NCBI GenBank assembly: GCA_963703315.1
Contig: OY969811.1
Span: 800,001-864,000 of the forward strand
Length of the DNA stretch: 64,000 nucleotides
Direction: 5' to 3'
DNA from: an uncultured cyanobacterium
GTDB lineage: Bacteria; Cyanobacteriota; Cyanobacteriia; Pseudanabaenales; Pseudanabaenaceae
The notes beneath the pieces were generated by a model. The model was not told the DNA's origin, did not search any database, and saw only the letters and a program-made list of their open reading frames with translations. The position numbers and the translations under genes are program-made. This document shows positions 1 through 64,000 of the stretch, one piece after another (the stretch's first letter is position 1; the number at the start of each line of letters is the position of its first letter).

Positions 1-357
1 ATTCGCCTATTTTCATCACGGGATCTTGACCGTATGGTGATCCAACTGCGCGATCGCCAGCTTGATGCGATGATCCTTGATGAACCTGTGGCAGTATGGC
101 AAGTACGCAACAATCCTAACTTTATAATTGTTGGGGAGCCGCTAATTCCGATTCGTCTAGTGGCGATCGTCAACAAAGATGATGTATCACTCAAAAAAGC
201 CGTAGACAAGGCTTTAACAGAGATGCGTCAAGAGGGTAAACTCGAACAAATACTTAAGAGGTGGAACCTGTGGGAAAGCCAGACAACTTTAAAATCGACA
301 AAGGTCTTGCCAGTTACGGTATTAGCGATCATTACGCCGTACTCGGTTTACCAATGA
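1..357 (+). CDS. Polar amino-acid ABC transporter substrate-binding protein, 3' part (start lies upstream of window)
   Basis: SBP family 3-like C-terminus (LDAMILDEPVA...LKKAVDKALTEMRQEGKLEQILKRW); frame open from base 1. Confidence 0.75.
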   Translation: MRLFSSRDLDRMVIQLRDRQLDAMILDEPVAVWQVRNNPNFIIVGEPLIPIRLVAIVNKDDVSLKKAVDKALTEMRQEGKLEQILKRWNLWESQTTLKSTKVLPVTVLAIITPYSVYQ

Positions 358-1154
358 CCACCGATGCCGCGCAAATTCGCAAAAAATTTCTCAAGCTTGC
401 CAAAATTCTGCACCCTGATGTTTTTGGAAGAAATGCTGAAGAGAAAGAAATTGCTACCAAATATTTCTCAAAGATGGTCAGCCCTGCCTATCAACTGCTC
501 AATAGCGATCGCGAGCGGGGGGAATATTTAGCAACCTTGAGAATGTTTGCTCAAAATAAAAAACAAAAACAAGAAACTCCCACCTTTAGTTCCGAAATCG
601 CTCAAAAACTATATCGGATTCCCCATGAGATTACCTACAAACAATATGTAGAAGAAGTATCTCCGAAGCAGTACGAAACTCTCGATTCGATTTTGGAATA
701 TACCTCGATTCTTAGTGAATTAAATCTGGTCTATTTGTTCACTCAAAATAGTTTCAGCTTTACTTCAGGTAGTAGTGCGGCATCTGCATCTAACAACCAA
801 ATAGCTAATGCCGAAGCAACTCCAGTCAAACCACCAGCCCAATCACCTGCGTTGCGGAACTTGAACATGGCAGAACTATTTATCAGCAAGAAACAATGGA
901 CTGATGCGCTCAAAGAATTGATTAATGCGGAAAAACTCGATCCTAATAATGCTAAGGTCTATGCTTTGAAGGGCTTAGTGCAGATGAATCAAAATGCGGC
1001 GGCGATCGCCAAGACAAGTTTTCAGAAAGCGCTTAAACTTGATCCTAAAGAACCCACAGCCCTCAAATATATCAATCAGGTCAATGCCGCGACAAAACCA
1101 CCAGAGAAACCACCAGAAAAGAAAGGCGGTCTGTTTGGTTGGGGTAAAAAATAA
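261..1154 (+). CDS. DnaJ-domain protein with C-terminal TPR repeats
   Basis: J-domain DHYAVLG...LHPD; TPR-like helices (AEKLDPNNAKVYALKG, FQKALKLDP). Confidence 0.85.
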   Translation: MEPVGKPDNFKIDKGLASYGISDHYAVLGLPMTTDAAQIRKKFLKLAKILHPDVFGRNAEEKEIATKYFSKMVSPAYQLLNSDRERGEYLATLRMFAQNKKQKQETPTFSSEIAQKLYRIPHEITYKQYVEEVSPKQYETLDSILEYTSILSELNLVYLFTQNSFSFTSGSSAASASNNQIANAEATPVKPPAQSPALRNLNMAELFISKKQWTDALKELINAEKLDPNNAKVYALKGLVQMNQNAAAIAKTSFQKALKLDPKEPTALKYINQVNAATKPPEKPPEKKGGLFGWGKK

Positions 1155-1218
1155 CTGATCATATTTCTCGCTAAAGGTAGTAGATCTTGATCATGTCAGT
1201 TACAGCGAGGCAGCAAAC

Positions 1219-2238
1219 TTGGATTTCCGCAAACTAAAATACTACCGACATAATTCTCTAATTCTAGTTATTAGTGGCGATCAGCAGCTTTTGTCTGCGA
1301 TCGCCGAAATTTTAGTAGCTGAAAAATATAATTTCATCACCGAAACCAGTGGTGAAAAAGCATGGGAAATCATTCTCCAAAAGAAGCCTGCGATCATTCT
1401 TGCTGATTGGAAAGTCCCAGATGTCTCAGGTCTAGTGCTTTGCCATCGGGTCAAGGCAAATCTTGAACATCCTGAACTAATAACGACTTACTTTGTCTTG
1501 ATCGTCGAATCTTTAAACTCTCAACAGCGCCAAATTGGGTTAGATACGGGTGTCGATGAATTTCTTGGTAATCCTATAGATATCTCGGAACTAAAGACAA
1601 GATTGCGTACAGGGCTGCGAGTTAGTGCTTTGGTTCAGTCTTTAACATGGACAAATCAAAGGTTGCTAGCTCAAAATGGGGTGCTGGAGGCGCTTACATT
1701 ATCTGATCCCTTGACTAAGGTTTTGAGTGAGCAAGCCTTTGTCGAGATCATGCCCAAAATGATGCAGCAGTTTAGAGGATTTGGGACTTATAAAAGTTAC
1801 CGTTTCCTGAGTGTGTTGATCATTGATGTTGATCGGTTTACATCAGTTATTCAGTCCTACGGTGAGAAAATTGGGGATGAGGCTGTCAAGGCGATCGCAG
1901 GGCGCTTAAGCCATAGCTGTGATGCGAATAGCTTGATTTACCGTTATGGGTTAGATGAGTTTGTCTGTGTCACTCCCCATCAGGATGCTGCAAGTGGTAT
2001 CCAACTTTCTCACAATCTCCTTGCGAGCATTCGCAGTCATCCGATCGCAGTTTCATCAGGACTGCTATTCCCGATGACGATTAGTATTGGGGGGGTAGTC
2101 ACCGCCCTCGAAGATTCACATCAACAGATGCTCAACATTAGTTTTGGCGAACTGGTAGCTCTCTCTGAAAAACATCTCGTTCAAGTTCAAAAATCTGGTG
2201 GCGATCGCGACTACATCGAAGAAATAACAAATTTGTAA
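1219..2238 (+). CDS. Response regulator receiver + GGDEF-like domain (degenerate active site)
   Basis: Receiver motif ILADWKVPDVSGL; DPLT, IIDVDRF, RYGLDEF, TISIG motifs. Confidence 0.8.
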   Translation: MDFRKLKYYRHNSLILVISGDQQLLSAIAEILVAEKYNFITETSGEKAWEIILQKKPAIILADWKVPDVSGLVLCHRVKANLEHPELITTYFVLIVESLNSQQRQIGLDTGVDEFLGNPIDISELKTRLRTGLRVSALVQSLTWTNQRLLAQNGVLEALTLSDPLTKVLSEQAFVEIMPKMMQQFRGFGTYKSYRFLSVLIIDVDRFTSVIQSYGEKIGDEAVKAIAGRLSHSCDANSLIYRYGLDEFVCVTPHQDAASGIQLSHNLLASIRSHPIAVSSGLLFPMTISIGGVVTALEDSHQQMLNISFGELVALSEKHLVQVQKSGGDRDYIEEITNL

Positions 2239-2259
2239 GTAATGCCGTAGGTCAAACCG

Positions 2260-2937
2260 ATGTCAAAAGCTAAATCAGCAGTAATCCTTGAACCTGTGCA
2301 GTTTCAAATCGGGCAGATTGAAATTCTCGCAGGTCAAAGGGCGATTTTACATCGCATTGCATGGAATCAGTTTGAAAAAATCCTTGAAGAACTAGGTGAA
2401 CACCGTGCTTCGCGCATTGCTTACTACGACGGAACTTTGGAAATAAGAATGCCTTTACCAGAACATGAACGCGCTAAAGTGATTATTGGCGATCTTTTGA
2501 AAATTTTGCTAGATGAGCTAAATCTTGAGTGGGAATCCTTAGGCTCATCAACTTTTAAAAGCATCAAAATGTCCGTAGGGATCGAGCCAGATGATTGCTT
2601 TTATATCAAAAATTATGCAGCGATGATTGGGAAGAAACGCCTTGATTTAGAGATCGATCCACCCCCTGATATTGCGATCGAGGTAGATCTTACTTCTAAT
2701 ACGCAAATCAGTGCATATCAAGCTTTGGGCGTACCTGAAATCTGGCGTTATCAGCAAGGAAAGTTATTAATTTACATTTTGCGTAATGGTAAATACAGCG
2801 AGTCAGATACGAGTCTTGCTTTTGCAAATTTGCCTGTAATTGAAGGAATATCTCAGTTTTTAGAACGCAGTAATGATATCCCAATTAGTGCAGTCCGCCG
2901 CGAGTTTCGTCAATGGTTAAAACAGTTGTCAAATTAA
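2260..2937 (+). CDS. Uma2 family (DUF820) endonuclease
   Basis: EPDDCFY, PPPDIAIEVD, YQALGVPEIWRY motifs. Confidence 0.9.
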   Translation: MSKAKSAVILEPVQFQIGQIEILAGQRAILHRIAWNQFEKILEELGEHRASRIAYYDGTLEIRMPLPEHERAKVIIGDLLKILLDELNLEWESLGSSTFKSIKMSVGIEPDDCFYIKNYAAMIGKKRLDLEIDPPPDIAIEVDLTSNTQISAYQALGVPEIWRYQQGKLLIYILRNGKYSESDTSLAFANLPVIEGISQFLERSNDIPISAVRREFRQWLKQLSN

Positions 2938-2964
2938 CTGGGCAAAGCCCAGTTAATTTGTGCC

Positions 2965-3963
2965 TTAATCTTTGTGGCGGGAAGCCTTGATTTGATCGAT
3001 GAAAAATTCTTCGAGGGTTTGGCGGGCTAGCTCGATCGCGATCGCCTTTGCACCAATACTCGCAATATAGGTTAAAAACTCTGGTAAATCCTTAGCTAAC
3101 TGACCATGCCAAGTATCACCTTGAAAAATTAAATGCTCTAACCAAGGTTTTAACTCCGCCTCCGAGCCACCACGACCACTGACCTGATAGGACTGCTCTG
3201 TACCCAATAACTCATTTAAAGTCCCCATCGCCACCAGTTCGCCTTTATTGAGAATGCCAATGCGATCGCAGATCAATTCCACATCCGACAAAATGTGACT
3301 GTTAAAAAATACCGTTTTGCCCTGATTTTTGAGCATCAAAATAATTTCACGTACTTGATAGCGCCCTACAGGATCAAGCCCAGACATCGGCTCATCGAGA
3401 AACACTACTTCAGGATCATTGATCAAAGCTTGAGCAACACCAATTCTCTGCACCATCCCCTTAGAATATTGGCGCAACTGCTTCTTCCTTGCAACCGACT
3501 GGGACAAACCAACGAGGTCTAATAAATCGGCAATTCTTTGGCGGCGTAAAGATGACTCTACCCCAAATAAATTACCAATGAAATCTAGTAGCTCCCATCC
3601 AGTCAAATAATCATAATAATATGCATTTTCTGGCAAATAACCAATAAATTGCTTAGCAGTGCGATCGCCTAGGGGATATCCTAAAATCTCACCCGTCCCC
3701 GATGTGGGCTTCACGATCCCCAATAAAATTTTGAGTAATGTAGTTTTGCCTGCACCATTGGGACCTAGCACCCCAAAGGTCTCACCTTTACGAATAGTTA
3801 AGGACAAATCCTGTAAAGAGCTAATTTTTTGATTTAACCAAAAGCCAGTACGATAGGTTTTGCTCAAGCCAGTCGCCACAATAGCGTTGCTCTGAATCAT
3901 CTCGGTCTGGGTTTCGTTAGTCAATACTTCTACCATAGCTGCGATCGAAGCTGCAAAATTCAC
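2965..3963 (-). CDS. ABC transporter ATP-binding protein (true start may be ATG 3936 or 3900)
   Basis: Walker A GPNGAGKTT, YSKGM signature, VFLDEP Walker B. Confidence 0.9.
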   Translation of the reverse strand: MNFAASIAAMVEVLTNETQTEMIQSNAIVATGLSKTYRTGFWLNQKISSLQDLSLTIRKGETFGVLGPNGAGKTTLLKILLGIVKPTSGTGEILGYPLGDRTAKQFIGYLPENAYYYDYLTGWELLDFIGNLFGVESSLRRQRIADLLDLVGLSQSVARKKQLRQYSKGMVQRIGVAQALINDPEVVFLDEPMSGLDPVGRYQVREIILMLKNQGKTVFFNSHILSDVELICDRIGILNKGELVAMGTLNELLGTEQSYQVSGRGGSEAELKPWLEHLIFQGDTWHGQLAKDLPEFLTYIASIGAKAIAIELARQTLEEFFIDQIKASRHKD

Positions 3964-4308
3964 ACTTTAAGCCACTATTTTAACGTCAGTTCGGGATAAT
4001 TTAAACCTATAGCTGTTCCCAGTCTTGTGAAGCTGATCTTCTCACCTTCAATTTGGAGAATTCTTCAAAAATTGAGTTAGAGTTAGTTAGAGTTTAAAAG
4101 ACTAATTAAGTTCGTTCAATAAATCCAAATTATTTTTTGGAAAAACACAAGTTGTAATTTTTGTAAAAATAATTTGTGTTTTAGACCTATTTAAAAGTGC
4201 AAAATGCTTGTGGGCGGGTGAAAGATAAGGATTGTTATTTTCCTAATAGATATTCGTCAACAGATCACCTATACAATGTAGTGAAACAAGGCTAGATAGC
4301 GCCCAGCT

Positions 4309-5355
4309 ATGAGTAATATTTTTTTGCTGCCACCAAATCTAGACAAAAAGGAGCGTTTCGCCGCTTCTTGGGAATATTTGCTAGAAAATATTCAAGATTT
4401 GGGACAAGATTTTGTTGACTTTTTAATGCAACGTTCAGGAAAAGCCAGTTCAACCTTTATTAAAGCTATCAGCTATCCGTTTTTATCATCAGATATTCAG
4501 CCAGATATTTTGTTGGAATGTCAAGACTTTGATATTCTCTGCGATCACCGCCTAGATAGTGAATTAAGCAGACCCTCTTTAGATGCATTGTTGATTTTGG
4601 CTAAATTTCAGACAAAATCAACTTATATAGTGGTGATTAGTAATAGTTACTGTCTAATTGAGCCTGAGTTTTTAACTAGTGATGATGCGAAAAGATATTA
4701 CCTTCAGCCCCACGACCATAGCAATGCGTCTATGTCATATTTCTGTTGGCAGGATGTATATGCTTTAGTATCTCAAAGGCAAGAGCGTCTTGCCCATGAA
4801 TTTGCCGAATATATGCATTTCATGGATATGCAGCCTTGGCATCATAGTACATGGGGTGATTTGTTTCTTAATCCTCATGCAGCGTCTAGGTTTAGTCAGC
4901 ATTGGTTGTCAACGATCGCTTATTTTCAAGAGATGGCGATCGCCTCAAAGCTAAGTGGCTATAGTGCTTTAGAAGTGACTTCTCCTTTGCCTTGGTTGCA
5001 GTTGCTTTATATTTATGCCACGCGATCGGTACAGCATAATGATTTACAAGCTGTTAGCCCCTATCTGGTAGCAACGATTTGGATTAAGGGGGACGAAAGA
5101 AATCAGATTCGGTCTTTTCAAGGGATTTCCGATCGCTTTTTACTATCAGAAAATAATGATATTAATGTCGAAATCAGAGCAAGCTTGGCAGATGGTTTGT
5201 GGATGATCAAAACTGGTAGTCGCCCTAAACTTGCAGCAACCTATTACACTTCGCTTGATCGGATTGTGTCCGCAGATGGTGAGCAAATGCAGCAAAATTT
5301 GTTGAATTTTACTAAATCTGTTTTTAATCATGCCAAATCTAGAGAAAACCAATGA
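4309..5355 (+). CDS. Hypothetical protein, possibly degenerate PD-(D/E)XK nuclease-like
   Basis: 348-aa ORF; QPDILLE...ILCDHRL resembles PD..(D/E)xK spacing but lacks the Lys. Confidence 0.55.
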   Translation: MSNIFLLPPNLDKKERFAASWEYLLENIQDLGQDFVDFLMQRSGKASSTFIKAISYPFLSSDIQPDILLECQDFDILCDHRLDSELSRPSLDALLILAKFQTKSTYIVVISNSYCLIEPEFLTSDDAKRYYLQPHDHSNASMSYFCWQDVYALVSQRQERLAHEFAEYMHFMDMQPWHHSTWGDLFLNPHAASRFSQHWLSTIAYFQEMAIASKLSGYSALEVTSPLPWLQLLYIYATRSVQHNDLQAVSPYLVATIWIKGDERNQIRSFQGISDRFLLSENNDINVEIRASLADGLWMIKTGSRPKLAATYYTSLDRIVSADGEQMQQNLLNFTKSVFNHAKSRENQ

Positions 5356-5419
5356 TTGATGCGCGTCTTCGCCGCATATCAATCATTGTCATTAAGGTTG
5401 TGTTGCATTGTGACACCAC

Positions 5420-6316
5420 TTATCGTGAGTTTTTGGTCACTTCAACATAGATATTTTCAAGTCGAACTGGTTGACGGGTGATTGACTCGATTTCTATGCC
5501 ATCAAAACATTCCAAAATTTCCTTTAACTCCATCGCCTTGGGTAACCAAAAGGCAAGATCGCGTCCATAGTGGCGATAGGTAAAGCCAAGCTCAACACCT
5601 CTCGCGATCGCCAAATCTTCATTGGGCGTACAAATGATCGCAATTTCTTGGGCAGGGACATATTGACGTAGTTGTTCGAGACTTCCCTCAGCTAATAGGC
5701 TGCCTTGCTTGATAATGCCAATACGCTGACAGAGCCGTTCAGCTTCTTCGAGCATATGAGTCGTCAGTAAAATCGCTGTATCCTGACTGCACAGCTTGCG
5801 AATTAATTCCCAAATTTCATAACGAGCTTCGATATCTAGTCCTGTAGTTGGCTCATCGAGAACTACTAGTTGCGGCTGATGGACAAGGGCGATCGCCATG
5901 CTCAGACGGCGTTGCATTCCCCCACTCAGAGTTTCGGCAATACTTTTAGCGCGATCGCTTAGCCCCACTAGTTCTAGGCAATATTGGGCTTGCTTCCGAC
6001 AAGCGACTTTACTCAAACCATAAAGTTGACCAAAAAAATGAAGATTTTCTTCACAGGTCAAGCTTTTATAAAAAATATTTTCCTGTGGCGCAACACCGAT
6101 TAGCGATCGCATTGCCCCTGAAGATGTTTGTCCATTCATGGTGATACTGCCGCGATCGGCTTGGATCAGTCCACATAGAATGCTAATTGTAGTGGTCTTG
6201 CCAGCTCCGTTTGGTCCCAATAACCCATAGACTTCCCCCGACTGAATTGCAAAGCTCAAGTCCCGCAAAACTTGCTTCTTTCCATAAGATTTACAGATTT
6301 TGCGAACCTCTAACAC
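5420..6316 (-). CDS. ABC transporter ATP-binding protein (multidrug/ABC-2 type)
   Basis: GPNGAGKTT, LSGGM, VVLDEPT motifs. Confidence 0.9.
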   Translation of the reverse strand: MLEVRKICKSYGKKQVLRDLSFAIQSGEVYGLLGPNGAGKTTTISILCGLIQADRGSITMNGQTSSGAMRSLIGVAPQENIFYKSLTCEENLHFFGQLYGLSKVACRKQAQYCLELVGLSDRAKSIAETLSGGMQRRLSMAIALVHQPQLVVLDEPTTGLDIEARYEIWELIRKLCSQDTAILLTTHMLEEAERLCQRIGIIKQGSLLAEGSLEQLRQYVPAQEIAIICTPNEDLAIARGVELGFTYRHYGRDLAFWLPKAMELKEILECFDGIEIESITRQPVRLENIYVEVTKNSR

Positions 6317-6359
6317 AGGTGTATTTATCCTTAATTTAATTTTTCAAGTATAGCAAGTG

Positions 6360-6462
6360 ATACCGAAACTAAAAATGGCTATGCCATTTTTAGTTTTGAA
6401 ACCCTTTACTAGATTTTAGTTTTAATTTACAAAAAAGTTAGCACACTTTCGCAAATCGGCAT
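6360..6462. mobile_element. MITE-like family C copy (ATACC...GGTAT, two hairpins), diverged
   Basis: Aligns with 28328-28426 and 34789-34887. Confidence 0.7.
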
Positions 6463-6485
6463 GACGCAATCTTAATAAAAGCTAT

Positions 6486-6588
6486 TAAGTAGCTGGGCGC
6501 AATTAAATATAAAACCCAAAACCTGTGGCGCACGCGCAGCGTGCGCCACAGGTTTTGGTTCTGGTTTTTAATTATGACTAGCTACTTA
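6486..6588. mobile_element. MITE-like family B copy (TAAGTAGCT...AGCTACTTA)
   Basis: 9-bp terminal inverted repeat with central hairpin; related to 47485-47564, 53732-53835, 58188-58240. Confidence 0.75.
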
Positions 6589-9003
6589 ATACTGCAAAAT
6601 GTTGTACTCACTTTGAGGCAATATCAAGGTTGATTCGATTTGGTTTTTAACCAGAGGACTGATGTACTCAGCATTATTGAGACATTCAATTAAAAGTCGA
6701 TTGGCATCATGGTAAGTTCTCAATACTTTTAACTGGTTTTCGCTAAATTGCCATTCTTGCGAGCTTTTACGATTATGAACGATCAAGTTGCGTAATGTCT
6801 TTGACCACTCTAAACCCTTTGCTTGCCACCATTTAGCAAAAGTTTCTCTATCTTTGTAAGGATTAGGAAATGTTTGGCGTAAAAGTTGTAATCCTAGATT
6901 TAGATCAGGCTCAAGAGCGCAGGCTAATTCCACAAAGGGATGATTAGAGAAGTAGAGGGCGAGGTCAAGATTTAGAGCAAGATTGATGGTGTAATCAATA
7001 TCGACTTCTGTTTCCATTGTATTGTCAATGCCCAATGATTTTGTCCGAGCGCGTTCTAAGGATCGCGAATGAGCGATATCTAAGGCACGGGCGCGATCAA
7101 GCGATCGCGTATTCTCCAAATCAATATCTAGATATAAAGCCCGAATTGTGACTGCTTTATAGGGAGTTTGGATTTGAATTGACTGTTGATTTACCCATGT
7201 CAAAAATGACTGTAAGTGCGGATCTTTGTTGACAAGTTCATCGATTTTCCGTTTCATCATCTGCAACATCTGATCGGCTTGCTGAGAGATGCTCACAGTC
7301 ATCACAATCACACCGTACCAACGTTTAAAATAGATCCTCTCTAGTAAATATTTCTGGGCAGCCGCAGGATTACTATTGGCAATACGATAGGCAGCAAGAT
7401 AGTCATGTAAGGTCGTGTGAGATAGGGAGTAAATTCCTTTTGCACATTCAATTAAGAGACTATGTTGCCATTTGAGAACTTGACACAGGCGATCGCGATC
7501 AATTTGGAGATGAGATAAACTGCGACTCGCATTAATGCAGGCTTGCAAGTCATTTTCTAGTTCATTGTTTTGCCAAATATAGCCATGCCGATCCAGCGAT
7601 ACGATCGCCACATAGGAAAGTAAATCCTGTGTTTGCGAAATTGATAATTCCTGATTTGTCTGATGAGATAAGCATTTAGTCTGCTCCCATGTAGTCAAGA
7701 GAAGATTTAAAATTTCTTGATAAAAGTTAGGTTTGAGATATTCACAACTATTAAAGACTGTGCAGAGATGGGTCAAAAATAGAGGATTGCTAGCAATTTC
7801 TGCTAAGGGCTGATTTGTTGCTAGTAGTTGCTGAAACTTTTCATCTTTTTTGTTTTTGGGTGAACTAGTAGTTTGAAACCATTTTTTAGCAAATGTAGTT
7901 ATTTGTGATTCTCGAAAAGGTGCAATTTCTATTGTCGAGAAGGATTCTAAAATATGATTATAAATAGCATTACGAGTAGCAATCACCATGCGATTTTGGG
8001 GATAGCGATCGCTAAAGTTAACTATTTGCTGAGCAATTTCTGGACGTTGATGTTCAGGTACATCATCCAAGCCTTCCCAAAGCAAGAACAAGCGTCCTTC
8101 AGTTAATAACTGTTCTATTAGTTTATTACTGGAAAATCCATAATTAAGTAGTTGAGTTTGTAACCATGTCAATGGATGACACTGATTATTAAAATAAACA
8201 AGCGATCGCAGTGGTAAAAATACAGGTAAATAATTGGGAAGAATCTGACTATTAATACAAGCGATCGCCCAATGTTTGAGTAAGGTGGTTTTTCCTACAC
8301 CTAAACCGCCCACCAGCAAAATGAGTTTATTTTTTTCTAGGGCTTGATCTGCGGTAATCGTTGGCGGATAGAGTTTAGCTAGATAAAAGCGATCGTATTG
8401 CTCAGGAGGCACATTAGCAAAAGTTTCATTGAGATCGAGATATTGACTACTCGGTAAATTTGTAAAAACATGAATATCGGTATATAAATCATGTAAATTC
8501 AGTGGATGATTTATATCAATTACTCTAAGGCGATCGCATTGACGTATTAATGTAGAAGCAATTTTTTGGCGTATTGTTTGCACATAATCATCAGTATCCA
8601 TTTGTGAATTTACAGACAAATCATCTAGATAATCATCCAGATCTTGATTGCTATTTTCTAATCGTGAAGCATCATTTGGATTAACAATTGATGCTTCAGT
8701 ATCACTATTGATTTGACTATGATCATTAGATTTCTTTGCTTGAGTATCTATGAGACTATCAATATCTTCTAACGATGTTTCCGAATAAATATTTAGAGGA
8801 AGATTTAGTTTTTCACAAACTAATTCATAGGTATTCCGATCAACAACTTCACCATTTAAGAAGTTCTCAACTAATTGTACTGCCAGATCAAGTTCATCCG
8901 CTAATTGTAAAGCAGTATATCCTTGCAGTAGAATCTCATTTTTTGCTTGATCAAGAACATCTAACGGTACTCTTAGCATAAATGCAGTAACCATATTTCT
9001 CAT
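6586..9003 (-). CDS. NACHT-family NTPase with N-terminal HTH-like region and cyanobacterial C-terminal helical domain
   Basis: GGLGVGKTT Walker A, LPVFLPLR, WEGLDD Walker B-like, IATR, NPLFL, HTTLHDYLAA; C-terminal WQFS...YHDANRLLIECLN. Confidence 0.85.
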   Translation of the reverse strand: MRNMVTAFMLRVPLDVLDQAKNEILLQGYTALQLADELDLAVQLVENFLNGEVVDRNTYELVCEKLNLPLNIYSETSLEDIDSLIDTQAKKSNDHSQINSDTEASIVNPNDASRLENSNQDLDDYLDDLSVNSQMDTDDYVQTIRQKIASTLIRQCDRLRVIDINHPLNLHDLYTDIHVFTNLPSSQYLDLNETFANVPPEQYDRFYLAKLYPPTITADQALEKNKLILLVGGLGVGKTTLLKHWAIACINSQILPNYLPVFLPLRSLVYFNNQCHPLTWLQTQLLNYGFSSNKLIEQLLTEGRLFLLWEGLDDVPEHQRPEIAQQIVNFSDRYPQNRMVIATRNAIYNHILESFSTIEIAPFRESQITTFAKKWFQTTSSPKNKKDEKFQQLLATNQPLAEIASNPLFLTHLCTVFNSCEYLKPNFYQEILNLLLTTWEQTKCLSHQTNQELSISQTQDLLSYVAIVSLDRHGYIWQNNELENDLQACINASRSLSHLQIDRDRLCQVLKWQHSLLIECAKGIYSLSHTTLHDYLAAYRIANSNPAAAQKYLLERIYFKRWYGVIVMTVSISQQADQMLQMMKRKIDELVNKDPHLQSFLTWVNQQSIQIQTPYKAVTIRALYLDIDLENTRSLDRARALDIAHSRSLERARTKSLGIDNTMETEVDIDYTINLALNLDLALYFSNHPFVELACALEPDLNLGLQLLRQTFPNPYKDRETFAKWWQAKGLEWSKTLRNLIVHNRKSSQEWQFSENQLKVLRTYHDANRLLIECLNNAEYISPLVKNQIESTLILPQSEYNILQY

Positions 9004-9205
9004 TCCTTATGTTTACAGCTTGTTGAGACTTAAAGTAGTACAGAGAGATTTTTGAAAGTGCGGCAAAGTCGTGCTTTCAAAAATCTCTCTGGGTTTCAAG
9101 TCAGAGCAAAGCGCTTGTAAACAAGATATATCACAATCCTAAATAGTTAAGACTAAAATAAATCGGATTTGGTATAATCAATGAAAATAAGCTAAATTCA
9201 GAATT

Positions 9206-9862
9206 ATGACTGTGACAACAGCATCACAATCCTTAAGAGTTTTGATTGTTGAAGATGATCCATTGATCCAACTTGGGTTAGAGCAATCCCTTTCTCAGCA
9301 GCCAAATATCACCGTTATCGGGATCGCAGACGATGGTTATATCGGTGTAAAAATGGCACAGGAGCTAAATCCTGACATCATTGTCATGGATATTGGTTTA
9401 CCAAGACTGGATGGAATTTCGGCAACCCAGAAAATCAAAAAAGCTTCGCCTAAAGTTCATATTGTGATGCTTAGCTCCCATACTGATGATACGGAAATTA
9501 TCGCAGCGCTATCGAGTGGAGCCGATGCCTATTGTGTGAAGGGTACAAGTACAGAGACTCTTTTAGCTGCTTTTACTGCCGCTAAGGAAGGAGCTACCTA
9601 TCTCGATCCTCAAGTTGCTCGCAAAGTGATGGATCATCTGAAGCCCCCCACTCAACCTGAAAATACTTCACACCTATCACAACGAGAATTAGAGGTGTTG
9701 AAGTTGATTGTGGAAGGCAAGAGCAACCCTGAAATTGCAAAGACGCTTTACCTCAGCCCTAACACGATTAAAACTCATGTACGCGGCATTATGAATAAGT
9801 TATCTGTTGACGATCGCGTACAGGCTGCTGTAGTTGCTTTGCGATCGGGCTTAGTAAACTAA
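9206..9862 (+). CDS. NarL/LuxR-family two-component response regulator
   Basis: Receiver (VMDIGLPRLDG) + LuxR HTH (LSQRELEVL...EIAKTLYLSPNTIKTHV). Confidence 0.95.
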   Translation: MTVTTASQSLRVLIVEDDPLIQLGLEQSLSQQPNITVIGIADDGYIGVKMAQELNPDIIVMDIGLPRLDGISATQKIKKASPKVHIVMLSSHTDDTEIIAALSSGADAYCVKGTSTETLLAAFTAAKEGATYLDPQVARKVMDHLKPPTQPENTSHLSQRELEVLKLIVEGKSNPEIAKTLYLSPNTIKTHVRGIMNKLSVDDRVQAAVVALRSGLVN

Positions 9863-9959
9863 CTATTAAAGTGGCGGCGCATCGCACCGCCACTTTAATA
9901 GTTGGTGTTGAGGCGATAAAATAAGCAATAATTAAGCAGTAAGTTAAGCGATAAAAACT

Positions 9960-10412
9960 GTGGCACATACCTTTTTAGTGCAACCTGGAAGATGGACTCT
10001 CGAAGGAAATTGGATAGAGCGAGACTCCATGCCAATTGCGGTTAAGGGGAGAACTTTAGTAGGTTGGTCAAAGGATAATTTTTGGTTTACGATGGTCACG
10101 AAGTTGACCTTTCCTGAAAGCGATCGCGAAGAATTAACGATGACTTATAAAGGCAGAATCGACTCGGATGAGCGGCGCTTTACCTTTGTCGTTGATGATA
10201 GCTTTTTGGGAAAAGTCGAAGGAGAGGGAATAATTGGGCCTGACTCAATTGTGCAAAGATACTGGGTCATGGGTGACAAAAAAATGCGAACGGGTTTTCA
10301 GACGTTGCATCGTCGAGATAGCAATATTTACGCGCTAGTTAGTGGGATCATTGCAGGGCAGAATTTAGAAAGCACGATGGAAGCAGTGCTAACCCGTCAC
10401 GTTGATTCTTAA
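9960..10412 (+). CDS. Hypothetical protein
   Basis: 150-aa ORF with GTG start, beta-rich, followed by terminator-like hairpin. Confidence 0.7.
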   Translation: MAHTFLVQPGRWTLEGNWIERDSMPIAVKGRTLVGWSKDNFWFTMVTKLTFPESDREELTMTYKGRIDSDERRFTFVVDDSFLGKVEGEGIIGPDSIVQRYWVMGDKKMRTGFQTLHRRDSNIYALVSGIIAGQNLESTMEAVLTRHVDS

Positions 10413-10497
10413 ACAAAAAAGGCGTACTAAGTACGCCTTTTTTATATTCAAGCCCCAAAGAGAATTGCGCCGCAACTCTCTTTGGGGTTTGACATAA

Positions 10498-11763
10498 TTA
10501 GCGAGAGCTTACACTTTTAAGCTCACCCGATAAGATATCGATCGCCTTAGCAAATTGTGGATCAGCAACCGTTCCTACTAAATCACGATTTTTATTGAGT
10601 TTTTCGAGATCGTCTTTCGTTAGCTCTACTACCCGATCAGGTACAATCCCCATGTGATTGATGTCGCGTCCATTGGGGGTGTAGTACTTCGCGATCGTTA
10701 CTGCCATCCCAGATCCATCACTGAGAGAATGTACTGACTGCACTAAGCCTTTACCAAAAGTCTTAGTTCCGACAATAACAGCGCGTTTGTTATCCTGCAA
10801 TGCCCCAGACAAAATTTCACTGGCACTTGCGGAACCGCCATCTACTAAAACCACAAGGGGTTTATTGGTGAGAGATTGACGATTAGCAGTTAAGCGCTCG
10901 TTTTCACCTTTACGGTCAATTGTCGAGACAATGGTGGCATTGTCGAGCCACATCCGTGCAATTTCGGCACTGGAATATAGCAGTCCACCAGGGTTTGAAC
11001 GTAGGTCTAGAACGAAGCCAACGGCTCCTTTACTAACGTGATCTTGGATTGCCTTACGCATATCACTTGCGGCATTAGCATTAAACTGGCGCAGGCTAAT
11101 ATAACCAACCTTGCCAATATTCGTATTCCGCAATTCGGCTTTGACTGGATGAATCTCAATCTTGGCGCGTTCTAGCTCAATATCAAATTGGCGATCGCCC
11201 CGCTTAATCCCCAATTTAACTTTTGTACCAGCAGGACCACGAATGAGGGCGACAGCTTGGTTAATGTCCATGCCCTCAGTAGATTTATTGGCGATCGAAG
11301 TAATAATATCCTTAGTCAAAACGCCAGCACGAGCGGCTGGAGAGTCTTCAATCGGAGCAACAACTGTCAATTGTTTGGTGGCATCATCCATGCCGAGTTG
11401 AATACCGACCCCTGTAAGTTCCCCCGAAGTGTCAATCTGCATACTCTTAAATTGCTCAGGGTCCATAAAGCGGGTATAGGGATCATCAAGCAACTTGAGC
11501 ATTTCTCGAACTGAGCGATAAGCCTCAGCTTTGGATGCATAGTCACGATTTTCGACATACTGTCGTCTGACTTGTCGCCAGTCAACCTTGTTAAAAGAGC
11601 CATCAACATATTCCCTGTTGATCAGCTGCCAAGCTTCGTCAACGATTTCTTTGGGGCTATCCCGAAATGCGGCAATGCTAGGATTTGCTAGCTGAAAACC
11701 AACAACTGCGACAGCCGCCGCTAATGCTGCTGTTGTACCAAGTACAAGTCCGCCTTTTGCCAT
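10498..11763 (-). CDS. ctpC: Carboxyl-terminal processing protease (S41A, CtpC-like)
   Basis: PDZ region, DLRSNPGG, SASASE, TFGKG catalytic motifs; paralogue assignment is from N-terminal resemblance only. Confidence 0.85.
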   Translation of the reverse strand: MAKGGLVLGTTAALAAAVAVVGFQLANPSIAAFRDSPKEIVDEAWQLINREYVDGSFNKVDWRQVRRQYVENRDYASKAEAYRSVREMLKLLDDPYTRFMDPEQFKSMQIDTSGELTGVGIQLGMDDATKQLTVVAPIEDSPAARAGVLTKDIITSIANKSTEGMDINQAVALIRGPAGTKVKLGIKRGDRQFDIELERAKIEIHPVKAELRNTNIGKVGYISLRQFNANAASDMRKAIQDHVSKGAVGFVLDLRSNPGGLLYSSAEIARMWLDNATIVSTIDRKGENERLTANRQSLTNKPLVVLVDGGSASASEILSGALQDNKRAVIVGTKTFGKGLVQSVHSLSDGSGMAVTIAKYYTPNGRDINHMGIVPDRVVELTKDDLEKLNKNRDLVGTVADPQFAKAIDILSGELKSVSSR

Positions 11764-11871
11764 GTCAATTTCCTGAAAGGTTATGTGTGTGTGAGGAATG
11801 GGAGATTCTAAAGTAAATCAACTCTAGCACAGGAGTTTTTAAGCGTGTGATGAAATTACTCAAAGAGGCAA

Positions 11872-11986
11872 TATAGCAAAGCAAATTTTGCTTAGGAGAT
11901 AAGCCCAGAAGATGAGTGGCGGCACAAAGCGCTGCCACTCATCTTCTAGGTTTTGATTTGTACTAGATAAATATTGCTTTGCTGTA
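11872..11986. mobile_element. MITE/REP-like family A copy (TATAGC...GCTATA-type shell, central GC hairpin)
   Basis: Shares GCTTAGGA, CCCAGAA-hairpin-GGTTTT and TTTGTACTAG blocks with 17729-17842, 21802-21910, 31428-31504, 58020-58133. Confidence 0.75.
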
Positions 11987-12073
11987 ATTGCTAATTTGGG
12001 TATTCTGAGAATTTTGTTCTGTGTTGTACCTAATCAGAAATTAGCAGCTTTTGCATCTTCATAAGAGATGAAT

Positions 12074-12087
12074 GTAGCTTCTAATAC
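12074..12087 (+). promoter_or_regulatory. NtcA-binding site upstream of amt
   Basis: GTA-GCTTCTAA-TAC matches GTA-N8-TAC, in TGTA..TACA context. Confidence 0.75.
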
Positions 12088-12213
12088 AAATTGATGCCCT
12101 ATAAGTTGATGAAATCATTTTTGAATAAATTCTCTATGGTAACTATAACAAATGAGCCACTAAGCGCCATAAATTCTTAGCTTCCCTTGAGGGGATGCTC
12201 TTAGAAGCGGTGC

Positions 12214-13860
12214 TTGTTGACCTCATGTCGCCTTATTGTGATGACAAGAAAACTTTGTGAAAGGATAGAGTCTGTGATCAAAAAATTTCTACTGAGTGCG
12301 TTGCTAGTCTTGTGGTTATTGAGTTTTCCTTTTACAGGTCAGACTTGGGCGCAGACAACCACTTCCCCCTCTCCTACGACTAGCCCTACGGAAACTGCTT
12401 CCCCCACGGCAAGTTCTTCGCCTAGTCCTTCAGTTACGGCATCACCCAGTGCTATGCCAACATCGGCTCCAGCAAGTGGTGATGTCGTCACTTTAACAAA
12501 AGAGCAAAAAGAAGCACTTGACAAACTTCTAGCTCCTGCTCCTGCGGCTTCCCCACTCAACTCAGGGGATACCGCCTTTATGTTAGTAGCGGCTGCCCTT
12601 GTTTTACTGATGACTCCCGGTTTGGCATTTTTTTACGGTGGTTTAGTCAGAACTCGTAATGTGCTGAATACGATGATGATGAGCTTACTGCTCATGGCAG
12701 TCGTTGGTGTTACTTGGGTGCTATGGGGATATAGTCTAGCCTTTGATGTAGTTGCTGACGTAGCTAAGGGTACTTTTGGGCAAGGGCTAGAAAAGTTTAT
12801 TGGTGGAGTTGATTGGGTATTTCTCAATGGGGTCAAATTTGATGCACCCGATCCTGTTGGTTATGCAGGGACGATCCCCCATGCAGTGTTCATGGTTTAT
12901 CAAATGATGTTCGCGATTATTACACCTGCACTGATTTCAGGTGCGATCGTTGAACGGATGAGCTTTAAAGCTTATTTTTGGTTTATTCTGCTTTGGTCTA
13001 CCTTTGTTTATTCACCTCTCGCCCACATGGTCTGGGGACGTGGGTTTCTACAAGAACTTGGAGCTTTAGACTTTGCTGGCGGAACAGTTGTTCATATCAG
13101 TTCTGGTGTTGCGGCTGTAGTAGCGGTTTTGGTAATTGGCTCTCGCAAAGATTTTGCGACTAGACCACATACTCCGCATAATGTTCCATACGTGCTTTTA
13201 GGAATTGGACTACTATGGTTTGGCTGGTTTGGCTTTAACGCTGGTAGTGCGCTCTCTGCTGGTCCACAGGCGGCAGTTGCCTTTGTGGCAACTACTGTCT
13301 CTACTTCGGCTGGTGGTCTCACATGGCTATTAGTTGAATGGGTATTACGTGGCAAGCCAACTGCGGTTGGTATTGCTAGCGGATTTTTGGCTGGATTAGT
13401 TGGGATCACACCTGCGGCAGGTTTTGTCACTCCGATTGGTGCGATTTTAATTGGCTCAATTACATCTGTGTGCTGTTTCATTGCTGTGAGTTTGCGTGCC
13501 AAATTCAAGTTTGATGATTCCCTCGATACTTTCTCTGTGCATGGTGTTGGTGGAACTGTTGGCGCAATGTTAACGGGTGTATTTGCAACAAAAGCTGCTT
13601 TAGGCGGAAAGGATAATCTTGGGCTTTTGGATGGTAATCCTATTCTAATTTGGAAGCAGTTTGAAGGTGTTGCTTTTACTTATATATTTGCCGCGATCGC
13701 TACTTTTGTTATTCTGCAAGTTTTAAAACTGTTTATGGACTTGAGAGTACCTCAGTCTGTGGAAGAGCAGGGAATTGACTTACCTGTCCATGGTGAAGAG
13801 GGCTATGGCAGTGATTTTGGTTCTGGTGTATTTGTTGGTTCAAATGCTTCAGAAGGTTAA
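12214..13860 (+). CDS. amt: Ammonium transporter (AmtB-like) with Ser/Pro/Thr-rich N-terminal extension; start may be 12241 or 12274
   Basis: LMTPGLAFFYGG, DFAGGTVVH, WFGWFGFNAGS, FDDSLD..HG motifs. Confidence 0.95.
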   Translation: MLTSCRLIVMTRKLCERIESVIKKFLLSALLVLWLLSFPFTGQTWAQTTTSPSPTTSPTETASPTASSSPSPSVTASPSAMPTSAPASGDVVTLTKEQKEALDKLLAPAPAASPLNSGDTAFMLVAAALVLLMTPGLAFFYGGLVRTRNVLNTMMMSLLLMAVVGVTWVLWGYSLAFDVVADVAKGTFGQGLEKFIGGVDWVFLNGVKFDAPDPVGYAGTIPHAVFMVYQMMFAIITPALISGAIVERMSFKAYFWFILLWSTFVYSPLAHMVWGRGFLQELGALDFAGGTVVHISSGVAAVVAVLVIGSRKDFATRPHTPHNVPYVLLGIGLLWFGWFGFNAGSALSAGPQAAVAFVATTVSTSAGGLTWLLVEWVLRGKPTAVGIASGFLAGLVGITPAAGFVTPIGAILIGSITSVCCFIAVSLRAKFKFDDSLDTFSVHGVGGTVGAMLTGVFATKAALGGKDNLGLLDGNPILIWKQFEGVAFTYIFAAIATFVILQVLKLFMDLRVPQSVEEQGIDLPVHGEEGYGSDFGSGVFVGSNASEG

Positions 13861-13968
13861 TCCCTTTTTTTAAATAATTCCAGACTCTATAAAATGGACG
13901 GCACAATGTGTCGTCCATTTTAATTTATTCCGTTTTCAATCAAAACAAAAAACTAGGTTGGGGAAAAT

Positions 13969-13982
13969 GTATAAACTTACAC
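13969..13982 (+). promoter_or_regulatory. Possible NtcA site (GTA-N8-CAC) upstream of second amt
   Basis: TGTA-TAAACTTA-CACA, one mismatch from consensus. Confidence 0.45.
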
Positions 13983-14070
13983 AAAACTGATGTACTTGAA
14001 TCTGTTGTTATGAACGTAATTAATCTTTGCATTTGCACAGGTATATTAATTCGTAGAGGAGAATTTTAAG

Positions 14071-15597
14071 GTGTTGGTCTATAAATCAAATCAAAAGAGG
14101 AGACTCAAGAGTTCAGTGAACTGGACTGCTTGTATCCCCTTAGCAGCAATTATCGGGGTGTTTTGGGTATATGCAGCTACTGCTCAAACTGCTACTCCTG
14201 AACCCCTAACTCCTGAAAAAGTTAAGGAAAGTGTTGATGCTCTCAAAGTTGGATTGGATACTCTTTGGGTAGTAGTTGCAGCATTTCTAGTGTTTTTTAT
14301 GAATGCTGGCTTTGCTCTGGTGGAATCTGGCTTTTGTCGTCGGAAAAATACAGTAAACATTCTTACTAAAAACTTAATCGTATTTGCGATCGCTACCATC
14401 GCTTACTGGGCGATCGGATTTGGATTCATGTATGGCGATAATGGGGGAAATGCATTTATTGGGTCAAAAGGATTTTTCCTGAGTGGCGCAGACAATAGCC
14501 CTGCAACTCTAACTAACTATAAGGGGGATTTCCCTGGTCTTAGTTGGACAGGTGTACCACTAGAAGCCAAGTTCTTGTTCCAGTTGGTGTTTGCAGGAAC
14601 AGCAGCAACGATTGTGTCAGGTGCAGTAGCTGAAAGAATTAAGTTTCTTTCCTTCTTACTATTTAGCTTTGTGCTAGTTGGCGTTTCCTATCCAATTACT
14701 GGACATTGGATCTGGGGTGGCGGCTGGTTGGCAAATTTAGTCAAAGATGCTCAGGGTGCTACCACTGGTTCATTCTTTGACTTTGCTGGCTGTACCGTAG
14801 TTCACTCAGTTGGTGGTTGGGGCGCATTGATTGGTGCGGCAGTACTAGGCTCTCGGATGGGACGTTATGGCGAAGATGGTAAAAATCGGGCTATTCCTGG
14901 TCATAGCATGGGTCTTGCGACATTAGGTTGCTTGATCCTATGGTTAGGTTGGTTTGGCTTCAATCCTGGTTCAACTATGGCGGCTGATGGGCGTTTGATT
15001 TCTCATATCGCTCTGACTACGAATATGGGCGCTTCCGCAGGTGGGATCGCCGCAACAATCGTTGCTTGGCTATATCTTGGTAAGCCTGACCTATCGATGA
15101 TCGTCAATGGTATTTTGGCTGGATTAGTCTCTGTTACTGCCTCTTGCGCTTGGATTACTTTGCCTAGCGCGCTCATCATTGGTGCGGTTGGCGGCACAAT
15201 TGTTGTGTTTGCAGTTGGCTTCTTCGATAAGCTGAAAATTGACGATCCTGTTGGTGCAACTTCAGTTCACCTTGTTTGTGGTATTTGGGGTACTCTGGCA
15301 GTCGGTTTATTTGCTGTTGGACAGAAAACAGACATTGGCGGCGGTTATATCTTGCAAGCTGGTGCTGGTCCTAAGGCTGGTCTATTCTTTGGTGGTGGTT
15401 TCGATCAACTCTTGTATCAGTTGATCGGTATTGCTTCTGTTGGTGGTTTTACCGTTGCTTTTAGCTTTATTGCTTGGTACGCGATTTCTCTAATTACTGG
15501 GGGCATTCGTGTTGAGCCAGAAGAAGAGTTCAAAGGACTTGATATTTCCGAGCATGGCATGGAAGCTTATTCTGGGTTTGGCAAAGAAAGCGAATAG
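14071..15597 (+). CDS. amt: Ammonium transporter (Amt1-like)
   Basis: [42 protein letters not shown] motifs. Confidence 0.95.
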
Positions 15598-15724
15598 TTT
15601 TCATTGCTTAATCATGCAATATAGCTCTCTCTATTTGCATTAGGACAAATTAAACTCCCAAAAGAGAGTTGTGCCACTTCGCGGCGTAACTCTCTTTTGT
15701 CTTTTTGTAAAGTTCATCGTAATT

Positions 15725-15748
15725 CCGATAGGGTTATCGGCATATAAT
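15725..15748 (+). promoter_or_regulatory. Inverted repeat CCGATA-N4-TATCGG next to a TATAAT -10 box upstream of sir
   Basis: ccgata gggt tatcgg ca tataat read directly. Confidence 0.55.
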
Positions 15749-15791
15749 GGTGGGGCAAAGAAATTAAAAATATAAAAATTCCTGTTGAACC

Positions 15792-17720
15792 ATGACAAAC
15801 AATTTGATTAATGCTGTCAAAGTATCTAAGGTGGAAACTCTCAAACAAAAAAGTAATTTTTTAAGAGGTCCTATTGATACTGAGCTAAATGATAGCAACC
15901 CGTTTTTCAGCCAAGATGGTATTCAAATTCTGAAGTTTCATGGTTCATATCAACAAAAAGATCGGGATTTAGAAAAGGCGAAGGAAAAGGGCGAAGACGC
16001 ACAGTACAGAATGATGTTGCGGACTCGTAGCCCTGGTGGGTTGATTCCTTGGCAGTTGTATGTCGCTTTGGATAAACTCAGCGATCGCTATGGCAATCAC
16101 ACACTCCGCACTACGACTAGACAAGGTTTTCAGCTTCACGGCGTTCTCAAGGAAAACCTCAAAGCGGTGATTGTGGATATCACTAAAAATATGGGATCAA
16201 CAGTAGGAGCCTGTGGAGACATTAATCGCAATGTGATGGCTCCTCCTGCACCATTTAAAAATAAGCCTGAATACGACTATGCGCGGGAATATGCGGTCAA
16301 GCTTGCTGATCTCCTTGCGCCCCAAGCGGGAGCCTATTACGATATTTGGCTCGATGGTGAAGTAGCTGTAACTGCCTCCGAAGCACCAGAGGTAACTGAG
16401 GCAAGAAAGCGTCAAGGTGCGGGGACTGCCAAAACCAATATCAGCGATGTCGAGCCAATTTATGGCATCCAGTATTTGCCACGCAAATTTAAAATTGCGA
16501 TCGCCGTTGCGGGTGATAACTCCGTTGATCTCTATACCAATGATTTGTCGTTGGTGGTAGTCACCAATGCTGCCAATCAGTTAGAAGGCTTTAATGTCTA
16601 TGTTGGTGGTGGCTTGGGTCGCGCCCATAATAACGATGCCACGATTGTACGGATTGCGGACAGCATTGGCTTTGTCCCTGTTGCCCAAGTTTACGATCTG
16701 GTTAAAGCCGTTGTTGCCTTGCAAAGAGACTATGGCGATCGCCACAACCGTCGTCATTCGCGCTTCAAATATATTTTGGCAGAATGGGGCGTTGAGAAGT
16801 TTAAACAAGTTTTGTTGGAGTATTTCCCAACCAAACTAGCAGATGCCCGTGAACTGCCACCTTTCAAATATCAGGATTATCTTGGTTGGCATGAACAGGG
16901 CGATGGCAAATATTTTGTCGGTGTCTCGATTGAGAATGGTCGCGTGCTAGATCGCGAAGGTTTACAACTAAAAACCGCTTTGCGAGAAATCAGCGAAAAG
17001 TTTCATCATGATTTTGTCCTGACTCCCAATCAAAATTTATTGATTACGGAAGTTGCTGCCGATGAGAAAGAAGAGATTCAGAAAATTCTTGATCGTTGTG
17101 GCGTATTAGCTCCCGACAAGATTGATTCTTTAGTGCGCTATTCGATGGCTTGTCCTGCTTTTCCAACCTGTGGATTAGCGATCGCTGAGTCAGAACGGGC
17201 TTTACCCGATATCTTGGCAAGAGTCCGCCAATTGTTAGTGCGTTTAGGCTTGGACAATGAAACCTTTGTCACGAGGATTACAGGTTGTCCCAATGGTTGC
17301 GCCCGTCCCTACATGGCAGAACTCGCCTTTGTGGGTAGTGCTGCCGATGAATACCAAATTTGGCTCGGCGGTAACTTTGACTCGACCCGTTTAGCGCAAC
17401 CCTACGTGCAGCGCTTGCATATCAACAATTTAGAGAAAGGTTTAGAACCTCTATTTTTCTATTTCAAAAATGAGCGCGTAGAGAGTGAAGGATTTGGCGA
17501 TTTTTGCGATCGCAAAGGTATTGAAGATTTGCGTCAGTTTGCCGAGTCCTACGTTTCGGAACTTCCTGACAGTAAAGCTTCTAAAAGCAAGCGGAAAGAT
17601 GTCCGCCATCGCGTCACTCTTTCCGCTAAGTCCTATGACCTTCTCAAAAAAGCAGTTGAGGAGAATGATACATCCATGAAGGATATTGTCGAGGCGGCTT
17701 TGGAGAAGTATTTGGGTTAA
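15792..17720 (+). CDS. sir: Ferredoxin-dependent sulfite reductase
   Basis: LKFHGSYQQ, TTRQGFQLHG, LPRKFK, CPAFPTCGLA, TGCPNGCARPY siroheme/Fe-S motifs. Confidence 0.95.
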   Translation: MTNNLINAVKVSKVETLKQKSNFLRGPIDTELNDSNPFFSQDGIQILKFHGSYQQKDRDLEKAKEKGEDAQYRMMLRTRSPGGLIPWQLYVALDKLSDRYGNHTLRTTTRQGFQLHGVLKENLKAVIVDITKNMGSTVGACGDINRNVMAPPAPFKNKPEYDYAREYAVKLADLLAPQAGAYYDIWLDGEVAVTASEAPEVTEARKRQGAGTAKTNISDVEPIYGIQYLPRKFKIAIAVAGDNSVDLYTNDLSLVVVTNAANQLEGFNVYVGGGLGRAHNNDATIVRIADSIGFVPVAQVYDLVKAVVALQRDYGDRHNRRHSRFKYILAEWGVEKFKQVLLEYFPTKLADARELPPFKYQDYLGWHEQGDGKYFVGVSIENGRVLDREGLQLKTALREISEKFHHDFVLTPNQNLLITEVAADEKEEIQKILDRCGVLAPDKIDSLVRYSMACPAFPTCGLAIAESERALPDILARVRQLLVRLGLDNETFVTRITGCPNGCARPYMAELAFVGSAADEYQIWLGGNFDSTRLAQPYVQRLHINNLEKGLEPLFFYFKNERVESEGFGDFCDRKGIEDLRQFAESYVSELPDSKASKSKRKDVRHRVTLSAKSYDLLKKAVEENDTSMKDIVEAALEKYLG

Positions 17721-17728
17721 CTTTCAAG

Positions 17729-17842
17729 ATAGCAGCATTAAAACGGCAAAAGTCTTGCAAACCCCCAGAAGGCGAGTTGCGCCGCGGCGCAACTCGCCTT
17801 CTGGGGGTTTAGTTTGTACTAACTAACTCTTGCTTTGCTATA
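17729..17842. mobile_element. MITE/REP-like family A copy
   Basis: aaacccccagaaggcgagttgcgcc|ggcgcaactcgccttctgggggttt + tttgtactaactaactcttgctttgctata. Confidence 0.7.
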
Positions 17843-17969
17843 TCAGGAGTACAAACAGGGAAAGTCAGGTAAGAGGAGCGCGAAGGTATTGATTGTCGGG
17901 AAGAATGGCGATCACCTCTTGTTAGAAAATGCGACAATCGAGCAAATCCGTAAAGTTTTAGAGGACTAG
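17823..17969 (+). pseudogene. Short ORF or 3' gene remnant abutting a repeat element
   Basis: Open frame YQEYKQGKSGKRSAKVLIVGKNGDHLLLENATIEQIRKVLED* whose 5' end runs into the repeat ending at 17842. Confidence 0.45.
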
Positions 17970-17973
17970 GATC

Positions 17974-18597
17974 ATGCCACAGACATTGGCAATTGAAAAA
18001 GTCTCCCTGTACGAGCTAGAGAGTAAATTCGGATTGCAGTTAAATCGCGATCCTAATTTTTTTCGGGAATGGCAGGATGATTTGCCAAGTTTGACGATCG
18101 CTGAGCAAGAAAGATTACAACGGGTACTAGCTATTTCTGCAAATTTAGAACGGCGATCTGTGTTAGAAAACACGGTAAAGATGGCGATCATTTCGCCATT
18201 ATTGGACTTAGCGGGGTTCTTTTTACCGCCTTTTTATGTGGATACAGAAACCGCCGTAGAAATTGTTGCGGAAGATCGGGAGATGCAGTTACGAGGCAGA
18301 ATCGATGTACTGGTTCTCATTGAAAGGATTTGGGTACTGATTATTGAGTCGAAACGGGCAGGATTTTCGCTCAAGGTGGGGATTCCACAAGCTTTGGCTT
18401 ATATGATCGCATCACCGCAGCAACATCAGCCTCTGTTTGGCTTAGTGACTAATGGAAGTAGTTTTTTATTCTTAAAGTTAGTGCATCAGGATACGCCTAT
18501 ATATGCCAAGTCCAAGGAGTTCATTTTGGATCAAGATGATGGTTTGGCGCTGACGCTGCAAATCCTGAAAAAATTAGCAGCGATCGCCTCTAGCTAG
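17974..18597 (+). CDS. Stand-alone restriction endonuclease-like protein (type I R subunit N-terminal-like, PD-(D/E)XK)
   Basis: GRIDVLV...IIESK...QALAYM...GLVTNG motifs. Confidence 0.8.
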   Translation: MPQTLAIEKVSLYELESKFGLQLNRDPNFFREWQDDLPSLTIAEQERLQRVLAISANLERRSVLENTVKMAIISPLLDLAGFFLPPFYVDTETAVEIVAEDREMQLRGRIDVLVLIERIWVLIIESKRAGFSLKVGIPQALAYMIASPQQHQPLFGLVTNGSSFLFLKLVHQDTPIYAKSKEFILDQDDGLALTLQILKKLAAIASS

Positions 18598-18635
18598 AAA
18601 ATGCCAGAATTGAGCAAATCTGTAGGGATATCTAC

Positions 18636-18716
18636 TTAACGTGAGTTCGGGTTAAGAAGGGCTGAAGCCTATATCCATCAATTAATATTCTCCAGAGATA
18701 TCCCGAACTCATGTTA
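18636..18716. mobile_element. MITE-like family E copy (TTAACGTGAGTTCGGG...CCCGAACTCATGTTAA)
   Basis: 16-bp near-perfect terminal inverted repeat; lone matching end at 3980-3999. Confidence 0.7.
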
Positions 18717-18717
18717 A

Positions 18718-19554
18718 TTATCTTGTCTCTGGCGTTGGTGTTACTCGCTTCGGTGAAGGAATCAGATAGGCAATTACCGCACCACCAAAAAATCCCGACA
18801 CATTGCGTACAATTGGCAGCCATTCATTCGTGCGTGTCAGCACAGGTCCTAGACCAAAGGAAATAAATAACATTCCCCATAGCGGTGTGAAGATTAGCGC
18901 CCATTTCCATGCAAATATTTCGCCTTCCTTCCGAGGATGTCCCGCAAATCCAAAGACTACGCCGCCCACAATGGAAGTAATCAGCGTTAAAATCCATTGC
19001 TCTTGGGGAATCCCCGGAACGACCGCACAACCATCTTGATCTAAGCAAGTGGCGATCGCATCAATCGCTGACAAAATTGATTGATCGTAACCCTGTTCAC
19101 GTACATAGAACTGATTGCCATAACGAGATTGCAATTCAATCCAGAAACCTCTCGATAGCAAGGGATACACCGCATCCCCCACACTAAAATTTAATAAATT
19201 ACGTCCCCGTGAATCAGCGACTAACATCACACTGTGATCGTCAAGTCCCCAAAATTCTTTCACGGCACGACCGGGGGTGCGGTCAACTTGGGTCAGAACC
19301 CGCAATTTCCAACCTGTACTTTCTTCAAATTTGGTTAACTTTTGGTCAAGTGCCAATTCTTCGGAATCAGTCAAAAAGCGACCGAGATCAATTACGTTTG
19401 TATATTGTTCGGGCAGTAGCTCTGGTGCATCAAAGGCATGAGCCGCAGGAATATACGTAAAGGCGATCGCGAAGGGAAGTATCAAGGCGATCGCGATCGC
19501 TCCAAATCTCTGCATAAATCTCTGCATAAACTTTTGCAAAGCGAATTTAATCAT
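18718..19554 (-). CDS. TPM-domain protein (thylakoid lumen/membrane)
   Basis: Signal peptide AAHA, WKLRVLTQ, GNQFYVRE, C-terminal TM helices. Confidence 0.8.
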   Translation of the reverse strand: MIKFALQKFMQRFMQRFGAIAIALILPFAIAFTYIPAAHAFDAPELLPEQYTNVIDLGRFLTDSEELALDQKLTKFEESTGWKLRVLTQVDRTPGRAVKEFWGLDDHSVMLVADSRGRNLLNFSVGDAVYPLLSRGFWIELQSRYGNQFYVREQGYDQSILSAIDAIATCLDQDGCAVVPGIPQEQWILTLITSIVGGVVFGFAGHPRKEGEIFAWKWALIFTPLWGMLFISFGLGPVLTRTNEWLPIVRNVSGFFGGAVIAYLIPSPKRVTPTPETR

Positions 19555-19653
19555 AGTTTTTATTAAAGTCTAAGTTAAAAGCTGATCTTAATATTTCTTA
19601 ATATCTTAGCAACAGTATATAGTTAAAGATACTTTCTCTTCGTATTTTTTCCT

Positions 19654-20493
19654 ATGGCAAGCCCAATTCAGTGGTATCCAGGTCATATCGCCAAAGCTGA
19701 AAAGCAGTTGTTAGAACAACTAAAATTGGTGGATGTGGTGATTGAGGTGCGCGATTCACGCATTTTGATGTCTAGCAAGCACCCCAAAATCGAAAAATGG
19801 GTGGAGGGAAAGTCACATATTTTAGTCTGCAATCGCATTGATGCCATTTCCTCCAATGTGCGATCGCAATGGACGCGCTGGTTTACTGAGCAAGATCGCA
19901 TGGCATATTTCACCGATGCTCAAGAGGGTAAAGGCATGGTGGATCTACTCAAGGCGGCTCAAGTCGCGGGGGAAAAGGTCAATGAACGGCGGCGGGGTCG
20001 GGGGATGTTGCCGCGCCCTGTCAGGGCAGTAGTTGTGGGCTTCCCCAATGTTGGTAAGTCAGCATTAATTAACCGCTTGCTCAAGAAAAAAGTGGTTGCT
20101 AGTGCCAATAAACCGGGGGTAACGCGCCAATTACGTTGGATCAGAATTTCTGATCAAATTGAGTTGTTGGACACCCCTGGGGTAATTCCACCTTTGCTGC
20201 ATGATCAAGATGCGGCTTTGAAATTAGCAATTTGCGATGATATCGGGCAAGCCGCTTACGACAATGTGTTAGTCGCTGCGGAAGCGGTGGATTTATTGAT
20301 GAAACTAAATGTGAAATTAAGTAGCCGTTACGTCATTGACCCTGCGACTGTCACTTCAGGGATCGAGTATATTCACGAAGTCGCGGCTTTAAACAAGTTT
20401 CAAGGGGATTTAGATAAAGTGGCAAGGCTAATTTTGTACGATTTCCGTAAAGGGAAATTGGGGGCGATCGCCCTTGAATTACCACCATTCTAA
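19654..20493 (+). CDS. rbgA: Ribosome biogenesis GTPase RbgA/YlqF
   Basis: IQWYPGH, GFPNVGKS, PGVT, LLDTPG motifs. Confidence 0.95.
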   Translation: MASPIQWYPGHIAKAEKQLLEQLKLVDVVIEVRDSRILMSSKHPKIEKWVEGKSHILVCNRIDAISSNVRSQWTRWFTEQDRMAYFTDAQEGKGMVDLLKAAQVAGEKVNERRRGRGMLPRPVRAVVVGFPNVGKSALINRLLKKKVVASANKPGVTRQLRWIRISDQIELLDTPGVIPPLLHDQDAALKLAICDDIGQAAYDNVLVAAEAVDLLMKLNVKLSSRYVIDPATVTSGIEYIHEVAALNKFQGDLDKVARLILYDFRKGKLGAIALELPPF

Positions 20494-20632
20494 GTTTCGG
20501 TAGGCTTGTTAAAGAGAGTGGCGGCGCAAAGCGCTGCCACTCTCTTTTTAGTTTTGGTATTACAGGAAGAGATCTATTGATGGCGATCGCTTAAGTCATA
20601 ATTAAGTTTCTAAGAAAAATCCCCAGATTGAA

Positions 20633-21556
20633 GTGCAAGAAATTATGACCAGCAAAATCTATTTAAAAGGTGTCAAAGCTTACGGATATGTGGGATATCT
20701 ACCTGAAGAAAATGTCTTAGGACAATGGTTTGAAGTTGATGCCACGTTATGGGTAGATTTTGAAAAATCCACCTATAGCGACGAAATCGAAGATACTGTT
20801 AACTATATTTCCTGCATCCGTAAGATTGAAAATCTCATTCAGACTCAGAAATTTAAGTTAATTGAACGCCTAGCAGGAGCGATCGCTGACAGCCTCCTTG
20901 AAGATGCTCAAATCACAGAAGTTGAAGTCAAAATTATCAAGCATCCACCTATTCCCAATTTCTTAGGTTCCGTTGCTGTCGAAATTGGGCGATCGCGATC
21001 GCAAACCGCACCAATCAACAATCAACAATCAATAATCTCAGAATCCAAGCCTCAAAATTCTATTCCCAAAACCGCACCAATCAACAATCGCCAATCAACT
21101 ATCTCAGAGGAATCGAAAATTGTCAGCATTCACACCGATGGCGCTTGTTCTAAAAATCCCGGTCCTGGGGGTTGGGGTGTAGTTATCCATTTCTCCGATG
21201 GCAATGTCAAAGAACTTGGCGGTGGTATTAAAGAAACAACTAATAACCAAATGGAACTCCAAGGAGCGATCGCTGCCTTAGAATTTTTGGCAGTTCAAAA
21301 ACAATCAACTCCTGTCGATCTTTATACTGACAGCAAATATGTCATTGATGGCATTACCAAATGGATTAAAGGATGGAAAAAGAACGGTTGGCAAACAAAA
21401 GACAATAAACCTGTCAAAAATCAAGAATTTTGGCAACAGCTTGATCGTCTCAACTCCTCCAATATCCGATGGCATTGGGTGGAAGGGCATTCTGGCGATC
21501 CTGATAACGAGAGATGTGATGCGATCGCCCGCAGCTACACCGTAAAATCCTCGTAA
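20633..21556 (+). CDS. rnhA: Fusion of dihydroneopterin aldolase (FolB) and ribonuclease HI
   Basis: N-term [18 protein letters not shown]...TVNY...KLIERLA (FolB); C-term [41 protein letters not shown] (RNase HI). Confidence 0.9.
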
Positions 21557-21721
21557 AGTTGTGCCTCTGCGGGGCGCAACTTACATAAATAATGGGTGCG
21601 AGGCAAAGCTACACACCCATTATTTATTTGGGATTTACAATATTTTGCGATCGCGTTTGACATTAAAATCAATTTAGGCGATTATAGACAAGCTAATCTA
21701 TTAGCTACAAATAAATCACTA

Positions 21722-21794
21722 GGGGCTATAGCGCAGTTGGTAGCGCACCTCAATGGCATTGAGGGGGTCAGGGATTCGAGTTCCCTTAGCTCCA
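21722..21794 (+). tRNA. tRNA-Ala (GGC)
   Basis: GGGGCTA..TAGCTCC acceptor stem with G3-U70, D-arm GCGC/GCGC, anticodon loop ATGGCAT, T-loop TTCGAGT. Confidence 0.95.
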
Positions 21795-21801
21795 TACATC
21801 C

Positions 21802-21910
21802 TAGCAAGTTTTGCTTAGGATATAAAACCCAAGAAACGAGTGGCGGCGCGAAGCGCCGCCACTCGTTTCTTGGGTTTTGGTTTGTACTAGCTAACTCTTT
21901 TTTTGCTATA
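21802..21910. mobile_element. MITE/REP-like family A copy just 3' of tRNA-Ala
   Basis: Perfect hairpin aaaacccaagaaacgagtggcggcgc-gaa-gcgccgccactcgtttcttgggtttt inside the conserved shell. Confidence 0.75.
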
Positions 21911-21990
21911 GCAATATCTAAAATAATCTCGACATTTTTAATTATGCTCAGCTACTCAGAGACTTTCATCAAACCAAAATATTTATCAAA

Positions 21991-22030
21991 AACAAAAGAG
22001 CCAAGAACCTTAGTTCTTGGCTTTTTTGTT
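21991..22030 (-). terminator. Rho-independent terminator-like hairpin downstream of htpG
   Basis: agccaagaac-ctta-gttcttggct flanked by A and T tracts. Confidence 0.6.
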
Positions 22031-22041
22031 GCTGTAAAGTC

Positions 22042-23946
22042 CTAAATCTTGCTAGTCAATTTAGTTAGCAATTGATTAGATCGCTGCAAGAAGCCCTTCA
22101 TGCTGTCCGCATCAAAACTCTTTTGCGCCATCAATGCCAAATCATAAACATGAGTACAAATCAAGTTAGCGAGATCGAGGGATTCAGATTTGCCCCCGAT
22201 AAGAACTTGACTACTATCAAGCTCGATCAGTTTTTCCATGAGTGGATGTGTTGTATTGACTAGCAATACGTGATCCTCTGGGAAACTCACCGTACCCTGC
22301 TGCATTACTGCGGTCATTTCCTGCATCCGTCGTGCAAATTCGGGCAAGAGAATAATTGCAGGTGGAGCGGAAGCTGCATCTTCTGTCTTAATTGCCTCGG
22401 TGCGAATTACCAATTTGGGCTTATTCAACGCGGCACGGAAAATGTCTTGCAGGTGATCGCTCTTAGTTTTATTGGTTTTAGGATCAACGATTTCCGTCTT
22501 GGCATCCTTATCAACAAGGCGATCGTCGATTTCAGCATCGACACGGGCAAATTTAATATCTTTGAATTCACGCTCAAGGAAGTTAATGAAGTGACTATCA
22601 ATGAATGAATCAAAAGTTAACACTTCTAATCCTTGGTTTTTATGTAATTCCACATAAGTACCTTGGGCAATAGGATCGGAAGTATAGAACACTTGATTTT
22701 CATGTTCTGCCTTGTTGCGCTCTAGATAGGCTTGCAGAGTGGTGTAGTTACCACTTTCGCTCTTGACTTCTTCACTTTCGCTAGTGGTGGCATATACCAA
22801 GATATCTTTAATTTGCTGATAGAACTTATCACTGTTCATCGCCCCAAACTTCATGAAGATACTGATATCCTGCCAACATTTTAGAAATTCTTCGCGGGAG
22901 TCACTGTAAAGCGAACTCAGGCGATCGCCTACTTTTTTAGCAATAAAGTCTTGAATCTTACGAACTTTGGGATCGCCTTGCAAGAAACTACGCGACACAT
23001 TGAGAGGAATATCGGTACTATCGATCGCCCCACGCAATGGCATCAAGAATTTCGGAATCACATCATCGCAATTGTCGCTGACAAAAACGTGATTGCAGAA
23101 CAGCTTGATTTGTCCACGATTGGGATCAATATCTGCCTTCATTTTTGGGAAATAAAGGATTCCCTTAATCACGAAGGGATAATCGGTATTTAAATGAATC
23201 CAAAACAGAGGATCATCTTGATAAGGATAGAGGTAGCGATAGAACTCTAAATATTCCTCATTCGTGACTGATTTCGGAGACTTATCCCATAGCGCAGTCT
23301 GTTTGTTAATTACTTCGTCATTCAGCTTGATCGGTACGGGCATGAAGTCGCAATAGTTGCGAATCATCCGCTTAATCGATGCTTCTTCTAGATACTCTTC
23401 AGCATCCTCTTGCAAAGTTAGGGTGATGGTTGTACCCACACCAGCGCGATCGCTATCATCGATCGTAAAAGTAGTAGAGCCATCGCAAGACCAATGTACT
23501 GCCTCTGCCCCTTCTTTATAAGAGCGAGTATCAATCTCTACATTACTCGCCACCATAAAGGAGGAATAGAAACCTAAACCAAAGTTACCGATAATTTGTT
23601 GATCGCCAGTGCCACTATTCGCATATTTAGTAGCAAATTCCTGAGCGCTAGAAAAGGCAACTTGGTTAATATATTTTTTGACCTCATCTGCCGTCATGCC
23701 GATCCCTGTATCTGCGATCGCTAAGGTCTTTTTCTCTTTATCGATCGTGACCACAATTTCAGGATCGGCGGAATGAGTAGTTTCACCAGCATAGGACACC
23801 ATCTTGAGTTTGCTAATGGCATCTACTGCATTAGAGATCAATTCCCGCAAGAAGATATCGCGTTCTGAATATAAAGCCTTCTTGATAATGGGAAAGATAT
23901 TCTCGGTATGAATGCTGATCGTTCCCTGCTCTTGCATATCGCGCAA
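22042..23946 (-). CDS. htpG: Chaperone HtpG (Hsp90); likely start ATG 23937
   Basis: FLRELISNA, DTGIGMT, IGNFGLGFYS, PLNVSRS motifs. Confidence 0.97.
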   Translation of the reverse strand: MRDMQEQGTISIHTENIFPIIKKALYSERDIFLRELISNAVDAISKLKMVSYAGETTHSADPEIVVTIDKEKKTLAIADTGIGMTADEVKKYINQVAFSSAQEFATKYANSGTGDQQIIGNFGLGFYSSFMVASNVEIDTRSYKEGAEAVHWSCDGSTTFTIDDSDRAGVGTTITLTLQEDAEEYLEEASIKRMIRNYCDFMPVPIKLNDEVINKQTALWDKSPKSVTNEEYLEFYRYLYPYQDDPLFWIHLNTDYPFVIKGILYFPKMKADIDPNRGQIKLFCNHVFVSDNCDDVIPKFLMPLRGAIDSTDIPLNVSRSFLQGDPKVRKIQDFIAKKVGDRLSSLYSDSREEFLKCWQDISIFMKFGAMNSDKFYQQIKDILVYATTSESEEVKSESGNYTTLQAYLERNKAEHENQVFYTSDPIAQGTYVELHKNQGLEVLTFDSFIDSHFINFLEREFKDIKFARVDAEIDDRLVDKDAKTEIVDPKTNKTKSDHLQDIFRAALNKPKLVIRTEAIKTEDAASAPPAIILLPEFARRMQEMTAVMQQGTVSFPEDHVLLVNTTHPLMEKLIELDSSQVLIGGKSESLDLANLICTHVYDLALMAQKSFDADSMKGFLQRSNQLLTKLTSKI

Positions 23947-24222
23947 AGCTCCTAAATATTGGTAAATGTTACTAAATGCTAATCAAGGCTGATTATACCG
24001 AATCCTCAGTCAAGCTAATCTCTTGAAGTTGTCGCGTTCTCCGTACCTCTAACGCTTCGCATTTAAATTCAAGCAAGATGAGAGGCGGCGCTTCGCGCCG
24101 CCTCTCATCTTGCTTTTATGAAGGTTTGCAAAGCAAATCTATACATTTGTGTAACTCTAGTTGAAAAACCCTAGTGCCTCCTCTATTGTGATATCAACAA
24201 TCTTGAATAAACCAATAAAGAT

Positions 24223-24468
24223 ATGGCGATCGCCGCAATTATCTACATATCAGTATCTGTACTACTTGTAATTAGTGCAGGTATATTTTTTATGAAAGCT
24301 ATTCAGTCCTTAATGCACAAAAAAACAACACCAAGTTATCAACCGCAAGATCAAGTAATGTTTTTGCGCCCTAACTCTAATGATCCTTTATCGATTTCAA
24401 ACCGACGGGAAGAAATCATTGCTATGCTAGAACGGCAATTTGCTAGCAGTCCATCATCTGACTCCTAG
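24223..24468 (+). CDS. Small hypothetical membrane protein
   Basis: 81-aa ORF with N-terminal hydrophobic helix directly upstream of ftsQ. Confidence 0.6.
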   Translation: MAIAAIIYISVSVLLVISAGIFFMKAIQSLMHKKTTPSYQPQDQVMFLRPNSNDPLSISNRREEIIAMLERQFASSPSSDS

Positions 24469-24502
24469 CAATATTTAGCATTGTAAATAGGTAGGCTCAA
24501 AG

Positions 24503-25315
24503 ATGACGCTTGAATTCCCTATCTCCACTGGAGAGGCAGACTATGTGGCACGCCGCAAACAACTGCGAAAACAACGCCGCCTTCGCATATTTCAACGTAT
24601 TTGGCAGTTAACATTTATTACTGGAATCACAGGTGGAATGCTGTGGGTTGCCATGCTGCCAGAATGGCAATTGCGTAGTGCTAATCAGATTGAAATTGAA
24701 GGTAATAAGTTACTCTCTAAAGAAACGATCAAAAAAGCATTGCCAATTCAATATCCTCAGTCAATTTTTCAAATTCAACCCCAAGCGATCGCCTCTCAAC
24801 TCGAATCCTCTGCCCCAGTTTCTAAAGTTTTAGTCTCGCGGACAATTTTCCCGTCAAAGTTAACCATCCAAGTCCAAGAACGCTTGCCGATCGCAAACTC
24901 CACACGCAATGGTCAGCAAGGATTTCTTGACGCTGAAGGTATATGGATGTCTGTTAAAGCTTATCCATCCAGTATTACTAAGCCAAATCTCGTAGTTTTA
25001 GAACCAAGTAATCGAGCGATCGGGCAATGGTCAACCTTATATCGTCAAGTTAGCCAAAGCCAAGTCAAAATATCGCAAGTAGATGCCCGCGATGAATCAA
25101 ATTTAATTTTGACTACAGAGCTAGGCATTGTATATTTCGGCACATACAAGCCCTCCCTATTTGGCACACAGTTAGAAACACTTGACAGGCTAAGGACATT
25201 GCCTGAAAAATTAAAGTCAAAAAGCTTTAAATACATTGATATAAGTCAACCAACTGACCCAATTTTAGAAATGAATATGCCACCAAAAGATAAATCTACG
25301 GAAACAAAATCCTAA
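24503..25315 (+). CDS. ftsQ: Cell division protein FtsQ/DivIB
   Basis: Basic N-terminus, TM helix, POTRA (IEIEGN..VQER), YIDI C-terminus; upstream of ftsZ. Confidence 0.9.
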   Translation: MTLEFPISTGEADYVARRKQLRKQRRLRIFQRIWQLTFITGITGGMLWVAMLPEWQLRSANQIEIEGNKLLSKETIKKALPIQYPQSIFQIQPQAIASQLESSAPVSKVLVSRTIFPSKLTIQVQERLPIANSTRNGQQGFLDAEGIWMSVKAYPSSITKPNLVVLEPSNRAIGQWSTLYRQVSQSQVKISQVDARDESNLILTTELGIVYFGTYKPSLFGTQLETLDRLRTLPEKLKSKSFKYIDISQPTDPILEMNMPPKDKSTETKS

Positions 25316-25477
25316 ACAAAATCCTAAACTGTCCCTAAATTGTCGCTTTAAGGCTATCATTATTTTTTTCTGGTAGGTTTAAACTATTACTCGGACTTAA
25401 TACTCGAATGAGGTTTAAGCTGATCAAAATCTAGAGAACATCAGTACAACGATTCTATTTATGACATTCCTCAATAA

Positions 25478-26758
25478 ATGACATCTCAAAATGACTGGTC
25501 AGATTTGGACTCAAATGGTTCGGAAAACGGAGAAGTAGACGTGGAAATAGATGAACTTTCTGAGTTTTCAAATAACTCTAGACTACACCTAGGTCACTCT
25601 CAAAATCGGATGAAGCAGCAGTTAGGCGTTGATACAAAAGCGGATAATATCATGTTGGGCAGCGTTGCAAAAATTAAGGTAATTGGTGTTGGCGGTGGCG
25701 GCGGCAATGCTGTAAATCGCATGATTGCAAGTGATGTAGTCGGTGTAGAGTTTTGGTCATTTAATACTGATGCTCAAGCATTACTCCAATCTTCAGCATC
25801 TAAACGATTTCAAATGGGTCAGAAGCTAACCAGAGGTTTAGGTGCAGGTGGTAACCCTGCGATCGGGCAGAAAGCCGCCGAAGAGTCGCGTGATGACATT
25901 GCCGCCGCAGTTGAAGGAGCCGATTTAGTATTTATTACCGCAGGTATGGGGGGCGGTACTGGTACTGGAGCCGCACCAATTATTGCAGAGGTCGCCAAAG
26001 AAGCAGGTGCGCTGACAGTTGGCATCGTTACTCGTCCTTTTACCTTTGAAGGCAGACGCAGGGGGCAGCAAGCCGAAGAGGGAATAGCAGGTTTGCAGAG
26101 TCGTGTTGATACTCTGATTGTGATCCCCAACGATAAGTTACTCTCCGTCATTTCTGAGCAAACTCCAGTCCAAGAAGCATTTCGAGTTGCTGACGATATC
26201 CTCCGACAAGGTGTACAGGGTATTTCTGACATCATTATGATCCCAGGGCTAGTCAACGTTGACTTTGCCGATATTCGTGCAGTGATGGCGGATGCAGGTT
26301 CAGCGATGATGGGTATTGGTATTGGCTCAGGTAAGTCAAGGGCGAGAGAAGCTGCCATGACCGCCATTTCTTCGCCTTTACTAGAAACATCCGTTGAAGG
26401 GGCAAGTGGTGTCGTCTTTAACATTACAGGTGGCGAAGATATGACCCTCCATGAGGTGAATGCTGCTGCTGAAACCATCTATGAAGTCGTCGATCAAAAT
26501 GCCAATATTATTTTCGGTGCAGTTATTGATCCCAAACTCGATGGTGAAATTAGAATTACCGTAATTGCTACTGGCTTCGCGCCCAAGACGCATCCAGCGA
26601 TCCCGCCTCAAATTTCTAAAAAGATCCAACCCTTACCCCCAAATCCGCCAACGCGAACCCAGAGTTCACCTCTGCCTACATCACAGTCTGAAATCAAACT
26701 AAGTAAACCAGGATTAGATATTCCCGATTTCTTGCAACGTCGTCGTCCACCAAAATAA
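25478..26758 (+). CDS. ftsZ: Cell division protein FtsZ
   Basis: [25 protein letters not shown]-terminal LDIPDFL. Confidence 0.99.
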
Positions 26759-26934
26759 GCCTTAAACATAAGACTTATTTTTGGTGGTAGATGAGTAGTA
26801 TTTGTGCGCTCATCTACTCCATTTCAAAAAACTTATCTAATTCATATCTAATTTAATCGTAAACAGATGCTACGAATAGCTAATTAAGCGTGACAATAGA
26901 ATTATATGGCTATGTTACCTCCCAATAAATTGCA

Positions 26935-27933
26935 GTGACACACTTAACGACTACTAGGCACGGACTTCACAGACTACCCTCTCTTAATAGCGGTGAAGAT
27001 CGACTGAGGCTTTTTGCTGGCTCGGCAAATTTGCCGCTCGCCCAAGAGATTTCCCGTTATTTAGGTATAGAGTTAGGGCCTATGGTGCGAAAAAATTTCG
27101 CTGATGGGGAAGTCTATGTACAGGTACAGGAATCAATTCGGGGTTGTGATGTTTATTTAATTCAACCAACTTGTCGTCCTGTTAACGACCATTTGACTGA
27201 GTTATTGATTATGGTTGATGCTTGCCGTCGTGCATCAGCCCGACAAATTACCGCAGTTATGCCCTATTACGGCTATGCAAGGGCTGACCGCAAAACCGCA
27301 GGACGTGAATCAATTACCGCAAAATTAGTTGCTAACTTGATTGTGCAGTCTGGAGCCGATCGCGTAATTGCGATGGACTTACACTCTGCCCAGATCCAAG
27401 GATATTTTGATATTCCTTGCGATCATGTCTATGGCGCTCCTGTTTTATTTGACTATCTCAATGAAAAGAAATTGCCCGATTTAGTGGTGGTTTCACCAGA
27501 TGTAGGGGGGGTAGCTCGCGCTCGTGCTTTTGCCAAAAAACTCAATGACGCTCCCCTAGCAATCATTGATAAGCGTCGTCAAACCCATAATGTAGCGGAA
27601 GTGATGAATGTGATCGGTGATGTGTCAGGTAAAACGGCTGTACTTGTTGATGACATGATCGATACCGCAGGAACCATTTATGAAGCAGCGAAGCTACTGC
27701 GAAAAGAGGGGGCGCGGCAAGTTTATGCTTGTGCCACTCATGCTATTTTTTCGCCTCCTGCGATCGATCGCTTATCAAGTGGTGTGTTTGAAGAGGTAAT
27801 CGTGACCAATTCGACACCTGTAAGTCAAGAAAACTATTTCCCTCAATTACGGGTACTATCGGTTGCCGACCTGTTAGGTGAGACAATCTGGCGTGTCCAC
27901 GAAGATACGTCTGTCAGCAGTATGTTTAGGTAG
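26935..27933 (+). CDS. prs: Ribose-phosphate pyrophosphokinase
   Basis: PYYGYARADRK, DLHSAQIQG, VDDMIDTAGT motifs. Confidence 0.97.
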   Translation: MTHLTTTRHGLHRLPSLNSGEDRLRLFAGSANLPLAQEISRYLGIELGPMVRKNFADGEVYVQVQESIRGCDVYLIQPTCRPVNDHLTELLIMVDACRRASARQITAVMPYYGYARADRKTAGRESITAKLVANLIVQSGADRVIAMDLHSAQIQGYFDIPCDHVYGAPVLFDYLNEKKLPDLVVVSPDVGGVARARAFAKKLNDAPLAIIDKRRQTHNVAEVMNVIGDVSGKTAVLVDDMIDTAGTIYEAAKLLRKEGARQVYACATHAIFSPPAIDRLSSGVFEEVIVTNSTPVSQENYFPQLRVLSVADLLGETIWRVHEDTSVSSMFR

Positions 27934-28003
27934 CGATCGCCTGTTGGATGGCTAGCAAATAGATCTGTTTTGTATTTCGTGATTATATTTAATTCAAGAA
28001 AAT

Positions 28004-28017
28004 GTGCATCACGATAC
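28004..28017 (+). promoter_or_regulatory. Possible NtcA site (GTG-N8-TAC) upstream of ntcA
   Basis: TGTG-CATCACGA-TACA, one mismatch from consensus. Confidence 0.45.
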
Positions 28018-28327
28018 AAACTGCTATTATTTAGTAAGTTTAAGTAAGAATAATCATTCTTACTTTTAAATACATTTTCTGACTATGGAAATTGGCAAAT
28101 TAAGTAAACCTCTTTCACTGTCAATCAGTGATGGGTTGAAATCAACTTATGCAGTTTGTACTTGCTATAACTTCAGTTTAATAGCTAGATAAAACTAACA
28201 TAGGTAATTTAAATTGATTGTGCGCTAGCATACTTCCTTACAATCTGGTCAAACTAAATATCCAAAATTTGGTATTTATTTGAGTTGGTAAGATTTTATA
28301 AATGAGAGAGTCTTGCTAACTCAAATA

Positions 28328-28426
28328 ATACCAAAACTAAAAATGGCGTAGCCATTTTTAGTTTTAAAACCCTTACTGGGTTTGGTTTTAATTCACACAA
28401 GTGGTTACACTATCGTGAGTTGGTAT
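28328..28426. mobile_element. MITE-like family C copy upstream of ntcA
   Basis: ataccaaaactaaaaatggc-gta-gccatttttagtttt aaaacccttactgggtttggtttt aattcac...gtgagttggtat. Confidence 0.75.
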
Positions 28427-28483
28427 AAGCCAAGAAATCTATATGGCAACTTAATTGTTTTTGGTTAAAGAGGGTTTATAAGC

Positions 28484-29146
28484 TTGGCAGACCGTGCTCT
28501 TGTTGATGTCTTTCGCGAAATGAATGGTGGAATGTTCCCCCCCATGACGGAAACGTTTGAACGCGGTAAGACGATTTTTTTTCCTGGTGATCCTGCGGAA
28601 CGTTTTTACTTTTTGGTAAAAGGAGCAGTAAAACTTTCTAGAGTTTATGAAGCAGGTGAAGAAATCACAGTTGCACTATTGCGTGAAAATAGTGTATTTG
28701 GGGTTTTGTCATTGATTACAGGTAATCGCTCTGATCGGTTTTATCATGCAGTTGCCTTCACACCTGTGGAATTGTTATCAGTACCGATCGATCAAGTAGA
28801 GAAAGCGCTAAAGGAAGATCCTGAGTTACCAATGGTGCTGTTGCGTGGATTGTCATCACGGATTTTACAAACGGAGATGATGATTGAAACTCTTGCTCAT
28901 CGGGACATGGGATCACGGCTAGTTAGCTTTTTGTTGATTCTCTGTCGTGATTTTGGTACGCCTTCGACGGAGGGTGTAACGATTGATTTGAAGCTTTCTC
29001 ATCAGGCGATCGCTGAGGCGATCGGCTCAACGCGAGTGACTGTCACTCGACTTCTTGGTGATTTACGCAAGCAAAAAATGATCGCCATTTCTAAAAAACG
29101 CATTACTGTTCATAATCCCATTGAGCTAGGACAACAATTTACTTAG
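28484..29146 (+). CDS. ntcA: Global nitrogen regulator NtcA (TTG start)
   Basis: [44 protein letters not shown]. Confidence 0.98.
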
Positions 29147-29246
29147 AGAAACTAGATGTGCTGCAAAGCAGCACATCTAGTTTCTAAATCTAATTGTTGA
29201 TGCGTTAAGCTGTTTATAGAAAACCATATAAAGAAAATTATCTAAA

Positions 29247-29585
29247 ATGTACGAAACTTTAAAAATAGTGTGGTCTATTGTTGCTATTTGCTTAGTGGTC
29301 TTAATTTTATTACATAGTCCCAAAAGTGACGGTTTAGGCGGTTTTAGTGGTCAGGCACAACTTTTTTCGAGTACAAAGAGTGCAGAAACGGCTCTGAATC
29401 GAGTTACTTGGTTTTTGACAGCAGCTTTTTTGGGCTTAACTGTGGTACTTAGCGGTGGTTGGTTTACAGCACCAGCAGTCACGGCTCCAGTGCCACAAGT
29501 TACGCCATCTACGAAGAACGTTCCTGATGCTAAGCCCATTCCTCTAAATTTACCTGCGACAACTCCTGAAAAGCCTCAGCAATAA
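29247..29585 (+). CDS. secG: Preprotein translocase subunit SecG
   Basis: LLHSPKSDGLGG..AQLFSSTKSAETALNRVTW. Confidence 0.95.
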   Translation: MYETLKIVWSIVAICLVVLILLHSPKSDGLGGFSGQAQLFSSTKSAETALNRVTWFLTAAFLGLTVVLSGGWFTAPAVTAPVPQVTPSTKNVPDAKPIPLNLPATTPEKPQQ

Positions 29586-29666
29586 TTTGATGCGGATTGA
29601 TGCGAAAAAGAAGTAGATTTTTTGTGGCGCGGCAAAGCCGCACCACAAAAAATCTACTTCTTTAGT

Positions 29667-30296
29667 TTAATGAGAGTCCCTTAACGGAGTCTCTAAGTTT
29701 AACTCTATGCCAAGTGAAGAGTTAAATAGCGCCTGATCAACCTGAGCAAATAACTCGTTTGTATCATCGGAATTAACGATCGCTACATCAGCTAGTTCAA
29801 TTTTTTTCGCTTGGGACATTTGACTATCAATTCTTTGAATTGCTTCGGTTTCTGAGAGATGATTACGCTTGATTAGCCTTTGTAATTGCTGATGGCGATC
29901 GCAAGTAATTACCCAAGTCTCCGTCACTAAATCTTGCATTTTTGCTTCAAATAATAATGGGATCACCATGATGACCGTTGCTGGTGCAAGATGCTCAGCT
30001 TCAGTAATTAAGGTTTTTTTAACGTAGGGGTGAATTAAAGCTTCGAGCCATTGCCTCTCAACTTCACTAGCAAATATAATTGCTCCCAACTTGCGGCGAT
30101 CGAGATTGCCCTGATCATCAAGGATTAGTTTGCCGTAGCGATCTGTAACTTTAAGGAGGCGATCGCTTGTTAAAGCCTGTCGCGCATAAAGATCAGCATC
30201 GAGAACTGGCAATCTATAGGTATCGCGTAAATAATCAGAGACCGTAGTTTTACCTGTAGCAATGCCCCCTGTAATGCCGATGATGCGTTGGTTCAT
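29667..30296 (-). CDS. coaE: Dephospho-CoA kinase
   Basis: IGITGGIATGKTT, LDAD, IPLLFE, RIDSQ motifs. Confidence 0.95.
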   Translation of the reverse strand: MNQRIIGITGGIATGKTTVSDYLRDTYRLPVLDADLYARQALTSDRLLKVTDRYGKLILDDQGNLDRRKLGAIIFASEVERQWLEALIHPYVKKTLITEAEHLAPATVIMVIPLLFEAKMQDLVTETWVITCDRHQQLQRLIKRNHLSETEAIQRIDSQMSQAKKIELADVAIVNSDDTNELFAQVDQALFNSSLGIELNLETPLRDSH

Positions 30297-30388
30297 GTGT
30301 TTAACACCAAATCTAATTTAGACAGTTTAGAGTGGCGGCGCGAAGCACCACCACTCTAAACTGTCTTTTTAGCTTATTTGGTTTACAC

Positions 30389-30643
30389 ATGGACTTCACC
30401 AATATTCTTGGATTTACGGCTGCGACGTTGACGACTTTTGCTTTCTTGCCGCAGGTGATTCAAGTATGGCGATCGCGATCGACTAAGGATATATCTTTGC
30501 CGATGCTAGTGACATTTATCGCGGGGATCACTCTCTGGCTAATTTACGGCTTACTGGTTAATGCTGCACCAATCTACCTTGCAAATGCAATTACGCTGAT
30601 TTTGAATTTGTTGATTTTACGATTCAAACTTAAATACGGATAA
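30389..30643 (+). CDS. SemiSWEET/PQ-loop (MtN3) transporter
   Basis: TTFAFLPQV..TKDISL..WLIYG..N motifs; ATG at 30389. Confidence 0.9.
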   Translation: MDFTNILGFTAATLTTFAFLPQVIQVWRSRSTKDISLPMLVTFIAGITLWLIYGLLVNAAPIYLANAITLILNLLILRFKLKYG

Positions 30644-30693
30644 TATTGAGAGTGGCGCAAAGCAACCTTCTCAATATTTTTAACAATCTCAAC

Positions 30694-31419
30694 ATGACCT
30701 CTCTTAGTACTTTCTTTTCAACTTATTTCACCCATTTAGTAATGCTGGGGTTGATTTTGACCTTTGCGATCGCCCATAGTGGTCTGGCGGAATTAAGAAT
30801 GTGGGGTGAAGAGAAAATTGGCGCAAGGTTATATCGCGTAATTTTTGCACTAGTCAGTATTCCCCTTGCTGTAGTTCTACTTATTTATTTTTTCAACCAT
30901 CGTTATGACGGGGTGCAGTTGTGGGATGTGAAAGGAGTTGCAGGTGTAAATGAGTTTGTCTTGATTCTTTCCGCCATCTCATTTCTATTTCTTTATCCTG
31001 CAACCTTTAACTTAACGGAAGTTGCCGCGATTAAAAAGCCCGAAGTCCATTTATTTGAAACGGGGATCATCCGTATTTGCCGTCATCCGCAAATGATTGG
31101 TCAATGTTTATGGGGAATTGCCCATGCCCTTTGGCTAGGAACATCTTTTACGGTGACTACAGCGATCGCCTTAGTTGTTTATCACTTATTCGCAGTATGG
31201 CATGGCGATCAACGTTTGTTTAAGCGCTATGGGGATGCGTTCTTAGCAGTTAAGGAGCGTACTTCAATATTGCCATTTGTGGCGATCGCCCAAGGTCGTC
31301 AGCAATTAGTTCTTAAAGAATTTATCCGTCCTGCTTATATTGGTGTTGCTATCACCGTTGTGTTATTTCGCTGGTTGCACCCCATTGTTATTACAGCTTC
31401 CGCAAATGTGAATTGGTAA
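30694..31419 (+). CDS. NnrU-family protein (15-cis-zeta-carotene isomerase Z-ISO-like)
   Basis: AHSGLA, ETGIIRICRHPQM, WHGD, RTSILPF motifs; ATG at 30694. Confidence 0.85.
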   Translation: MTSLSTFFSTYFTHLVMLGLILTFAIAHSGLAELRMWGEEKIGARLYRVIFALVSIPLAVVLLIYFFNHRYDGVQLWDVKGVAGVNEFVLILSAISFLFLYPATFNLTEVAAIKKPEVHLFETGIIRICRHPQMIGQCLWGIAHALWLGTSFTVTTAIALVVYHLFAVWHGDQRLFKRYGDAFLAVKERTSILPFVAIAQGRQQLVLKEFIRPAYIGVAITVVLFRWLHPIVITASANVNW

Positions 31420-31427
31420 AACCAATC

Positions 31428-31504
31428 AAAACCCAAGAAGCGAGTGGCGGCGCGAAGCGCCGCTACTCGCTTCTTGGGTTTTAAGCAAAACTTGCATTGC
31501 TATA
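31428..31504. mobile_element. MITE/REP-like family A copy (partial, reverse orientation)
   Basis: Hairpin with GC-GAA-GC loop followed by aagcaaaacttgcattgctata. Confidence 0.7.
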
Positions 31505-31531
31505 TAATTTCAAAAAACATCAGGGAATATT

Positions 31532-32386
31532 ATGTTTCGACTTAAGTACCCCACAGAGCAAAGCGATCCGCCCCTTTCGCCCAGAGAAACTTTGCCTACG
31601 ATGTATGACTTGCCTAGCGAAGATCCTGAGGAATCTGGTTTGCCCGATCAATTTCATGACTTTCAGCCTGAGCTATTGGGTTTGACCTTTCGCCCTGCCA
31701 ACTATCCTGAAGATATCGTGTTTACGGCTAGCGATCTCAATCTCTACTATGATGTGCATCATCAAAATTGGTATAAGCGCCCCGACTGGTTTGCCGTGTT
31801 GGGTGTGCCAAGACTCTATGACGGTCATGATTTGCGCTTGAGCTATGTGATTTGGCAAGAGGGAGTCAGTCCTAGCATTGTGGTGGAACTGTTGTCACCT
31901 AGTACTGAAAAAGAAGATTTAGGGGAACTGGAAATAAGCGATCGCAATGGGACGAATTCCCAAACCGAAAAGCCGCCCTCTAAGTGGCAAGTCTATGAGC
32001 AGATTTTACGGATTCCCTATTATCTGGTGTTTAGCCGCTATACCAATCAGTTACGTGTATTTACTCTGCGATCGGGACATTATGTAGAAATACAGTTAAC
32101 TGAATCGAAAATCTGGCTCCCTGAAATTGAGCTAGGTTTAGGAATTTGGGAAGGTGAGTATCGCGGTATTCATCGCCTATGGTTACGTTGGTATGACTCA
32201 GAAGGAAATTGGATACCTACGGATACCGAACGATTGGAACTGGCTAATCAAGAAATATCCTCAGTGGAGCAGCGTGCTGAGTCTGCTGAACAACGCGCGG
32301 AATCTGCCGAACAACGCGCTGAATCTGCTGAGCAACGCGCTGAATATTTACTACAACGTTTGAGAGAGTTAGGAATTGAGCCATAA
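31532..32386 (+). CDS. Uma2 family endonuclease with AEQRAES heptad tail
   Basis: LPTMYDLPSE, KRPDWF, VELLSPST, LWLRWYD; 21-bp tandem repeats near 32267-32346. Confidence 0.9.
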   Translation: MFRLKYPTEQSDPPLSPRETLPTMYDLPSEDPEESGLPDQFHDFQPELLGLTFRPANYPEDIVFTASDLNLYYDVHHQNWYKRPDWFAVLGVPRLYDGHDLRLSYVIWQEGVSPSIVVELLSPSTEKEDLGELEISDRNGTNSQTEKPPSKWQVYEQILRIPYYLVFSRYTNQLRVFTLRSGHYVEIQLTESKIWLPEIELGLGIWEGEYRGIHRLWLRWYDSEGNWIPTDTERLELANQEISSVEQRAESAEQRAESAEQRAESAEQRAEYLLQRLRELGIEP

Positions 32387-32469
32387 ATACCAAAGCACAA
32401 AATGGCTTAGCCATTTTGTGCTTTGGTATAGGAATGGGCAGCGCTTTGCGCTGCCCATTCTTCCCTATT

Positions 32470-33582
32470 CTAATAAACGGGTAGAGTAAATCGGAAACAA
32501 CTGCCTTTTTTACCGATCGCGTCATCAACCCAGATATGACCATAGTGGGCAGTAATAATCCGACGACATAGAGATAAACCAATGCCATAGCCATCAGCCT
32601 TATCATCACGCTCCAGTCGATAACGCTCTTCAAATATGCGATCGCGCAGTTCCGCAGGAATTCCGGGCCCATTATCAGTAATGCTAACTTCGATTTTTTG
32701 AGAAGTACGATGCATGACGGTTAGCTCGATTTTGCCGCCTTCAGGAGTGTATTTGGTAGCATTCCCCAAAAGATTAATGAGAACTTGACGAATTTTTTCT
32801 TGATCAACATATACAGGAGGAAGATCGGTGGGAATATCTTTGATCAGCTTTTGGAGCTTCTTTTCTAAACATTTGCTGAAATAAAAATCACTAACGACGC
32901 TGTGGCAAAGTTGATCAAACTGAATCTTTTGTCTTTGAGTCCGAAATTGAGCATTTGCCCCCCGCCCCGCTTCCAGAATATCGGTAATTAAGTTATCAGC
33001 TTCTCGCGCTTTGGTACGGGCGTGTTTCAGAAGACGCGATACCATTTGAGAATCAATTTTGTCACCACTTTTTTCAATGGTGTCGATCGCTAATAAAATT
33101 GCCGTGAAGGGATTGCGTAAATCATGGGCAAGCATTCCCAAGACACGATCTTTAAAGCGAATTTGCTCCTCGATTTCAGCTTTTTCCTGTGAAAGTCGAA
33201 ATACATCATCCGCGAGGCGAGCCACCTCATTCATATATTCAATATTTTGAGAAAGTTCGGGAGGATGGTTTGTGGATTGATCTAATACTTGCTGTTTCCA
33301 TGTATCCCAAGAACTTTCTAGCTGCTTAATGATATTTTTTCCCGCAATTGTCTGTCTTGGTAAAGGCGATAATTTGAGGAGTGCGGGTGACATGACCACC
33401 TTAAATAGCTCTGCAAGTTGGGGCTGACTGGCAACATTGATGATTTGCAATTCCGAGCGACAATTATTTTCTTGTTGCAAAAACTCCTCTACTTCCTTGA
33501 CGAGTTCTTTTGCCTTGGGGCGATCGTCAATAAATAGTAAAAGTTGGAGGGTTGATTCAGGTAATGTTGGAATAGTCCTCAT
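32470..33582 (-). CDS. sasA: Circadian output histidine kinase SasA
   Basis: KaiB-like N-terminus (LLLFID..PQLAE.FK..SPALLK..P.PRQTIAG) + HisKA LAHDLRNP + HATPase. Confidence 0.9.
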   Translation of the reverse strand: MRTIPTLPESTLQLLLFIDDRPKAKELVKEVEEFLQQENNCRSELQIINVASQPQLAELFKVVMSPALLKLSPLPRQTIAGKNIIKQLESSWDTWKQQVLDQSTNHPPELSQNIEYMNEVARLADDVFRLSQEKAEIEEQIRFKDRVLGMLAHDLRNPFTAILLAIDTIEKSGDKIDSQMVSRLLKHARTKAREADNLITDILEAGRGANAQFRTQRQKIQFDQLCHSVVSDFYFSKCLEKKLQKLIKDIPTDLPPVYVDQEKIRQVLINLLGNATKYTPEGGKIELTVMHRTSQKIEVSITDNGPGIPAELRDRIFEERYRLERDDKADGYGIGLSLCRRIITAHYGHIWVDDAIGKKGSCFRFTLPVY

Positions 33583-33640
33583 TGACTTTCGGACTCACAA
33601 CGGATTTTAAGACATTCTTAATAATTATATTATTGTTCTC

Positions 33641-34807
33641 ATGGTTTTACCTCAACAGCGATGGCAGATTTCCGCACCACAGCCAAATTTATCGGCAAAG
33701 ATCGCTAATGTTACGGGACTTTCGCCCATAATCGCGCAGGTTTTACTAAATCGCGGTATTAATACCCCTGAAGCCGCTAAGGTTTTTCTTGATCCCGAAC
33801 TGGAAGATCTGCCTGATCCCAAACAGGAATTTCCTGATTTAATTGCGAGTATCGATCGCATTGAGCAAGCTATAAAAAACGGCGATCGCATTACAATCTG
33901 TGGTGACTATGATGTTGACGGCATGACTAGTACCGCTTTGTTAATTCGGACTTTGCGACTATTGGGTGGCAATGTGGAATATGAAATTCCGAGTCGGATG
34001 ACGGAGGGCTATGGAATTAATGCGCGGATCGTACAGGATTGTCACGATCGCGATGTCAGACTAATTATTACTGTGGACAATGGCATTGCGGCTTATGAGG
34101 CGATCGCCTTAGCCAAATCCTTAAATATTTCTGTAATTGTTACCGATCACCACGAAGTTCCCGAAGACCCCAGCAAAATTCCACCCGCCACCGCAATCCT
34201 CAATCCTAAATATCAAGTTGATCCTGATTCACCCTACGCGGCGATCGCTGGGGTTGGTGTTGCCTATGTGTTGGCGTTGGAATTAAGCGATCGCTTTGGC
34301 AAACGCACCGAGTTAGAAAATCCGTTATTAGAATTATTTACCCTCGGTACAATTGCCGATCTTGCCTCCTTAACAGGCATCAATCGCCGCCTTGTCAAAA
34401 AAGGTTTACGCTTACTTTCGCAATCTAAAGTTATTGGCATCATTGCCCTGATTAATGAAACAGGAATTGCCAAAGATAAACAAACTGGTTTGAAACCTGA
34501 AGCGATCGGTTTTGGTTTGGGACCAAGAATTAATGCGATCGGGCGGATTGGTAATCCGCAAGTAATTATTGATCTGTTGACCTGTGAGGATATGGGGCAG
34601 GCGATCGCCTTAGCCCAAGAATGTGAAGCTACTAATCGCAAGCGTCAAGATCTGTGCAAAGAGATCGAACAAGAGGCGATCGCCTATATGTCAAAGCTCA
34701 AATCAGAGGGTTTTGATATTACTCAAGAACGAGTTTTAGTAATAGTTGATCGGGAGGTGCAGGATACTCTCTATCCTGCTCCCAAGGGAAACAAAGAAAT
34801 GGCGTAG
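33641..34807 (+). CDS. recJ: RecJ ssDNA exonuclease, N-terminal DHH half only (split gene)
   Basis: GDYDVDG, TVDNG, TDHH, GTIAD, PRINAIGR present; ends after ERVLVIVD with no DHHA1 domain. Confidence 0.9.
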   Translation: MVLPQQRWQISAPQPNLSAKIANVTGLSPIIAQVLLNRGINTPEAAKVFLDPELEDLPDPKQEFPDLIASIDRIEQAIKNGDRITICGDYDVDGMTSTALLIRTLRLLGGNVEYEIPSRMTEGYGINARIVQDCHDRDVRLIITVDNGIAAYEAIALAKSLNISVIVTDHHEVPEDPSKIPPATAILNPKYQVDPDSPYAAIAGVGVAYVLALELSDRFGKRTELENPLLELFTLGTIADLASLTGINRRLVKKGLRLLSQSKVIGIIALINETGIAKDKQTGLKPEAIGFGLGPRINAIGRIGNPQVIIDLLTCEDMGQAIALAQECEATNRKRQDLCKEIEQEAIAYMSKLKSEGFDITQERVLVIVDREVQDTLYPAPKGNKEMA

Positions 34808-34887
34808 CTATTTCTTTGTTTGAAAACCCTTACTGGGTTTGGTTTTCAATTCACAAACATTGTGGTCACACTTTTGTGAATTGGTAT
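34789..34887. mobile_element. MITE-like family C copy supplying the stop codon of the recJ N-half (5' end missing)
   Basis: aaacaaagaaatggc-gta-gctatttctttgttt gaaaacccttactgggtttggtttt caattcaca...tgtgaattggtat. Confidence 0.75.
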
Positions 34888-34915
34888 TATAAAGTTTAAG
34901 TTAGGTAAAGTCATT

Positions 34916-35560
34916 ATGAACACATTACTCAAACCAGCCTCAAACCAAATAGACACATGGATTAATGCTCCTTGGTCAGAATTTGTAGCGATCTCCGATT
35001 CAACCGATAGCGACAAACGCAAAAGCTACTATTACAAACAACAGATGAGATTTGAGGATATGTCCACAGGTTCCGATCACGCTAACGATCACGCATTAAT
35101 TCTATTTGCCATCTCCTTTTATGCCGCCACAAAGCAAATACCCATGACTGCCAAAGATGGCTGCTCCTATCGCCAAAGCGGAAAAACTGAATTTCAGCCC
35201 GATGTCTCCTATTACATTGGTGACAATGCCGATGCGATCGCTTGGGGAACGCGCATCATTGACCTCGATCAATATCCCTTACCCGATCTCGTCATTGAAA
35301 TATCTGACACCACCTTCAACGATGACCTCGGCACAAAACGCCTGCAATACGAAGAATTAGGCATCAAAGAATATTGGATCGTCAATGTCCAAACTATGAA
35401 AATCTATGCCTTTGCGATCGCCCCCGATGGCAGCAGCCATCATATTCGCCAATCCTTAGTGCTATCAGGATTAAAACTCGAAATCTTAGAACAAGTTCTC
35501 GAACGTAGTCGCCAAGAAAATCAATCAACCGTCACCGCATGGCTAATGAAGCAATTCTAA
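34916..35560 (+). CDS. Uma2 family endonuclease lying between the recJ halves
   Basis: QPDVSYY, PDLVIEIS, DDLGTKR..YEELGIKEYW. Confidence 0.9.
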   Translation: MNTLLKPASNQIDTWINAPWSEFVAISDSTDSDKRKSYYYKQQMRFEDMSTGSDHANDHALILFAISFYAATKQIPMTAKDGCSYRQSGKTEFQPDVSYYIGDNADAIAWGTRIIDLDQYPLPDLVIEISDTTFNDDLGTKRLQYEELGIKEYWIVNVQTMKIYAFAIAPDGSSHHIRQSLVLSGLKLEILEQVLERSRQENQSTVTAWLMKQF

Positions 35561-35620
35561 CGAGCGCTAAAGATTGAGAAGTTTGCCAGTTTAGAAATAT
35601 GCAACTTAAGTTAGAAGCAA

Positions 35621-37747
35621 ATGGAAATACAGTCAGCGAATTTTAGTTTTTTGCGCGAGCATGATCCACAATTGGTAAACCTTGCTGCCAGAGCTGAACA
35701 GTATTTACATAGCGACAGTAATACCTGCATCATCAAACTGCGGCAATTTGCCGAGCGTCTTGCCCAGCACATCGCCAACAATACAGGGCATTATCAAGCA
35801 GAAGATGAAGCACAGCTAGATTTGCTAAGACGACTTAAAGCAGAAGGTGTCATTTCTCGTGAAGTCGCTGAACTTTTCCATAGCATTCGCATCGGAGGCA
35901 ATCATGCCGCCCATAAAGGCAAAGATGACAGCCGCCAAGCCCTTACTCTCCTCGAAAATGCACATGAGTTAGGCAACTGGTTTCATCACGAATTTGGTAA
36001 TGACAGAAATTTTAGGGCAGGGGTATTCGTGCCACCTGCTCCGCCCATCGATGCTGAAATGGAGAGACTGAAAAGGGATGCCGAACAATCTCGCCGAGAT
36101 GCCGAAGAAAAAGAGATTGCTCTGAAAATAGCCGAAGCAGAAAAGCAACGATTGGAAAAAATATTGCGCGATTTGGATGCCGAACAATCTCGCCGAGATG
36201 CCGAAGAAAAAGAGATCGCCCTGAAAATAGCTGAAGCACAAGCCCGTCAAGCCGAAGTAGAAAAGCAACGATTAGAAGACATAGCGAGAGAAAAGGAAAA
36301 GCAAAGAATAGAAGAGAATATTACCAATCAAATTGATACACATCCACAAACTGCGGATATCCCCAATCAACTACAAATTGACACTAAAAATATCGATCCC
36401 GATGAAGATCTAACTGGTCAAGTTAGCGATCCAAGTCGAGAAATTGCTCCTGTTGCCAAAGAGGAAACAGCCCTCACCCCCATAGAGAGCAGTAAGAAAG
36501 AAAAGAGTAAGAAATCGGGTTGGCATCATGGGGTGATTGGGATTGTTGCTTCGCGTCTAGTGGAACGTTACGGCGCACCCGTATTTATTGGCAGTTATGA
36601 AGATGCCCATGATGATGATTCTGACCAAGTTGCCACTGTGCGCTTCTCAGTGCGGGGAATTCCAGAATTTCATGTTTTCAACGCCCTTGAATATGAACCG
36701 ATTAAAACTATTCGCAACAAAGGTGGCGGACATAAAGCGGCGGGTGGTTTTACTCTGCCTGCGGAGAATCTGGAAAAGCTGCGAGATGGATTAAGGGAAT
36801 TTGCCGATCGCGAAAATATTCTCCCTAGTCACATCATGCCTCTAGTCAATGTCGATGTTCGTGTCGATCTCAGTGATATCTCCATGACACTTCTGCAACA
36901 ATGCGATCGCCTGCAACCCTGCGGACTTGGTAATTCTGATCCTGTGTTCTATAGCGAAAATGTGCGCGTCATTTCCCAACAAACTCGCGGTAAGGATAAA
37001 GTCAAACATCTTTCTCTAGAACTGGATACAGGCAATGGCAAAATCAAAGCGATCGCATGGCGATGGGGAGAATATTGTCCTGTCCCTGATCATATAGATA
37101 TTGCTTACAAGTTGCGTGCGAATCAATGGCAAGATACAACTTCTGTAGAATTGGAAATAGTTGGTATTCGTGAAGCAGGTAATCTCATGGAAGATGCTAC
37201 AAGTTCGCCGAAACAGATTCAACTGCAATATAAACCTGCGCCCCTAATTAGCAAGGTTCCCCAATGGCAAAAACTCAGTGAAGCCACAAGACCTTTACCT
37301 CGTCCATTATTACTATATGGCTGCGATCGCCCTGCCGATAAGTTCCAAGGTGATGTCGATTGCGATCGCCCGAAACGAGATCGTAATTATGAAGCAGTCG
37401 TCCTATGGACTTTGCCACCATCATTCACACATCTGCAATGGCTAATCGCTACTGCCCAACCTGACTATATCTATCTTGGTTCTCATATTCCATCAGTTCC
37501 TTCCATTGAGCAATTTCGCGCCCAAGTTCAATCTCTTGATTTAGAGAATATCGAAAAATTAAATCTATTAGATATCTCGCAGCAATGGTGGATTTCACCT
37601 AGTGCGATCATTGCTGCCCTAAGAGAAAGAGGTTATCTCTGCGATTTCCCCAATACTTTACCTCTTGAAGGAGAATTACTGAGAATGCAAAAGTGGTACA
37701 GCATCGCTATCAATAAACTTGCTAAGATTCTTGCTGATCAACAATAG
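35621..37747 (+). CDS. Chimeric protein: HsdR-N/DUF4145-like domain + coiled coil + RecJ C-terminal half (DHHA1, OB fold)
   Basis: SANFSFL..AE..D..KLRQFAE..RIGGNHAAH N-terminus; from nt 36521 WHHGVIGIVASRLVERY, GGGHKAAGGF, LQPCGLGN, IAYKLRANQW. Confidence 0.85.
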   Translation: MEIQSANFSFLREHDPQLVNLAARAEQYLHSDSNTCIIKLRQFAERLAQHIANNTGHYQAEDEAQLDLLRRLKAEGVISREVAELFHSIRIGGNHAAHKGKDDSRQALTLLENAHELGNWFHHEFGNDRNFRAGVFVPPAPPIDAEMERLKRDAEQSRRDAEEKEIALKIAEAEKQRLEKILRDLDAEQSRRDAEEKEIALKIAEAQARQAEVEKQRLEDIAREKEKQRIEENITNQIDTHPQTADIPNQLQIDTKNIDPDEDLTGQVSDPSREIAPVAKEETALTPIESSKKEKSKKSGWHHGVIGIVASRLVERYGAPVFIGSYEDAHDDDSDQVATVRFSVRGIPEFHVFNALEYEPIKTIRNKGGGHKAAGGFTLPAENLEKLRDGLREFADRENILPSHIMPLVNVDVRVDLSDISMTLLQQCDRLQPCGLGNSDPVFYSENVRVISQQTRGKDKVKHLSLELDTGNGKIKAIAWRWGEYCPVPDHIDIAYKLRANQWQDTTSVELEIVGIREAGNLMEDATSSPKQIQLQYKPAPLISKVPQWQKLSEATRPLPRPLLLYGCDRPADKFQGDVDCDRPKRDRNYEAVVLWTLPPSFTHLQWLIATAQPDYIYLGSHIPSVPSIEQFRAQVQSLDLENIEKLNLLDISQQWWISPSAIIAALRERGYLCDFPNTLPLEGELLRMQKWYSIAINKLAKILADQQ
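36076..36238 (+). repeat. Intragenic direct repeat, 99-bp period (DAEQSRRDAEEKEIALKIAEA x2)
   Basis: gatgccgaacaatctcgccgagatgccgaagaaaaagagat at 36077 and 36176. Confidence 0.9.
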
Positions 37748-37874
37748 CGGCGCTAAGTGGTAATTCCGCAAGCATCAATGAGGTTTATTGAAGCGATCAG
37801 TTTTTATAATGACTTGTGTTTCCCAACAGTCAGTAAACTAGAAGCAGTAATCTAAAATTTGGGAGACAGCGATC

Positions 37875-39587
37875 GTGACAAATAGTAAGCCCCGCGATGT
37901 ACAGGTAATTTATATTGCTGACGAAACCTTTGCCCTGCGATCGCGTAGTTGGAATCGGTTACGCTTTGAAATTGAGTATGCTCTGGAAAAAGGAACTACG
38001 GCGAACTCATTCTTAATCCAAGGCAATTTGCAAGCAATAATCGATCCACCTGGAGGAACTTTCACCGAAATTTATTTAGATGAATTACGCAAACGCATCA
38101 ATATTCTTGATATTAGTTATGTGATTCTCGGTCATGTCAACCAAAACCGTATTGAAACACTGAAGGCTTTACTAGAGATTAATAATCGCCTTACCTTTGT
38201 CTGTACGAATCCAGGGGCGATCGCCTTGCGCCAAAATCTAGAGGAAGAATTTGGTGATAATCTCAAAATTCAAGTCGTGCGTGGTGAAGAAGTCCTTGAT
38301 CTTGGGAAAGGACATATTCTCAAATTTATTCCCACTTCTACGCCGCGTCATCCTGATGAGCTTTGTACCTATGACACCAAGACTCAAGTTTTATATACTG
38401 ATAAATTCTTTGGCGCTCATGTCTGCGGTGATCAAGTATTTGATGAAGGCTGGAGCCAATTATTGGGCGATCGCCGCTATTACTTTGACAGCACTATGGC
38501 AAACCAAGTCCGTCAAGTAGAAGCTGCCCTCGATAAGATTACCGATATGCCTGTTAGCTTTTATGCCCCAGGACATGGACCAATGTTGCGTCATGGCTTG
38601 CATGAATTGGTAAATCTTTATCGTCAATGGAGCGAAGCCCAAAAACAACAAAATATTTCAGTGGCGTTGCTATTTGCTTCTGCATACGGCAATACGACCA
38701 CGATCGCCAATGCCTTGGCAAGGGGAATTACAAAGGCAGGGGTTGCGGTTGAGTTGATTAACTGCGAGAGTGCGGAACCTGAAGAAATCAAAGCCGCGAT
38801 CGAAAAATCATCAGGATTTTTAATTGGTTCACCGACCCTAGGCGGACATTTACCCACCCAAGTACAAACGGCTTTGGGGATCGTTCTATCGACAGCAACT
38901 AAAAGCTATCAAGCGGGTGTCTTTGGCTCATACGGCTGGAGTGGTGAAGCCGTTGATATTATTGCTGGCAAACTCAAGGATTCAGGCTATACCCTTGCCT
39001 TTGAACCCATTCGCATCAAATTTACGCCCACTGAAGCAACTTTACAAATTTGTGAAGAAACAGGAACCGATTTTGCCCAAGCGCTGAAACGTGCCAAAAA
39101 AGTCCGCACTACCTTAAATCCTGGTAGCACCGTTGAGCAAGCAGTGGGGCGCATTGTTGGCTCTCTGTGTGTCTTAACGGTGAAGAGGGGCGAAATATCC
39201 ACAGCGATGCTTGCCTCATGGGTATCCCAAGCGACATTTAATCCACCAGGATTGACAGTGGCAGTTGCTAAAGATCGGGCGATCGAGTCCTACTTGTATG
39301 AAGGCGATCGCTTTGTCCTAAATATCCTTGAACAGGGTAAACAAGTTCGTAAGCACTTTATGAAAAAATTTGCCCCTGGGGAAGATCGGTTTATTGATGT
39401 GCCATCAGAAGAAACAAATGGTGGTTTGGTTTTAACTGAGGGGCTTGCCTATTTAGAATGTCGGGTTGCTCAGAGAATGGAATGCGGTGATCACTGGATT
39501 GTCTATGCGATCGTTGAAAATGGCAAACTACTACAATCTAACGGTTTAACCGCTATTCATCATCGTAAAACTGCCAGTAATTATTAA
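37875..39587 (+). CDS. flv1: Flavodiiron protein, Flv1-like
   Basis: RLRFEIEYALEKGTTANS, non-canonical GHVNQNR, flavodoxin SAYGNT, flavin reductase ASWVSQATFNPPG. Confidence 0.85.
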   Translation: MTNSKPRDVQVIYIADETFALRSRSWNRLRFEIEYALEKGTTANSFLIQGNLQAIIDPPGGTFTEIYLDELRKRINILDISYVILGHVNQNRIETLKALLEINNRLTFVCTNPGAIALRQNLEEEFGDNLKIQVVRGEEVLDLGKGHILKFIPTSTPRHPDELCTYDTKTQVLYTDKFFGAHVCGDQVFDEGWSQLLGDRRYYFDSTMANQVRQVEAALDKITDMPVSFYAPGHGPMLRHGLHELVNLYRQWSEAQKQQNISVALLFASAYGNTTTIANALARGITKAGVAVELINCESAEPEEIKAAIEKSSGFLIGSPTLGGHLPTQVQTALGIVLSTATKSYQAGVFGSYGWSGEAVDIIAGKLKDSGYTLAFEPIRIKFTPTEATLQICEETGTDFAQALKRAKKVRTTLNPGSTVEQAVGRIVGSLCVLTVKRGEISTAMLASWVSQATFNPPGLTVAVAKDRAIESYLYEGDRFVLNILEQGKQVRKHFMKKFAPGEDRFIDVPSEETNGGLVLTEGLAYLECRVAQRMECGDHWIVYAIVENGKLLQSNGLTAIHHRKTASNY

Positions 39588-39601
39588 AAAGTGATCGCCC
39601 T

Positions 39602-39784
39602 GTAGGGGCATAGCATTCCCGCCACAATCTATAAATTTTTAGAGAATCTTCTTTTGGGAATGCTATGCCCCAAACCTCGCAACGCAGGGACAAATTATCT
39701 GTAAAATCACAGAGGGCTGAGCATTTGCGGATCGAAATTTCTGTAATGGATTTTAAAATTGTGGCGCAAATGCTTAGCCCCTAC
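39602..39784. repeat. GTAG-tagged REP doublets (REPIN-like)
   Basis: GTAGGGGCATAGCATTCCC...GGGAATGCTATGCCCC and GGGCTGAGCATTTGCG...CGCAAATGCTTAGCCCCTAC. Confidence 0.75.
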
Positions 39785-39876
39785 GGTCTTGCTGCGATAA
39801 ATTACTGGTAACGCGAATAAATCATGGCATTAACTAATTTTTGGGTTAGATCTGCAATAGGCTAGTATGACAAATA

Positions 39877-40851
39877 TTGCAAAAAACGATCTTCACAAGC
39901 TTGATGGGGAACATGGAAAAGCAACTCAAAATACAACAGTTAGTCAATAATCTGGCGAAGGCGATCGTTGGCAAAGATGAAGCGATTCAACTAGTTTTAG
40001 TGGCACTGTTTTCAGGCGGTCATGCCCTGTTAGAAGATGTCCCAGGAGTAGGCAAAACTTTGCTTGCCAAATCTCTCGCCGCCTCTATTTCTGGTAAGTT
40101 TCAGCGTGTGCAATGTACACCCGATCTCTTACCTACCGATATTACGGGTACAAATATTTGGAATCCTCAAAAAGGTGAGTTTCAGTTTTTACCAGGTCCC
40201 ATCTTTGCGAATGTGTTGCTTGCGGATGAAATCAATCGTGCTACACCCCGCACTCAATCGGCATTGCTAGAGGTAATGGAAGAGAGTCAAGTCACGGTCG
40301 ATGGCATATCACGGAAAGTACCTTCACCATTTTTTGCGATCGCCACTCAAAACCCGATCGAATACCAAGGGACATTCCCTTTACCAGAAGCACAACTCGA
40401 TCGCTTTGCCCTGTCTTTTAGCATTGGCTATCCCAATGAAGCCGAAGAACTAGAGATGCTCAAAAGAATGCAGTCAGGTCAAATTGGTTCCGCTCAATTA
40501 GAACCATGCATTACTCCTGAAGAAGTCCTAGAGATTCGCAGTCTGGCTGCCCAAATTCCTGTGAGTGATGCCACTAGCGAATATATTGTTAATATCGTAC
40601 GAGCTACGCGCAATGACGAAGAAATTACACTAGGAGTTAGTCCTAGAGGGACTTCGGCACTATTGCGTTCAGCCCAAAGCTATGCCTTGATCCAGCAAGC
40701 CTTAAATGCCGATCGCCAATCTAGTTATGTCTTACCTGATGATGTCAAGTTTCTCGCACCTTATGTGTTAGGACATCGCATTATTGCCGCAGGTAGGCGA
40801 TCGCCCAAAAAGATTATTCAGCGCTTACTAGATATTGTGAATGTCCCCTAA
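39877..40851 (+). CDS. MoxR-family AAA+ ATPase (likely start ATG 39913)
   Basis: EDVPGVGKT, DLLPTDI, LADEINRA, ATQNP, PLPEAQLDRF. Confidence 0.95.
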   Translation: MQKTIFTSLMGNMEKQLKIQQLVNNLAKAIVGKDEAIQLVLVALFSGGHALLEDVPGVGKTLLAKSLAASISGKFQRVQCTPDLLPTDITGTNIWNPQKGEFQFLPGPIFANVLLADEINRATPRTQSALLEVMEESQVTVDGISRKVPSPFFAIATQNPIEYQGTFPLPEAQLDRFALSFSIGYPNEAEELEMLKRMQSGQIGSAQLEPCITPEEVLEIRSLAAQIPVSDATSEYIVNIVRATRNDEEITLGVSPRGTSALLRSAQSYALIQQALNADRQSSYVLPDDVKFLAPYVLGHRIIAAGRRSPKKIIQRLLDIVNVP

Positions 40852-40899
40852 ATTATTAAACCCAAATAAACAAAGGCGGCGCTTCGCGCCGCCTTTGTT

Positions 40900-41925
40900 T
40901 TAGGGAATCAGAGGAATCGTTTTACTACGAGTAAACTGCTCATAGGCGGACTCTAAATTAGTGGAATATAGACCTTTAAATTTGTAGTCTTTGTAAGCAT
41001 CAGGTACTTTTGCAAACTTCTCTAGCACTTGTTCTTTAGTTAAAATCTGAGCTTTCCATTCTAAAGCTGTGCGTTCTAACCAACTGAAATAAGCTTGCTG
41101 AGCTTGTAAACCTGTCACATCAGTGACATCACCATGTCCAGGGACAACCTTCGCCTCAGGATAAGTCGCAATCAAGCGATATAAACTACCTTGCCATTGA
41201 CGAATATCACTGTCACCAGTGTAAGGAATGCGTTTATTAAATACCATATCGCCTGTAAATAGAACTTTGGCATCAGGCACATAGGCAACCAGATCAGTAC
41301 CCGCCGAATGTCCATCTACGCGCTCAATGCGAATTTGGCGATCGCCTAACCAAATGTCAGTTTGGCTATTAATAACCACCGTTGGAGGTGTTACCCCAGC
41401 AGTATTATTTTTGCCATTTTGAATATATTCGCGGATCACGCCACGCCCCATCACAGGAACTTCACGCTTTACAAAGGCAGCATTCCCACCAGTATGATCA
41501 AAGTGGTAATGCGTATTTAGCACATATTTGATCGGCTTATCGGTTAACGATTTCACTGTGGAAATTAATAGTTCAGCTAGTTCAGTTGTTTGGAATGGAT
41601 CGATTACCAATACACCCTCACTACCAATGACAAAACCACCATTGCAAATTGCCACCGCAGGACTCAAGGGAGGAAAGTCAGTGCTAGCAACTAGGGCATA
41701 AATTCCTTGAGCAACTTCTTGCAGTTGTAAGCCAGCAGCTTGCAAACTAGTCGTTTTAACAGATGTCTCTACAGGTTGGGTTTGTGCCTGAATCTGTGGC
41801 TGAGTTTTGGGTTGATTTTGCGACTCCACAGGCATCCAACCAGATCCGAGCATTATTGACAAAATTGTGGCGATCGCCGCCAACATTGATGCCAATAGGT
41901 ATTTAATTTTTAGCTTTTTCTGCAT
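40900..41925 (-). CDS. Secreted MBL-fold metallo-hydrolase
   Basis: THYHFDHTGGN, GHS, FTGD, PGHG motifs; N-terminal signal/TM segment. Confidence 0.9.
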   Translation of the reverse strand: MQKKLKIKYLLASMLAAIATILSIMLGSGWMPVESQNQPKTQPQIQAQTQPVETSVKTTSLQAAGLQLQEVAQGIYALVASTDFPPLSPAVAICNGGFVIGSEGVLVIDPFQTTELAELLISTVKSLTDKPIKYVLNTHYHFDHTGGNAAFVKREVPVMGRGVIREYIQNGKNNTAGVTPPTVVINSQTDIWLGDRQIRIERVDGHSAGTDLVAYVPDAKVLFTGDMVFNKRIPYTGDSDIRQWQGSLYRLIATYPEAKVVPGHGDVTDVTGLQAQQAYFSWLERTALEWKAQILTKEQVLEKFAKVPDAYKDYKFKGLYSTNLESAYEQFTRSKTIPLIP

Positions 41926-42251
41926 CTTAATTCCATTAGAGCTAGATTTTGAAGTTGTTAAGCTTCCAACTTAGTTTAAACCAAATAAAAACTAAAGAGC
42001 ATAGGCTACACTTTGCATCAACCCAAAACCCAAAAGGGAAGTGCGGCGCAAAGCGCCGCACTTCCCTTTTGGGTTTTGAATCCAAGTGGCAACAACTATA
42101 GAACTATGGGCGCAAACAAATAAGATCAAAACCCAAAAAACTAGAGGCTGTGCAAAGCACAGCCTCTAGTTTTTTGGGTTTTGATGTTTGGTATAGTATC
42201 AGACAAGCTTTGTGCTTATCCCCCAACTGAAGGTCATTTCTTAAATTAGAC

Positions 42252-42917
42252 ATGAAAAAGTATTTTTCCCTTGCCGCAGGTTTAGTTTTATTTGCAGTCA
42301 GTGCTTGCTCCCCAGAGGCTCCTGTAGCTAATAAGGCAACACCCTCCACAGCCGCCTCACCTACAGCCAAAGCTTCAGACAAGCCTGCTGATCCGAAAAG
42401 CACCACCGATAATAAATCAGATACCAAATCAGATCCAAAATCTACAGCTAATGCTGCGGGTTGGCAAGATTACAAGTCATCGGCTGGGAAATTTAGCATT
42501 CAAGTACCGAGCAAGCCCCAAGAGCAGTCTCAAGATCAAACAACAGATGTGGGAACCATTAAGCTCAATATGGTGATTGCGGAAGCCAATGATTCAGGAT
42601 ACTTCGTTGGTTATGCTGACTTCCCTAATAAAATCGCTAATCCTGCGGATATTCAAAAGGGTTTAGGGGATTCTGTTAAAGGTTCGGTCGCCAATCTCAA
42701 GGGAGAAATTAAGTCTGAGAAAGAATATTTGTTGGGTGATATTCCTTGTCGTGATTTTGAAGCGGGAGGCAAGGTACAGGCAACCGATGTATCGATGAAG
42801 GGGCGTTTCTGTCTAGCTGATAACCGTCTGTATCAAGTGTTTGCACTAGGTGCTAAAGATAAGATTTCCAATACGGATGTCGATCGCTTTATTAACTCTT
42901 TCAAAATTGAAAAATAG
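42252..42917 (+). CDS. Hypothetical lipoprotein
   Basis: Lipobox VSAC, low-complexity linker, GKFSIQVP...FINSFKI. Confidence 0.75.
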   Translation: MKKYFSLAAGLVLFAVSACSPEAPVANKATPSTAASPTAKASDKPADPKSTTDNKSDTKSDPKSTANAAGWQDYKSSAGKFSIQVPSKPQEQSQDQTTDVGTIKLNMVIAEANDSGYFVGYADFPNKIANPADIQKGLGDSVKGSVANLKGEIKSEKEYLLGDIPCRDFEAGGKVQATDVSMKGRFCLADNRLYQVFALGAKDKISNTDVDRFINSFKIEK

Positions 42918-42955
42918 TTAACAACCCATTCATAGAGTAGCGGTGCGAAGCGCCG

Positions 42956-43831
42956 CTACTCTAGTTCTTCTTCGTGAGTAAGCCAATTACACAAAGCTAA
43001 CAATATCGATACGGCTACAACTGAAAATATTTGAGAGCCATCGCCATCGTGCCAATACTTAAATACATCGAGTTGCTTAGAAATGATCACCAACAAAGCT
43101 ACTCGCAAAGAATTGACGATAAAGGCGATCGCGATCGCGGAAGGGAAGAGAATCCACTGATGAAATCTCGATACGGGAAAGACTAAGACAAACATCAAAG
43201 TAATTCGTAGCAGCATAAAGATCGGCGGTAAACCTGCACAACCACGCGCCACTTCTACGGCTCCAAATTGACTGATGATCGTCACTCCCTGCTGCGTAAC
43301 ATTGACACCGCCGTACCATAATGCCGAATTAGCAAACTGAGCCGTAAAGGTATTGACAGGAATTACTTTTTCGATCGCCGCAAATAAGAAAGGAATGGGA
43401 ATTCCTAAAGTACCTGATAAGAGAATCGCTTGCCAATACTGTTTTAATCCTTTCCAGCCTGAAGCAATAAGCGCGATACCCACCGTTGCCATCACAGGCG
43501 TGAGGATAAACAAAATATCGTTAATGCGTCGAGTCAAAAGACTTTTAATCAGTACCCAAATGATTAGCAATGCGCCAACCGCGATCGCCGAAGGTGTACT
43601 CTCAAATTTGAGGTAGTGACGATTGCGAATAACTAATAAAACGGCAACTGCCCAAGTTAAAAGCTGAATCGCAAAATCATCAATACTATCTCCCAGTCGC
43701 CCGATCAGAGTTAAGTTAATCGCAATGAGACTGACCCATGTTACTAATAACCAAAATTCTAATTTACTAGTCGCTTTGTGCAGATCACTTTGTAAATGAT
43801 GGAAGTCACCGCGCAAAATATGATTGAGCAT
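42956..43831 (-). CDS. Cyanoexosortase A-like exosortase
   Basis: Multi-TM; catalytic Cys/Arg/His context VEVARGCAG, NSLRV, YWHDGDGSQIF. Confidence 0.85.
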   Translation of the reverse strand: MLNHILRGDFHHLQSDLHKATSKLEFWLLVTWVSLIAINLTLIGRLGDSIDDFAIQLLTWAVAVLLVIRNRHYLKFESTPSAIAVGALLIIWVLIKSLLTRRINDILFILTPVMATVGIALIASGWKGLKQYWQAILLSGTLGIPIPFLFAAIEKVIPVNTFTAQFANSALWYGGVNVTQQGVTIISQFGAVEVARGCAGLPPIFMLLRITLMFVLVFPVSRFHQWILFPSAIAIAFIVNSLRVALLVIISKQLDVFKYWHDGDGSQIFSVVAVSILLALCNWLTHEEELE

Positions 43832-43883
43832 AGCTTACTAAACAAAAATAAAGGCGACACAAAGTGTCGCCTTTATTTTATAG

Positions 43884-44507
43884 CTAAAGAATATAGAGTA
43901 GTAAAAATAAGACAATCCAGACAATATCGACAAAGTGCCAATATACAGAGGCGGCTTCGATGCCAAAATGACTAGTGCTGCTGTAATGCCCAGTTTTGAG
44001 CGATCGCACTAATACTGTGGCAATCAGCGACAAGCCAATAATTACGTGCAGACCATGAAAGCCTGTTAACACATAAAAAGTGCTAGCAAAAAGATTTGTA
44101 GTTAGTCCAAATTCTAAATGCTGATACTCATATATTTGTCCAGCAATGAAGATCGCGCCCATGATAAATGTGGCGAGAAACCATAGCTGAGCCGCTTTGA
44201 CTTTATTTTCTTTGATGGCACTATCAGCTTGATGAATCACAAAACTGCTGGATACCAGAATAATTGTATTAATCCCTGGTAAAAGCAGTTCGAGTTCGGG
44301 CGTGCCTTCGGGGGGCCAAGATGTGGCAACGGAGCGAAAAGTCAAATAAGCAGCAAACAAACCAAAAAATAGCATTCCTTCAGAAATCAGGAAGACAATC
44401 AAGCCAAAAACTCGTAAATCTGGATGTTCGGCATGACCTGCTTCGACAGCATGATCAAGGGCAATATCTGGGTTTGTAGCAGTAACTGGAGCGATCGATC
44501 CTTGCAT
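43884..44507 (-). CDS. ctaE: Cytochrome c oxidase subunit III
   Basis: FLISE, TGFHGLHV, YWHFVD. Confidence 0.97.
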   Translation of the reverse strand: MQGSIAPVTATNPDIALDHAVEAGHAEHPDLRVFGLIVFLISEGMLFFGLFAAYLTFRSVATSWPPEGTPELELLLPGINTIILVSSSFVIHQADSAIKENKVKAAQLWFLATFIMGAIFIAGQIYEYQHLEFGLTTNLFASTFYVLTGFHGLHVIIGLSLIATVLVRSLKTGHYSSTSHFGIEAASVYWHFVDIVWIVLFLLLYIL

Positions 44508-44552
44508 AGGTAAATGTTTGGATAAATGAACTGGAGAAAAATTTGAAGTTTT

Positions 44553-44582
44553 GATGCGTTACGCTGCGCTAACGCATCCTAC
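44553..44582 (-). repeat. Single GTAG-type REP element
   Basis: Minus strand GTAGGATGCGTTAGCGCAGCGTAACGCATC. Confidence 0.75.
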
Positions 44583-44595
44583 ATAGAATTTAAGA

Positions 44596-46260
44596 TTAAG
44601 CTGCGGATTGTGAAGCCGCGATCGCCTCTTTACGAGCCTCTTTATATTCTTCACCGTAGTCATAGGGACCGTTTAATAAAACAGGCTCACCAACCCAGTT
44701 ATGGGGAATTGGTGGTGAAGAGGTTGTCCATTCTAGAGTCAAGGCATTCCAAGGGTTATCAGGTGCTTGTTCGCCCTTAAACCAACTATAGACAGCATTG
44801 ATTACAAAAGGAACTGTAGAAATCGCCAGAATAAATGCGCCGATGGTGCAAATCACATTGATCGGTGCAAATTGCGGATCGTACTGAGCCACGCGGCGCG
44901 GCATACCTTGCAAACCCAGAATATGCATCGGACCAAAGGTTAAATGCATTCCGATAAAGGTCAGCACAAAATGCACCTTGCCCCAAAATTCGTTCAACAT
45001 CCGACCTGTCATTTTCGGGAACCAGTGATATAGCCCCGCGTAAATACCGAATACGCTGCCACCAAAGAGGACGTAATGGAAGTGAGCAACTACGAAATAG
45101 GTATCGTGAACGTGGATATCAATCGGAGCCGAGCCAAGCATAACCCCGCTCAATCCACCGATGAGGAAGGTGGAGATAAAGCCCATCGCAAATAACAAAG
45201 GACTCTCTAAGCGTAACTTACCACCCCACAGCGTCGCTACCCAACTAAATACCTTGATTCCCGTTGGCACTGCAACTAGCAAAGTCGCCACCATGAAGAA
45301 CACGCGCAACCAGTCAGGTGTGCCGCTAGTAAACATATGGTGCGCCCACACAAACAAGCCCAAAGCACAAATCATCATGCTGGAATAGGCGATCGCTTTG
45401 TACCCAAAAATTGGCTTGCGGCTATGGGGAGGCAAAACTTCAGAGATGATGCCAAATACGGGTAGCACCATCACATAGACGGCAGGGTGCGAGTAAAACC
45501 AGAATAAGTGCTGATAGACAACGGGATCACCGCCGCCTGTGGGGTTAAAGAAGTTTGTACCGATCAATAAATCAAACCCTAGTAGCACCATTGCGCCAGC
45601 TAAGACTGGCGTTGCCAAAAGAGCAAGTACTGAGGTTGCCATCATCGCCCAACAAAATAGGGGCATACTGAACAGATCCATTTCAGGCATCCGCATCGCC
45701 CAGATTGTGACAATGAAATTCACTGCCGCCAAAATCGATGAGGTTCCTACTAAAAGGATGCTGCCAATCCAAATTGCTTGACCAACGTGTTCATTGGTCA
45801 AAATGCTCAAAGGTGGATAGGCTGTCCAACCTGTTGAGGCAGGACCAAAAAAGAAGCTGCTCATGAGTAACAATCCCGCAGGAATCGTCAACCAAAAGGC
45901 GATCGCATTCAATTTAGGAAAAGCCATGTCACGCGCCCCAATCATCAAGGGGATTAGGTAGTTCCCAAAACCACCCGTCACCGCAGGCACGATCCACAAA
46001 AAGATCATCACCGTGCCATGCATGGTAAACAGGCTGTTATAAAAAGCGGGATCGACTAGATCGGAATCTGGCGTGGCAAGTTCTGCCCGCACAACCGAGG
46101 CAAGCGCCCCACCGACTAAATAAAATACAAAAGATGTAACGAGATATTGAATCCCAATAATCTTGTGATCGACGCTAAAGGTGAAAAATTCCCACCAAAG
46201 AGTTTTTTGGGGTTCTAGTCCCGCGCCCGAATTTTCGGTTGGGATAAGGGTTTGAGTCAT
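44596..46260 (-). CDS. ctaD: Cytochrome c oxidase subunit I
   Basis: DHKIIG, HGTVMIF, WFYSHPAVY, WAHHMF, VVAHFHY. Confidence 0.98.
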   Translation of the reverse strand: MTQTLIPTENSGAGLEPQKTLWWEFFTFSVDHKIIGIQYLVTSFVFYLVGGALASVVRAELATPDSDLVDPAFYNSLFTMHGTVMIFLWIVPAVTGGFGNYLIPLMIGARDMAFPKLNAIAFWLTIPAGLLLMSSFFFGPASTGWTAYPPLSILTNEHVGQAIWIGSILLVGTSSILAAVNFIVTIWAMRMPEMDLFSMPLFCWAMMATSVLALLATPVLAGAMVLLGFDLLIGTNFFNPTGGGDPVVYQHLFWFYSHPAVYVMVLPVFGIISEVLPPHSRKPIFGYKAIAYSSMMICALGLFVWAHHMFTSGTPDWLRVFFMVATLLVAVPTGIKVFSWVATLWGGKLRLESPLLFAMGFISTFLIGGLSGVMLGSAPIDIHVHDTYFVVAHFHYVLFGGSVFGIYAGLYHWFPKMTGRMLNEFWGKVHFVLTFIGMHLTFGPMHILGLQGMPRRVAQYDPQFAPINVICTIGAFILAISTVPFVINAVYSWFKGEQAPDNPWNALTLEWTTSSPPIPHNWVGEPVLLNGPYDYGEEYKEARKEAIAASQSAA

Positions 46261-46324
46261 AGGAGAATGTTTGTAAGATAAGTGCTGTTTTGGTATTTAT
46301 CAATCTGGACTTAGCCACATTGAT

Positions 46325-47308
46325 TTAATGGTTCATCATCATGTGTTGATGCTCGCCGCCGAGTTGAGCAACTTTGCCTGCTAAATATTCTTGTTCAGAC
46401 ATTTGCGATACTGACGAGCTTGAGTTTGTAGCCACGATCGCTTCAGGATCGTTACTAGCAATTTCTTGCTGCTCCTTTAACCATGCTTGATAGTCTTCAG
46501 GGGTATCGATTACCATCGTGGTACGCATACCACCATGATAAGAGCCACATAACTCAGCACAGACTACAGGATATTCGCCAACCACACGCGGCGTAAATTC
46601 GAGATAGGTTTCACGTCCAGGAATCACATCTTGTTTGATCCGTAATTGAGGAACCCAAAAAGCATGAAGTACATCAACAGCATTCATGTTGAGGCGAATC
46701 TTTTTACCAACAGGGACATGGAGTTCAGCAGTTGCGATTTCGTCGGTATAGTTAAAAATCCATGCAAACTGCATTGCGCTAACATTAATCGCGACAACAT
46801 CATCACTACCAGCAGGCAATGTACCTGCCATTAGCACGCCGTCACTATTTGATGAGGCAAGAGTTGCTTTTGACATTGGCATTCCCCCTCTTTCATGATT
46901 AGCATTGGCAACAGTTTGATGCATTCCGCCATGAGCCATGCCACCAAGATCCTGTGTGCCTTGCATCGCGGTGTATACGTCAAAGCTATAAATGGCTACC
47001 CACATCACAATCACCGTGGGGATAGCTGTCCAAACGATTTCAAGGCTCAAGTTTTCATGAATGGCGGGACCATCGGTGTCATCACCCTTACGCCGCCGAA
47101 ACTTGATGATCGAATAGATCAATACGCCTTCAACAATCAGGAAAAATCCAAAGGCGATCGCTAAGATCGTATTAAAAAGTCCATCATATAAAACGGCTTC
47201 GTCACCTGCGGCAACTGGTAGTAAGCCATTATTGCGACCGTACCAAATGCTAGCCGCAAAAATCAGCCCAATGATTACGACCACTGAAATTAAGTTGTTT
47301 TTTTTCAT
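46325..47308 (-). CDS. ctaC: Cytochrome c oxidase subunit II
   Basis: LEIVWTAIP, DVLHAFW, CuA motif CAELCGSYHGGM. Confidence 0.97.
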   Translation of the reverse strand: MKKNNLISVVVIIGLIFAASIWYGRNNGLLPVAAGDEAVLYDGLFNTILAIAFGFFLIVEGVLIYSIIKFRRRKGDDTDGPAIHENLSLEIVWTAIPTVIVMWVAIYSFDVYTAMQGTQDLGGMAHGGMHQTVANANHERGGMPMSKATLASSNSDGVLMAGTLPAGSDDVVAINVSAMQFAWIFNYTDEIATAELHVPVGKKIRLNMNAVDVLHAFWVPQLRIKQDVIPGRETYLEFTPRVVGEYPVVCAELCGSYHGGMRTTMVIDTPEDYQAWLKEQQEIASNDPEAIVATNSSSSVSQMSEQEYLAGKVAQLGGEHQHMMMNH

Positions 47309-47563
47309 GACTTAGGTTGCCCTATCTTGCTGCTCCTATAAAGTGGATCTGGGTCAATTGGAGCTTACTAGCAGCTCATTTTCTAAATCAGGACAGATTG
47401 ACATAATCTCTATCTTGCATCTATTTCTAGAATGAGGGGCAATTGTTTGTAATCTTTTAGCAATTTCTTTGGGATCGCTGTAAAAATTAAGTATAAAACC
47501 CTAAAACTTGTAGCGCACAGCGTGCGCTACAAGTTTTAGGGTTTTAATTACGTCGAGGGACTT

Positions 47564-48058
47564 ATGGAAGATCATCAGAATTTTCTTTATGAATATACTA
47601 AGTTTTGCTTAGAGCAAGCACAGCATGGAGTGGACAATCTGGGTACAAAACTGGCTGGGGTAATGGAAATTAGTGCCTTGTTGTTACTGGGTTTGCGAGT
47701 TACCTCCACCTTTCAAATCTATGTTAAGCCCGAACAAGCCCATTTCTACTTTCTCTATCTGAGTCTCAAACTTTCAGCTTGTGTGGCTCTGGCGATCGCG
47801 ATCGCCTTTGCCGTATGGGGATTATATCCTCGCAAAGTTATGGCAACTGGGCTTTCGCCTGAAGTATTGATGCAAAATAGCGGTAGTTTGCAAACAGCGA
47901 TCGCGCAGACATGGATGCAACAAATTGATGACCTGCAAGCCTATAAAGAAGCACGTACGGTATTTTTGCGTAAGGCAATGATTTCATTAGGTATTGGCAT
48001 TGCGATCGCAACTTTTGCGACTACTGATGCTTTTTTCATGGCAATATCAGGACATTAA
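47564..48058 (+). CDS. Hypothetical membrane protein (about 3 TM)
   Basis: 164-aa ORF with three hydrophobic segments. Confidence 0.65.
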   Translation: MEDHQNFLYEYTKFCLEQAQHGVDNLGTKLAGVMEISALLLLGLRVTSTFQIYVKPEQAHFYFLYLSLKLSACVALAIAIAFAVWGLYPRKVMATGLSPEVLMQNSGSLQTAIAQTWMQQIDDLQAYKEARTVFLRKAMISLGIGIAIATFATTDAFFMAISGH

Positions 48059-48149
48059 GATCAGAAAGAGCCGCGCCAAAGGGGCAGGTCTTTCGGAAAC
48101 TGCAAATTTTAGATATTTTTAGATATTTATTGAAGATCAATCTAAGCCT

Positions 48150-49556
48150 ATGTTGACTACTTTTTTAATGTCTGTACTGACAACCACCTCAGTTTCGCCG
48201 CATCCAAATGTTGTTACCACTCCCAATTTAGGGAATAAAGTTGCTCAAGCTGCTAATCAAAGACAAATTATTTTAGATCGCCAAGAAATGCGTCCACTCA
48301 TGGGTAAGTTGGACGAAGTACCGATGTTTAACAGCAATAGCCCTGAAATTGTGCAAACAGAAGGAATTTTGCTATCGGCTTTTCCTCCTCAAGGTATGGC
48401 ATATCCAAAGGCGCATTTAAACTTTCCCTTTCAAGGACGTTTTGATCTGTTCACGCACCATATTTCTAAAGCACCACCACCAACAGATTTACGGACTTTA
48501 TATATTGGGGCGATCGCCTATAACCCCACCGATAAACCTGTAACTATTGATATTCTTCAAGGGGCAAGCTATCTTAGTCAGCCCGATGCGCCATTTTATG
48601 AAGCACCTAATTACTCCTTAAATAACAATGGGGAAACCTATCGTGGACCGGGCGATCGCGCCATGCTCGACATTTTGCGTGGTCGTCGTCAAGATATCTT
48701 CCCTGCTCAGATTATCATTTCGCCTAAACAAAGCCGAATGCTGATGAATGTGCCAATTCCCGTTAAGGAATTAGATCCACCCTTAAATGGGCGATCGGGC
48801 TTATCGCGTTTACGCAGTGATGGCAAAGTTTACGTGGCGACTCTGGCTCTTTATGCTCGTCTTAATGCTGATGGAACCGAACGCGCTCCTAATCTTGAAG
48901 AATGGGAAAACATTCTCAAAAATGGTGAGCTAGCTAAACCTCGCGATGTTGTGCCTACGCCTCCAGATTTAACGGAAGGAGCCTTTGAATATAGCCGTGT
49001 GGCTGGTATTCAGCTTGGTTCGCAGTGGTTTGGGAACTTAACCGATAAGGATAGTAATGACTTAGCAATTCCCCAACGAGGCGAATCCTATTCCTACGGC
49101 TTGAGTCTGCTGCAATACGGCACGATGGGAACGGGACAGGTACAAACAGCACCGCTAAAAGTGCGCTATCCAGACACTGCCTATTCTGCTCATGGTAATT
49201 ATGGTGTGCAGTACAACCTAACGCTGCCTTTACATAACTCCACTAACGAAACGCAAACCGTCGTTCTCTCTTTCCAAAATCCAATCAAATACGATAAACC
49301 CGTTGGCGGCTTGCAATTCTTTGAACCTTTACCCGATGATGTATTTTTCCGAGGTTCGGTGCGGGTAAGATTTCGGGATGACAGAGGGTTAGCGCAAACC
49401 CGTTATGTACATCTGATGATGAAGCGCGGCGAACGGGGTAAGTCTTTGGTTACGCTCACGATGCCACCAAGCGATCGCCGTGTTGTCCAGTTTGATTTTC
49501 TCTATCCTGCGGATGCCACACCACCACAGGTTTTGACAGTAACGACTACACCATAA
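48150..49556 (+). CDS. DUF3370-like cyanobacterial protein
   Basis: VPMFNSNSPE..EGILLS, YSAHGNYGV, YPADATPPQVLTV. Confidence 0.8.
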   Translation: MLTTFLMSVLTTTSVSPHPNVVTTPNLGNKVAQAANQRQIILDRQEMRPLMGKLDEVPMFNSNSPEIVQTEGILLSAFPPQGMAYPKAHLNFPFQGRFDLFTHHISKAPPPTDLRTLYIGAIAYNPTDKPVTIDILQGASYLSQPDAPFYEAPNYSLNNNGETYRGPGDRAMLDILRGRRQDIFPAQIIISPKQSRMLMNVPIPVKELDPPLNGRSGLSRLRSDGKVYVATLALYARLNADGTERAPNLEEWENILKNGELAKPRDVVPTPPDLTEGAFEYSRVAGIQLGSQWFGNLTDKDSNDLAIPQRGESYSYGLSLLQYGTMGTGQVQTAPLKVRYPDTAYSAHGNYGVQYNLTLPLHNSTNETQTVVLSFQNPIKYDKPVGGLQFFEPLPDDVFFRGSVRVRFRDDRGLAQTRYVHLMMKRGERGKSLVTLTMPPSDRRVVQFDFLYPADATPPQVLTVTTTP

Positions 49557-49646
49557 ATTAGCGATCGTTTAGAATATTCTCAAACCTTTATAATTACTAA
49601 GTGGTGTTTATCATAAATATCACTTGGTAAACCTATATAAAAAACA

Positions 49647-50987
49647 ATGAAAATAAATTGGCTATCAATAAAAGATTTTCGTGGATTTAGAGATTGCGGA
49701 ATCACTTTTCCTAATAACTCTAATATTGTTGTGTTTATCGGTATAAATGGAGCGGGGAAATCCGCAATTTTAGAAGCGATTAGTATTTTATTAAATGTAT
49801 TAGTTAAAGATATTTGTTCTCAAAAAAGAACTTCTCCTTTATCATATAAAGAACTTAGTTCAGACGACATAAATTTAAATGCAAAAAGCTATCGACTTGA
49901 TATGATCTTTTCTAGCCAAGTTAAGAATTATCAGGTTTTTAGAGATAAGGATTTAGGAGATAAGTATAATATTACATTAGTCTATAAACAGAATCGTATC
50001 GATGGAACTTATAGAGACTTTGTGAAAAATATTAAATCTTCAATTTTAGAGTCTGAACTTGAATTATTAGATTTACCGATATTTATTTATTACTCGATTA
50101 ATCGTAATGTTGTAGACAACACGAAAAATGGTAAACCTAAACAGATAAACAAATATCAAGAACCTCAATATTTAGCATATGAGAATGCTTTTGCTAGTCA
50201 TGTAAACTCATTTAATGAATTTGTGCAATGGTTTAAGACGGAAGAAGATTTTGAGAATCAACTTCAAAAAGACCATAAAGATTTTGATTATCGTAATAGA
50301 AGACTAGAAGTTATTAGATATGCTATTAACAAGTTTCTAAATTTATTTGATTTTGCAAAATTTTCTGATTTAAAAATAGAAAGAGAACGAACTATTAACT
50401 ATCCTATTAGTCTTAGTCAAGAATCTATTGTAAGTTCTCTGACTATTGATAAGGATGGGCAAAGATTTAAGTTTTCACAGCTTTCATCGGGTGAAAAAAT
50501 GATGCTGTCTTTGGTTGTGGATATTGCGAGGAGATTAGCGATCGCTAATCCAAGCTTAGAAAATAAATTAGAAGGTGAAGGCATTGTATTAGTTGATGAA
50601 ATCGATCTACATTTGCATCCACAATGGCAACGTAAACTTCTACCCGCACTTACGCATACTTTCCCAAATATTCAATTTATTGTCACGACACATTCACCAC
50701 AAGTTTTAAGTCATTTGCCTAAAGAAAGTGTCTTTTTACTAGAAGACAATAAAATTAGCGATCGGGAAATTTATACAGAAGGACGCGATAGTAATTCTAT
50801 TCTACTCGATGCTTTTCATGTCCCCGAAGTTGACAAGGAATATGAAGTGGAAATCAAAGAAATATATGACTTGATCAGTAACTATGATTCAGAAAATGCA
50901 CAGCATAAACTGGAAAAACTTAAAGAAAAGCGTGGAGAATATGATCGCGAAATAATGCGAATGCAATCATATATTGATATTTTATGA
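49647..50987 (+). CDS. ABC-type (AAA_21/PtuA-like) ATPase of a putative defence module
   Basis: GINGAGKS, LSSGEK, VLVDEIDLHLHPQWQ, QFIVTTHSPQV; AT-rich. Confidence 0.85.
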   Translation: MKINWLSIKDFRGFRDCGITFPNNSNIVVFIGINGAGKSAILEAISILLNVLVKDICSQKRTSPLSYKELSSDDINLNAKSYRLDMIFSSQVKNYQVFRDKDLGDKYNITLVYKQNRIDGTYRDFVKNIKSSILESELELLDLPIFIYYSINRNVVDNTKNGKPKQINKYQEPQYLAYENAFASHVNSFNEFVQWFKTEEDFENQLQKDHKDFDYRNRRLEVIRYAINKFLNLFDFAKFSDLKIERERTINYPISLSQESIVSSLTIDKDGQRFKFSQLSSGEKMMLSLVVDIARRLAIANPSLENKLEGEGIVLVDEIDLHLHPQWQRKLLPALTHTFPNIQFIVTTHSPQVLSHLPKESVFLLEDNKISDREIYTEGRDSNSILLDAFHVPEVDKEYEVEIKEIYDLISNYDSENAQHKLEKLKEKRGEYDREIMRMQSYIDIL

Positions 50988-51688
50988 AATATATTAAGAA
51001 GAAAAAGGAGCCTAAATCATTAACTGATCAACGTAATACTGAAGGCTCTATCTACGAGTGCGCTCAGCTTGATTGGCAAAAACAATTACTTAATGAACAG
51101 GGTTATCTTTGCGCTTACTGCATGAGACCCATTAGTTTAGATCGTAAAAATGAAAAGCCATGCATGGAAATTGAGCATTACCTATCCAGATATTTATGTA
51201 AACAAAGAAAGCTTGATTTAGGATTGCGGTGGCAAAATATGCTAGGTGTTTGCAATGGAATATCTGGCTCAGAATTCCATTGTGATAAGACCAAAGGAAA
51301 TAAAGGTAAAGCTAATGGAAAAGCTGAACTTAATATACTAAATCCTCTAAATGTTCAAACATCAGAAGAAATAATTACCTATACGCCACTAGGACAAATA
51401 ATACCAAACACACACAATACAGCTTTGAAAGAAAAAATAATTGAGGATTTAAATAGCATACTTAATCTAAATAATGAAAATCTAAGACTAGCTCGAAAAG
51501 ATGCAATGGATAGAGCTAAAGAATTTTTAATAAAAAATAATCCGATTGGCACTTGGGGAGTTAAAGAAATTGATAAGGAAATTGTTAATTGGAAAAGTAA
51601 AACAAAAGATGGTAGATATAGGGCATATTGTCAAGCTGCTATTTGGTTCTTAGAGTATCTCAAATCTAAGCCTATTCATAAATCATAA
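50984..51688 (+). CDS. HNH endonuclease (TIGR02646/PtuB-like)
   Basis: EQGYLCAYCM, IEHY, WQNMLGVC, HCD..K, LNLN..L..AR; ATGA overlap with the ATPase gene. Confidence 0.8.
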   Translation: MKYIKKKKEPKSLTDQRNTEGSIYECAQLDWQKQLLNEQGYLCAYCMRPISLDRKNEKPCMEIEHYLSRYLCKQRKLDLGLRWQNMLGVCNGISGSEFHCDKTKGNKGKANGKAELNILNPLNVQTSEEIITYTPLGQIIPNTHNTALKEKIIEDLNSILNLNNENLRLARKDAMDRAKEFLIKNNPIGTWGVKEIDKEIVNWKSKTKDGRYRAYCQAAIWFLEYLKSKPIHKS

Positions 51689-51808
51689 ATTTATCATTTT
51701 CTGTAAGTCTCAAAATTAGGTAATATAGCCAAATAGATTTGAGGATATAAGGATAAAACCTTAATCATATCCATTCAAAATAGTAGATACGTCTGGAGAG
51801 GAGATCCC

Positions 51809-52540
51809 TTGCGTCAGTTTAGTGTGCTTAGTCTGCCCGTACATATTCATGAAAGTTACCGTGATTGGTTAGCTCAGCGATTGCAAAACCATCAAGGTAC
51901 TCATGTGGTCACCATTAATGCGGAAATGACAATGCAGGCTCGCCAAAATCCTGAGTTGGCAAATGTGATTCAGCAAGCTGAGCTAGTTGTGCCAGATGGT
52001 TCGGGGATAGTACTGTATCTGCGATCGCAAGGTCAAAAAATTAATCGATGTCCGGGAATTGAGCTATCTGAGCAGATTGTGCAGATTGCGGCTGAAAAAC
52101 AATGGCGGATCTTTTTGATTGGTGGTGCGCCTAATGTGGTCGATACTGTAGCAGCAAAGTGGCGGCAACAATGGTCAGATATTGCGATCGCAGGAATGCA
52201 TCACGGTTATTTTGATGATGTTATTGAGCAGCAAATCTGCGAACAGTTGCATAGTTCCCAACCCGATCTGATCCTTGTGGGATTGGGAGTGCCACGTCAA
52301 GAGCTATGGATTCAGAAATATCGTCATCTTTGTCCAAATGCCGTGTGGATTGGTGTTGGCGGGAGTTTCGATATTTGGTCTGGACTCAAAACTCGCGCCC
52401 CTGAATGGTTTAGCAATAACAATCTCGAATGGCTATATCGCCTCTATCAAGAGCCTTGGCGTTGGAAGAGAATGCTGTCTTTACCGCATTTTGTCTGGTG
52501 TGTCGCCACAGAGTCTTTATTCAAATCTAGAAAAGCTTAG
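51809..52540 (+). CDS. WecB/TagA/CpsF family glycosyltransferase
   Basis: VVTINAE, PDGSG, GLGVPRQE, GVGGSFD, LEWLYRL. Confidence 0.93.
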   Translation: MRQFSVLSLPVHIHESYRDWLAQRLQNHQGTHVVTINAEMTMQARQNPELANVIQQAELVVPDGSGIVLYLRSQGQKINRCPGIELSEQIVQIAAEKQWRIFLIGGAPNVVDTVAAKWRQQWSDIAIAGMHHGYFDDVIEQQICEQLHSSQPDLILVGLGVPRQELWIQKYRHLCPNAVWIGVGGSFDIWSGLKTRAPEWFSNNNLEWLYRLYQEPWRWKRMLSLPHFVWCVATESLFKSRKA

Positions 52541-52554
52541 AACCGTGATTTGCC

Positions 52555-52989
52555 ATGAAATATCATCACACTTCCATTAAGACTGCGGATATTTTTCAGG
52601 CGATCGCCTTTTATGAAGCATTAGGTTTTGAGATAACAGAACGCTTCACGGCGGGAATCACTCTTGCTTGCTGGATGCATGGTGCGGGGACTAATCTAGA
52701 ACTGATGCAAGTCCCTGAACCTAAAAATATTCCTAATCCCTTTAGTGATGAGCATTATGTCGGCTATTATCACCTGTCATTTCATGTAGAAAATCTAGAA
52801 TCCTTTTTGCAAAACTTGGTGAATAAATTAGGTAAGGTCAAGCTGATATTACCGCCGCGAGAACAGACTATTGGCGATCGCACTTACCAAGTTGCTTTTA
52901 TTGCCGATCCTGATGGACTACCAATTGAGCTAATGGCAAAGCTTGCTGACAGTAATCTCCAATCAAACGAACCACAAGAATATTTGTAA
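52555..52989 (+). CDS. VOC/glyoxalase family protein
   Basis: HHTSI, LELM, HLSF, FIADPDGLPIEL. Confidence 0.9.
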   Translation: MKYHHTSIKTADIFQAIAFYEALGFEITERFTAGITLACWMHGAGTNLELMQVPEPKNIPNPFSDEHYVGYYHLSFHVENLESFLQNLVNKLGKVKLILPPREQTIGDRTYQVAFIADPDGLPIELMAKLADSNLQSNEPQEYL

Positions 52990-53010
52990 GAGTGTGGCTC
53001 CGCCGCACTC

Positions 53011-53610
53011 TTACAAATTTACTCGCAAAGCATCGTTAATCAATTGACGAATACTGTCAAAACCACGTTTGAGGCGATCGGGCTGATTGTTATAGAGTCT
53101 AGTAATTAACAGAACTCCCTCTAGCATTGTTAAAATCTGCTCAGCTAGTAAATCTGGATCAATGCGATCGCGTAATTGTCCTTTTCCTTCACGCAACATT
53201 TTGGTAAACAAGTCATGCCATTCGTCAAATATTTGCTGAAGATGCTTGCGAAAAGTCTCGTTATATTCTGCTAAATCAACAATTAAATTGCCAAGTAAAC
53301 ATCCTGCACAATTAATTTCAGCAAGATGTTTTGACTCTATTTTATCAATAGTTAATAAGAGTCTCTGAATTGGATCATCAGTCATCTGAGCAGCAGACAA
53401 GAAAGCACTTTCTTTGATTTTGTGCCATTGGAAGTCGATTAATGCATGGGCAAATTCATCTTTTGATTGAAAATAGTTGTAAAAACTACCCGATGAGGCT
53501 TGAGTAGCTGCGAATAATTCTTTCAAGCCTGTTGACTGCAAACCCTGACGATGTACAAGGTCGAGCGCTGAGGTGAGGATATCTTCACGGGTACGTTTGA
53601 GATTTGCCAT
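53011..53610 (-). CDS. TetR/AcrR family transcriptional regulator
   Basis: TREDIL..G...T...GSFYNYFQSKDE HTH; GCLLGNL. Confidence 0.93.
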   Translation of the reverse strand: MANLKRTREDILTSALDLVHRQGLQSTGLKELFAATQASSGSFYNYFQSKDEFAHALIDFQWHKIKESAFLSAAQMTDDPIQRLLLTIDKIESKHLAEINCAGCLLGNLIVDLAEYNETFRKHLQQIFDEWHDLFTKMLREGKGQLRDRIDPDLLAEQILTMLEGVLLITRLYNNQPDRLKRGFDSIRQLINDALRVNL

Positions 53611-53662
53611 ACACTAACTAATTTGAATACTAAGCTCAGAGATTAACACCAATTCTACAAAA

Positions 53663-53841
53663 TATAGCTTTCCCAGAAGGCGAGTGGCGGCGTAAAGCGC
53701 CGCCACTCGCCTTCTGGGTTTTGACTGGTGATAAGTAGCTAGGCATAAGTAAACTTAAAATTTAGAAGCTTGTACCGCCCGCTACGGGGGCGGTACAAGC
53801 TCTGGTTTTGGGTTTTAACTATGCTGAGCTACTTAGCTATA
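53663..53841. mobile_element. Nested element: family B (53732-53835) within a family A-type TATAGC...GCTATA shell
   Basis: tatagc at 53663, hairpin to 53723, taagtagct...agctactta, then gctata ending 53841. Confidence 0.65.
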
Positions 53842-53844
53842 AAT

Positions 53845-55503
53845 CTAACTCTTTGGCTTGCGTGACGATTTTGGATTTGGGCTATCAACTTTAGGTTTAT
53901 TAAAACCACTACCTGCTTTAGGTGAAGTCTTAGTCTTCTTTGCTTTGGAATTTAAGGATGCTGCTACTTTTGGTTCAGAGTTAGGCTGTGTTTCGACGAT
54001 AGGCTCAGAAATATTCTCGACTACTGGTTCTACTGAGTCTACAGAATTGATTTCGACAATAGGTTCAGGAAGAACTGTGACTAGTGGTTCTACAGGAGTT
54101 TCTAAGACAGGTTCAGGAACTGCTGCTGTCAAATTGCTCACTTCTATTACAGGCTCGGTTTGAAGGCTTGTAACTGTTTCAGTCGAAGTCTCAATAACCT
54201 GTTCAGGGATAACTTCTGGAACTGGCTCAGAAATGTTAGGAGTAACAGTTTCTGAAATGGTTTCTGAATTGTGGACAGTTTCAATCTTAGTTTTGCTTGA
54301 TGTGCGACTTTTACCTGATGCTTTAGGAGTAGAGGCTTTTGGGGATTCACTTTGAGATTTTTTTGCTTTGGCAACTGACACTTCAGGTTCAACTGCTGGA
54401 ACAGGTACAACTTCAGCGATCGCTTCTACAACCTTACTTTGAGATTTTTTTGCTTTGGCAATTGGTGCTTCAGGTTCAACTACTGGAACAGAGACAACTT
54501 CAGCGATCGCTTCTACAACCTTACTTTGAGATTTTTTTGCTTTGGCAATTGGTGCTTCAGGTTCAACTACTGGAACAGAGACAACTTCGGTGATTGCTTC
54601 TACAACCTTTTCTACAGGTTGTTCATTTTTCGGCTTATTAAAACCACTACTGGATTTAGCCGAGGTTTTAGTCTTTTTAGCTTTGGCTGTTGGAACTACG
54701 GTTGTTTTTTGCTCAGTATCAGGTTTTGCGTTGATAATAGGCTCAGCCATAATTTCAACTACTGACTCAACAGTTGAGTCAACAATAGGTTCCACAAGCT
54801 CTGGCTCAGGATGTTTAATACTTTGTTCGGGAGATGTTTCTAAAACAATTGGGGAAATTTCTGTAATTTCTTCAACTTGATCAAGTTGATCAAAATCAGC
54901 GATCGCCCCCTCAACAGTTGAGTCAACAATAGGTTCCACAAGCTCTGGCTCAAGATGTTTAATACCTGGTTCGAGATTTGGTTCGGGATTTGGTTCGGGA
55001 GATGCTTCTGAAACAATTGGGGGAATTTCTGTAACTTCTTCAACTGGATCAACTTGATCAAAATCAGCGATCGCCCCCTCAACAGTTGAGTCAACAATAG
55101 GTTCCACAAGCTCTGGCTCAAGATGTTTAATACTTGTTTCGAGATTGGGTTCGGGATTTGGTTTGGGAGATGCTTCTGAAGCAATGGGGGGAATTTCTGT
55201 AACTTCTTCAAGTTGATCAAAATCAGCGATCGCCCCTATTGATGTGCTTAAGATATTGGTGGGAACTTCTTGATGATGGATTTGAGGAGCTTGCATATCA
55301 AAATCAGCTACCGTTGTGACCTTAACGATCTTGCCCCCAAAACGGTGAATTCTTTGAATAGTCTGCGATAAGCGATCGCGGGGAACTGTCAGCGTATATG
55401 ACCCTTTTCGCCTCACTCCTGTCTGTATTCCCCCTACCACCTCAATAATTATGTGGTTATGGTTGCTGGTATTGACTACAGCATTAATGTTTAAGTTTGT
55501 CAT
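53845..55503 (-). CDS. CpcD/allophycocyanin-linker-domain protein with long repetitive E/P/V/K-rich tail
   Basis: IEVVGG...YTLTVPRDRLSQTIQRIHRFGGKIVKV; ATG at 55503 preferred over 55548. Confidence 0.8.
   Translation of the reverse strand: MTNLNINAVVNTSNHNHIIIEVVGGIQTGVRRKGSYTLTVPRDRLSQTIQRIHRFGGKIVKVTTVADFDMQAPQIHHQEVPTNILSTSIGAIADFDQLEEVTEIPPIASEASPKPNPEPNLETSIKHLEPELVEPIVDSTVEGAIADFDQVDPVEEVTEIPPIVSEASPEPNPEPNLEPGIKHLEPELVEPIVDSTVEGAIADFDQLDQVEEITEISPIVLETSPEQSIKHPEPELVEPIVDSTVESVVEIMAEPIINAKPDTEQKTTVVPTAKAKKTKTSAKSSSGFNKPKNEQPVEKVVEAITEVVSVPVVEPEAPIAKAKKSQSKVVEAIAEVVSVPVVEPEAPIAKAKKSQSKVVEAIAEVVPVPAVEPEVSVAKAKKSQSESPKASTPKASGKSRTSSKTKIETVHNSETISETVTPNISEPVPEVIPEQVIETSTETVTSLQTEPVIEVSNLTAAVPEPVLETPVEPLVTVLPEPIVEINSVDSVEPVVENISEPIVETQPNSEPKVAASLNSKAKKTKTSPKAGSGFNKPKVDSPNPKSSRKPKS
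54349..55236 (-). repeat. Intragenic tandem repeats: 87-bp unit x3 and 144/168-bp units
   Basis: actttgagattt at 54349/54436/54523; tcaacagttgagtcaacaatagg at 54767/54911/55079. Confidence 0.9.
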
Positions 55504-55688
55504 ATTAAAGTTCGTCCTAGTGATCATATTTCTACGACCACACATCAAGATATTTTTATAAGTAATTTAGTATTATTACAATTAATGCTGGGGCTTCTTA
55601 TTGTTGCAGACAACTCGAAGTCTCCAATATTAGTATTAATTTATATGTAATTGCTAAGTAAAAGTATCTTTTAAAACAAATTTTTATA

Positions 55689-55772
55689 TATAGCGTTTCA
55701 TAGCCTAGATTATTTCCCCGCCTTCGGCGGGGAAATAATCCTCTGTACCTCGCTTGCTTGAAAAGCGCTTTA
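55689..55772. mobile_element. MITE-like family D copy (TATAGCG end, TTTCCCCGCC-TTC-GGCGGGGAAA hairpin)
   Basis: Related to 60761-60849 and the fragment 4008-4035. Confidence 0.6.
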
Positions 55773-55783
55773 TAGCGCTAGAT

Positions 55784-57001
55784 TTAATTCTTGATCACTT
55801 GCCATTGGATGACGGGGCGCATTGGCTTCCAGCTTAGAAATGAACCGATCGCTTCAGCACGGCTAATCGAGATTTGCGTAAGCGTGCCGCCATATTTTTG
55901 TTGCCATTGGAATAATTTCTGCTCGCCCTCAAGGGTAACGACATTTGCTATTAAGCGCCCCTGCGATCGCAAATTTTCCCAGCAAGTCTCAAATAAATCA
56001 GGGACAGTCGCACCGCCACCAATAAAAATCGCGTCAGGCGTGGGTAAACCTTGCAGAATTTCAGGAGCTTTGCCTTCGATAATTTTGAGATTAGGAGTAC
56101 CCAGAGCGATCGCATTTTCAGCAATAAAATGGGTACGGGACTTTTCGATAGCGATCGCTTGGCAACGGGGATGACTTCGCATCCATTCGATGCTAATAGA
56201 ACCACAACCCGCCCCAACATCCCAGAGTAATTCACCCGCATTAGGTGCAAGCGTAGATAAGGTAACTGCTCTAACTTCGCGCTTAGTTAATTGTCCATCA
56301 TGGTGAAAAGCATCATCGGGAAGTCCTACCATCCGCGATAGAATTCTAGTTTCAGGATTAGGAATACATTCCACCGCGATCGCATTGAGATCGGCAAATT
56401 CGGGAAGATTCTGATATTGGTTAGCTAAAATGGAAATAATGCGTTCTTTAGTTCCGTTGAGATGTTCTAAGACCGTAATTTTGCTATTACTGAAATGGCG
56501 ATCGCATAACATCTTTGCCACAGTTTGAGGAGTTTCCTTTCCTGAGCTAAGGATTAAAAGTTTCGCGTTGGGATAAATATAAGTTTGCAAAAGCGAAGCT
56601 GGACGACCACATAAGCTCAAAGTTTCTACTTCATTTAGCGACCAACCTAATCGCGCACTAATCAAGCTAAAAGTAGAAAGTGAAGGAATAATTGCAATTT
56701 CTTCAATGGGAATTCTTTTTAACAAAGTTGTGCCAATTCCAAACCAAAGAGGATCACCACTAGCTAAGACACATACAGATTTACCGCGTAAATTAATAAT
56801 TTGCTGAATAGTTGACTCTATAGGCGATGCCCAAACAATGCGCGATCGCTGATCATCCTGCATCTCAGGCAACATCGCTAAATGGCGATCGCCACCTACT
56901 AATATTTCGGCAGTATCAATTAGCGATCGGGCGGCTGAGCCTAGTCCTGATACACCATCTTCACCAATACCAATTACTGTAAGCCATTTTTTATAAGTCA
57001 T
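55784..57001 (-). CDS. cbiET: Bifunctional precorrin-6Y methyltransferase/decarboxylase CbiE/CbiT (CobL)
   Basis: VIGIGEDG, LASGDP, TKREVR, WDVGAGCGS, PDAIFIGG. Confidence 0.95.
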   Translation of the reverse strand: MTYKKWLTVIGIGEDGVSGLGSAARSLIDTAEILVGGDRHLAMLPEMQDDQRSRIVWASPIESTIQQIINLRGKSVCVLASGDPLWFGIGTTLLKRIPIEEIAIIPSLSTFSLISARLGWSLNEVETLSLCGRPASLLQTYIYPNAKLLILSSGKETPQTVAKMLCDRHFSNSKITVLEHLNGTKERIISILANQYQNLPEFADLNAIAVECIPNPETRILSRMVGLPDDAFHHDGQLTKREVRAVTLSTLAPNAGELLWDVGAGCGSISIEWMRSHPRCQAIAIEKSRTHFIAENAIALGTPNLKIIEGKAPEILQGLPTPDAIFIGGGATVPDLFETCWENLRSQGRLIANVVTLEGEQKLFQWQQKYGGTLTQISISRAEAIGSFLSWKPMRPVIQWQVIKN

Positions 57002-57006
57002 GGGAA

Positions 57007-57819
57007 TTACATTTCATCAGGATTAATTCCCATCGATCTAAGCTTCTCAACAAGACGTTGAGCCTTTTGTTCAGCTTGAAATCGAGCTTCCTCAGCCTGT
57101 TGTTTGGCAAGTCTTTCTTGATTAGCAATTAGCCTTTCTTGATTGGCGATTAGCCTTTCTTGATTAGCGATCACCTCAGCATTAGCCACTTTTTCGTTAG
57201 CGGTCAGATAGCGATTTCCTGAAGCATTATACCAATAGAGCCATTCTCGATACCAAGCGATATGCTCTCCCTTTTCATAGCCAAGCGCTAATCCAATTTC
57301 TGGCAACCAAACTTGATGATTCTCCATTGGCAAAAGCTCGTATTTACCTGCAATTAGTCGATAAACTTCCAATCGCTGTCTATGCTTAAACCGACCTCGG
57401 CGACCGCTAAAAGGGTTGTAAATTGCATAATATAAAATGCCTAATGCTTGATAATCGGCTAACTTGTCTTCATATTCGCTGTTATACCTTTCAGAGACAA
57501 CTTCTAGAGACAGAATCGGCATAATATTATCTTCAGCCCACAGCACGTAACTCAAGCGTCCTCGTTCGCCTGTATCATGCTTGACTCCGATCGCTAAAAA
57601 GCCATCAGGGACGATCGCTGGTTCGTCTGGATTGTAATAAACCGCCATATCCACACCGAAGTACCAATCATCACGATTTGCCCAAATATCAGCTAACAAA
57701 CTCAGCAGGAGATTGGGAATGTCGTTCTGTAATTGGTTATCCACTGGTGTTTCGTCTGAGGATGGCAATTCTTCGGCGGTGGGAAGAATGCGGTTTTTGC
57801 TGTAGGTGAGGTTGACCAT
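57007..57819 (-). CDS. Uma2 family endonuclease with ANQERLI heptad tail
   Basis: LPSSDETPVD, IVPDGF, LEVVS, YQALGILYY, EWLYWY. Confidence 0.9.
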   Translation of the reverse strand: MVNLTYSKNRILPTAEELPSSDETPVDNQLQNDIPNLLLSLLADIWANRDDWYFGVDMAVYYNPDEPAIVPDGFLAIGVKHDTGERGRLSYVLWAEDNIMPILSLEVVSERYNSEYEDKLADYQALGILYYAIYNPFSGRRGRFKHRQRLEVYRLIAGKYELLPMENHQVWLPEIGLALGYEKGEHIAWYREWLYWYNASGNRYLTANEKVANAEVIANQERLIANQERLIANQERLAKQQAEEARFQAEQKAQRLVEKLRSMGINPDEM

Positions 57820-58019
57820 AGCTTATTCAAGCGAGGTGTTGAATGTTCATGATTATAGCAAACCTGATTATCGTGGCATTAGATAGGATTGATGGTGGGA
57901 AGAACTAGGCGATCGCTTTTTGGATTTTTAGTTGGGGGCATAACTCTTTTTTGTGGTGCGGCTTTGCTGCACCACAAAAAATCGCTTCTTTATTAGATCG
58001 CAGTCAGATAACAGAACTC

Positions 58020-58133
58020 TATATCAAAGCAAGAGTTGGTTAGTACAAACTGCAAACCCAGAAGAGAGTTGCGGCGCTCCGCGCCGCAACTCTCTTCTGG
58101 GTTTGAGTCCTAAGCAAAACTTTTTTTGCTATA
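58020..58133. mobile_element. MITE/REP-like family A copy (reverse orientation)
   Basis: ttagtacaaa...cccagaagagagttgcggcgc|gcgccgcaactctcttctggg...cctaagcaaaac...gctata. Confidence 0.75.
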
Positions 58134-58187
58134 AGTTGAAGCCAAAAGTACTATATGAATTCAAGTGATTAGAGTAGTATTGTTTGA

Positions 58188-58240
58188 TAAGTAGCTAGGT
58201 ATAAATAAACTTCTAGGTTTAGGCTATGCTGAGCTACTTA
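58188..58240. mobile_element. Family B copy lacking the central hairpin
   Basis: taagtagctaggtata...tatgctgagctactta. Confidence 0.7.
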
Positions 58241-58274
58241 ATAACGAATCCTACACCTAAAAATAATATTAAAT

Positions 58275-58814
58275 ATGCTTAAACACTTTGCTGGTCGTTT
58301 GTTACTCGCTGTATCTATTACATTGGCAGTAGCTTCATGTCAGCAGCCTAGTGCTACAACATCTCCCTCGCCGTCAGTTGCAGCTTCAGCCTCTCCTACC
58401 AAAGCAGCCAGTCCTTCTGAATCCCCCAAAGCTTCAGCTTCTCCTACAGCCTCTGAATCTCCTAAAGCAGACGCATCCCCTAAAGCAGATACTTCAACCA
58501 AATCAGATACTGCTCCTTCTTCAGATAAAACTAAAGACATTGATGCCATGATCAAGTCCAATGGTGAGTACAAAGAAATGTATGAAGCCACTAATGGTAT
58601 CAAGTATATTGGTTTAGTTGAGACTGAAACTTGTAAAGCTCTAGATTCGGGAGTTCCTTTCCAGACCCTCATTGATGCCCTCGAAAAGGAATTTGACAAG
58701 CAAGGTGGTTCTATGCCTGCGGACAAACTTACTAAGTTGAAAGAATATACAGGTTTTGTCGTTGGTGCTAGTGTCGTAATCTCTTGTCCTCAACACAAAG
58801 ATAAGATTAAATAA
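58275..58814 (+). CDS. Hypothetical lipoprotein
   Basis: Lipobox VASC, S/P/A/T-rich linker. Confidence 0.75.
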   Translation: MLKHFAGRLLLAVSITLAVASCQQPSATTSPSPSVAASASPTKAASPSESPKASASPTASESPKADASPKADTSTKSDTAPSSDKTKDIDAMIKSNGEYKEMYEATNGIKYIGLVETETCKALDSGVPFQTLIDALEKEFDKQGGSMPADKLTKLKEYTGFVVGASVVISCPQHKDKIK

Positions 58815-58923
58815 TCATCTCAGCAAAGCACCAAAAGAAAGACAGCACAAAGTGCTGTCTTTCTTTTGGTGTGAGAATGCGCTCCTTCTGAGCGCACTCT
58901 CACAAACTATCTAGGATTAGTAT

Positions 58924-59958
58924 ATGAAATCTGGTTATACTCTGCCTGTATTTGCGATCGCTGCTGCTAAAGCCGCAATACTTGCGATACTCAAAAAAGA
59001 ATCATCTTCTATAGAACTAAATTTATTAGAATCTGGTTTGGGGATCATAGAAATTTCCCAAAGCGCGATTATTGATGAGAATACTGCCCTTGCGATCGCC
59101 ATTAGTGATCCAGGAGATAATCTTGACCTAACTTCTGGAACCCCTGTCTGGGCATGGGTAAAATTGGAACCTTTAGGCACAGAATCTATAATTTTAGAGG
59201 CAGGGGAAGGACTAGGGAGAAATGCTAATGGTGAACCAGCTATCTATCAATTAGCGCGAGATTTAGCAGAGGTAAATCTTATCCTATTACTACCAAAAGA
59301 TATGACAGCGAGAATTAGATTTATTCTGCCCGAAGGTAGAGCATTGGCTAAACGCACTTCTAATGCTGCTTTCGGGATTTTAGAAGGTCTGTCATTACTA
59401 GGTACTTCGGCAATATCAAAACCTCTCTCCGTAGAAGATAAACTCGAAGAATTTCGTGCAGACTTACAGGCTAAAGCCGCAAATTCTCATGAGCTTGCTT
59501 TTTATATCGGTGCAAATGGTTATCAGGTCGCTCAAAATCTGGGATTCCAACCTGCTCAATTAGTCCAGACTGCTAATTGGGTTGGCGCAATGTTAGTAGA
59601 AGCAGCACTCTTAGGAGTAACTGACCTTACTCTAGTCGGCTATCATGGCAAGTTGTTAAAGCTAGCAGGTGGAATTTTTAATACTTCTAGTCACTTAGCT
59701 GATGCCCGAATTGATATTTTAGTTAGAGCGGCAGTGCATGAGAAGTTACCATCTGCCCTAATTCAAGAAATAGAAAGTCTACCCACTGCCGAAGCTGTCC
59801 ATAAATTATTGGTGCAGCATAACTGCGATCGCCAGATTTTCCAATATCTCACCGATCAAATTACGCAACGCGCTACAGCCTATATTCAGAAATATACTGA
59901 TCGCCAGATTGAGATTAAAACAATTTTGTGCGATCGCTTAGGGCAGTTAGTTGTTTAA
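58924..59958 (+). CDS. cbiD: Cobalt-precorrin-5B C1-methyltransferase
   Basis: SGYTLPV, SDPGDNLDLT, RTSNAAFGILEGLSLLGT, GYHGKLLKLAGG. Confidence 0.95.
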   Translation: MKSGYTLPVFAIAAAKAAILAILKKESSSIELNLLESGLGIIEISQSAIIDENTALAIAISDPGDNLDLTSGTPVWAWVKLEPLGTESIILEAGEGLGRNANGEPAIYQLARDLAEVNLILLLPKDMTARIRFILPEGRALAKRTSNAAFGILEGLSLLGTSAISKPLSVEDKLEEFRADLQAKAANSHELAFYIGANGYQVAQNLGFQPAQLVQTANWVGAMLVEAALLGVTDLTLVGYHGKLLKLAGGIFNTSSHLADARIDILVRAAVHEKLPSALIQEIESLPTAEAVHKLLVQHNCDRQIFQYLTDQITQRATAYIQKYTDRQIEIKTILCDRLGQLVV

Positions 59959-60004
59959 GATTAAAGACAGAGCAAAGTGCTGTTTTTAATCTTAGAGTTT
60001 TGTA

Positions 60005-60763
60005 ATGCAACCAGTTTATATCGTCGGTGCGGGACCTGGAGATCCAGATCTAATCACAGTTAAGGGACGAAATCTGCTTACCAAAGCCGATGTGATCGTT
60101 TATGCTAATTCCCTGATCCCTGACGCAATGCTGCAATGCTGTCGCACCGATGCGGAGATTATTCCGACAGCAAGCAAATCCCTAGAAGAGATTTTGGAAA
60201 TAATGATCGACAGAGTGCGATCGCAAAAATTGGTAGTCCGTTTACACGATGGCGATCCTAGTCTATATGGTGCAATTCAAGAACAAATGGTTGCTCTCAG
60301 TGAAGCTGAAATTCCCTTTGAGATAATCCCAGGGGTGAGTGCTTTCCAATTAGCTGCTGCTCGTTTACAGGTAGAACTAACGGTTCCTGAGCTAGTCCAA
60401 ACGATTATTCTTACGCGCATTAGTGGGCGCACTCAAGTTCCAGAACGCGAAGAACTATCCAGTCTTGCATCTCACCAAGCCTCTCTGTGTCTCTATCTTA
60501 GCGCTCATCATGTCGAGAATGCTCAAGCTAAACTAATGGAACATTATCCATCTGATACGACAGTAGCAATTTGTTATCGCTTAGGTTGGGAAGATGAGAA
60601 GATTTTGACAGTTCCTCTTACAGACATGGCATCTACCACAATCAAAGAGAACTTAACCAGAACTACACTATTTGTGATTAGCCCTGCTTTAAACCATGTG
60701 AATAAGGATGAAAAAGGGCGATCGCAGTTATATAGTTCTCACTACAAGCGACTTTTTCGGTAG
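60005..60763 (+). CDS. cbiF: Precorrin-4 C11-methyltransferase
   Basis: VGAGPGDPDLITVKG, RLHDGDPSLYGA, ELTVPELVQT, SQLY. Confidence 0.95.
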   Translation: MQPVYIVGAGPGDPDLITVKGRNLLTKADVIVYANSLIPDAMLQCCRTDAEIIPTASKSLEEILEIMIDRVRSQKLVVRLHDGDPSLYGAIQEQMVALSEAEIPFEIIPGVSAFQLAAARLQVELTVPELVQTIILTRISGRTQVPEREELSSLASHQASLCLYLSAHHVENAQAKLMEHYPSDTTVAICYRLGWEDEKILTVPLTDMASTTIKENLTRTTLFVISPALNHVNKDEKGRSQLYSSHYKRLFR

Positions 60764-60893
60764 CCTTAAGCAAGGAATTCTATGGTTTGTTTCCCCATCC
60801 GAAGGCGCGGAAACAAACCGCTACTTCACTAGACTGGGAAACGCTATATAATCCTATAGAATTCATAAATTGCTAGTTTTTTGTAACTCTTAT

Positions 60894-62861
60894 ATGTCCA
60901 TTGCTGCTTACGGTTCTTGGAAATCGCCCATTAGTTCAGATCTGATTGTTTCTAACAGCATTCGTCTCGGCGCGATCGCCATTGATGATGGTCATGTCTA
61001 TTGGAATGAAGGTAGACCAACGGAAGGTGGACGGAATGTGATTATGCGCTATAGCAGCGATGGCAACTATCGCGAACTCACTCCTGAGTCATTAAATGTG
61101 CGATCGCTGGTACATGAATATGGCGGCGGCGAGTATTTAGTGGAAGATGGACGAATTTATTTTTCTAACTTTAGCGATCGCCGCATTTATCGCAAAGTTG
61201 GCGGCGGCTCTTGCAAACCCTTAACTCCTGAAAGTGCCTATCGCTATGCTGATTTTGTCTGGAGTCGCATTTATGGCAAGTTAATTGCGATCCGCGAAGA
61301 CCATACAGGGGAAGGCGAACCGATTAATACCATCGTTGCCGTGAGTACTAGCAATGGCGAAGATATTCAAGTCCTCGTCACTGGTGCAGATTTCTATGCT
61401 TCACCAAGACTTAATTCCACTGGTGACAAACTCGCTTGGATTAGTTGGAATCATCCAAATATGCCTTGGGATGGAACAGAGCTATGGGTTGCTGATTTAG
61501 TGGAATCAGAAGTGGGAGTTCTCTCTGTGCAGAATCCTCAACTAGTAGCTGGTGGTGTGAATGAGTCGATCTTTCAGCCTGAATGGTCACCCGATGGTAA
61601 GCTCTATTTTGTCAGTGATCGCACAGGTTGGTGGAATTTATATCGCGCTTCTGTAGATAATCTCCAAGAAATTCAGCAAAAGATTCAGCCTATTTATCCC
61701 CTTGAAGCGGAGTTTGGCTTACCTCAATGGGTCTTTGGCATGACTACCTACGGCTTTACAGGGAATGGCAAAATCCTGAGTAGCTATACTCAGCATGGTA
61801 AATCCCATTTAGCGATTATCGATCCCGATCATCTCGATCAAGGTTTACAAGAATTCGATTTACCATTTACTTCCATTTCAGGGATAAAAGTTGAAGGCGA
61901 TCGCGCAGTTTTTCATGGTGGTTCCGCAACTGAAGCTACAGCGATTATCTTGCTTGATCTGACTACAGGATCTTGGCAAAAAGTCCGTGCTGCCAATGAT
62001 TTACAGATTGACCCAGACTATATTTCGGCGGCACAATCTGTGGAGTTTCCGACCGAAAATGGAAAGACGGCTCATGGTCTATTTTATCCTCCCAAAAACA
62101 AAGACTTTCAAGCAGAAGCTAACGAAAAACCACCGTTACTAGTTAAAAGTCATGGAGGTCCTACCGCCGCAACTTCAGGCAGTCTCAGTCTTGGCATTCA
62201 ATATTGGACAAGTCGCGGCTTTGCAGTGCTAGATGTCAACTATGGCGGCAGTACGGGCTATGGACGGGAATATCGCGATCGCCTCAAGGGTAATTGGGGC
62301 ATCGTCGATGTCGATGACTGTGCTAATGGTGCGAAGTTTCTCGCTGACAAAGGTTTAGTTGATAGCGATCGCCTCGCGATTTCAGGAGGCAGTGCTGGTG
62401 GCTACACGACTCTGTGCGCCCTCACCTTTCGCAATGATTTCAAAGCAGGCGCAAGCCATTACGGAATTTGTGATTTAGAAGCTTTAGCCACAGATACCCA
62501 TAAATTTGAGTCCCGCTATCTCGATAGTCTGATTGGCAAATATCCTGAACAAAAAGAAATTTATATTCAGAGATCGCCAATTCACTTTACCGAAAAACTT
62601 TCCTGTGCGATCGCCTTCTTCCAAGGTTTAGAAGATAAAGTCGTCCCACCCAATCAAGCGGAAATGATGGTCAAGGCTTTACGGGAAAAAGGTTTGCCCG
62701 TTGCCTACATTCCCTTTGAAGGCGAGCAGCATGGTTTCCGTAAAGCTGAGAATATCAAACGCGCCCTTGATGGTGAGTTCTATTTTTATGCTCAAATTTT
62801 TGGATTTAAACCTGCGGATGAATTGGAAGCGATCGCGATCGAGAACAGTCCACGTGATTAG
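60894..62861 (+). CDS. S9 family peptidase (acylaminoacyl/prolyl oligopeptidase-like)
   Basis: YGSWKSP, HGGPT, GGSAGG, QGLEDKVV, EQHGF; ATG at 60894. Confidence 0.93.
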   Translation: MSIAAYGSWKSPISSDLIVSNSIRLGAIAIDDGHVYWNEGRPTEGGRNVIMRYSSDGNYRELTPESLNVRSLVHEYGGGEYLVEDGRIYFSNFSDRRIYRKVGGGSCKPLTPESAYRYADFVWSRIYGKLIAIREDHTGEGEPINTIVAVSTSNGEDIQVLVTGADFYASPRLNSTGDKLAWISWNHPNMPWDGTELWVADLVESEVGVLSVQNPQLVAGGVNESIFQPEWSPDGKLYFVSDRTGWWNLYRASVDNLQEIQQKIQPIYPLEAEFGLPQWVFGMTTYGFTGNGKILSSYTQHGKSHLAIIDPDHLDQGLQEFDLPFTSISGIKVEGDRAVFHGGSATEATAIILLDLTTGSWQKVRAANDLQIDPDYISAAQSVEFPTENGKTAHGLFYPPKNKDFQAEANEKPPLLVKSHGGPTAATSGSLSLGIQYWTSRGFAVLDVNYGGSTGYGREYRDRLKGNWGIVDVDDCANGAKFLADKGLVDSDRLAISGGSAGGYTTLCALTFRNDFKAGASHYGICDLEALATDTHKFESRYLDSLIGKYPEQKEIYIQRSPIHFTEKLSCAIAFFQGLEDKVVPPNQAEMMVKALREKGLPVAYIPFEGEQHGFRKAENIKRALDGEFYFYAQIFGFKPADELEAIAIENSPRD

Positions 62862-62892
62862 GTTTTCACTTCTAGCCCTTTTCCTGTTAAAA

Positions 62893-62995
62893 CCTGCCCT
62901 CATCCCCCTAGCCCTTCTCCCTCTTTGGGAGAAGGGGAGTAAGAAATTTTTCTTGTTCCCCTCTCCCTTTTGGGGAGAAGGGCTAGGGGTGAGGG
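62893..62995. repeat. CCCTCACCCC / CCCCTCTCCC-GGGAGAAGGG palindromic repeat element
   Basis: ccctcatccccctagcccttctccc...gggagaagggctaggggtgaggg with two internal hairpins. Confidence 0.75.
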
Positions 62996-63003
62996 TCTTA
63001 GCC

Positions 63004-63654
63004 TTATTGTTTATCCCGCTTTGTGAGGAAGAAAATAGCGATCGCCCCAATGACAAAACCACTAACATGGGCTAAGTAAGCCACCCCTGGTAAATTGGGA
63101 TTTGCCATCGCTGCATATACAGTTTGTCCAGCAATCCATAAACCTAAAAATACTGCCGATGGTATAGGAATGGCAGTTATAAAAAATCCGAGAAAAACTA
63201 AACTTAAAATCCGCGCACGGGGAAATCTCACCAGATACGCACCCATCACTCCCGATATTGCGCCACTTGCACCCACCATTGGTACTAGTGACATCGGTGT
63301 AGTTAGTACTTGGACTAGTCCTGCAACGGCTCCACATAGCAAGTAGAAGAACAGAAATTTCCAATGTCCAAGCTGATCTTCAATATTATTTCCAAATAGA
63401 TAGAGAAACCACATATTCCCAGCTAAATGGAAGATATTCGCATGGATAAATTGTGATGATAGTAAGGCGATCGCTTCTCTGGGCGGATTAGCAACTAACT
63501 CCTTAGGGACTAAAGCCCAAGTACCAATCCATTGTCCAAGTTGAAAATTGGGTAGGCTGGCTTGATATCCAAAAATCAGAACATTGATCACAATTATCGT
63601 ATAGACAACGATAGAAGTATCTTGGGTCGGATTGTCATCATGTAAAGGAAACAT
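63004..63654 (-). CDS. Rhomboid family intramembrane serine protease
   Basis: HLAGNM, GASGA, AHVSG motifs. Confidence 0.95.
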   Translation of the reverse strand: MFPLHDDNPTQDTSIVVYTIIVINVLIFGYQASLPNFQLGQWIGTWALVPKELVANPPREAIALLSSQFIHANIFHLAGNMWFLYLFGNNIEDQLGHWKFLFFYLLCGAVAGLVQVLTTPMSLVPMVGASGAISGVMGAYLVRFPRARILSLVFLGFFITAIPIPSAVFLGLWIAGQTVYAAMANPNLPGVAYLAHVSGFVIGAIAIFFLTKRDKQ

Positions 63655-63841
63655 TGCTAACCATAGGCGACAGCTTTATTGATTTTAGCAATTATCGCTG
63701 TTGCTATTTTTTAGTGTTGAGATGGTCGGTGCTTTGCGCCAACCATCTCAACACTAAAAAAGGAACTAATTACAAATTTGTGAGTCTACCTAATCAGGGG
63801 AAGACCTAAATATTTTTAATCACTATGGAGATTAATCAGTC

Positions 63842-64000
63842 ATGCAATGGCAACAAAAATCCGTTTTATTACTATGTACTCTAGTCTTGGGGGGCAGTAC
63901 TTTAATCGCCAATGCGATCGAAGCAAAACAACCGATTAAAGTTAAGCCAGAGAAAGGTAGCGTAACCACCACAACTTCTACCACTACCACTACTACTACT
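63842..64000 (+). CDS. Secreted hypothetical protein, 5' part (runs off window)
   Basis: MQWQQKSVLLLCTLVLGGSTLIANA signal peptide then Thr-rich tract. Confidence 0.6.
   Translation, partial: MQWQQKSVLLLCTLVLGGSTLIANAIEAKQPIKVKPEKGSVTTTTSTTTTTTT

Follow-up and report, generated by a model that had tools for sequence, protein, structure and literature searches.

A chromosomal recJ gene split by a captured Uma2-hsdR fragment in Pseudanabaena, a likely two-chain RecJ

In a few phages, enzymes are known whose genes have been cut in two by insertion of a nuclease gene. These genes-in-pieces include nrdA of phage Aeh1, split by mobE, gene 60/39 of T4, split by mobA, and gene 43A/43B of an Aeromonas phage (PMC3045599; PMC2988022). 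Genes are also interrupted by DNA with variable cargo in the xis interruption elements of cyanobacteria (PMC4874684), and in fractured genes with split inteins an endonuclease gene lies between the two gene halves (PMC2677866).

This article describes a split recJ gene in the window, a stretch of 64,000 nucleotides from a cyanobacterium whose genus was assigned from homologues as Pseudanabaena. A captured piece of a Uma2-hsdR locus splits recJ within the DHHA1 domain; judged from the sequence, it is probable that the two conserved halves reassemble as a two-chain exonuclease and that the allele spreads by crossovers at flanking HIP1 sites. As in Aeh1 nrdA, a nuclease gene lies within an enzyme gene, active-site residues are found on two chains, both chains carry new tails and no splicing is involved. 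In contrast to the phage gene, recJ is a chromosomal DNA-repair gene of a cellular genus; the insert consists of Uma2 and a type I restriction-modification (R-M) fragment and holds no HNH, GIY-YIG or LAGLIDADG homing endonuclease, and the split and unbroken states both persist across species.

All the tested DHH, DHHA1 and OB motifs of bacterial RecJ (TIGR00644; Deinococcus RecJ 5F54, PMC4846377) are present and in order; unlike that protein, they are distributed over two ORFs, with the cut after the first DHHA1 strand and an HsdR-derived N-terminus on the C chain (Table 1). The first ORF is the DHH half, as the sequence-only reading had it, with matches to Pfam DHH (83-237) and TIGR00644 (positions 2-339), and it stops soon after the strand, at ERVLVIVD-REVQDTLYPAPKGNKEMA. 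The continuation of recJ, WHHGVIGIVASRLVE, resumes in the second ORF 1770 nt past D370, a position that the earlier reading had also recognized. That reading placed the break just after the long helix; the actual break lies about 15 residues further on, inside DHHA1. The catalytic residues are thereby divided over two ORFs, each with its own start and stop, which score 325 and 128 bits against TIGR00644, neither reaching the single-polypeptide cut-off of 396.9. In the second ORF (35621-37747, 708 aa) the reading frame of the hsdR part continues into DHHA1, RecJ_OB and the C-terminal domain; an AlphaFold single-sequence model of this ORF had a pLDDT of 42 and was set aside.

Table 1. Features of the split recJ locus, in positions of the window
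Feature	Position	Strand	Remarks
recJ N chain, 388 aa	33641..34807	+	N-terminal segment, DHH domain with metal-binding motifs, long helix, DHHA1 first strand, 18-aa tail
HIP1 site GCGATCGC	34601..34608	.	One resolved split/intact pair crossed over here (upstream)
HIP1 site, last before insert	34676..34683	.	In 15/17 split and 23/30 unbroken alleles; upstream crossover in two resolved pairs
DHHA1 first strand RVLVIVD	34730-34750	+	On N chain
Four consecutive hairpins	34755..34882	.	Include two dispersed genomic repeat families; N-chain stop in the second
Uma2 family PD-(D/E)XK protein, 214 aa	34916..35560	+	PF05685, E 1.5e-19; PD and ExS motifs present
5' fragment of type I restriction subunit gene hsdR	35621..36466	+	DUF4145; PRK11448 positions 2-238
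Remnant of recJ loop (ALTP...KSG)	36467..36520	+	Clearly a dispersed palindromic repeat copy in relatives
recJ C part	36521..37747	+	Remaining DHHA1, OB fold, C-terminal domain; same ORF as hsdR fragment
C part landmarks	SVR 36647-36655; GGH 36725-36733	+	WHHG helix, SVR, GGH
Split-allele haplotype block	36521..36901	+	About 380 nt behind the insert
HIP1 site, first after insert	36903..36910	.	In 17/17 split and 26/31 unbroken alleles; downstream end of block in 5/7 resolved pairs
Next HIP1 site	37049..37056	.	Downstream end in 2/7 resolved pairs

The gap had been described as holding a repeat, a Uma2 gene and an HsdR-N-like domain, all of which are present, although the HsdR-N part has no ORF of its own and heads that of the C half. 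The hairpin at the N-chain stop has a 15-bp stem and a 3-nt loop and belongs to a family with 214 genome matches at up to 3 mismatches; the TAG was reported to lie in this loop and does overlap it, with two bases in the loop and one in the stem. The hsdR fragment comprises DUF4145, a coiled coil with a 99-nt internal repeat and a linker; it corresponds to about the first 280 codons of hsdR, takes up the first 300 codons of its ORF, supplies the start codon of the C chain and ends where the nuclease domain of HsdR begins. Its dN/dS of 0.485 is nearly relaxed and it is missing from 5 of the 17 split genomes. The term nuclease cassette was an overstatement, the cargo being part of an ordinary type I R-M locus with Uma2 and hsdR. 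No complete type I R-M system occurs at the recJ locus, which has only the 5' part of hsdR; a full hsdR follows the N half in G005 alone, where the next ORF was read by eye as hsdM. The loop after the first DHHA1 strand measures 14-66 aa in the genus and often contains the dispersed palindromic repeat, the same one that occupies it in many unbroken alleles. A promoter scan gave 7 sites against 9.4 expected, no evidence of promoters.

The gene is split at the identical place in 17 of the 48 related genomes of the genus and unbroken in 31, so that the split is real, a product of neither chance nor misassembly. Repeats at both insert ends would be compatible with an assembly error or a recent pseudogene of a single strain; yet 17 species were assembled independently, the HsdR-N fusion covers nearly the whole query in 18 protein clusters, and contigs of four RNA studies show the same arrangement, so that such an explanation is scarcely credible. 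Among the RNA-library contigs, the stretch linking the N half with Uma2 is covered, as is that linking Uma2 with the C half, and one contig shares 375 of 376 nt with a split allele; the contigs are weak evidence of expression, as they come from relatives and DNA carry-over is possible. A metagenome scan yielded four loci, one with only 755 nt after the break, and two whose sequence matches G022 at 100% and from which that genome may derive. In three of the split genomes, all draft assemblies, the halves are unlinked. Outside the genus no split recJ was found among the 150 matches listed of 222 in a class-wide draw of 251 genomes, and four short recJ frames among these listed matches sit at or near contig ends. 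The N-tail pattern had no match in viral contigs.

Removal of the insert from DNA or RNA, as an interruption element, intron or intein, would restore a single-chain RecJ. Hairpins do follow the N half, and in one contig from an RNA library position 34755 is followed in frame by 36517. This contig was considered as an excised or spliced form and rejected: it lacks the EP insertion (6 nt at 36695-36700) and differs from the split allele of the same run at 70 of about 410 sites, and it is therefore an unbroken allele of another strain. An exact-pattern search of metagenome contigs for the short-loop joined form gave no match. The absence of recombinase and intein motifs noted from the sequence held when Pfam and NCBIfam were searched: no recombinase domain was found in the insert in the ORF list or in either collection, no repeat brackets it conservedly across the 17 alleles, and Rfam, including the group I and II intron families, gave no match to E 1. 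Insert ends and lengths (943-2215 nt) also vary and the halves can be unlinked, which makes removal very unlikely. Split recJ thus differs from the xis elements (PMC4874684) in having neither recombinase nor bracketing direct repeat and a start and stop for each half, and from the fractured genes (PMC2677866) in having no intein domain on either half.

Both halves are open, free of stops and frameshifts, in all 17 split genomes, and 16 tested motifs are retained in 16-17 of the 17 alleles. DHH motifs I-V with their metal ligands, the interface strand ERVLVIVD on the N chain, and DHHA1 motifs VI (SxR) and VII (GGH) with the OB fold (Pfam DHHA1 and RecJ_OB matches) occur in every one. The dN/dS of each half, the comparison proposed in the sequence-only reading, indicates purifying selection close to that on unbroken alleles: for split versus unbroken alleles it is 0.064 versus 0.077 in the N half, 0.089 versus 0.064 in the DHHA1 segment, 0.042 in both for OB and 0.135 versus 0.134 in the C-terminal domain, values that for the N half and the distal C part reflect in part the history before each lineage acquired the split allele. 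Pairwise values agree, and within the split-only block mean dS is 0.645 at dN/dS 0.10 over 17 species. In three-taxon counts, split lineages had slightly more amino-acid change than unbroken ones (173/629 versus 140/613 for N and 252/461 versus 172/358 for distal C), the trios being non-independent and much of the excess coming from G001. The in-frame ATG of the C half is kept in three ways: by the full hsdR 5' end (12 genomes), by the first 17 hsdR codons after an in-frame deletion (2) and by an internal MDQ (3).

These data bear on the possibility that the split makes a null or weak allele of recJ, which spreads since DNA uptake and integration increase when RecJ is less active, its apparent conservation coming from recent spread and recombination with unbroken alleles. 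Loss of recJ increases transformation about 100-fold in Synechocystis (as cited in 10.1101/2024.09.10.611283) and loss of recJcy aids plasmid transfer in S. elongatus (PMC10653904); the slight amino-acid excess points the same way, as does an intact second recJ (770 aa, 35% identity), which could cover loss of the split gene. This paralogue, anticipated as a sign of a simple pseudogene, is indeed present, but it is the ordinary second cyanobacterial recJ and occurs alongside split and unbroken alleles alike. The divergence and constraint within the block, the intact frames, the survival of the C-half start through deletions and the lack of exchange between the block and unbroken alleles make a null or weak gene improbable. 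The preferred explanation also allows for a two-chain enzyme that works, though less strongly. Where the earlier reading offered either a two-chain RecJ or a recent disruption, the second is refuted by the dS of 0.65 at dN/dS 0.10, and the first would fit all the evidence; the split is old.

The likely product is a RecJ made of two chains, which would reassemble to form a composite active site. In the proposed sequence of events, part of a type I R-M locus with Uma2 and hsdR would have entered the loop after the first DHHA1 strand in a single event, after which the N half would have gained a stop in the repeat hairpin and the C half would have become fused in frame to hsdR, using its start. 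By reference to the Deinococcus structure, the N chain would supply the metal ligands, the long helix, the first DHHA1 strand and an N-terminal segment that belongs to the OB domain, and the C chain the gateway helix, SxR and the GGH histidine. Exonuclease activity would then require both chains, joined by strand complementation and by contact of the N-terminus with OB. The tails (9-21 aa on N, 37-313 aa on C) vary in length and are therefore unlikely to be dedicated interaction domains. Alternatively the halves may be made and selected but act apart, N as a DHH phosphoesterase and C as an ssDNA- or partner-binding protein; purifying selection on each half is no proof of contact, and the three unlinked drafts would suit this reading. 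It is unlikely, given that the C chain lacks the first DHHA1 strand, invariant on the N chain, and that SxR and GGH are invariant on the C chain, though their place of action in Deinococcus RecJ (5F54) is the active site of DHH (PMC4846377).

The history of the allele differs from that of its hosts. On the rpoB tree the split genomes are scattered, with 13 changes, and a single split clade is rejected (p-AU 2e-69), whereas the block tree requires one change and recovers a split-only lineage (support 99/98); the flanks of the block follow the host species. Diagnostic split sites extend from 36535 to 36901, ending 2 nt before a HIP1 site, with none beyond up to C nt 800. The EP insertion is present in 17/17 split alleles; it was considered as a post-split adaptation, which is unestablished, 3 of the 30 unbroken alleles that reach the site having a 6-nt (2-aa) insertion there. 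Distant outgroups root the block tree inside the split group, with long branches and with split monophyly not rejected (p-AU 0.15); this rooting fails to fix the direction of change, which has to be argued on other grounds. The block might also be held together by selection on co-adapted DHHA1 residues.

The function of HIP1, a palindrome, has been an open question for three decades (PMC13756078). Homologous HIP1 sites increase integration in the laboratory (10.1101/2024.09.10.611283), and older reports describe site-specific events (PMC4390886; 10.1101/2024.09.10.611283; PMC13756078). Crossovers were examined in 17 split/unbroken pairs and counted as resolved at a log-likelihood ratio (LLR) of 10 or more. 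Downstream, 7 of the 17 pairs were resolved and all seven overlap one of two HIP1 sites, 36903 or 37049 (chance 4e-7, or 3e-5 with two pairs of kin merged). Upstream, three were resolved, all at HIP1 (joint chance 0.04, weak); the crossover of several split alleles lies no more than 66 nt from the insert. HIP1 was not a general breakpoint in tests covering recJ and rpoB: eight other conserved sites had a mean percentile of 0.50, and pairwise breaks fell on HIP1 in 0/7 cases in N upstream, 2/38 in rpoB and 4/7 in distal C, against 2.1 expected. As in the HIP1-associated recombination described in those sources, shared HIP1 sites lie at the ends of exchanged segments; the present case differs in being inferred from natural interspecies allele exchange, repeatedly at the same two sites, with no general breakpoint elsewhere in recJ or rpoB.

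The block is longer downstream of the insert than upstream, and it might be a one-sided co-conversion tract if Uma2 were a homing endonuclease cutting unbroken recJ downstream of the insertion site. A nuclease gene inside a split gene recalls Aeh1 nrdA (PMC3045599), and Uma2 is intact beside the N half in 14 of the 17 split genomes, with dN/dS 0.14-0.17 and the PD and ExS motifs. Homing is nonetheless quite unlikely, as Uma2 of 82-90% identity, though it may be silent or inactive there, stands alongside unbroken recJ in three genomes in its native place directly upstream of hsdR, over a dozen family paralogues occur in this genome, only fragments of Uma2 remain in two split genomes, the tract ends match HIP1 rather than scattered co-conversion lengths, and 31 of 48 genomes are still unbroken. 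Homing concerns drive only and is compatible with a two-chain enzyme. Drift, selection on Uma2 or altered RecJ activity may drive the spread. Spread as a near-neutral or mildly favoured allele is preferred over homing, and neither excision, splicing, homing nor a pseudogene is supported. Natural transformation or a similar route would carry the insert and block into new species, with crossovers at shared HIP1 sites.

In the literature searched, no example was found of a chromosomal DNA-repair nuclease interrupted within the substrate-binding domain and maintained in that state across a third of a genus. The case identifies a natural split point for RecJ, and the annotated "DHHA1 domain-containing proteins" and truncated recJ genes of these genomes are probably not pseudogenes. 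A bolder and rather doubtful proposal is a trans-species polymorphism in which a working two-chain RecJ is maintained, HIP1-directed crossovers bring in large inserts that lack homology despite 20% divergence of the flanks, and a nuclease that limits uptake is tuned by being split, so that the allele would favour further exchange; if true, the split allele would document the action of HIP1 in nature. The repeated natural transfers ending at the same HIP1 sites offer a concrete substrate for the study of HIP1 function, with donor and recipient alleles whose predicted crossover positions should be movable by silent changes.

In the window recJ is distributed over two ORFs separated by a Uma2 gene (see table), and the second of these begins with 300 residues that match the N-terminal part of HsdR, a type I restriction subunit (PRK11448 positions 2-238; DUF4145). 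The genome, a single contig of 4.57 Mb, encodes one other recJ, which is intact, 770 aa long and 35% identical; two recJ genes are reported in many cyanobacteria (PMC5101192). Homologues carry the source label Pseudanabaena.

Features of the window in and around the split recJ
Feature	Window position	Description
Short palindromic dispersed repeats	6354-62989	several families, between genes; e.g. 12 copies of a 55-nt family
Second Uma2-family gene	31532-32386	AEQRAES repeat at its C-terminus; 1.2 kb upstream of recJ
N half of recJ	33641-34807	388 aa; matches TIGR00644 positions 2-339
Four hairpins	34755-34882	one is a 15-bp hairpin whose loop the N-chain stop overlaps
Uma2 gene	34916-35560	between the two recJ ORFs
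C half of recJ	35621-37747	708 aa; matches TIGR00644 positions 335-543 behind the HsdR-like N-terminus
Exchanged block	36521-36901	about 380 nt behind the insert
EP insertion	36695-36700	6 nt/2 aa
Tandem coding repeats	54349-55220	units of 87 and 168 nt

All 48 genomes of the genus were examined for the two alleles. The break is present in 17, with an N half ending in the tail REVQDTLY, and recJ is continuous in the other 31, including one with a frameshift in the N half and two running off contig ends. At the position of the break the continuous genus alleles carry a loop of 14-66 aa, compared with 3 aa in all four distant cyanobacteria examined. Many of these loops are made up of a dispersed palindromic repeat, with 58 matches in the window's genome at up to 3 mismatches, and the recJ loop is a hot spot for repeat insertion within coding sequence. 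In six unbroken loci (L040, L049, L077, L080, L082, L083) the loop, which follows DHHA1 strand 1, has lengthened to 58-66 aa without loss of frame, and two inverted copies of a dispersed repeat (ALTPSPSP...GEG and LSP.GRGAGGEG) enclose it. The unbroken recJ is the ancestral state, since the loop measures 14 aa in a same-family outgroup and the EP insertion is absent from all three outgroups.

The split alleles vary in their cargo, the insert measuring 943-2215 nt. In 12 of the 17 genomes the C half opens with the complete 5' end of hsdR, in two with the first 17 hsdR codons after an in-frame deletion, and in three it starts at an internal MDQ. Among the 120 protein matches listed, the 2-aa insertion occurs in every C-half protein with an hsdR-derived start (27/27). 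In three genomes (G005, G012, G022) the halves lie on separate contigs with unrelated neighbors, although these are draft assemblies, in which repeats may have been joined wrongly or bins mixed. Some unbroken alleles are unusual as well. Contig 25 of the RNA run X20 carries a form, about 85% identical to the window, whose loop is 3 aa long and which is absent among the 48 genomes and the 120 proteins listed. The allele of G031 (L058) has WDHG for WHHG and two more changes in motifs; its N half does not resemble that of its rpoB relatives, and it is possibly decaying or recently replaced. The unbroken-type allele of G003 (L066) has a frameshift near codon 236, either a sequence error or a true pseudogene.

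Three genomes with an unbroken recJ encode a Uma2 protein 82-90% identical to that of the insert directly before an hsdR gene, away from recJ, and in G005 the N half is followed by Uma2 and a full hsdR of 1104 aa. The insert is thus a fragment of a native type I restriction-modification locus, truncated where the HsdR nuclease domain begins. In G005 a 644-aa gene also stands between the N half and Uma2, and an hsdM-like ORF follows hsdR (L057); the C half of this genome (L072) lies between small toxin-antitoxin-like genes and murA. The window genome's own hsdR (L087, G000:C1 ~3495000-3495800) is a truncated pseudogene with a stop at codon 66, adjoining an hsdS-like ORF, and the hsdR piece of the window is 64% identical to it. 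The Uma2 protein of the insert matches the candidate defense families PDC-S17 and PDC-S03; a literature search for Uma2 returned no functional study by title. Domain and Rfam searches of the insert detected no recombinase, intein or RNA family, and no bracketing repeat is conserved; in lacking a recombinase and such a repeat it differs from the interruption elements described for cyanobacteria (PMC4874684).

The block behind the insert has moved laterally between species. On an rpoB tree of 47 genomes the split state requires 13 changes, a single split clade is rejected (p-AU 2e-69), and split genomes are sister to unbroken ones at 100% support. The second, divergent rpoB fragment of G036 (L138, G036:C43), probably bin contamination, was left out. 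Once the indel columns are removed, one branch (99/98) separates split from unbroken alleles in the 380 nt that follow the insert. For example, the split G020 and the unbroken G009 diverge by 4% in rpoB and 6% in the N half, by 22% just before and 20% just after the insert, and by 4% beyond. The block follows rpoB more closely among unbroken alleles (rho 0.55) than among split ones (0.26), and in split alleles it is younger than its own flanks (dS 0.65 vs 1.18). We therefore take the split allele to be the one that invaded, presumably by natural transformation or a similar route. Outgroup rooting does not confirm this direction: long-branch outgroups root the block tree inside the split group, though the test does not reject a monophyletic split group (p-AU 0.15). 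In the first 150-700 nt of the rpoB alignment, many close species pairs are near-identical for a few hundred bases and then diverge abruptly, which suggests frequent exchange of a block extending into rpoB from upstream.

The ends of the exchanged recJ block coincide with HIP1 (GCGATCGC), a motif with 8189 sites in the genome (1.8 per kb). Sites diagnostic of split versus unbroken alleles are dense from 36535 to 36901, 2 nt before the HIP1 site at 36903, and none follows as far as nt 800 of the C half; the three upstream diagnostic sites are weak and all lie past the HIP1 site at 34676. When each of the 17 split genomes was compared with its closest unbroken relative, the downstream break was resolved in seven pairs, overlapping HIP1 36903 in five and HIP1 37049 in two; the chance of seven out of seven is 4e-7, or 3e-5 with two pairs of kin merged, the LLR cut-offs having been set after the table was seen. 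The upstream break was resolved in three of the 17 pairs, always at HIP1 34601 or 34676 (chance 0.04). Homology alone does not explain the block end, since the share of pairs with an identical run of at least 14 nt reaches 0.52 at some positions within the block but is 0.10 at the HIP1 bin. The block may also be kept intact by selection for co-adapted residues within DHHA1; such selection would not by itself place the ends on HIP1. Against a general role, breaks show no preference for the remaining HIP1 sites of recJ and rpoB. HIP1 has been linked to site-specific events, and a 2015 account stated that no evidence tied it to homologous recombination (PMC4390886). Homologous HIP1 sites are reported to raise integration up to 7-fold, and more than 100-fold if methylated (10.1101/2024.09.10.611283); the role of the motif is still described as open (PMC13756078).

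The split is conserved under purifying selection. In codon models (excluding G003 from the N set, G027 from C, and G011 and G024 from distal C), dN/dS in split and unbroken alleles is 0.064 and 0.077 for the N half, 0.089 and 0.064 for the DHHA1 segment, 0.042 and 0.042 for OB, and 0.135 and 0.134 for the C-terminal domain, the flank values taking in older history too. It is the DHHA1 segment that tests this cleanly, because every split copy of it descends in the split state; among split copies its mean dS is 0.645 and its dN/dS 0.10. Uma2 gives 0.141 and the hsdR piece 0.485, and pairwise values are consistent with the codon models. Sixteen motifs are retained in 16-17 of the 17 split alleles. 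In three-taxon counts, from non-independent trios, split lineages have accumulated slightly more amino-acid changes (173/629 vs 140/613 for the N half and 252/461 vs 172/358 for distal C). RNA contigs of relatives from four studies, which may include DNA carry-over, connect the N half with Uma2 and Uma2 with the C half, and one is identical to a split allele at 375/376 nt across the hsdR/C junction. One contig joining both halves represents an unbroken allele of another strain.

By alignment of an unbroken relative to Deinococcus RecJ, the break lies between the 'ALVL' strand and the WH helix, and the Pfam DHHA1 match on the C chain begins at profile position 10. DHHA1 being residues 328-424 of the Deinococcus protein (PMC4846377), the cut falls inside this domain. 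In an AlphaFold model (39 sequences, pLDDT 87), the unbroken relative P0078 has a helix at 318-355, a strand at 366-369, then the loop and a helix at 387-401. According to the Deinococcus study, the metal ligands fall on the part equivalent to the N chain, Ser371, Arg373, the gateway helix and the proposed general acid His397 on the C-chain part, and the OB domain includes residues 1-48 (PMC4846377). Judging from this homologue, activity would thus need both chains, which would have two natural interfaces and probably reassemble into an active RecJ.

A literature search for a split RecJ or a study of Pseudanabaena recJ found none among the papers listed. The nearest case is nrdA of phage Aeh1, split by mobE into two chains that form a composite active site (PMC3045599, PMC2988022, PMC10448857). 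The recJ split would work likewise but is not the same system, as it resides in the host chromosome, carries a cargo that is probably non-homing, has variable tails and persists alongside the unbroken allele.
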